Position numbers and translations under genes: made by a program. The notes under the pieces were generated by a model that saw nothing but the letters and a program-made list of their open reading frames with translations, made no database searches and had not been told where the DNA came from. Below are positions 1-31,777 of a stretch of 31,777 nucleotides of DNA, piece after piece. Every line of letters begins with the position of its first letter. The stretch's first letter is position 1. The stretch lies in contig JBIKWN010000027.1 of assembly GCA_044356295.1 (NCBI GenBank), positions 1 through 31,777 of the forward strand, given 5' to 3'. The DNA is from Bdellovibrionota bacterium. Its GTDB lineage: Bacteria; Bdellovibrionota_C; UBA2361; JBIKWN01.

Positions 1-71
1 GTTGAGCAATTAGTTTAAGGGCAGGGGATATCGAATTGGCACTTTTCTAGCCGACATAGATTTAAAGAGAA

Positions 72-286
72 TCACTCATCATAAGGAATAGTGGAAGGTT
101 CAGTACTAGGAGGAGCATTGGACTTAAATGGTTCAGGGATAGTCCAAGCAGGAATACCAAGATTTTTAAGAAGCCTGTTAATTTCGTTAGAATTAGTAAT
201 AAAAGAGACAACTCGCATAGTGGAACTACACTTTGGACAAATCAGCGGGTCAATCTCGAATACACGCTTTATGAGGGAAGCCCAGG
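72..286 (-). pseudogene. C-terminal remnant of an IS91-family (Y2 rolling-circle) transposase, truncated by the IS3 element
   Basis: WASLIKRVFEIDPLICPKCSSTMRVVSFI...LGIP...APP matches the typical IS91/ISCR-type transposase C-terminus (W-x4-RVFEIDPL-x-CPxC). The ORF-track start at 299 lies inside the IS3 left IR. Confidence 0.75.
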
Positions 287-317
287 TGTAAAGGTTCACC
301 GGAAAACGAACATTTTA
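287..317 (+). repeat. IS3 left terminal inverted repeat
   Basis: Imperfect inverted match to 1706-1736, sharing the core AAACGAACATTT. Confidence 0.85.
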
Positions 318-366
318 TGTAAACAAATAACCTACTATTCTTATGGAATTAAGAAGGAGAATAGAA

Positions 367-696
367 ATGGGAAAAGTAATAAAGAAGAGAAATTACTATA
401 CATCGGAGCAAAAGGTTTCAATCTTAAAGAGACATCTGATAGAGAAAGAAGAAATATCATCAATCTGTGAAGAGTTACATCTTCACCCGACAGTATTTTA
501 TGAATGATTTTATGAATGGCAGCGAAAGTTTTTCGAAAATGGCGTCAAAGCTTTCGAGTCTGAAGAGAAACATGCAACAAAGAAACAGCAAGAAAAGATA
601 GAGTTTCTTGAAGCAAAGCTAAAGCGTAAAGATACGGCATTAGCTGAGCTCGTCGAAGAGTTAATAGCAGAAAAAAAAAGAGCTGGGGAAGACTGA
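367..696 (+). pseudogene. IS3 OrfA (HTH) with an internal stop
   Basis: RBS AAGGAG at 354-359 and ATG at 367. Reads MGKVIKKRNYYTSEQKVSILKRHL...PTVFYE*FYEWQRKFFENG...EKKRAGED. The TGA at 505-507 is created by a 12-bp tandem duplication. Confidence 0.88.
671..680 (+). promoter_or_regulatory. Programmed -1 ribosomal frameshift slippery site (A9G, contains A AAA AAG)
   Basis: Sits at the end of orfA. orfB (696) is in the -1 frame relative to orfA (367), the standard IS3 arrangement. Confidence 0.75.
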
Positions 697-1663
697 TGAA
701 GCGTTGGGTAGAGCCGCATATCCGAGATACTGTAGTAGACTTTGTCCAGTACTGGGAAAAGCGAGCAGAGCTTAAAAGAGGCTTATTTCTTCATTCTCTT
801 GGATTAAGACGCAATAAGTTTTCATCATGGGAGTCTCGTTACGGTAAAGACAACTTTCATAATGGTAAGATTCACCGTGACTTTTGGTTAGAAGACTGGG
901 AGAAGGAAGCTATTATTGAGTATCATAAAAATCATTCACAAGATGGCTACCGATCAGTTACCTATCAGATGATGGATGCAGATGTTGTCGCAGTATCGCC
1001 TGCGACAGTGTATAGAGTGCTAAAATCGTATGGATTCTTGAATAAATGGAATGCATCAAAAGTGTCACTAAAAGGCACAGGATTTCACCAACCACTTCAT
1101 CCGCATCAGCATTGGCATGTAGATATCTCATATTTGAATATCTGTGGAACATTCTACTACTTCATAGCAGTACTTGATGGATGTAGTAGATTTGTCATTC
1201 ACTGGGATATTAGAGAATCAATGACTGAGCGGGATGTTGAACTGGTAATTCAAAGAGCCAGGGAAGTTTTCCCTGGGGTTACTCCACGGATTATCAGTGA
1301 TAATGGTCCGCAGTTTATATCAAGAGATTTTAAAGAGTTCATCAGAATCTCTGGTATGAGTCATGTAAGAACTTCACCGTACTATCGCAGGCAAATGGGA
1401 AGTTTGAAAGATTTAATAGAACTATTAAGTCAGAGTGCATTCGTCCCAAGTCTCCAGTATCACTGGATGATGCAAAGCGGATCGTAACTACATTCATTGA
1501 GGAGTATAACACCAAGCGTCTTCACAGTTCACTTGGATTTGTTACTCCTTATGATAGACTGACTGGAAGGCACTTACAGATTTTTCAAGCTCGGGATGCT
1601 AAATTAGAATCAGCTCGCGCAAGAAGAAAAGCTGCTAGAGAAAACGTTCTCTTGGCTGCTTAA
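696..1663 (+). pseudogene. IS3 OrfB (integrase-core/DDE transposase), frameshifted
   Basis: Contains WHVDISY and IISDNGPQF. A 1-bp deletion near 1386 breaks SPYY(P)QANGKFERFNRTIKSE. The shifted frame continues YNTKRLHSSLGFVTP to TAA at 1663. Confidence 0.9.
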
Positions 1664-1705
1664 ACATTAACATTTAAATATGGGAATTGTAGGTTATAGA
1701 AATAC

Positions 1706-1736
1706 TTAAATGTTCGTTTCCAGCTGAGGCGGAACA
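1706..1736 (-). repeat. IS3 right terminal inverted repeat
   Basis: Ends ...GGAACA at 1736 and is an inverted match to 287-317. Confidence 0.85.
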
Positions 1737-1927
1737 GGACAATACATGATATGCAAGCAGGATATTTTACAACAGGCAGTCGTTTTATAAACGATTTATT
1801 ATCTGGAGCTTTTACAGGATTAAAACTAGGTTGGATCATAGCAGCTCTTTCTGTCCCGTATAATATTATAGGTTTAATTATTGGTTATTTTATAACTAGA
1901 TATGTAAATGTTAGATACATAAATTGA
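1737..1927 (+). pseudogene. 3' remnant of a small membrane-protein gene truncated at the IS end
   Basis: An open frame runs from the IS end: TIHDMQAGYFTTGSRFINDLLSGAFTGLKLGWIIAALSVPYNIIGLIIGYFITRYVNVRYIN*. It is hydrophobic and has no evident RBS. Confidence 0.5.
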
Positions 1928-1993
1928 TAATCTTAGGCTGCTTAAAAAAAATAACTACAAGTAAATTTATGTCACATTTGATATAACTGTCAT

Positions 1994-2788
1994 ATGAATT
2001 TAAAAAAGCAAGAAGATATTCTAGCAGCCATGCATCAGGTTATCAGCGAACATGGCCCTTGGACGGCGCATAATATCTGCCTAGTTGATGATCTGTATAC
2101 GATAGGTGGAGGGATGCAAGCAGAGTATCCAGGATTAGTAGATATAATCAAAGATTTTATCAAAGAAAAACTAGAAAATATTAAAGTACTAGATTTAGGA
2201 TGTTTAGAAGGAGGACATTCTATTACATTTGCTAGGCAAGGTTGTTCTGTACTTGGAATAGAGGGAAGGGCTTCTAATATAGCAAAAGCAAACTTTGCAA
2301 AAAATTGTAATAATTTAGACAACGTTAAGTTTCAACTTGAAGATGTTAGAAATTTAAATTGCATTAAACATGGATATTTTGATGTTGTTATTTGTTCAGG
2401 TATTTTATATCACCTGGATACCCCAGATGTATTCGAATTTCTTCAAAATGTTTCAGCTTGCTGTACAGGTATTGCATATATAAATACACATTTTGTAATT
2501 GAGGATGAACACTTAAAGACAGATAATTTTCCAAATGTTCAAGAAATTAAAACAATTACATATGCAGGCAAAAATTTTAAAGGTGCAAAATACATAGAAC
2601 ATCCTGAAAATTTAACTGAGCAAGAAAAAGAAGGTAATTTATGGAGCTCAATTGGCAACAATTATTCTTTTTGGCCAACATATGACTCACTTGTTGATAT
2701 GATTAAATTTTCTGGATTTTCAAGGGTTTATCGTATTCTTGATGTAGCGCAAAGCCCAAATAGATGTTCATTTATTGCGGTTAAATAA
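1994..2788 (+). CDS. Class I SAM-dependent methyltransferase
   Basis: Motif I VLDLGCLEGG, acidic GIEGR, and FDVVICSGILYHL. Confidence 0.9.
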   Translation: MNLKKQEDILAAMHQVISEHGPWTAHNICLVDDLYTIGGGMQAEYPGLVDIIKDFIKEKLENIKVLDLGCLEGGHSITFARQGCSVLGIEGRASNIAKANFAKNCNNLDNVKFQLEDVRNLNCIKHGYFDVVICSGILYHLDTPDVFEFLQNVSACCTGIAYINTHFVIEDEHLKTDNFPNVQEIKTITYAGKNFKGAKYIEHPENLTEQEKEGNLWSSIGNNYSFWPTYDSLVDMIKFSGFSRVYRILDVAQSPNRCSFIAVK

Positions 2789-2826
2789 CACAGGTAAATA
2801 CTTGAAATTACTAGTATAAATAATAG

Positions 2827-2854
2827 TATAGTTTTATTAGCAATAAGCCGATCT
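2827..2854 (+). promoter_or_regulatory. Putative sigma28 (FliA/SigD)-like promoter
   Basis: TATA-N16-GCCGATCT versus consensus TAAA-N15/16-GCCGATAA. Lies upstream of the three-gene operon. Confidence 0.35.
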
Positions 2855-2952
2855 ATTAAGTGTGTGGAATATTCTGAGCAGATTAATTGATTTTATTAAA
2901 CTCACAAAACGAAAGTATTGTGAGTTTAAGACAAAGCGCAAAAGGCTTAAGA

Positions 2953-3801
2953 ATGTCGATCGCACGCAAATATATCCCCTTTGGTAGCATTCCTCCTAGC
3001 ATTTATGCTGGATGCTCTAGTACGAGCTGGTGTTCGACAGATTCTAAAGAGAATTATTTAGTAAGAAATCCTAAGTCTTCATACAGTGATAAAGATTTTG
3101 AATATAGATTCAATACATTAGGATATCGTTGTCCAAATTTTGTATCCTATAAAAATGATTTAAAAATTCTATCACTTGGATGCAGTAATACTTTTGGTGT
3201 AGGAATAAAGCAAGAGGACTTATTTCATGAAATTGTTGCAAATGATCTAAGTAATAAATCTAATAAAAATGTAGTAAATTGGAATTTGTCTATTCCAGGT
3301 GCAAGTAATGATTATATTTTAAGAATGCTTTTACTTGCATATTCTACTTTAAATCCTGATCTAGTTTTAATTAATTTTACTTTTGCTAATCGTAGAGAAT
3401 ATTTTAGCGCAGATGGATTGATGCATAGATATACACCTGTTTCGAAAGAATTAGTTGAGCCTGCATTTAGAGAAGTTCATCAAAGACTATGGGATTTAAG
3501 TAGTGATTATGATGATGAAGTTGTTTTGTTTAGAAACTATAGTGTTGTAAAAAATATTCTAAAAGATACGCCTTGGCTATGCTCGTTTTGCATGAAAGAC
3601 CAAACAGACTTAATTAAAGATCATATAGATGATAGAACATATGTTGGAGAAATGGAGTTTTGGCCAAAAGTAATTGATCTAGCAAGAGATGGGCAACATG
3701 TAGGCCCAAAAACCCATAAAATATTAGCAGATAAGTACATTTCAAAGATCATAGAAGAGTCTGTTATCGAAAAAATCTTAAATAAAGGTGATTCAAAATG
3801 A
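2953..3801 (+). CDS. SGNH/GDSL-like hydrolase-fold protein (start may be 2887)
   Basis: Block I LGCSNTFGVG, block II NLSIPGASND, and C-terminal ARDGQH (DxxH). ATG at 2953 is preferred over the upstream TTG. Confidence 0.7.
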   Translation: MSIARKYIPFGSIPPSIYAGCSSTSWCSTDSKENYLVRNPKSSYSDKDFEYRFNTLGYRCPNFVSYKNDLKILSLGCSNTFGVGIKQEDLFHEIVANDLSNKSNKNVVNWNLSIPGASNDYILRMLLLAYSTLNPDLVLINFTFANRREYFSADGLMHRYTPVSKELVEPAFREVHQRLWDLSSDYDDEVVLFRNYSVVKNILKDTPWLCSFCMKDQTDLIKDHIDDRTYVGEMEFWPKVIDLARDGQHVGPKTHKILADKYISKIIEESVIEKILNKGDSK

Positions 3802-4652
3802 ATCATGAAATGCTAGTAAGTAAAATTTTAGAAAACTTATCAGCATTACCTTATGTTAATGCAGTGGTGTTGATAGGATCTTTTGCTGAACCAAATAAAG
3901 CTAGATTTGATGAGTATTCTGATATTGAGATACTAACTTTTGTAACACCTGGAACGTCTGCTTTAGCCGATCAAGATATTCAAAATATTAATTTCTGGCT
4001 AAATGGCGAAGTTGTTTTTATTTATTATAAAGACATAGCTGGCTGGATTGGTGTAACTAAAGACGGAATCAGATTTGAAGTTAAGTTTACACAGCCTGAA
4101 GACAAAAACTATTTTCTTACAAAATTAAAAGGTCCAGCTCCTGGTGCTCATCAGGTGTTATTTAAAAAGCCTGGATTTAATATCCCACTAGCACCTCAAC
4201 CTAGATATAAAATTTTATCTAAAGATGAACTTTTGTATCAAATAAAAGATTTTTTATACATGATTCTTCATGCATCTCAACATTTTGCTAGAAATGAATT
4301 ATGGATTCCAAGAAAAGTAATAGAAGTACATGTACATAAGATATTGCTTGTATTGCTTAAAAATATTTCTTACCAACATCAACTGCTTTATCCAATGGAT
4401 GATAGACTAGAATTGGTAGTTAAGTGGGAAGATAGAGCATTTTTAGGAACTCTTGCTACAAGATATGATAAAGATGAGATTAGATTAGCTCTGATAAAAT
4501 CTGTTGAAATATTAACATCATTTGTAGATAAGATGAAAAATAATGATATCGATGCAACAGAAGAGCTAGAAGCATTAAAATCTCAATTAATGCCTCTTGT
4601 TATGAAGAACTTATTTAAAGGAGCTCTTTATAATGAAGAATTCAACTGTTGA
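3798..4652 (+). CDS. Pol-beta-superfamily nucleotidyltransferase, Lnu/aminoglycoside adenylyltransferase-like
   Basis: LIGSFA...DEYSDIE motif followed by a helical C-terminal domain containing RNELW. Overlaps the upstream gene by ATGA. Confidence 0.75.
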   Translation: MNHEMLVSKILENLSALPYVNAVVLIGSFAEPNKARFDEYSDIEILTFVTPGTSALADQDIQNINFWLNGEVVFIYYKDIAGWIGVTKDGIRFEVKFTQPEDKNYFLTKLKGPAPGAHQVLFKKPGFNIPLAPQPRYKILSKDELLYQIKDFLYMILHASQHFARNELWIPRKVIEVHVHKILLVLLKNISYQHQLLYPMDDRLELVVKWEDRAFLGTLATRYDKDEIRLALIKSVEILTSFVDKMKNNDIDATEELEALKSQLMPLVMKNLFKGALYNEEFNC

Positions 4653-7044
4653 TAGCTTGACTGGATTTATTGATGAAGTATCAATAGATACTTCCTTAGG
4701 AAATAGTTATGTCAAAGTTTCAGGCTGGGTAATGAACCTAGAAAGAGCATGGATTGATATAAAAATAGGAATAAAAAATAGCGACAATCTTCACTCTGTT
4801 ATTAGATGTAAAAGGCCTGATATTCAAAATAATTATCCGCATATTGCCCATAGTAGGGATTGTGGTTTTGTAGCATATATACCTGTTGCGGATGGAAATA
4901 CTTTTAAGTACTCAAATATTTGTTTAATTATTCAGACTAAATTTGAAGATGGAAGTAAACTAGAGAAAAAAGTAGAGTTAGCTATACCTAATAATGATTG
5001 TGATAATTCTTATTCAATTTTTGATAATTCTAATAAAAACTTTTTAAAAGATATTACTGAAATTAGAAATCAATCGTTTAAAGATGCCTATAAATCATTC
5101 GTAAAATCTGGATATAGTTTAAAAGTTGGATCAAATTGTACCAATCCAGATTTATCTGTTTGTCTTGTAGCTTACAATCAGGCTCATATGACGTTAGCTT
5201 GCTTAAAAAGCCTTGCAAGCCACTGCGATGTTTCTTATGAAGTTATTCTTGTTGATAATAATTCAGATCAAGAAACACAAAACTTTTATGGGCAATTAAA
5301 GGGTAACATAAAGATTATTCGTTTAAAAAGTAATGTTCATTATTTATTGGCGATGAACCATGCAATTAAAATTGCTAAGGGCAAATATACATTATTGTTA
5401 AATAATGATGTTCAACTTGAACAAAGCTGCCTAAATGTAGCTATAAATAAATTATCTACTGAAAAAGATCTTGGTATACTTGGTGGAAAGTTAATTAGAC
5501 CAGATGGATTATTGCAAGAAGCCGGATCTATAACTTGGAAAGATGGCTCTACTAGTGGATATGGAGTGGGTCAAGATCCATCATTACCTGAATTTAATTT
5601 TACAAGAGAAGTAGATTATATTTCTGGAGCATTACTGTTTTCTTACACTAATTTACTAAAACAGATAGGATTATTTGATCAAAGATTTGCTCCAGCCTAT
5701 TACGAAGATGCAGATTTGTGCATAAGGGTTAAAAAGCTAGGACTTAAAGTCTTATATGATCCAAAAATAATAGGAGTTCATTTTGAAAAAACAAGTAGTA
5801 AAGGAAGTAACTTTGCCAAAGAACAAATAATAAAAAATAAGAATATTTTTTTTACAAAGCATCAAGATTACTTATCTAATCGCGTAATGCCTAATCCTTA
5901 TTACGAATTATATATGCGCGAGTCTTTGCCTAGAAAAAACCGAGTTTTATATATTGATGATTTCATTCCAAATCCAAAACAGGGCCAAGGCCAGCCTAGG
6001 ATGCTCTCTGTATTAAGTACATTGCATAATTTAAATTTTCAAATAAGTTTATTTGCGACTAATTCTGAAATTTCAACAAATAATAATTTTTTTAGTCATG
6101 AATATGTAGAAGTATACGCTTCGAAAGAAAAAAAAGATCTATATTCCCATCTATTTGAGCGTGATAAATATTATGACTTTATTGTTGTTTCTAGACCTCA
6201 TAACTTACAAATCTTATCTGACTTCTTTGATTTATTTAATGAAATTGAAAGACCAATTATTATTTATGACTCTGAAGCAATTTTTGCATTAAGAGAGATT
6301 TCTAAGAAGCAAGTTTTAGAAAATATTAATTTTACAAGTAATGAATCCAAACTTATTATTGAAAAAGAGATTATACCTTGTTCGATAGCTGAATCTATAA
6401 TTACTGTTTCAGAATCTGAAGCCGATATTATTAAATCTATGACAGATATACCTGTTTTTACTGCAGGATGTATTTATTCTCCAAAAGTAACTCATTCTCA
6501 ATTCCATGATAGATCTTCAGTTGTAAGTTTAGGGCCAATCTTAACTTTAGACTCACCTAATACAGATTCACTAAGATGGTTTTTGAATAATATACATCCT
6601 TATCTAAATGATATTGATTACTTTCATATTGGAAATGTAAATCAAGAAATTTTAAATTCAGAATTTTTAGAGCATGCAGATTTATTTGTCGGAGAAGTCG
6701 ATAATTTAGATATCTGGCTATCTAAAGCAAGAGTATTCGTTGCGCCTCATAGGTATGCTGCCGGTAAACCTTTAAAGGTATTAGAAGCCACTGCGCACGG
6801 TCTTCCTTCGGTAATTTCTCCGTTGCTTGCAAGGCAACTAGGCTGGGATCATGAAAACCAAGCCTTGATAGCAAACACTAAAGAAGAGTATTTAGAGCAA
6901 ATCTATAGGTTACATTCTTGTCAATTAACATGGCAAAAACTTAGAGCCAATGCTATGAAAGATTTATTAGAAAAATATTCTGCTGATAAATTTCAGCAAG
7001 AATTTTCTTTGCCTTTTAAATATTTTTTACAAAAATCTGTTTAA
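4633..7044 (+). CDS. Bifunctional glycosyltransferase (GT2 plus GT4-like C-terminal domain)
   Basis: GT2 motifs EVILVDNNS, LLLNND, VDYISGA and FAPAYYEDADLC. C-terminal FVAPHRYAAGKPLKVLEATAHGLP is GT4-like. Confidence 0.9.
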   Translation: MKNSTVDSLTGFIDEVSIDTSLGNSYVKVSGWVMNLERAWIDIKIGIKNSDNLHSVIRCKRPDIQNNYPHIAHSRDCGFVAYIPVADGNTFKYSNICLIIQTKFEDGSKLEKKVELAIPNNDCDNSYSIFDNSNKNFLKDITEIRNQSFKDAYKSFVKSGYSLKVGSNCTNPDLSVCLVAYNQAHMTLACLKSLASHCDVSYEVILVDNNSDQETQNFYGQLKGNIKIIRLKSNVHYLLAMNHAIKIAKGKYTLLLNNDVQLEQSCLNVAINKLSTEKDLGILGGKLIRPDGLLQEAGSITWKDGSTSGYGVGQDPSLPEFNFTREVDYISGALLFSYTNLLKQIGLFDQRFAPAYYEDADLCIRVKKLGLKVLYDPKIIGVHFEKTSSKGSNFAKEQIIKNKNIFFTKHQDYLSNRVMPNPYYELYMRESLPRKNRVLYIDDFIPNPKQGQGQPRMLSVLSTLHNLNFQISLFATNSEISTNNNFFSHEYVEVYASKEKKDLYSHLFERDKYYDFIVVSRPHNLQILSDFFDLFNEIERPIIIYDSEAIFALREISKKQVLENINFTSNESKLIIEKEIIPCSIAESIITVSESEADIIKSMTDIPVFTAGCIYSPKVTHSQFHDRSSVVSLGPILTLDSPNTDSLRWFLNNIHPYLNDIDYFHIGNVNQEILNSEFLEHADLFVGEVDNLDIWLSKARVFVAPHRYAAGKPLKVLEATAHGLPSVISPLLARQLGWDHENQALIANTKEEYLEQIYRLHSCQLTWQKLRANAMKDLLEKYSADKFQQEFSLPFKYFLQKSV

Positions 7045-7901
7045 TTTAATAATTTTAATACAAGTCCAGGTTGCTGATTAGCCTGAGCAAGAATTGATAT
7101 ACTTGCTTGGTTTAGTATCTGATTTTTAATTAAGTTTGCTGATTCTTCTGCAACATCAATATCTTGAATTCTACTTAATGCTGAAGAATAACTTTCTCTT
7201 GAGGATGAAAGATTATTTAAAGCAGATGATAGTCTGCTTGCAGCTGCGCCTAGATTTCCTCTTTGAGATGCTACGTATTCAATTGCATTAGTGACAGCCT
7301 GCAATGCTGTGCGGGCAGCAGCTTGTGAGTTAGATACAGAGTCAGAAATCAATGAATATGTTAACGATGAACTACCTGTACCAGCTAATGACATAGAAGA
7401 TAATGTTCCTTGAACTTGGCTAACTAGTATTACTGATGATGAGGTTCCATTAAGCCCAACCTGCAATCCGATTTGACTAATACCGCTAAGAAGATTTATC
7501 CCATTAAACTTAGTGGTTGTTGACACCCTTTCTATCTCAGAAGCTAATGCAATAAATTCATTTGATAACGCCGACCTTTGCGTATTTGAATATGTTCCAT
7601 TGGCAGATTGTTCTGCTAATTCGGCCATTCTAGAAAGTACATTAGTAACTTCGCTTAGGCCTCCGTCTGCAATTGTGATCATTGATACGCCATCATTTGT
7701 ATTTCGAATAGCAGCTGTTGATATTCGAATATCTTTTTGCAATGACATGGCAATAGATAGTGATGCAGCATCATCTGATACCTTATTTATGCGCATGCCC
7801 GAAGAAAGCTTTTCAAAAGTGTTGGTAAGGCCTTCTTGTGCCTTAGCAAGACTTCTTTGAGCCCTTAAGGAGGACGCGTTTGAGAAGATCGTATTACTCA
7901 C
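7041..7901 (-). CDS. fliC: Flagellin (short, 286 aa)
   Basis: Conserved EKLSSGMRINKVSDDAA, RMAELAEQSANGT, RGNLGA, SRIQDIDVAEES and ILAQANQQP. GTG start. Confidence 0.95.
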   Translation of the reverse strand: MSNTIFSNASSLRAQRSLAKAQEGLTNTFEKLSSGMRINKVSDDAASLSIAMSLQKDIRISTAAIRNTNDGVSMITIADGGLSEVTNVLSRMAELAEQSANGTYSNTQRSALSNEFIALASEIERVSTTTKFNGINLLSGISQIGLQVGLNGTSSSVILVSQVQGTLSSMSLAGTGSSSLTYSLISDSVSNSQAAARTALQAVTNAIEYVASQRGNLGAAASRLSSALNNLSSSRESYSSALSRIQDIDVAEESANLIKNQILNQASISILAQANQQPGLVLKLLN

Positions 7902-7923
7902 ACCACCACACGTAAAATACGAA

Positions 7924-7951
7924 TTTTTCTTACTTAATTAAGTAAGAAAAA
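7924..7951. repeat. Perfect 28-bp palindrome in the flagellin leader
   Basis: TTTTTCTTACTTAA|TTAAGTAAGAAAAA, 22 bp upstream of the start codon. Confidence 0.85.
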
Positions 7952-7969
7952 ATTCACTGCATATATGTA

Positions 7970-7997
7970 AATTCGTAAAAAGTGGGTATTTTCTTTA
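7970..7997 (-). promoter_or_regulatory. Weak sigma28-like promoter for flagellin
   Basis: Minus strand reads TAAA-N16-TACGAATT. The -10 match is only partial. Confidence 0.25.
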
Positions 7998-8261
7998 AAG
8001 CAATTATAGCTGATTGGAACGATACGATCTGACGAGCTAAGTAATTGATAATGCTATGCTTTTTGCGTTACCAAGGTACTTTAGTAATTATAGTTTAAGC
8101 TTTTAGTAAGATAAAAAATAAAATATGAATTTATAGTAAAATTTTTTTGTTCATATGTTTAATAAGTCTAAAATGTATTTTTAAATTTTCTTATCACTGT
8201 CGAAGATGTATTTCTTAATGTATCGTTATTTAGATTAAATAAAAGTCTATTTAAAAAGCTG

Positions 8262-8860
8262 ATGACTATGAATGCAAAAAACTCTTTTATTACTTCGTTA
8301 TTTGTTATTCAGTTTTTAATTAATAGTTTTGTCACTGATAGTTCTTGGTCTGATGCAGCACCAAAAGTAATTTGCGCAAATAAAAAAAGTGGAAAGCTTT
8401 CTTTAAAAGTAAAATGTAGTAAGTCCGAGACTTTATTAAAAAACCTAACTCATTAGGTGATGGTTCAGGTGGCGGAGGTGGAGGATTTGTACTTCTTGCT
8501 TCTGCAACAAAAATTTTAGTTGATGGAGATGTCGAGGTAAAAGGCGGAAACGGTGGTACTGCGGGTGTACTAGTTGCTCAAGGCGGAGGCGGTGGTGGTG
8601 GAGTCATTTTAACAGTTGCTCCTATTGTAATTTTAAATGGAAACGCAATTAATACCGGCGGACAAAATGGATCAGAAGTAGGAGCAGGAGAAGTTTCTTC
8701 AAATCCTAGATATAGCGGCGCAGGTGGTGGTGGATCTTGTGGGGACGGCGAAAATGGGGGAATTGTAAACGTAGATGGTTCAACTGATAGTTTAAATGCT
8801 AAAGGGCAAGACGGGTGCAGCTATACCGAATTGGCCGATCCTACGTCATTATTATTTTAG
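8262..8860 (+). pseudogene. Secreted glycine-rich protein, frameshifted or internally deleted
   Basis: A signal-like N-terminus plus ICANKKSGKLSLKVKC stops at 8456. A different frame from about 8447 reads NSLGDGSGGGGGGFVLLAS...GGGGGGGVIL...ADPTSLLF* (TAG at 8860) with no start codon of its own. Confidence 0.7.
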
Positions 8861-8893
8861 CACATCAAATTTCTATTTAGCCTTGAGCCTGTC

Positions 8894-9142
8894 TTGCTTA
8901 GAGGAGCTAGTTTCATTGCGGCGTTTAGGGCTTCTTGTAAGGCGATTTTGATCAATTTTTTACCCTTACTGTTATTAGGACTCATAATCTTTCTACTCAA
9001 CCTGATGTGCGTGATTACTCTTGGTTTAGGCTATATTATTTTTATCCCTCTCAAGTTCGGGGTTGTTTTTTTTGCTTCTAAAGAGATGATAAATTGTGAC
9101 GCTACTACAGAGTCGCACCACCGTTTTCCCGTTTCCTCCTAA
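8894..9142 (+). pseudogene. C-terminal fragment of an integral membrane protein (BPSS1780-like)
   Basis: AFRASCKAILINFLPLLLLGLI...ITLGLGYIIFIP gives two TM helices resembling the C-terminal part of that family. TTG start with no RBS. Confidence 0.45.
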
Positions 9143-9392
9143 AGTATCGAAATTAAACCTTTATTTGCGCCTTAAGAAAAATATTTCATTCATTTCTTAA
9201 GCCACACACTTAGCCACTTACCTATAACTGTAAATACGCACTCAAAAGGGCAATTATATGACATCGATTCGTTCAAGCGAGCCATCTTCAGGATCGGTAT
9301 CAGAAAAATTTCCCATGCAAACTCCGTTTAATCAGAAACAGGAATAATCCTTGAACACTTTTCTTTCTGAAAAAATATAAAGTTCAAATTCT

Positions 9393-10349
9393 ATGGCACA
9401 AGTATCACAAGAAACATTACGTTCATCGTACGAACGAGTTTATGGTAAAGATACCATTCGTGAATCAATAGACTCAGATCTGTTACAACCAGCTTTTCAG
9501 ACAGTTAATGTTGGCGATGAGAATCTTTTGATTCAGTGGTTAGGTTTAAAAGGAACTCTTTATTTAAAAGAAGCACTTTTTTCAAACTGTGCGAAAGGTG
9601 TTTACCGCCTTGAATCGGAAGGTGACCTTTTGAAAATTGCTGGAAGTAAGGATGCGATCGGGATGTTTATGAGAGCATTTCATCAAAGGCATACTGAATC
9701 TTCAAACTATCACATGCGCGGAGTTGATAAATCGGACCATATTGAAGTTTTATTCGGGACGCCGCTCCATGAAACCTCTTTACATATTTTATTATCCCTG
9801 ATGCAGAGAGCTCTGGTTGAAGAAGTTCTACCGATTCTACCTATTGGTAAAAATCGAATTGAATTTCGTGCATACTTCCAAGCACGAAATACTGATTCTC
9901 CAAGCTTTGAACTTATGCTTGCAAAAAAGTCATCATCGAGTGTCGTTGGAAATGTTTCTTCTGGTGGAACGTATGTTGATGGTAAGGCTGCTCTTGAAGA
10001 TCTGACCTGTACGTTTGATCTTTCGGCAAGTGACATTATTGAACTGGCTATAGCTCAAGCTACGGAAGCTGCAGCATGTTACGTCGGTACAGGTTTAGGT
10101 CGAACTATGGCTCTTCAGATTCCTGAAGCACCTATAATTGAACAAGGGTTGCGAGATTTTGCTGTTGATTTTGTACCTTTAGATCCTAAGCTCACGAGCA
10201 GCCATTTTGGCTTGATTGAAGTCCAGCCACTTCCTGATTTAGACACTCCTTTAAAGCTATTTCCGAGTAGCGTGTCTCGTCTTTTTAGCAATCGTAAGAC
10301 TTTAGAGAATCAAGCAAGGTTATCTTGTATGGCAAATAGATTGTCATAA
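9393..10349 (+). CDS. Hypothetical protein with an ATP-grasp-like C-terminal region
   Basis: 318-aa ORF. IEFRAYFQ, VVGNVSSGG, FAVDFV and GLIEVQ occur in the order seen in ATP-grasp (YheC/D, RimK-type) folds. Confidence 0.5.
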   Translation: MAQVSQETLRSSYERVYGKDTIRESIDSDLLQPAFQTVNVGDENLLIQWLGLKGTLYLKEALFSNCAKGVYRLESEGDLLKIAGSKDAIGMFMRAFHQRHTESSNYHMRGVDKSDHIEVLFGTPLHETSLHILLSLMQRALVEEVLPILPIGKNRIEFRAYFQARNTDSPSFELMLAKKSSSSVVGNVSSGGTYVDGKAALEDLTCTFDLSASDIIELAIAQATEAAACYVGTGLGRTMALQIPEAPIIEQGLRDFAVDFVPLDPKLTSSHFGLIEVQPLPDLDTPLKLFPSSVSRLFSNRKTLENQARLSCMANRLS

Positions 10350-10412
10350 CCTAACCCCTCGTTCTTTTTAAGGATTTCACTTTTTGTCAGGGTTTGGTAG
10401 CGTACTACCCCT

Positions 10413-12716
10413 ATGACACTATTTCGAAATCGCAAAGCTCTCTCCATCTCCTTATTAATATCTTTTATCCTGTTGGTGAATTTCTCTTCAGCCCAAGATC
10501 GATATTCTATTTCATCTATTCAAGTCCAAGGTAATAAACGAATTGATACTGATGCAATCATGGCACAGATAAAATCTAAACCTGGAACGGTGACTGTTGA
10601 TCAAGTGAGTGAAGATGTTGCAACAATTTATAAAACTGGTTTTTTCAAAACAGTAGATGCAGCAGTTGGAGATGATGCTGGAAGTTCTGCCCTTGTTTTT
10701 AAATTGGTTGAAAAGCCAATGGTTAGAAAGATCTTTACCAAAGGAAATGAAGCAGTAGGTGAGAGCGACCTTGTTGAGATTATAAAATTTGGTGAGAAAC
10801 GATTTTTTGATAGAAACAAAATCGATTCGTTACGACGAGCACTCGTAAGTTTTTATCAGACGAAAGGTTACAACGATGCTTCTATTACGGATAGCGAAAC
10901 CGAAGTAGGTGAGAATCAAGTCGATGTTACTTTTATCATTAACGAAGGTCGACGTTTTAAACTTCGTAGAATTGAATTTAATGGCATCAAGAATTTATCA
11001 GCATCTGATCTTCGTGATGTGATGCAAACAAAAGTATACAAATGGTATAGCTCTTGGTTATTTGGAACCGGTAGGGCGAGTGATGATGTATTAGAAGCCG
11101 ACAGAAGCGCAGTACGTCAGTACTTTATGGATAATGGATACCTCGAGGCAACAATCAGCGATCCTAAAATTGAATCTAACTCTGACACTGCAGAGGTTAA
11201 AGTTTCTTTTGATATTAATGAAGGCAAACAGTTTAAGATTGGCTCTATCTCTGCTTCAGGTGATCTTATTGATAATTCGAGCAGTAAAACTGTCGAAGAT
11301 ATCGAGTCTGAAGCTGGTGAGATATTTAGTGCAGCAAAAGTAAGAAAAGATAGCTTTACTATCTCGGATAAATTTGGTGATAAAGGATTTGCTTTCGCAA
11401 ACGTATCAGCTGCAACAGATCTAAAATCAGAAGAAGGAATCGTTAATCTTATTTTTCAAATAGCAAAAGGTAAACCGGTGAAGGTGAACCGTATTACTAT
11501 TAAAGGTAATGAAAAAACTTATGATAACGTCATACGAAGGGAGCTTCGCGTACAGGAGCAACAACAGTATTCAAGCTCTAAAATTAAAAGAAGCCAAGCA
11601 CTTCTTGAACGGCTTGGTTATTTTGATGAAGTATCTATTACTAACGAGCCAGTTGTTGGTAAGGATGATTTAGTAAATCTCAATGTGAATGTAAAAGAAG
11701 CTCAATCTACTGGTTCGTTCAGTATTGGGGCAGGGTATTCTACTTCTGATGGTGCTATTGCTAATGCGAGACTTACTGAAAATAATATTCTTGGAACTGG
11801 GCGACGGGTTGATCTGAACGCCGATGTTGGAACACAGAGAACAAATATAAATCTTGCCTTATCCGATAGAAGAATTGCAGATACTGATATTTCTGGCAGT
11901 GTTGAAGGGTTCCGTTCGTCAAGATTATTCCGAGATTTTGAAAAAGTACTTACAGGTGGTGCTGTTTCAGTAGGATATCCTCTTGAATCTATTTTTGGAG
12001 AGGCTTTAGATGACTTTATGACAAGTATGCGTCTAGAGAGTGGTAATGCTGACATTCAAGATGTATCGCAAGACGCAGCAACTTTGATCAAGGATTCTGT
12101 AGGCTCTCTTAGTTACACTTCTCTATCACCCTCTATTCAACGAAATACTATTAATAATCCCTTAAATCCAGTTAAGGGATCGAATCAATTAATTTCATTT
12201 GAATATGCTGGTCTTTCTGGAGATGCTGAGTATACGTTGTTTGAAGCAAGAAATACTGTCTATGCCCCGATAGCACGATCTGAAATCGGTGAATTTGTTT
12301 TTTCGAATAGGACTCGTCTTGCATACGGTGAAAGTCAAAACGATGATCCATTTCCTCTTTTTAAACGATTCTTCCCAGGCGGTATTAACTCTGTTCGAGG
12401 ATATGACGCACGTTCCTTAGGTCCTGTTGAAAATGGGTCAGAGTTCGGAGGATCAAAACAATTTATAAATAACGCTGAAATTATTTTCCCTTTGATAGAA
12501 TCTGCAGGAATTAGGGGTGTTATTTTTTATGATGTAGGACAAGCATTTGATGATAATACGTCAATTGATTTTGGCTCACTTCGTCAATCGTGGGGTGGTG
12601 GTATTCGTTGGTTGTCGCCGATGGGTCCTCTACGATTTGAGTTTGGCTTTCCTATTAATAGAGAGCCTGGTGAGGATTCTATGCAGCCGATGTTTAGTTT
12701 TGGAGCGCCGATGTAG
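10413..12716 (+). CDS. bamA: Outer membrane protein assembly factor BamA
   Basis: Signal peptide, POTRA repeats (GNKRID, GNEKTYDNVIRRE, LERLGYF), VRGY motif, and WLSPMGPLRFEFG in the barrel C-terminus. Confidence 0.96.
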   Translation: MTLFRNRKALSISLLISFILLVNFSSAQDRYSISSIQVQGNKRIDTDAIMAQIKSKPGTVTVDQVSEDVATIYKTGFFKTVDAAVGDDAGSSALVFKLVEKPMVRKIFTKGNEAVGESDLVEIIKFGEKRFFDRNKIDSLRRALVSFYQTKGYNDASITDSETEVGENQVDVTFIINEGRRFKLRRIEFNGIKNLSASDLRDVMQTKVYKWYSSWLFGTGRASDDVLEADRSAVRQYFMDNGYLEATISDPKIESNSDTAEVKVSFDINEGKQFKIGSISASGDLIDNSSSKTVEDIESEAGEIFSAAKVRKDSFTISDKFGDKGFAFANVSAATDLKSEEGIVNLIFQIAKGKPVKVNRITIKGNEKTYDNVIRRELRVQEQQQYSSSKIKRSQALLERLGYFDEVSITNEPVVGKDDLVNLNVNVKEAQSTGSFSIGAGYSTSDGAIANARLTENNILGTGRRVDLNADVGTQRTNINLALSDRRIADTDISGSVEGFRSSRLFRDFEKVLTGGAVSVGYPLESIFGEALDDFMTSMRLESGNADIQDVSQDAATLIKDSVGSLSYTSLSPSIQRNTINNPLNPVKGSNQLISFEYAGLSGDAEYTLFEARNTVYAPIARSEIGEFVFSNRTRLAYGESQNDDPFPLFKRFFPGGINSVRGYDARSLGPVENGSEFGGSKQFINNAEIIFPLIESAGIRGVIFYDVGQAFDDNTSIDFGSLRQSWGGGIRWLSPMGPLRFEFGFPINREPGEDSMQPMFSFGAPM

Positions 12717-12819
12717 TATTTTTTCTTACATTTCGAAGAGAAAATATTAATTGTGATTTACCAATAATAGGAAGATAATTTCTATATAAAGATTTGGGGC
12801 CTCACCCATAGGATAAAAA

Positions 12820-13224
12820 ATGAAAAATATCTCACTTATTTTTTTGCTTTGTACTATTTTTTCAGCATCAACTGTTTTTGCATTAACACCAACTCCGACT
12901 CCTACGCCCTCAGCTTGTCAAAATCTGCAAGCTTGTGTGTCATCTGGTGTATCTGCAACGCTTACAAGTTGTATAGCTGATAATTCAGCATGTACTTTTA
13001 AAAAGCCCGGAAAGTTTGCTGTAAGTGCTTCTGATCTTAGTGAACGTTCAATTGTAAGTTCTAAGTGTCGAAATAAAACTAAAAAATCTGCATGTAATCT
13101 TTGTTATAACCTAGCTAAGATACCTCTTAAGTCTAGATATGACGGGTCTCTCTTTCATGGATTATTAGCTCAAGCTGTATCAATCATCGAGTCTGAGCGT
13201 AAGTCTCGTTGTTCAGGTTTGTAG
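12820..13224 (+). CDS. Small secreted cysteine-rich protein
   Basis: RBS AGGA, Sec signal ending VFA, a TPTPTPTP linker, and 8 Cys in the mature region. Confidence 0.8.
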   Translation: MKNISLIFLLCTIFSASTVFALTPTPTPTPSACQNLQACVSSGVSATLTSCIADNSACTFKKPGKFAVSASDLSERSIVSSKCRNKTKKSACNLCYNLAKIPLKSRYDGSLFHGLLAQAVSIIESERKSRCSGL

Positions 13225-13286
13225 ATATTTTCTGCTAAAATCAGAATTTCTAGAAAATCATTTTGACTCCTAACTATCTGATAATA

Positions 13287-13365
13287 TTCGATATATCGAA
13301 CCACTTTTCGATATGATTCAAATAGAAAAAAGATGCATTTTTATGCCACCTTACATGCATTTTTA
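13287..13365. promoter_or_regulatory. Cluster of inverted and direct repeats upstream of the hydrolase gene (putative operator)
   Basis: Palindrome TTCGATATATCGAA (13287-13300), a third TTCGATAT (13307-13314), and direct repeat ATGCATTTTTA at 13333 and 13355. Confidence 0.4.
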
Positions 13366-13406
13366 GCATATCTATATGTAGACAGGTATTTAAGAGCTAA
13401 AAGGTT

Positions 13407-15866
13407 ATGACACCAACTTCAGGCGCCAATACAAGCACCAATTCAAAACGATCACCGCGGTCGCTTTCTGAGGTTACGATTGTTCTTGATGCAGGGCATG
13501 AACATAAAGATTCTGGTGCTGTTGTTAATGGTGTAAAAGAAGTCGATTTCACACGTAAACAAACTGCAGCTATAAAGAAAGAACTAGAGTCACGTGGATA
13601 TAAAGTAGTAATCGCTTCAGATCGATCAGTTGATAAGAATGGTGATGGAAGTGTTTCGAATGAAGAGCGAGCGCTTTTTGCCAATAAACACCCGAATCCT
13701 CTATTTATCAGTATTCATGCCGACTCGGGATTAAAAAACGGAACAACTCTGTATTATCCAACTGAAGTTGATGCTTCTGTTAATGCAAACAGTCAGTTCT
13801 GGGCATCTGGGATTGCTAAAGCTCTTGGTTCCTCACTGGGCACTGAAAATCAAACAGGCAAAGGTGCTAATGGTGGGCTTACGAAATCAAAAAATCTTAA
13901 ATCCGGAAGCGCAATATTCCATGTTGAAGTCCTTAATTTAAAAGATCCCACAGATAGAAAAAATGCGCAGTCGCAAGAATTTATTGATGGATTTGCAAAA
14001 CGATTTGTTGATGCTCTTGTTTCAACAGGTAGTGGAAACGTAGCACTTCCCAAAATTCCACGTTCTGATGTTCAAAAAGATAATAAAGAATCTAACAATG
14101 TTGATACTACTTCTTCAACTAGTCAGAGTGTCAGTTCAGGTATTGATCTAAGTGTTATTGCTTCAATCGGTGCAGGAAATTCCAGTTCATACATAAAAGC
14201 AGGAAAAACTGGTGTCGAAGTTGTTGAAGTAAAAAAACTTTTAAATACCTGGTTAAAACAACAAGGACGAAGTGAGTTAGTATTAACTCCTGATTGCGAT
14301 GCTGAAATGGTACGTGCAATCAAAGATTTTCAAAAACAAAGTGGCATATCAAAAGAATTAAAGCTTTTCACAAAAGGTGGCTTAGTTGTCGATGGAGTTG
14401 TTGGCCCTTGGACATTAACTGCTTTATTGAAAGCAAATGGAATTGAAGATCCTCAGGCTGCTCTTGCCCAATATAACGGTTCGAATTTTGATCTTGTTGC
14501 TGTTCTACAAAGCGTTCGTGGAGGAGTGTTTGTTGATTCGATTTCAGGTGAACCTGACTGGGATGCATTAGCAGATCTACAATTCAATAATAACCAAATA
14601 CCGGTCTCTGCTAATCCTTTAACTGATGCCGAGATTGCTTCACGTGATGCCCCTAAAGCTGTCAAAGATGCTCTTGATGAAACGTACCAAAAATTTAAAG
14701 ACTTTGATTATGGTTGGGGCGCTACTGGAGAAAATGGTCGTATTGATTGTTCAGCGTTTGTATCTTGGTATTTAAGGAGATTAGGCTTAAGAACTAAAGA
14801 TGGCAGTTGGAGACAAACTACTCTTGGGCTTATTGATGCTGAATCTGTATTTCCAGGACAAGTTAAAAAGATTGACCACAATGAACTGAGAGAAGGCGAT
14901 TTTATTGTTTGGGTTGGTCAAGGAGACAAAAGACATACTGGTGTTGTTGGACCTGACGGTATTATTTATCAATCTGCTTCAAAAATGGGCGGTGGAGGTG
15001 TGAATGACAATGTATCGGTTAGTTCATTTATCGCAACAGCTTCTAAATACAAACAATGGGCATGTTTTAGACCTATTGTTGCGGGCGAAGTAGTTGAAAG
15101 ACCAAGTAATCCAGTTTTTTCAGCAACCAATTTTCTTGATTCAAGCTCTGTAAATTTTAATGGAAAAACTTTTAGAGTTTCGTCTGAGTTTAAATCTAAT
15201 CTTGCATCTTCGACTGCAAAAGAAGAACTTGGAACAGAAGGTTTAATTGATTGGAATGCATCAGAGCCTGCTTGGGCAAGTTTGGGTATTATGCATGCAA
15301 CATGGGGTAAGGATGGAACATTTGCAGGTAATTCATTCTCAGATTTTATTGAATTTGCCAAAAAGAAAAATGCACCAGGAATACCTTCATTCTTAACTTC
15401 AAATAGCGCCAATCCTTGGGCGAGCCGTTCTGAGTTTTTATCTGCAAAGAGAAATAACGATCCGAGAATGGTTGAACTACAGCGATTCTTGGAAAATTCA
15501 GCTGAATTACAAACTGACTTTATGATAGCTCGATTTAATGGGTTTTTAGAAACACAAGCTCCAAAATTGAGTGCTGTAGGTAAAGAAAATTTATTAAAGT
15601 TGTTGCAGTCTGAGCAGGGGATTAAAGCTGCTATAATGTATGTTTCATTTAAAGGTGAAGGTACACCAGGTTCATCTACTTCGTGGGGGCTAAGCAATGT
15701 TCTCGAAAGAAATAATTTTGGAGCAAATCCTGTCGTTGCGTTTACCACTAATGCTAAAGCGGTACTTGAATCTAGGCATCCAAAGTATACCCAGTACGCG
15801 GGCGGTTGGACGCGTCGTCTGTCTGGATGGAATGTTAATCAATCTGAATTAGTCGCTACGACGTAG
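13407..15866 (+). CDS. Multidomain peptidoglycan hydrolase: Amidase_3, PG-binding, NlpC/P60 and an uncharacterised lysozyme-like domain
   Basis: Amidase residues LDAGH, E, ISIHAD and HVEV. PG-binding AIKDFQK...VDGVVGPWT. NlpC/P60 YGWGA...IDCSAFV...HTGVV. C-terminal WNASE..ASLGIMH..W, FKGEG, WGL and GWTRRL. Confidence 0.88.
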   Translation: MTPTSGANTSTNSKRSPRSLSEVTIVLDAGHEHKDSGAVVNGVKEVDFTRKQTAAIKKELESRGYKVVIASDRSVDKNGDGSVSNEERALFANKHPNPLFISIHADSGLKNGTTLYYPTEVDASVNANSQFWASGIAKALGSSLGTENQTGKGANGGLTKSKNLKSGSAIFHVEVLNLKDPTDRKNAQSQEFIDGFAKRFVDALVSTGSGNVALPKIPRSDVQKDNKESNNVDTTSSTSQSVSSGIDLSVIASIGAGNSSSYIKAGKTGVEVVEVKKLLNTWLKQQGRSELVLTPDCDAEMVRAIKDFQKQSGISKELKLFTKGGLVVDGVVGPWTLTALLKANGIEDPQAALAQYNGSNFDLVAVLQSVRGGVFVDSISGEPDWDALADLQFNNNQIPVSANPLTDAEIASRDAPKAVKDALDETYQKFKDFDYGWGATGENGRIDCSAFVSWYLRRLGLRTKDGSWRQTTLGLIDAESVFPGQVKKIDHNELREGDFIVWVGQGDKRHTGVVGPDGIIYQSASKMGGGGVNDNVSVSSFIATASKYKQWACFRPIVAGEVVERPSNPVFSATNFLDSSSVNFNGKTFRVSSEFKSNLASSTAKEELGTEGLIDWNASEPAWASLGIMHATWGKDGTFAGNSFSDFIEFAKKKNAPGIPSFLTSNSANPWASRSEFLSAKRNNDPRMVELQRFLENSAELQTDFMIARFNGFLETQAPKLSAVGKENLLKLLQSEQGIKAAIMYVSFKGEGTPGSSTSWGLSNVLERNNFGANPVVAFTTNAKAVLESRHPKYTQYAGGWTRRLSGWNVNQSELVATT

Positions 15867-16148
15867 TATGTTGTTGGTGTAGTTGAAGCTTCTTCTCAAC
15901 ATGTAAAATTCCTGCTTCGGTAAACTGCTCTCCAAACTCACAAAATCCAAGTTTTCTGTAAAATTCAGCTGCACTTACCTGCGCATTGAGTTTTATCTCT
16001 TTTATCCCTGACGCTTTGGCGTCTTCTATCATCGCTTTTGTTATCATAGCTCCAATTCCTGTGCCTCGAATAGATTTTCGAACAGAAGTGCCATATTAAG
16101 CTTTTGTTGATTTCTCGCAATAATTATACTGGGTTAATCTTGATTCAT
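15856..16148 (-). pseudogene. GNAT acetyltransferase (ElaA/YjcF-like) pseudogene
   Basis: ATG at 16148 is coupled to the marR stop. Reads MNQD*PSIIIARNQQKLNMAL, then changes frame into VRKSIRGTGIG...LNAQVSAAEFYRKLGF..GEQFTEAGILH. The central part is missing. Confidence 0.8.
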
Positions 16149-16591
16149 GACTGCCTCACTTTTTGTAATGCATCACGGTATTTCATCATTGATGAAATAA
16201 GTTGAATCTGATCTTTTTTCGATAACATTTTGAGTGCTCTAGAAAGAAAGTGATTCGTTTTTTCATCAAGCGTTTTTAATGACGTTTTGCCGTGGGACGA
16301 GAGCGAGAGAATCTTTGCTCTTTTATCGATTGGATCACTGGTGATCCGAATATATTTTGATGCTTCAAGTCGCGAAGCCATGCGTGATGTTGTTGATTGG
16401 TCTAAGAGTAGGGACTTACTGAGCTCTTTTATTGATACTTCACCATGAGCTTCGATCTCTTTTAGCGCGTGCCCCTCTGCCAGGGTAAGGCTTTGGGCTC
16501 CGAGTCTATCGGGGTGAAGGGCTCCAAGTTCACGGATAAGGCTCCTGGTAAGCGCTCGAAGGGAATCCATAGAAAATTGTGGTGTCGTCAT
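16145..16591 (-). CDS. MarR-family transcriptional regulator
   Basis: 148-aa winged HTH with ELSKSLLLDQSTTSRMASRLE and DPIDKR. Confidence 0.92.
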   Translation of the reverse strand: MTTPQFSMDSLRALTRSLIRELGALHPDRLGAQSLTLAEGHALKEIEAHGEVSIKELSKSLLLDQSTTSRMASRLEASKYIRITSDPIDKRAKILSLSSHGKTSLKTLDEKTNHFLSRALKMLSKKDQIQLISSMMKYRDALQKVRQS

Positions 16592-16596
16592 TTATA

Positions 16597-16628
16597 TGCA
16601 TAGTACACATAGATATATGTACTATGCA
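16597..16628. promoter_or_regulatory. Inverted repeat immediately upstream of marR (operator and/or hairpin)
   Basis: TGCATAGTACA-N10-TGTACTATGCA, perfect 11-bp arms, 5 bp from the marR ATG. Confidence 0.6.
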
Positions 16629-17278
16629 AGTATTTCTTGTTTTGCTCCGAGCAGCTGAGCTGTTTGTTCGTTGTGAGTTGTAAAAATGAGACTACTGCCT
16701 TTCGCGATTTTTTCTCTTATTTTCTCATGAATAATACTAAAAATCGCAGGCGATAATGGATCGAACAGTTCATCAATGACAAATAAATCGTGATTTGTTT
16801 CTAGTGCAGTTAAAATAGTAACAGCACACTGCTCACCGCGTGAAAGCTGACAGAATAAATAATCCTGTTTTTTAACAAGCTGTAGTTCCTCGATAATCTT
16901 AGAACAAGAACTTTCCGCAACTGATTTCGATGAACCATTAAGCATTAAGAAATGAACAATATTTTTATGCACTTCTAGATTGCCATACATCATAGGGCCC
17001 GCAAAAAGGAGCGGGCAGATTGTTCCTGGAACCTCTAAGGTGCCACTCGATGGTGCATAAACTCCAGCAATAATTTTTAAAAGCGTTGTCTTTCCGGATC
17101 CATTTTTCCCAACAATTCTCGTACTAGTACCAGAGGTAATGTGAAGTGAAGTATCAGAAAAAACATGTATTGATAGTCTTTTTCTGAGTCTTCCTGAGAA
17201 AAGCGAAACAAATGATTGTTTGGTAAAGGGCCGTTCGAAGGTCTTTGATAGATTTTTCGCTGATAGGTATGTGCGCAT
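16622..17278 (-). CDS. wzt: Polysaccharide-export ABC ATPase (Wzt/TagH-like, short and divergent)
   Basis: Walker A GKNGSGKTT followed by IAGVYAPSSG, signature LSRGE, Walker B FVIDE and H-loop TTHN. Adjacent to the permease. Confidence 0.75.
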   Translation of the reverse strand: MRTYLSAKNLSKTFERPFTKQSFVSLFSGRLRKRLSIHVFSDTSLHITSGTSTRIVGKNGSGKTTLLKIIAGVYAPSSGTLEVPGTICPLLFAGPMMYGNLEVHKNIVHFLMLNGSSKSVAESSCSKIIEELQLVKKQDYLFCQLSRGEQCAVTILTALETNHDLFVIDELFDPLSPAIFSIIHEKIREKIAKGSSLIFTTHNEQTAQLLGAKQEILA

Positions 17279-17279
17279 C

Positions 17280-18017
17280 TTATTGTAGCTCCACGAGCTT
17301 TGCTCGATTTCTTTCAGTTATCAAAAGCGCACAAACTGCGAGTATCAACAGTAGGAGTGTTTGAGGAATAACGGTTAAAAACTGTATCTCACCACGTGCG
17401 AACGACAGTGCAGGAACAATAGGATTATATGATTGTAAAGATCCAAGAATAGGATTTTGTGGTTTGTAATAAAAAATTGGTGTCAAAAAGAATCCAATAC
17501 GAAGAGCAAGCCCCCATAGCCTTGAAGTATCATTGAGCTTTGATTGAAACCAAACCAAGACGACTCCTAATAATAGTGCCAGTGGTGTGGTGAGTAATAT
17601 GCTTAGTACGAATAAAAATAAGTTCGAAAAAGGTGCTCCAAAAAAAAGATACAGTAATAGAAAACCTATCATTCCTTCCAATATACTAATCGCTGTTTGC
17701 ACCAAAAGAGACGCAGTCATTAGTGTGGTAAGTTTGATAGTGCTACTATGTAAATATTGACCACGAGTTAAAATAATTAATCCAAGGGTGCTCGTCGTAT
17801 TCGAAAAGAAATTCCAGATAAGTATCCCAGTAAGAAGATAGACTGCATAAGACGCTGGAGCATTCTCAGCTTTATTAAAGAAGACACCAAAAAGACTTAA
17901 AAAAAGCAGCAATGGATTTATAAGAGTCCAAAAGAAACCTAAAAAAGTTCCTTGATCTCGAAGCAAGAATTCAGTTCGAGCAATTACTACTGCCTGTCTA
18001 AGATAGTTCAAGTTCAT
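17280..18017 (-). CDS. wzm: Polysaccharide-export ABC-2 permease (Wzm-like)
   Basis: RDQGTFLGFFWTLINPLL, FFLTPIFY and YNPI motifs, with about 6 TM segments. Confidence 0.85.
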   Translation of the reverse strand: MNLNYLRQAVVIARTEFLLRDQGTFLGFFWTLINPLLLFLSLFGVFFNKAENAPASYAVYLLTGILIWNFFSNTTSTLGLIILTRGQYLHSSTIKLTTLMTASLLVQTAISILEGMIGFLLLYLFFGAPFSNLFLFVLSILLTTPLALLLGVVLVWFQSKLNDTSRLWGLALRIGFFLTPIFYYKPQNPILGSLQSYNPIVPALSFARGEIQFLTVIPQTLLLLILAVCALLITERNRAKLVELQ

Positions 18018-19048
18018 TGTGTCTTATCCAGATAGTCTAGTAATAGTTTTGCATTACCAGCGGTATTATTATTTTGATAGAAAACTACTGCTTTGGTTTG
18101 TTTGCAAATATGAAAACCGATCCAGATTCTTTTTATGATAAGTGGTATTCGAGAGAAAATAGATCGAACTCCATTTTTTAAAAAGAACTCTACTACTTGT
18201 GGTAGTCCGTATCCAATTACTAGATCTCGAAATAGTAATTTTATAAGACCAAATTGTGATAAAGGTTCGATGCGACTATTTGCTTCTTTTGTAAATTGAA
18301 GAGAAACAATATCTGAAAGAGGATTATTAGAATCAGACCATTCAATAATAGATGAAAGTGGAGAGATAAGAACTTTGTCGCTTCTAGCCGTACGTTTAAA
18401 TACACGTAATTCGTTCTCTGGAATAGTGTGAAAGGAAGTATCTTTTGTGAAGCCGAGTCGAATCTTAAAAGGTATCAGTTCAACCTTGTCATGCTGTAAC
18501 GAAAGAAGCGGAGCATCATCTGAAATGAGTTTGCACGCGTTGTTTTTTAAAAGCTCCCATCCAAGTGTACTTTTGCCCCCTCCACTTGGTGCCATGCCAA
18601 GAATGGTTCTATTTTTATAATGAACTCCAAATCCATGAATTCGAAAAAAACCGTTTTTTTCAAGTTTGTCTCCTAAACGACTTAACAGAAAAAGATAGAG
18701 TTTTTCATAGATGCCATCTTGGTTATCACCCCAAAAATGAGCATGTTCTGCGGATGAATCCCAGATACAAAAAATGCCATTATTGTACTCGATAAGCTCT
18801 TCAGCGTTAGATTTTTGTCCCCGCAAGATTTTAAATTTTACCCCAGAGTTTATCCGACCTTTCTCGTCACCAAATTCATATCCTGCTGGTTGAGCTGAGG
18901 TAACGGTAACAGAGAGATCTGGTTTATTATGAGCTTCATGATTGACATCAACACCAAAGTCGAAGGAAGCTGCCTCAATGACGGATTTGTACTCGGATTC
19001 TATTCGAATATGAATACCGTGGAGTGAATATAAAAGCGTCGAAAACAC
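18014..19048 (-). CDS. HPr kinase-related P-loop protein
   Basis: IHG...APSGGGKST...ISDD arrangement typical of the HprK/PEPCK-like kinase fold. GTG start, 4-bp overlap with wzm. Confidence 0.7.
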   Translation of the reverse strand: MFSTLLYSLHGIHIRIESEYKSVIEAASFDFGVDVNHEAHNKPDLSVTVTSAQPAGYEFGDEKGRINSGVKFKILRGQKSNAEELIEYNNGIFCIWDSSAEHAHFWGDNQDGIYEKLYLFLLSRLGDKLEKNGFFRIHGFGVHYKNRTILGMAPSGGGKSTLGWELLKNNACKLISDDAPLLSLQHDKVELIPFKIRLGFTKDTSFHTIPENELRVFKRTARSDKVLISPLSSIIEWSDSNNPLSDIVSLQFTKEANSRIEPLSQFGLIKLLFRDLVIGYGLPQVVEFFLKNGVRSIFSRIPLIIKRIWIGFHICKQTKAVVFYQNNNTAGNAKLLLDYLDKTQ

Positions 19049-19077
19049 CTCGGAAGTATCACATACCTCTATTATCT

Positions 19078-19950
19078 ATGCATCCACAATTGAAGAAAGG
19101 TATATCTGTTGTGATTCCAGCCCTCAATGAGTCGCATACCATAGCTCAAACCTTGGAATCTGCTGTTGTCTGTCCAGAAATTAATGAAATTATTGTTGTT
19201 GATAACGGTTCAATAGATGGGACTGCTTTGGTTGCTCAAAAATACGGTGCCAGGATTATTGAAGTACTTCCTCGAAATCGGTCACGTGCACGAAATGCAG
19301 GTCTTATAAATGCTTCTTCCGAGATCACTCTCTTTCTCGATGCAGGAGTCACATTTGATCCATCTGCTATCTGCGCAATCATAAAACGCTTCGAGTTAGA
19401 ACCCGAGATTGCTGCAATTCAGGGAAGGATTGTACCTCGTGCGTTTCAAAATAATAATGAGCTGATTAATAATCCAATGTTCACTGATGAGATTGATTGC
19501 AATTCCCATCTTGGTGAGCGTTACACGGATACTAAAGCGCTCGCAGTGCAAACCCAAATTGCAAAAAAAATCTCAGGATTTGATGAGTGTTTAAAACGGG
19601 CTGAAGATATTGATTTTGGTTGGAGGTTGAATCTTCTCAACTATAAATTTGTACTTCAAAATAATGCAAAGTTTTATGCACAAGGTTCGTCATCAATAAG
19701 GGCTTCATTGCAAAGAGGGGCTCAAACAGCATTTGCATTAGTTGCCCTTCATGCAAAGTGGAACCCGCAGAACCGCAGAACTTTCCTCGATGTTTTTTGT
19801 TCTTTCATTATCATTGGCAAAAGACAGATTACTCATACAGAAATTCTTCCGTTTAAAGAGAGAGTATGTTCATTACTTGATGGAATGGTGACGTTTCTTT
19901 TGTATTTTTTAATAAGACCAATACGTGCTTTTAACAGGCTCTTCGCCTAA
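19078..19950 (+). CDS. GT2 glycosyltransferase
   Basis: ISVVIPALNE, IIVVDNGSIDGT, ARNAG, FLDA and GFDE...EDIDFGWRL. ATG at 19078 avoids a head-to-head overlap with the kinase gene. Confidence 0.88.
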   Translation: MHPQLKKGISVVIPALNESHTIAQTLESAVVCPEINEIIVVDNGSIDGTALVAQKYGARIIEVLPRNRSRARNAGLINASSEITLFLDAGVTFDPSAICAIIKRFELEPEIAAIQGRIVPRAFQNNNELINNPMFTDEIDCNSHLGERYTDTKALAVQTQIAKKISGFDECLKRAEDIDFGWRLNLLNYKFVLQNNAKFYAQGSSSIRASLQRGAQTAFALVALHAKWNPQNRRTFLDVFCSFIIIGKRQITHTEILPFKERVCSLLDGMVTFLLYFLIRPIRAFNRLFA

Positions 19951-20227
19951 TAGAGTGGAAACTAAACCCCCGTGACCATGACCGTAGGCGTGAGCGTGAC
20001 CGAAGAAGACTCAACAATTCATAAATTTGCTTCTCCCTATTCTTGGTTGTATTCCTAAAAAGAATAGAGATCCGGTTGACCAACTAAACATAGAGTAGCT
20101 GTAAAAATGTACCAAATTGCTTCTATGCTTTCTAAATTAATCCTGAGATAACTTCGGTCACGCTCACGCCTACGGTCATGGTCACGGGAAATCATCTTTC
20201 CACTCGAATAGGCGATGAGCCTTTTAA
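19931..20227. mobile_element. Long inverted-repeat element (about 80-bp arms, 37-bp perfect GC-rich core) enclosing a gene remnant
   Basis: CCCGTGACCATGACCGTAGGCGTGAGCGTGACCGAAG (19969-20005) is the exact reverse complement of 20152-20188. The outer arms match imperfectly. Confidence 0.7.
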
Positions 20228-20320
20228 CAATGAATCAGTTAAAAAATGAACTATTCCGCAAATTTATCACCGGTCAGAAAGTAGCTTTGATCAGTTAATC
20301 CTGTTAAAATCTGAGGTCTT

Positions 20321-21304
20321 ATGGAAGGAATATCAGTAACAGTCCCTGTATACAATGAAGAAGATAATGTTGTTGCAGGATACAACGAAATTAAAGAAGT
20401 GCTTGTCTCTACTGGCATGCGTCATGAAATCATCTATGTTGATGATGGATCGCGCGATAAAACTGTTGAGCGTTTAAGTGTACTTGCAGAAAAAGATCCT
20501 TGCCTTAAAGTGATTCAGTTTCGAAAAAACTTCGGTCAAACTGCTGCGATGGCAGCAGGTTTCGATGCAACTCAGTATGATATTGTTGTTGCTCTAGACG
20601 GCGATTTACAAAACGATCCACGCGAAATTCCCCAGATGGTTGCAAAACTAAAAGAGGGATACGACATGGTCGCTGGTTGGCGAAAAAATCGTCAGGATAC
20701 ATTCCTCAGCCGCAAACTTCCTTCAAAAATAGCTAACTGGATTATCGGTCGAACAACGAATGTAAAACTGCACGACTATGGTTGTACTTTGAAAGTTATG
20801 ACCGGAGAAGTCGCTCGTGGCATCAAACTCTACGGAGAAATGCACCGTTTTATCCCTGCACTTGCTGAGGAGTTCGGCGCAAAAATTACTGAAGTACCAG
20901 TTAATCACCGTGCTCGAATCCACGGTACATCAAAATACGGAATTTCTCGAACAATTCGTGTAGTACTTGACCTTCTTACGGTAAAATATCTTTTGGGTTA
21001 TTCAAAGCGTCCAATTCATCTTTTTGGAACTACAGGTATGCTCGCAGGCGGTTTAGGTTTCCTAACGCTTCTTTGGTTAACCTACCAAAGACTTTTTATG
21101 TCTGTACCAATGGGTAATCGTCCACTTATGATCCTTGGTGTTCTGCTTATGCTCGTTGGTTTGCAGTTTCTAGTATTTGGTATTCTTGCTGAAGTACTTG
21201 CAAGGACATACTACGAGTCTCAGAACAAAAAGATCTATGTAATCCGTAAAGTGATTACTGCAGCGGCTCCGACAGTCGTTAAAACTGCTGCAAATCTTAA
21301 TTAA
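20321..21304 (+). CDS. GT2 polyprenyl-phosphate glycosyltransferase (ArnC/GtrB/DPM-synthase-like)
   Basis: VPVYNEE, VDDGSRD, RKNFGQTAAMAAG, LDGDLQNDP, LHDYGC and GEMHRFIP, with two C-terminal TM helices. Confidence 0.93.
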   Translation: MEGISVTVPVYNEEDNVVAGYNEIKEVLVSTGMRHEIIYVDDGSRDKTVERLSVLAEKDPCLKVIQFRKNFGQTAAMAAGFDATQYDIVVALDGDLQNDPREIPQMVAKLKEGYDMVAGWRKNRQDTFLSRKLPSKIANWIIGRTTNVKLHDYGCTLKVMTGEVARGIKLYGEMHRFIPALAEEFGAKITEVPVNHRARIHGTSKYGISRTIRVVLDLLTVKYLLGYSKRPIHLFGTTGMLAGGLGFLTLLWLTYQRLFMSVPMGNRPLMILGVLLMLVGLQFLVFGILAEVLARTYYESQNKKIYVIRKVITAAAPTVVKTAANLN

Positions 21305-21397
21305 TGTAAAAGTTCTTTTGAACTTTTGTTTCTTTTTCTCTGTATGAATGTAATTCAAGCAGTAAACATTGGTGCACCGATACTGGAACATGCCCCA

Positions 21398-22483
21398 GTG
21401 CGTATTGTTAAAGTTTTATTTGATGCTCGTAAAATCGAAGATGGTGGTATTGGAATGTATATCCGGAACCTTCTTTCGGGCTTACGAACTACTGCTTCGA
21501 TTGAAATTACTGCAATTGTAAAACCTGGTGAAGAGTCAGTTGCTCTTGCTGCTGGCGCAGATAAAGCGCTTCCATGCTCGGTTCCGTTGTATTCTAGAGC
21601 GGAGCTGTTTTCTCTTTCGAAGCTGTTTAAATTTTCTGAATATGATGTCTTCCATACACCGCATTTTGTATTGCCGTATGGAATCTCTATACCGACAGTG
21701 GTTACCATTCACGATATAATTCAGATCACGCATCCTGAAAAGTTTTTTTATCCCTATATCGCAAAGATGCTGCTGCGTTCCGCATTAAAAAGAGCTACGA
21801 AAGTTCTTACGGTAAGTGAATCAACGAAACGTCAATTACTTTCACTGTCTCCAAACTCTGAGCAGAAAATTGAGGTTATTCCAAATGCGGTTGATCCCCA
21901 GTTTTACCTCATTGATAAAGCTTCACCTCCTTCAGTTGGCGGTGATTTTCTCTTGTCTATTTTTTCAAATACAAAACCTCATAAAGGTTTTGAAGATTTA
22001 CTTGCAGCATTTAAAATTTTCAAAGATAAAACTAATTCTCCCTCGAAGCTTGTTCTTGCTGGGCTTGGGATTGAAGGCAAGACGCTTCCCACAAACTTAC
22101 AACACCCTGATATCGTATGTATTGGAGCCGTAACGCAGTCACAGCTCAAATATTTACTTCGTTATGCAAAAGCTCTTGTCGTTCCAAGTAAAGCCGAAGG
22201 TTTTTGTTTGCCAGTTATTGAAGCGCAAGCGTGTGGAACATCTGTTATTGCTCGTCCTGCACCAGCAGTACTTGAACTTATGACGACCAATGATCATGTG
22301 TGCAAAGATTTCAGTGTTGAATCACTGTCGAATGGACTCTCTGATTTTCTTACAAAACGTGCCGAAGCTCCGGATCTACTAGAGCGAGGCGTTCCACTTT
22401 CACATATGCAACGGTTTGATAGGGCAGAAGTGAGTCACGCACTTGCTTCCTGTTATCAAACAATTGTAGGAGCTTCTGCATGA
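21398..22483 (+). CDS. GT4 glycosyltransferase (MtfB-like); start uncertain (21326-21398)
   Basis: FDAR..GGIGMY, VVTIHD and PSKAEGFCLPVIEAQACG. Confidence 0.9.
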   Translation: MRIVKVLFDARKIEDGGIGMYIRNLLSGLRTTASIEITAIVKPGEESVALAAGADKALPCSVPLYSRAELFSLSKLFKFSEYDVFHTPHFVLPYGISIPTVVTIHDIIQITHPEKFFYPYIAKMLLRSALKRATKVLTVSESTKRQLLSLSPNSEQKIEVIPNAVDPQFYLIDKASPPSVGGDFLLSIFSNTKPHKGFEDLLAAFKIFKDKTNSPSKLVLAGLGIEGKTLPTNLQHPDIVCIGAVTQSQLKYLLRYAKALVVPSKAEGFCLPVIEAQACGTSVIARPAPAVLELMTTNDHVCKDFSVESLSNGLSDFLTKRAEAPDLLERGVPLSHMQRFDRAEVSHALASCYQTIVGASA

Positions 22484-23595
22484 AAGTTGCTCTAGTCCAT
22501 GATTGGTTAACTGGACTACGGGGCGGAGAGCGATGTTTGCTTGAGTTTTTAAAAATTTTTCCTGATGCTGATATCCTGACCTTAATTCATTTGAAGGGAA
22601 AAACTGATATTGCGATCGATGATCGAGTGAAGCAACAAAGTTTTCTTGGTTCTCTGCCCCAAATAGAGAACTACTATCGTTACTTACTTCCAATTTTTCC
22701 TCTTGCCGCTTCAACGTTGAACCTCAATGGGTATGATCTGGTAATTTGTTTGAGTCATGCAGTTGCAAAAAATGTAACTGTGCCTGAACAAACATTAAAA
22801 ATCTGTTACTGTTTTACTCCGATGAGGTATATCTGGGATCAAGCTGATCAATATTTCGGAAAACACACTACTCTTTTGCAACCAATTCTTGCATCACTCC
22901 GTTCTTGGGATAAACGTGGTGCAGTTTCAGTAAATCGATTTATTGCAATTAGTAAATTCATCAAAGCACGCATTCGACTTTTTTATGGCAGATCGTCTGA
23001 TGTGATTTATCCACCAGTTCGTACTGATTGGATTCGTCCAATCGTTAAACATAAAATAGGAGATGCATTTCTCTATGCTGGTGCATTAGTTCCCTATAAA
23101 CGCCCCGATGTCGTTGTTGATACTTTCAATAAGCTTGGTTTGTCACTTGTTGTTGCAGGCAGTGGTCCAATGGAAGCAGAGCTAAAAAATAAAAGTAAAA
23201 GTAATATTATTTTTACTGGTGCTGTTTCAGACTCAGAGATGTCTGAGCTTTACAGAAATGCTCGTGCGCTTGTTTTTCCTGCTATTGAAGATTTTGGTAT
23301 GATTCCTGTTGAAATACAGGCTGCAGGAAGACCAGTGATTGGGTTTGATAGAGGCGGGCTTCGAGAGAGTGTCATCGGAGTTCGAATCGGAGAAAAAATC
23401 CCTGAGGATGCTACAGGAGTTTTTCTTTCGTCTCGAGCTGAAAACCCATCAGATGAACTGAAGCGCGGGATAGAATTTTTCCTTGCGCATGAGCAATCAT
23501 TTTTGCCAGCATCTTGTATTAAGCAAGCGTCTCGGTTTGCACCAGACCGATTTGCAACTGAAATTAAAGCTCTTATCGGTACTCTTTATGCTTAA
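22480..23595 (+). CDS. GT4 glycosyltransferase (WbaZ-like)
   Basis: MKVALVHDWLTGLRGGE, YCFTPMRYIWD and EDFGMIPVEIQAAGRPVI. Confidence 0.92.
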   Translation: MKVALVHDWLTGLRGGERCLLEFLKIFPDADILTLIHLKGKTDIAIDDRVKQQSFLGSLPQIENYYRYLLPIFPLAASTLNLNGYDLVICLSHAVAKNVTVPEQTLKICYCFTPMRYIWDQADQYFGKHTTLLQPILASLRSWDKRGAVSVNRFIAISKFIKARIRLFYGRSSDVIYPPVRTDWIRPIVKHKIGDAFLYAGALVPYKRPDVVVDTFNKLGLSLVVAGSGPMEAELKNKSKSNIIFTGAVSDSEMSELYRNARALVFPAIEDFGMIPVEIQAAGRPVIGFDRGGLRESVIGVRIGEKIPEDATGVFLSSRAENPSDELKRGIEFFLAHEQSFLPASCIKQASRFAPDRFATEIKALIGTLYA

Positions 23596-24991
23596 AGAAA
23601 AACGACGTGCATTTGAGATCCTGTTTGTTGGGGCTGACCTTGTCGTTGTAACGCTTGCCTGGTTTGTCTCATATTGGCTTCGTTTCCAAACTGATCTTGT
23701 TGAAATTGACAAAGGAATTCCAGATTTTAGTAACTACGCTTCAATGACAATCGTTATATGGTTTATTTGGGCGACTGTTTTTCGTCAAACGGGTTTGTAT
23801 CAACCGATGCGAGGCAGCCGTCGAACCAAAGAAGTTTTAATGCTTTTTAATGGTAATGCTCTAGCGCTACTATTGTTTATCTCTTTTACATTTCTTGTTC
23901 GAGAAAAAAGTATTCCATTTTCACGACTGGTATTCGTTTACTTTGGTGTTTTATCTGTTCTTTTTACAGTCATTGAACGATCGGTTTTAAGAAAATTATT
24001 AAAAGAAGTTCGCCGAAGAGGATATAACCTTCGCTATATGTTGATCGTTGGTGCAGGAAAAGTTGCACAAGATGTTGCACATCGAGTCAGGACTCATTCA
24101 GATATGGGGTTTCAGCTTGTCGGTTGCTTATCTGCTGATGGCACAACGGTTGATTCCAATGACAAGCTTACTATTGTTGGGAAATATAACGAGTTAAAAA
24201 CTATCATAAAAAAACGAGAAATTGATCAGGTTATCATGGCACTTCCTTTAGAAGATAATAAGGAATTGCCAAATTTACTCGGACAACTGAGGGACTCAAC
24301 AGTTGATGTAAAAATTATTCCTGACCTTTATCAATTTATCTCTGTAGGCGGTTCGATAGATGATTTTGAAGGACTGCCAATTATCAACCTGCAAGAAAGC
24401 CCTCTGGAAGGATTTCAACTTTTTTCAAAAAGAATACTTGATATTGTCATAAGTAGTATAAGCCTTGTCGTCCTATCACCACTTTTTTTAATTCTTGCAA
24501 TCTTAGTTCGTTGTAATGGAAAAGGGCCGATCCTTTATACGCAAGAGCGAATGAGTGTCGATGGTTTTTCATTCTCAATTTTGAAATTTCGCACGATGAG
24601 AGTCGATGCAGAAGAATCGGGTCCAGGATGGACTACTAAAAACGACAATCGAGTAACTAAAATTGGGGCATTCCTTCGAAAGTATTCTTTAGATGAATTA
24701 CCACAGCTTTGGAATGTGCTTATGGGAGATATGTCAATAGTTGGACCAAGACCAGAGCGCCCTGTTTTTATCGAAGAATTTAGAAAAAATATCCCTAGTT
24801 ACATGCTTAGGCATAAGGTACCTGCCGGAATTACCGGTTGGGCTCAAGTAAATGGCTGGAGAGGTGATACCTCCATCGACAAACGCCTTGAGTATGATTT
24901 ATATTATATCCGAAATTGGTCGCTGTTTTTTGACCTAAAAATACTGGTTTTAACAGTCCTTAAAAGTCTTCGCGACAAAAACGCGTACTGA
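23588..24991 (+). CDS. Undecaprenyl-phosphate glucose phosphotransferase (WcaJ-like initiating PGT)
   Basis: N-terminal TMs, CoA-binding-like LIVGAG, KFRTM, SLDELPQLWNV, GDMSIVGPRPER and GITGWAQVNG. ATG at 23588 overlaps the upstream gene's end. Confidence 0.93.
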   Translation: MLKEKRRAFEILFVGADLVVVTLAWFVSYWLRFQTDLVEIDKGIPDFSNYASMTIVIWFIWATVFRQTGLYQPMRGSRRTKEVLMLFNGNALALLLFISFTFLVREKSIPFSRLVFVYFGVLSVLFTVIERSVLRKLLKEVRRRGYNLRYMLIVGAGKVAQDVAHRVRTHSDMGFQLVGCLSADGTTVDSNDKLTIVGKYNELKTIIKKREIDQVIMALPLEDNKELPNLLGQLRDSTVDVKIIPDLYQFISVGGSIDDFEGLPIINLQESPLEGFQLFSKRILDIVISSISLVVLSPLFLILAILVRCNGKGPILYTQERMSVDGFSFSILKFRTMRVDAEESGPGWTTKNDNRVTKIGAFLRKYSLDELPQLWNVLMGDMSIVGPRPERPVFIEEFRKNIPSYMLRHKVPAGITGWAQVNGWRGDTSIDKRLEYDLYYIRNWSLFFDLKILVLTVLKSLRDKNAY

Positions 24992-25016
24992 TTCGTTATA
25001 GTAATAGGAATAAAAT

Positions 25017-26339
25017 ATGGAAATTGCTGTCGTTGGCTCAGGTTATGTTGGTTTAGTTGCAGGTGCTTGTTTCGCTGAAACAGGAAACGATGTTATCTGC
25101 GTGGATATTGATGAGAAAAAAGTTGCACGCCTTAAAAAAGGTGATGTTCCTATCTATGAGCCTGGTCTAGAAGACCTCCTCAAGCGAAATCAAAAAGAGG
25201 GGCGTTTAACATTCACTACTGATCTTGATGCAGCAGTGAAGGCGTCTAAAATAATTTTTATTGCTGTTGGTACTCCTCAAGACGAGGATGGTTCTGCAGA
25301 TCTTACGCACGTTCTTTCTGTTGCTGAAGGTATTGGTAAGGCGATGAATGAGCCTAAGATTATTGTTGATAAATCTACAGTGCCTGTTGGTACTGCGAAA
25401 CTTGTAAAAGAAAAAGCTCAATCATTTACCAAATTTGAAGTTGATGTTGTTTCGAACCCTGAGTTCTTAAAAGAAGGGGCTGCAATTGATGACTTTATGA
25501 AACCTGACCGTGTTGTTGTTGGTGTATCTTCTGAAAAAGCGGGACGTGCCATGAGAGAATTATATTCTCCATTTGTACGTACCAATAAACCAATTCTTGT
25601 CATGGATGTTTTATCTGCAGAGATGACAAAATATGCTGCAAACGCAATGTTGGCTCTTCGTGTATCGTTTATGAATGAAGTAGCCAATCTGTGTGAGAAA
25701 AGTGGCGCAAATATAAATCATGTACGTGTTGGTATTGGAACAGACGAGCGAATTGGGATGAGTTTCTTGTTCCCTGGATGCGGCTACGGCGGCTCGTGTT
25801 TCCCAAAAGATGTTCAGGCACTTATTAACACTGGCAAAACGTTTGGCATGAACATGTCGATTCCAATTGCTGTAGAAGAAGTTAATAAAGAACAAAAGTT
25901 ATCAATAGTTAAAAAAGTTATTTCTCAGTACGGTGAAAACCTCACGGGGAAAACTTTTGCAATGTGGGGCTTGGCGTTTAAACCAAAAACAGATGATACG
26001 CGTGAAGCACCCGCTATTACTATTATTAGTGAGCTTGTAAAGCGTGGAGCAAAAATTCAAGCATTCGATCCAGAAGCTATCGAAAGTTTCAAAGAGAGAA
26101 TGGGTGATAATAAACACGTTTCTTATCTTGATAACAATTACGATGCACTTAAAGGTGCTGATGCACTTATTGTCTGTACCGAGTGGAATGCATTTCGCCA
26201 ACCTAATTTTGAAAAAATTAAAAAAACGCTTAAGACTCCAACTATTTTTGATGGAAGAAATATCTATACCCGTGATGATATGACTCAGTACGGATTTACG
26301 TATTACAGCATTGGACGTCCTCCAGTGAATGCAGGATAA
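25017..26339 (+). CDS. ugd: UDP-glucose 6-dehydrogenase
   Basis: GSGYVG, KSTVPVGT, SNPEFLKEG, GYGGSCFPKD and GLAFKPKTDD. Confidence 0.96.
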   Translation: MEIAVVGSGYVGLVAGACFAETGNDVICVDIDEKKVARLKKGDVPIYEPGLEDLLKRNQKEGRLTFTTDLDAAVKASKIIFIAVGTPQDEDGSADLTHVLSVAEGIGKAMNEPKIIVDKSTVPVGTAKLVKEKAQSFTKFEVDVVSNPEFLKEGAAIDDFMKPDRVVVGVSSEKAGRAMRELYSPFVRTNKPILVMDVLSAEMTKYAANAMLALRVSFMNEVANLCEKSGANINHVRVGIGTDERIGMSFLFPGCGYGGSCFPKDVQALINTGKTFGMNMSIPIAVEEVNKEQKLSIVKKVISQYGENLTGKTFAMWGLAFKPKTDDTREAPAITIISELVKRGAKIQAFDPEAIESFKERMGDNKHVSYLDNNYDALKGADALIVCTEWNAFRQPNFEKIKKTLKTPTIFDGRNIYTRDDMTQYGFTYYSIGRPPVNAG

Positions 26340-26342
26340 ATT

Positions 26343-27284
26343 ATGAAACGAATCGCGATTACCGGAGGAGCTGGATTTATAGGCTCACATTTAACTGATG
26401 AACTTTTGGCTCAGGGCAATGAAGTTATTGTTGTTGATAATCTCTTTACTGGGACAAAGAAAAATTTTGAACGACACCTCGGTAATCCTCGATTTGAGTT
26501 TATTCGCCACGACGTGATTGAGCCTCTTTTTCTTGAAGTAGAAGAGATCTATCACTTAGCATGTCCTGCTTCGCCTATTCATTATCAACATAATCCAGTT
26601 AAAACAATTAAGACCAATGTTTTAGGGACTATTAATACATTGGGTCTTGCAAAAAGAGTTGATTCTAAATTTTTGTTAGCTTCAACCTCTGAAATTTATG
26701 GTGATCCATTAGAGCACCCACAGAAAGAAACGTATTGGGGTAACGTCAATACGATTGGTCCACGCTCTTGTTACGATGAAGGTAAAAGAGTTGCTGAAAC
26801 ATTGACATACAACTACATGGGACAAGAACGTGCGGTTGATGCAAAAATTATCCGAATTTTTAATACGTATGGTCCACGAATGCTTTTCAATGATGGACGT
26901 GTTGTTTCTAATTTTATCGTTCAAGCATTAAAAGGCGAGGATATTACCATTTACGGCGAAGGATTACAGACACGGTCGTTTTGTTTTGTAGATGATCTTG
27001 TAAAAGGTATTATCGCTGCAATGAACTGTGATGGTAAAAATGGACCATGGAATCTTGGAAATCCAAACGAGATGACTATTCTTGATGCTGCTCAACTAGT
27101 TATTTCTCTCACAGGGAGCAAATCAAAATTAGTTTTCAAGGCCCTTCCTAAAGATGATCCAATGAGACGTCAGCCCGATATTACAAAAGCCAAAACTGAA
27201 CTTGGATGGATACCGAAGATTAATTTTGAAGAAGGTCTGAAAAAAACAATTGCAGACTTTGACAGTCGGTTGCGTGCAGAGTGA
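26343..27284 (+). CDS. UDP-glucuronate decarboxylase (UDP-xylose synthase-like SDR)
   Basis: [39 protein letters not shown] and [10 protein letters not shown]. Confidence 0.93.
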
Positions 27285-29080
27285 ATCGAGATTTAATTAG
27301 AAACTTCAGCATTATTGCCCATATTGATCATGGTAAGTCGACCCTTGCCGATCGTTTACTTGAGTATACTGGTGCCTTAGAAGCACGAGAAATGCAAAGT
27401 CAGTTTTTAGATAAACTAGACCTCGAGCGTGAGCGCGGTATTACGATTAAAGCTCAAACTGTTCGCTTAAGTTATAAAGCAAAAGATGGCAAAACATATC
27501 AATTGCATCTGATTGATACACCGGGTCATGTCGATTTTCACTATGAAGTCAGTAGAAGTTTAGCTGCTTGTGAAGGGGCATTACTTGTTGTTGATGCTTC
27601 ACAAGGAGTAGAGGCGCAAACACTTGCAAACGTTTACATGGCAATTGAAAACGATCTTGATATCGTTCCTGTCATAAATAAAGTTGACCTTCCAAGTGCT
27701 GATGTTGAACGAGTAAAAGCAGAGATTGAATCAGTCATTGGTCTTGATGCAACTGAAGCTGTGCAAATCAGTGCAAAAACAGGACTCAATATTGGGGATG
27801 TTTTAGAAGCTATCGTTACAAAGATCTCTCCTCCTAAAAGAGGTGATTTTTCAAAACCGCTCCGAGCCCTTGTATATGATTCTTGGTTTGATTCATATCT
27901 AGGTGCAGTCGTTCAAATGCGAGTAATAGATGGATCGATTCGCCCAGGGGAGCGTATCAAGCTTTCGAGTACTGGTGCTGAATATGAAGTCTATAAGTTA
28001 GGGGTTTTTAATCCACATCCTGTTGAAGTTGCACAGCTTGAAAGTGGAGAAGTAGGATATTTTAGTGCTTCAATTAAAGATCTTAGAGATATAAAAATCG
28101 GTGATACCGTAACCTCTGCTAAGGCTGTAATTACTGATCCTCTGCCTGGATTTAAAGAAGTAAAGCCGATGGTATTTGGCGGTCTTTTTCCAGTCGATGC
28201 TGCTGATTACGGTGACCTGCGTGGTGCACTAGAGAAACTCTCGATTAATGATGCTTCGTTTACTTTTGAACCTGAATCTTCAGCTGCCCTTGGATTTGGA
28301 TTTCGGTGTGGATATTTAGGACTGCTCCATATGGAGATTATCCGTGAGCGTTTAGAACGTGAATTTTTGCTCTCACTTATTTCTACTGCCCCTTCGGTTG
28401 TCTATAAAGTTTTAACGGTAACCGGTGAATTGCTGCATGTTGAAACGCCAAATAAACTTCCTCCAACAACTGAGATTGAAACAATCTCAGAGCCAATCGT
28501 CAGCGCAACGATTCATTGCCCGAAGGAATATGTTGGTAATGTATTAAAAATCTGTGAAGAAAAACGTGGTCGTCAGGAGTCCATGAACTTTCACGGTGAG
28601 CGTGCAGTGATCATATACGCCCTTCCTCTTAATGAAATTGTTATGGATTTCCATGATAAGTTGAAAAGTTATACGAAAGGGTATGCTTCATTCGATTACG
28701 AGGTGAAAGAATATCAACCATCTGATCTTGTAAAACTTGATATTAAATTAAATGGTGAAAACGTTGATGCACTTTCCATAATTGTTCACCGAGAGAAAGC
28801 GTATCCACGTGGTAAAGAGTTAACTGAAAAACTCGAAGAATTAATCGACCGTCAGATGTATGATGTTGCAATTCAAGCCGCGATTGGTGGAAAGATAATT
28901 GCCCGAAGTACAGTCAAAGCTCTACGAAAAAACGTTATAGCAAAATGCTATGGTGGTGATATTTCTCGAAAAAGAAAACTTCTTGATAAGCAGAAAGAGG
29001 GAAAGAAAAGAATGAAACAGGTAGGAAAAGTTTCAATCCCTCAAGAAGCTTTCTTGGCAGTACTCAAGATTTCGTCGTAA
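27281..29080 (+). CDS. lepA: Elongation factor 4 (LepA)
   Basis: [31 protein letters not shown] and [14 protein letters not shown]. Confidence 0.98.
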
Positions 29081-29089
29081 CATGAATGA

Positions 29090-29842
29090 ATGTTCCAAGG
29101 CGACTCAACACCACCTATTATTGTAGCCTCTCAAACGGGAAGGCTTTTTGTTTTTGGTGATATCCATGGATGTTTGAGTGAACTTGATGTGCTTCTATCG
29201 TACCTAAAAAATGAGCTTTCTATAACACAAGAAGATCAGTTAATTTTTTTAGGGGATTATATTGATCGAGGTCCTAATAGCGCAGGCGTTATTGACGCTT
29301 TAATTGATCTGAAAGCACATTTTCCTAAAACGATATTCCTTCGTGGCAACCATGAACAGTTTTTACAGGCTGCATCTGGATTGTCTGGTACGGTGAGTGA
29401 TAAAGCCCAAATTGCATGGTTAAAAAGCGGTGGAAAAGAAACTATCCTTTCTTACGGCTCAGATCTTACGGTTGCATCAAATCTAAAGGCGATGCTCCCT
29501 GAATCACATCAACAATTTTTACTATCGCTTGGACGATATGTGATTGGTCCTGATTATGTTTGTGTTCATGCAGGCCTTGATCCCCTTAAGAACCTGCTTA
29601 CTCAGCCTGATGACGTTATCTATTGGATTCGAGAACCCTTCCTTCATTTCCCTCATTTATTTGAAAAAACGGTTATTTACGGTCATACCCCTGAAAAATC
29701 GATTAAGTATGAACCTCCATTTCGCCTTGGAATTGATACAGGGATAGTGTACGGCAATAAGCTCACAATGATTGAGTTCACCCAAAAACTCGTTTTTCAG
29801 GTAGCTGCTTCCTCAAAGTCAGTGATATCATCTTCTTTCTAG
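29090..29842 (+). CDS. Metallophosphoesterase, PPP-family Ser/Thr phosphatase-like
   Basis: GDIHG, GDYIDRG, LRGNHE, HAG, GHTP and IDTG motifs. Confidence 0.92.
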   Translation: MFQGDSTPPIIVASQTGRLFVFGDIHGCLSELDVLLSYLKNELSITQEDQLIFLGDYIDRGPNSAGVIDALIDLKAHFPKTIFLRGNHEQFLQAASGLSGTVSDKAQIAWLKSGGKETILSYGSDLTVASNLKAMLPESHQQFLLSLGRYVIGPDYVCVHAGLDPLKNLLTQPDDVIYWIREPFLHFPHLFEKTVIYGHTPEKSIKYEPPFRLGIDTGIVYGNKLTMIEFTQKLVFQVAASSKSVISSSF

Positions 29843-29905
29843 AGCCTTTTCAAGCAATTGAAGTAGGCACTACAACTGGAAATTATATTTTTTGGATAAC
29901 GTCAT

Positions 29906-31318
29906 ATGTCTGCTTCTTCAGCTGGTTCACTTGCAATGATTGGTTTAGGTGTTATGGGAGCAAATCTTGCTCGTAATATTGAAAGCCGTGGGTTTAAAGT
30001 AAGTGTTTTTGATAGAAGCACTGATAAAAATGATGCATTCAAAAATAGCTTCAAAGGTAATTTTTATTTTGCAAAAGATCTTCCAGATCTTATCTCTTCA
30101 ATGCCTGCACCAAGAACTTTATTTGCGATGGTGCCTGCTGGAGCACCGGTTGACTCTGTTATTAATGACCTTATTCCACTCATATCGAAAGGTGACACCA
30201 TCGTTGATGGTGGTAATTCATTCTTTAAAGATACTGAGCGTCGAGAAAAATTTTGCTTAGAGCATGGAATTAATTTTTTAGGAGTAGGCGTATCTGGTGG
30301 AGAAGAAGGAGCACTTCATGGTCCAAGTATTATGCCAGGTGGTCCAAAAGAAGGATGGGCAAGAATCCAACCAGTGCTTGATGCAATCTCTGCTAAAGTT
30401 GATGGCGAGTCTTGCACGACGTACATAGGAAGTGGCGGTGCTGGACACTTCGTCAAGATGGTTCATAACGGAATCGAGTACGGCGATATGCAACTTATTG
30501 CTGAAAGTTATGATCTCTTGAAACACCTCGGTGGTTTGCAGCCAGAATCATTAGCCACTGTTTATAAAAAGTGGAATGAAGGTCGACTGAACTCTTTTTT
30601 AATTGATATCACTGCTTCAATCTTCACAAAAAAAGACGATCAAGGTGGTGCCGGTTACCTTGTTGATAAAATACTTGATAAAGCTGGACAAAAAGGAACT
30701 GGTAAGTGGACTTCTCAAACTGCCCTTGATGCTGGGATTGCAATTCCAACCTTGGCAGCCGCTGTTGATTCACGCTGTATGAGTGCACTAAAAACTGAAC
30801 GGGTTAATGCAGAGAAAAAACTTCTCTCACTCCATGAGGCACCAACGGATATTGATGTTAAGAATCTAGAGTCTCTTATTGAGAATGCTCTTTATAGTGC
30901 AAAAATTTTAGCGTATGCCCAAGGTATGCGTTTAATTAAAGAGTGCTCGGATGAAAATAAATGGGGAATTAATCTCAGTGATGTAGCAGCTATCTGGCGA
31001 GGTGGATGTATCATCCGTGCTAAATTTTTAAATGAGATGCGAAAAGCATTTAAAGATGAATCACTGCCAAACCTTATCCTTGATCCTGCGATGAATAAAG
31101 CTTTGCAAGAGGGGATTCCTGCATTAAGAAAAATAGTATCGTTGGCAGTAACAACTGGGATTCCTGTTCCTGCACTTGCATCTGCAATTGGATATTACGA
31201 TCAGTACCGTCGTGCAACATTGCCATTGAATTTAACACAGGCTCAAAGAGACTTCTTTGGTGCCCACACCTATGAAAGAAATGATAAACCAGGAGTATTT
31301 CATACCCAATGGAGTTAG
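29906..31318 (+). CDS. gndA: 6-phosphogluconate dehydrogenase, decarboxylating (NADP+)
   Basis: GLGVMG, GVSGGEEGA, VKMVHNGIEYGDMQ, GQKGTG and QAQRDFFGAHTY. Confidence 0.97.
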   Translation: MSASSAGSLAMIGLGVMGANLARNIESRGFKVSVFDRSTDKNDAFKNSFKGNFYFAKDLPDLISSMPAPRTLFAMVPAGAPVDSVINDLIPLISKGDTIVDGGNSFFKDTERREKFCLEHGINFLGVGVSGGEEGALHGPSIMPGGPKEGWARIQPVLDAISAKVDGESCTTYIGSGGAGHFVKMVHNGIEYGDMQLIAESYDLLKHLGGLQPESLATVYKKWNEGRLNSFLIDITASIFTKKDDQGGAGYLVDKILDKAGQKGTGKWTSQTALDAGIAIPTLAAAVDSRCMSALKTERVNAEKKLLSLHEAPTDIDVKNLESLIENALYSAKILAYAQGMRLIKECSDENKWGINLSDVAAIWRGGCIIRAKFLNEMRKAFKDESLPNLILDPAMNKALQEGIPALRKIVSLAVTTGIPVPALASAIGYYDQYRRATLPLNLTQAQRDFFGAHTYERNDKPGVFHTQWS

Positions 31319-31777
31319 GTGTTCCCAAATTTGATACGTATCCAGTGCTTGGGCGTTTAAAGGAGAGGGGGATTTTGTATTCTTTTTTTGAACATCCAGC
31401 CGTTTTTACGGTCGAAGAGGGGAAAGAGCTTCTGAGTCACATCCCTGGACAAGGTACGAAAAATCTTTTTATCACTGATCAAAAAAAATCTCAGTTCGGC
31501 TTAGTTACTGTTTGCGAAGAGAAAAGAGTTGATTTGAGACAACTTGGTGAGCAGATCGGATTCGGTCGTGTTTCGTTTGGAAGTCCTGAGCGATTGAAAA
31601 ATCTTCTTGATGTTGAGCCTGGTTCAGTATCCCCACTTGCTATCTTGTCGCCCGGGGCATCACCAGTACAGTTTTTTCTAGATGAAGATCTTTTGTTATT
31701 CGATCAGATCCAAGCCCACCCGTTGAAAAATACAGCTACTGTCGTTTTTAATCCTAAAGAAGTTTTTCTTGATTTAT
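31309..31777 (+). CDS. YbaK/prolyl-tRNA editing domain protein (PrdX/ProXp-ala-like), runs off the window end
   Basis: Not in the ORF track because it has no stop in the window. ATG at 31309; EHPAVFTVEE, KNLFI, RVSFGSPE, PGSVSPLAI and HPLKNTAT. Confidence 0.88.
   Translation, partial: MELGVPKFDTYPVLGRLKERGILYSFFEHPAVFTVEEGKELLSHIPGQGTKNLFITDQKKSQFGLVTVCEEKRVDLRQLGEQIGFGRVSFGSPERLKNLLDVEPGSVSPLAILSPGASPVQFFLDEDLLLFDQIQAHPLKNTATVVFNPKEVFLDL

Follow-up and report, generated by a model that had tools for sequence, protein, structure and literature searches.

Our analysis indicates that one open reading frame in the 31,777-nucleotide stretch of DNA under study (the window) probably encodes a real, intact and leaderless cell-wall hydrolase of four modules (P0001), an account that we favor with modest confidence. 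The modules follow each other in the order Amidase_3, Ser/Thr linker, PG_binding_1, NlpC/P60 and a C-terminal lysozyme-superfamily domain. If all three predicted active sites work, one protein would cut all three bond classes of peptidoglycan. The features of the reading frame are as follows:

13407..15866, + strand: whole open reading frame (P0001), 819 aa, ATG start; probable leaderless four-module cell-wall hydrolase.
13479..14018, + strand: Amidase_3 (PF01520, Zn N-acetylmuramoyl-L-alanine amidase), residues 25-204, from Pfam.
14079..14141, + strand: Ser/Thr/Asn-rich low-complexity linker, residues ~225-245, from the translation.
14238..14348, + strand: PG_binding_1 (PF01471), peptidoglycan-binding, residues 278-314 (Pfam core).
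14706..14948, + strand: NlpC/P60 (PF00877) cysteine peptidase, residues 434-514 (Pfam core), with Cys448 and His510.
15177..15851, + strand: residues ~591-815, C-terminal domain with a lysozyme-superfamily fold whose family is undescribed, from an AF2 model and structural matches.
15225..15305, + strand: predicted catalytic segment with Glu607 (end of the first helix), Glu620, Ser625-L-G-I-M-His630 and Trp633, including a beta hairpin.

The frame is open over only 821 codons, two more than the ORF itself, so an upstream extension of the 819-aa protein is impossible; this also rules out an overlooked earlier start and a signal peptide read from another start codon. Neither a hydrophobic N-terminal segment nor a transmembrane helix was predicted in P0001, and the highest 12-residue Kyte-Doolittle value within its first 45 residues was 1.05. 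The absence of a signal peptide, asserted in the original prediction, is common to all four members with readable N-termini. The same prediction had read several modules on a single chain, namely an Amidase_3 domain at 13470-14020 with intact Zn and catalytic residues, a Ser/Thr linker, a peptidoglycan-binding domain and an NlpC/P60 domain with Cys, His and a Gln at the third triad position. These readings held throughout: the three named domains all exceeded their Pfam cut-offs, the residues concerned were present, and a Ser/Thr-rich stretch was found at about residues 225-245, weakly conserved in the alignment with full-length homologues.

The Amidase_3 match (E 1.3e-23; 84.3 bits against a cut-off of 27) covers profile positions 1-172 of 174. 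All three full-length homologues keep His31 (in D-A-G-H), Glu45, His104 (in S-I-H-A-D) and Glu174 unchanged, and we take these residues, by the structures of AmiB, AmiC and CwlV, to be the Zn ligands (His, Glu, His) and the catalytic Glu. The module is compact, with 180 residues compared with 213 over the same profile range in the other Amidase_3 of the genome, whose insertion of ~30 residues is missing from P0001. From this sequence we infer that the amidase may be constitutively active, an unregulated enzyme of the CwlD/phage-like type that would remove stem peptides from MurNAc. The PG_binding_1 match is marginal, just above its threshold (24.1 bits against 23), and the homologue P0004 also matches PF01471 (31.2 bits). 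NLPC_P60 scored 30.0 bits against a cut-off of 23, the match stopping at profile position 71 of 105, and none of the three full-length homologues differs at Cys448 or His510. The third triad position, which lies beyond the Pfam match, is Gln522 in P0001, Glu in P0004 and Leu in P0007, with a Glu two residues further, and is not conserved. A Cys-His peptidase of this type would cut within the stem peptide.

The last about 230-260 residues had no match in Pfam (E<=1), NCBIfam or PHROGs, and searches of PDB sequences with the C-terminal domain, both as a single sequence in phmmer and as a profile, returned 0 matches at E<=10. It had been proposed that this domain belongs to an uncharacterised stand-alone family, recognizable by a set of short motifs. 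All of the quoted motifs are in the translation (WNASE at 616-620, ASLGIMH at 624-630, FKGEG at 748-752, WGL and GW..R), and the family turned out to be large (at least 451 cluster representatives at 50% identity, in at least 402 species genomes) and mostly single-domain, without experimental or curated annotation, all named matches being 'hypothetical protein'. Most members are small, mainly stand-alone proteins with signal peptides; a hydrophobic N-terminus was observed in 88 of 116 short members compared with 1 of 116 in a control window. The domain is often single-copy, even in a Dependentiae genome of 1.3 Mb.

A Pfam scan of 37 family members identified Amidase_3 in 4, GH3 in 8, LysM in 2, Pkinase in 4 and PP2C in 1. 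A papain-type peptidase accompanies Amidase_3 in three of these members (NlpC/P60 in P0004 and P0028; CHAP in P0007), and these three other cluster representatives thereby join the C-terminal domain to both an amidase and a papain-type peptidase. In Verrucomicrobiota (Udaeobacter-type) loci, an overlapping gene for a YkuD L,D-transpeptidase lies downstream in all four tested. All informative fusion and operon partners act on peptidoglycan or bind it (Amidase_3, NlpC/P60, LysM, PG_binding_1, GH3 and YkuD). In the kinase and phosphatase fusions, a transmembrane segment was predicted between the cytoplasmic domain and the C-terminal-family domain in 5/5 cases. A domain joined to the outer end of Ser/Thr kinases could be a ligand sensor as readily as an enzyme.

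Structural modeling supported a lysozyme-like fold for the last domain of P0001. The AF2 model (mean pLDDT, 86.5; pTM, 0.82) runs from one helix through a beta hairpin into a helical lobe, a two-lobe alpha+beta topology of the lysozyme type. The model was compared with 48,161 chains in VIA-align, with the PDB in Foldseek and with BFVD in a fold search. The top ~15 VIA-align rows all belong to the lysozyme superfamily, led by the GH46 chitosanases 4olt_A (Z, 10.6; 185 aligned residues; RMSD, 4.1), 7c6d_A (Z, 10.5) and 1qgi_A (Z, 8.9), followed by SagA (7dnp_A; Z, 8.8) and VgrG3-C (4nso_A; Z, 7.2), and by NMB1012, pesticin, T4 lysozyme fusions, GH24 and MltE at Z 6.1-6.6. The first eight Foldseek rows were likewise GH46 chitosanases (probability, 0.98-0.66; best E, 0.017; TM-score, 0.38-0.44), and the nearest named cluster in the ESM Atlas, taken as a lead only, was Glyco_hydro_46 (score, 0.88). 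Lysozyme-superfamily folds as top matches bear out the fold that had been anticipated for this domain.

Since the closest structures are chitosanases, the C-terminal domain might be a true chitosanase-like enzyme acting on a polymer other than peptidoglycan, for example chitosan or an exopolysaccharide rich in GlcN, and the window does hold a large glycosyltransferase and polysaccharide-export cluster, at ~16.6 to 27 kb. However, all informative partners of the family are enzymes or binders of peptidoglycan, and the glycosyltransferase cluster is kept without the lysin gene in a genome of the same genus (G002), which runs from bamA directly into the ABC/GT cluster. We regard this reading as very unlikely.

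Conservation was counted over the non-gap rows among 176 domain rows (P0002-P0174), and the family motif Glu...Glu-x4-Ser-x-G-x-G-His was essentially invariant: Glu49 of the family (Glu607 in P0001) in 172/172 rows, Glu62 (Glu620) in 170/172, Ser67 (Ser625) in 172/172 and His72 (His630) in 174/174, with Trp58 and Trp75 invariant. In hhalign, the family segment W-N-x-G-E-x-F-x-S-L-G-I-G-H was placed on residues 15-34 of T4 lysozyme (K-D-T-E-G-Y-Y-T-I-G-I-G-H), a weak match that sets Ser67 on Thr26, and the C-terminal F...W...G-W-x-x-R of the family fell on residues 113-155 in the profile-profile comparison, pairing Arg246 with Arg145; the two local matches are colinear, at hhalign probabilities of only 6% and 16%. 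The proposed equivalences with T4 lysozyme and GH46 are drawn from the spacing of the motif and from secondary structure, in which Glu607, Glu620 and Ser625, all near-invariant, stand at the expected places. On this basis, Glu607 at the end of the first helix is the predicted general acid and Glu620, 13 residues later, the predicted general base, with Ser625 five residues further on in the S-L-G-I-x-H hairpin, a spacing that resembles Asp40/Thr45 of the N174 chitosanase, where roles for Glu22, Asp40 and Thr45 are given in PMC3848431, and Asp20/Thr26 of T4 lysozyme. The modeled domain is predicted to hydrolyze beta-1,4 bonds by an inverting mechanism, with the glycan strand of peptidoglycan as its predicted substrate.

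P0001 departs from its family at the near-invariant Asp186, which is Asp in 169 of 171 non-gap rows, including the homologues P0004 and P0007, and is replaced by Met744; further near-invariant positions are changed from Asn189 to Ser and from Asn48 to Glu. By analogy, Met744 could cripple catalysis in P0001, because the acid catalyst of GH46 is backed by an Arg-Asp-Arg network, as described in PMC3848431. P0001 would then be bifunctional only, an amidase plus endopeptidase whose C-terminal domain is a non-catalytic module for glycan binding or targeting, or the family as a whole might bind or sense peptidoglycan fragments. The changes at Asp186 and Asn189 speak for this reading, as do the sensor-like position of the family as the extracytoplasmic domain of the 4 Ser/Thr kinases and 1 PP2C among the 37 scanned members and the lack of any known activity in the family. 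On the other hand, the Glu/Glu/Ser/His set is kept in P0001 and in essentially every member and falls where T4 lysozyme and GH46 hold catalytic residues; most members are secreted as small, free proteins that would have no signaling partner, and P0001 already owns a PG_binding_1 module. A bifunctional-only enzyme is in our view a doubtful alternative, but one to be taken seriously.

The four-module architecture was rare in the architecture and genome searches, in agreement with the prior expectation that P0001 is no common autolysin of known annotation. Of 91 genomes searched in the order, one carried the C-terminal domain, as did 1 of 124 in the phylum, and the other 123 phylum genomes searched gave no match. 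The gene was seen only in the window's own genus, and G002 lacks its segment. Among the pattern matches, 0/58 were confirmed for the whole of P0001 in genome contigs, 0/377 for the three-homologue alignment in metagenome contigs and, likewise, 0/98 for P0004; tblastn of the C-terminal domain against plasmids gave no match. The lysin gene is accessory and was probably acquired horizontally. Two genes flank it directly:

12820..13224, + strand: Cys-rich orphan ORF of 134 aa, upstream of the lysin and bearing a signal peptide; no Pfam match, not a conserved partner.
15856..16047, - strand: remnant of a GNAT acetyltransferase, 63 aa, C-terminal part only (Acetyltransf_10 positions 73-125 of 128).

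The GNAT remnant is convergent with the lysin ORF and overlaps its end by 11 nt. Used as a query, the 134-aa upstream ORF was not found in G002 or in the genome G001, where the lysin orthologue has a different, non-phage-like gene upstream. An effector-immunity pair formed with this secreted ORF was rejected; the ORF is an orphan, absent upstream of the G001 orthologue.

A Pfam scan of the 24 neighboring ORFs found none that was phage-structural, holin-like or spanin-like and none related to a type VI secretion system (T6SS), consistent with the original statement that no phage or holin gene is nearby; the only mobile-element gene among the neighbors is an rve integrase at 696-1487. These neighbors bear on whether P0001 might be an endolysin-like enzyme whose mobile element (a prophage, tailocin or similar) is decayed or unrecognized; such an enzyme would remain cytoplasmic until a holin or lysis opened the way to the wall and would have no role in predation or competition. 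P0001 is leaderless like canonical endolysins, its best PHROG match is an endolysin family (phrog_435; 8.6e-20), its NlpC/P60 part matches and resembles phage tail lysins in PHROG, and it is an accessory gene in a variable segment adjoining a truncated GNAT gene. Beyond the phage-free neighborhoods in the window (0/24) and beside the G001 orthologue, this reading is opposed by the viral searches: relatives of the C-terminal domain were not found in IMG/VR with the family alignment and its two patterns (0/36 pattern matches confirmed), and the BFVD fold search gave nothing at E<=0.001, the best phage endolysin and glycoside-hydrolase rows being weak (E, 0.035-0.2). The large leaderless family members P0006, P0012, P0018 and P0010 had no matches in a PHROG scan. 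Phage context, the hallmark of a phage endolysin, was not found, and the likeness to PHROGs is one of domains only. We consider an endolysin of this kind, together with its cytoplasmic fate, unlikely.

A T6SS was also not apparent as an exporter. A search of the genome (93.6% complete) for the sheath protein TssC/VipB (PF05943) gave no match, with a positive E. coli control, and a comparison of G001 and G002 revealed no conserved immunity-like or other partner gene beside the lysin. Judged by TssC/VipB and the neighboring genes, there was no T6SS accompanied by an immunity gene or by a PAAR, VgrG or adaptor link, the combination that identifies a T6SS effector. The role in predation or antagonism put forward in the original prediction thus gained no support from these genes, nor from the 123 other phylum genomes searched, in which the domain was missing. 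Our best guess is that P0001 reaches the wall by release or by a non-Sec route of export and would be lytic on other cells, or on its own wall at lysis. The missing export signal, in all four members with readable N-termini, could also mean that P0001 stays in the cytoplasm as a muropeptide-recycling enzyme that dismantles imported anhydro-muropeptides by amidase, gamma-D-Glu-DAP peptidase and glycosidase activities, and the NagZ-like GH3 fusions in 8 of the 37 scanned family members would fit such a role. Yet 5 of these 8 GH3 fusions have a hydrophobic, signal-like start, the rest of the C-terminal family is overwhelmingly extracytoplasmic, PG_binding_1 suits the polymeric wall, and nearly all relatives lack the gene, unlike a core recycling pathway; recycling is the least probable of the readings considered here.

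Returning to the leaderless four-module lysin, a broader interpretation can be offered tentatively, as a possibility. The C-terminal domain may be a new peptidoglycan-acting glycoside hydrolase family, maybe favoring de-N-acetylated, chitosan-like glycan, which would act in the periplasm, as a single-copy enzyme, of many PVC-group bacteria, Fusobacteriota, Melainabacteria, Dependentiae and others and would at times be coupled to L,D-transpeptidases, NagZ-like enzymes and Ser/Thr kinases; a Bdellovibrio-like genus may have captured this domain, together with an unregulated amidase and an endopeptidase, into a leaderless 'all-bonds' lysin delivered by a non-Sec route against other cells. If active, the family would add a widespread, uncatalogued member to the few known families of peptidoglycan glycosidases and would explain the outer domains of some bacterial Ser/Thr kinases and NagZ-like enzymes. 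P0001 would then be a compact amidase, endopeptidase and glycosidase without the usual amidase auto-inhibition, of interest as an enzybiotic scaffold; if the C-terminal domain is inactive, it would be an ordinary bifunctional hydrolase. With no recognizable export signal, P0001 also raises the question by which path a wall hydrolase that has no leader gets to its substrate in diderms.

Among known systems, the GH46 chitosanases (Streptomyces N174 CsnN174, 1CHK/4OLT; Bacillus circulans MH-K1, 1QGI; Bacillus subtilis, 7C6D) are the best structural matches, over 185-197 residues, and share with the C-terminal domain a two-lobe fold and, as predicted for this domain, a general-acid Glu ending the first helix and, in CsnN174 as described in PMC3848431, a second carboxylate five residues before a Ser/Thr (Asp40/Thr45). 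However, identity in the structural alignments is 11-12%, PF01374 had no match in P0001 (E<=1) or in the genome, with a positive B. subtilis control, the second carboxylate is a Glu 13 residues after the first in the C-terminal domain but an Asp after 18 residues in GH46, and the partners of the family point to peptidoglycan, not chitosan. T4 lysozyme and GH24 (PF00959) share the S/T-[IL]-G-I-G-H hairpin and the helix-end Glu at a structural Z of about 5-6, but P0001 has no Pfam match to this family, the C-terminal domain exceeds it by ~60 residues, and the alignment sets the second acid of the domain on Glu22 of T4 lysozyme, not Asp20. The Brucella muramidase SagA (7DNP) and Vibrio cholerae VgrG3-C (4NSO/4NOO) are wall hydrolases of the lysozyme superfamily from diderms that ranked high structurally, although sequence similarity to the C-terminal domain was not detected. 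VgrG3-C is a leaderless effector borne by a secretion machine, whereas for P0001 neither a T6SS sheath gene in its genome nor a conserved immunity-like neighbor was found.

Hydrolases that combine several wall-cutting activities and a binding module on one chain, as P0001 would, include CwlT (lysozyme plus NlpC/P60) and TseP (PMC11893102), a T6SS amidase-lysozyme chimera that is a dual hydrolase, leaderless like P0001. Amidase-glycosidase-peptidase enzymes are already catalogued as the 'CWA-CWG-CWP' class by Vermassen et al. 2019 (PMC6403190), Table 1 of which lists GHF-73 as an extra catalytic partner of Amidase_3; P0001 differs from the catalogued multifunctional hydrolases in that its glycosidase-like module belongs to no catalogued family. 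In a non-exhaustive literature search, we found no description of the P0001 architecture or of a chitosanase-like module paired with peptidoglycan. According to PMC7511926, DslA of Bdellovibrio bacteriovorus is a lysozyme specific for de-N-acetylated peptidoglycan that destroys the prey wall. By description only, it resembles our case as a diversified lysozyme in a Bdellovibrio-type bacterium, and a chitosanase-like cleft would suit a GlcN-containing glycan, but the C-terminal domain of P0001 was not found in the other 123 phylum genomes searched. The multi-activity hydrolase class is thus already known, and P0001 is a rare variant of it with an undescribed lysozyme-fold family.

The lysin (P0001) is encoded by an ATG-initiated reading frame of 819 aa (13407-15866, +), and because the open frame comprises 821 codons, i.e., just two codons 5′ of the ATG, a longer N-terminus is impossible. 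The Pfam calls, all above curated cut-offs, together with the translation, gave the following arrangement:

Residues 25-204, + strand: Amidase_3 (Pfam, E 1.3e-23, 84.3 bits)
Residues ~225-245, + strand: Ser/Thr-rich linker (translation)
Residues 278-314, + strand: PG_binding_1 (Pfam, 24.1 bits)
Residues 434-514, + strand: NLPC_P60 (Pfam, 30.0 bits)
Window 15081-15863, + strand: last ~260 residues (P0002, the family query)

Across three full-length homologues, His31, Glu45, His104, and Glu174 of Amidase_3 and Cys448 and His510 of NlpC/P60 were invariant, and the third NlpC/P60 triad position was variable in the same alignment (Gln, Glu, Leu). The lysin Amidase_3 spans the Pfam profile in 180 residues, compared with 213 in the genome's other Amidase_3. 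In AmiA/B/C-type amidases, an auto-inhibitory helix lies inside an insertion of this kind. Since the lysin domain is compact and lacks such an insertion, its sequence suggests an amidase of the unregulated kind. Separately, a single 1296-aa open frame (G000:C22:968-4858; L099:968-4858, +) encodes a complete MutS (domains I, III, IV, and V) and, with no intervening stop codon, a hydrophobic stretch resembling a signal or TM segment and then an entire Amidase_3 (residues 1077-1289), and a same-genus genome (G002) has a similar frame of 1291 aa. Either MutS and the amidase are fused via a membrane segment, or the amidase gene starts inside the end of mutS and shares its frame.

The C-terminal motifs named in the original prediction were all found in the translation. 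P0002 had no match in Pfam at E ≤ 1, in NCBIfam, or in PHROGs, nor among PDB sequences by phmmer or with a 79-sequence profile. When 1.84 billion cluster representatives were searched exhaustively with HMMER, 451 proteins reached E ≤ 1e-3, and 190 of these reached E ≤ 1e-10; 116 of the 150 listed of these 451 were at most 360 aa long. A word-index search contributed 22 additional matches, with all named ones called 'hypothetical protein' and none carrying a precomputed Pfam domain. On GTDB contigs (one genome per species), there were at least 600 matches to a single family pattern, 402 of them confirmed by tblastn. Verrucomicrobiota formed the majority of 80 retained loci, alongside Leptotrichia, Chlamydiota, Obscuribacterales, Dependentiae, Elusimicrobiota, Campylobacterota, Alpha- and Gammaproteobacteria, and a Silvanigrellales MAG. 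Whole-genome searches of five family-bearing genomes, including a 1.3-Mb Dependentiae genome, revealed one or two copies each. No description of the family was found in a non-exhaustive literature search.

The AlphaFold2 model of this domain (79-sequence alignment; mean pLDDT 86.5, pTM 0.82) runs, after a disordered linker of ~32 residues, from one long helix through a beta hairpin to a helical lobe. Compared with 48,161 PDB representatives in VIA-align, it yielded a homogeneous list of lysozyme-superfamily proteins, led by the GH46 chitosanases 4olt_A (Z 10.6, 185 aligned, rmsd 4.1), 7c6d_A (Z 10.5), and 1qgi_A (Z 8.9), followed by Brucella SagA (7dnp_A, Z 8.8), V. cholerae VgrG3-C (4nso_A, Z 7.2), and, at Z 6.1-6.6, NMB1012, pesticin, T4-lysozyme fusions, a GH24 muramidase, and MltE. 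Values of Z < 8 can reflect a widespread arrangement; the leading three rows exceed 8, and the list is uniform. The first eight Foldseek rows against the PDB were likewise GH46 chitosanases (prob 0.98-0.66), with weak scores (best E 0.017; TM just 0.38-0.44), the low TM being expected for a fold of two hinged lobes. The BFVD fold search gave weak rows only (phage endolysins and glycoside hydrolases), and the nearest named ESM Atlas cluster, Glyco_hydro_46 (0.88), is a lead only. The proposal of a lysozyme-fold glycosidase is thus supported as to fold by AlphaFold2, VIA-align, and Foldseek, and the glycosidase chemistry is predicted.

In a profile of 176 domain rows from the family alignment (P0002-P0174; P0002 position + 558 = lysin position), Glu49 (Glu607; 172/172 non-gap rows), Glu62 (Glu620; 170/172), Ser67 (Ser625; 172/172), and His72 (His630; 174/174) were conserved, as were Trp58 and Trp75 (P0002 numbering) in every non-gap row. 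In the model, Glu607 lies at the end of the first helix, Glu620 ahead of the hairpin, and Ser625 within its first strand, in places that would correspond to Glu11, Asp20, and Thr26 of T4 lysozyme, residues with catalytic-site roles (cf. PMC5606550). The modeled places would also match Glu22, Asp40, and Thr45 of N174 chitosanase, described in PMC3848431 as the acid, the base, and the water-orienting residue, respectively. By hhalign (6% probability), the family stretch W-N-x-G-E-x-F-x-S-L-G-I-G-H-F falls on T4 lysozyme 15-34 (L-K-I-Y-K-D-T-E-G-Y-Y-T-I-G-I-G-H-L), pairing Ser67 with Thr26 and G-I-G-H with G-I-G-H; when the family profile was compared with one of 22 T4-type lysozymes (16% probability), the C-terminal F...W...G-W-x-x-R fell on T4 113-155, pairing Arg246 with Arg145. 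Each alignment is weak; the two are colinear and consistent with the predicted fold.

The lysin copy itself deviates from the family at three positions: Asp186 (Asp in 169/171 non-gap rows) is Met744, and the near-invariant Asn189 and Asn48 are Ser and Glu, respectively. The motif I-D-Y-V-N-F-K-G-E-G is retained in P0004 and P0007, two other proteins joining the domain to an amidase and a peptidase. The GH46 acid catalyst relies on an Arg-Asp-Arg network from the opposite lobe, according to PMC3848431. Because Met744 replaces a candidate member of such a network, the lysin copy may be weakened, if Asp186 fills the role of that Asp.

A crude Kyte-Doolittle test detected a hydrophobic signal-like N-terminus in 88 of the 116 short members, compared with 1/116 when residues 61-105 of these proteins served as the control, and several of the 28 others were plainly fragments at the N-terminus. 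Pfam partners were sought in 37 members, namely all 34 listed above 360 aa and three short ones: a GH3 N-terminal (NagZ-like) domain in eight (five with a hydrophobic start), a protein kinase in four, Amidase_3 in four (P0004, P0007, P0018, P0028), TPR in three, LysM in two, and PP2C and a Branch-type glycosyltransferase in one each; 14 had no Pfam domain. The PP2C fusion and each of the four kinase fusions have a predicted membrane segment that separates the cytoplasmic domain from the family domain. In four of four Verrucomicrobiota (Udaeobacter-type) loci scanned, a YkuD L,D-transpeptidase gene overlaps the 3′ end of the family gene on the same strand:

L012:3734-5241, same strand: family gene and YkuD gene
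L014:3656-5273, same strand: family gene and YkuD gene
L020:3668-5241, same strand: family gene and YkuD gene
L032:3209-5273, same strand: family gene and YkuD gene

This pair is a lineage-specific operon that ties the family to cross-link remodelling; outside Verrucomicrobiota, the neighbours are heterogeneous. The signal-like N-termini, fusion partners, membrane segments, and YkuD neighbour indicate that the family is extracytoplasmic, in the company of peptidoglycan enzymes and binders.

Two further groups of members were observed. In P0047, P0071, P0084, P0133, and P0019 (four Ser/Thr kinases and one PP2C phosphatase), the domain keeps its Glu/Glu/Ser/His set and makes up the C-terminal region outside the cytoplasm, which may represent a PASTA-like wall-sensing arrangement. 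Five large or medium-sized leaderless proteins (P0006, 1658 aa; P0012, 1539 aa; P0018, 1143 aa; P0021; P0022) have highly charged, probably disordered N-termini with the family domain nearby, and no Pfam or PHROG match elsewhere except Amidase_3 at the end of P0018. A convergent CinA gene follows the YkuD gene in 2/2 Udaeobacter-type loci scanned.

The combination of the domain with an amidase and a papain-type peptidase had three other representatives among the 37: P0004 (53% identity to the lysin overall; NlpC/P60) and P0007 (42%; CHAP, not NLPC_P60), both with the module order of the lysin, and P0028, ordered NlpC/P60, Amidase_3, family domain. A word-index search of 450-1434-aa proteins returned just the lysin and P0004. 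Among 41 related genomes, a search with the whole protein found a true orthologue only in G001, of the same genus (68% identity over lysin residues 15-411, then cut by the contig end), and the rest gave weak matches at amidase level only. By family profile, the domain was found in 1/91 genomes of the order and 1/124 of the phylum (1/73 of good quality), in each case the window's own, with G001 uninformative for the 1/91 and 1/124 counts owing to its contig break. Downstream of bamA, G002 (86% complete) carries a 115-aa ORF, then a fragment of an ABC-ATPase, then the same cluster of glycosyltransferases, and the secreted ORF, lysin, GNAT remnant, and MarR gene are all missing from this segment; in G001, the upstream gene is different, divergent, and without a Pfam family. 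Given this distribution, the absence from G002, and the other neighbour in G001, the lysin gene is accessory and lies in a variable segment; its source was probably outside the phylum.

Two small ORFs flank the gene:

12820-13224, + strand: orphan, cysteine-rich 134-aa ORF that follows bamA and precedes the lysin and includes a signal peptide and a (Thr-Pro)4 stretch; no Pfam family, and not found with this query in two other genus genomes
15856-16047, - strand: 63-aa ORF overlapping the lysin stop by 11 nt, with only the C-terminal GNAT part (Acetyltransf_10 positions 73-125 of 128)

As only 97 nt separate the latter from the MarR end, the N-terminal ~70 GNAT residues are missing, and the ORF is a gene remnant marking a rearrangement.

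The absence of phage- or holin-like genes nearby was confirmed among the 24 neighbouring ORFs scanned, which include BamA, the orphan secreted ORF, the GNAT remnant, MarR, an ABC-2 exporter, glycosyltransferases, a flagellin, housekeeping genes, and a distant rve integrase. The lysin has no hydrophobic N-terminal stretch and no predicted membrane segment, and a signal peptide is absent from all four four-module members with readable N-termini (lysin, G001 orthologue, P0004, and P0007), as had been noted for the lysin; the sequence observations of the original prediction therefore stand. TssC/VipB was not found in the window's genome (93.6% complete), nor was a family relative in IMG/VR and plasmids with the queries used. 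The preferred reading, in which the lysin would be a lytic enzyme that exits through a non-Sec route or upon cell lysis, is a guess bounded by these negatives alone.

The interpretation as an amidase-endopeptidase-muramidase effector is partly supported: the lysozyme fold is supported, glycan cleavage is predicted, and the export route and effector role are putative. In fold and probable chemistry, the C-terminal domain resembles the inverting GH46/GH24-type hydrolases of the lysozyme superfamily; by sequence it belongs to neither family. Hydrolases combining amidase, glycosidase, and peptidase already form a named class, 'CWA-CWG-CWP', in Vermassen et al. 2019 (PMC6403190), and dual amidase-lysozyme T6SS effectors such as TseP are reported (PMC11893102). 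With the tri-enzyme idea thus catalogued, the main value lies in the undescribed lysozyme-like family. Compared with these systems, what is new is the glycosidase-like module itself, a large family without a model in the libraries searched (Pfam, NCBIfam, and PHROGs), the joining of this module to an NlpC/P60 domain and an Amidase_3 that looks unregulated, and the conserved absence of a leader in the four-module proteins.
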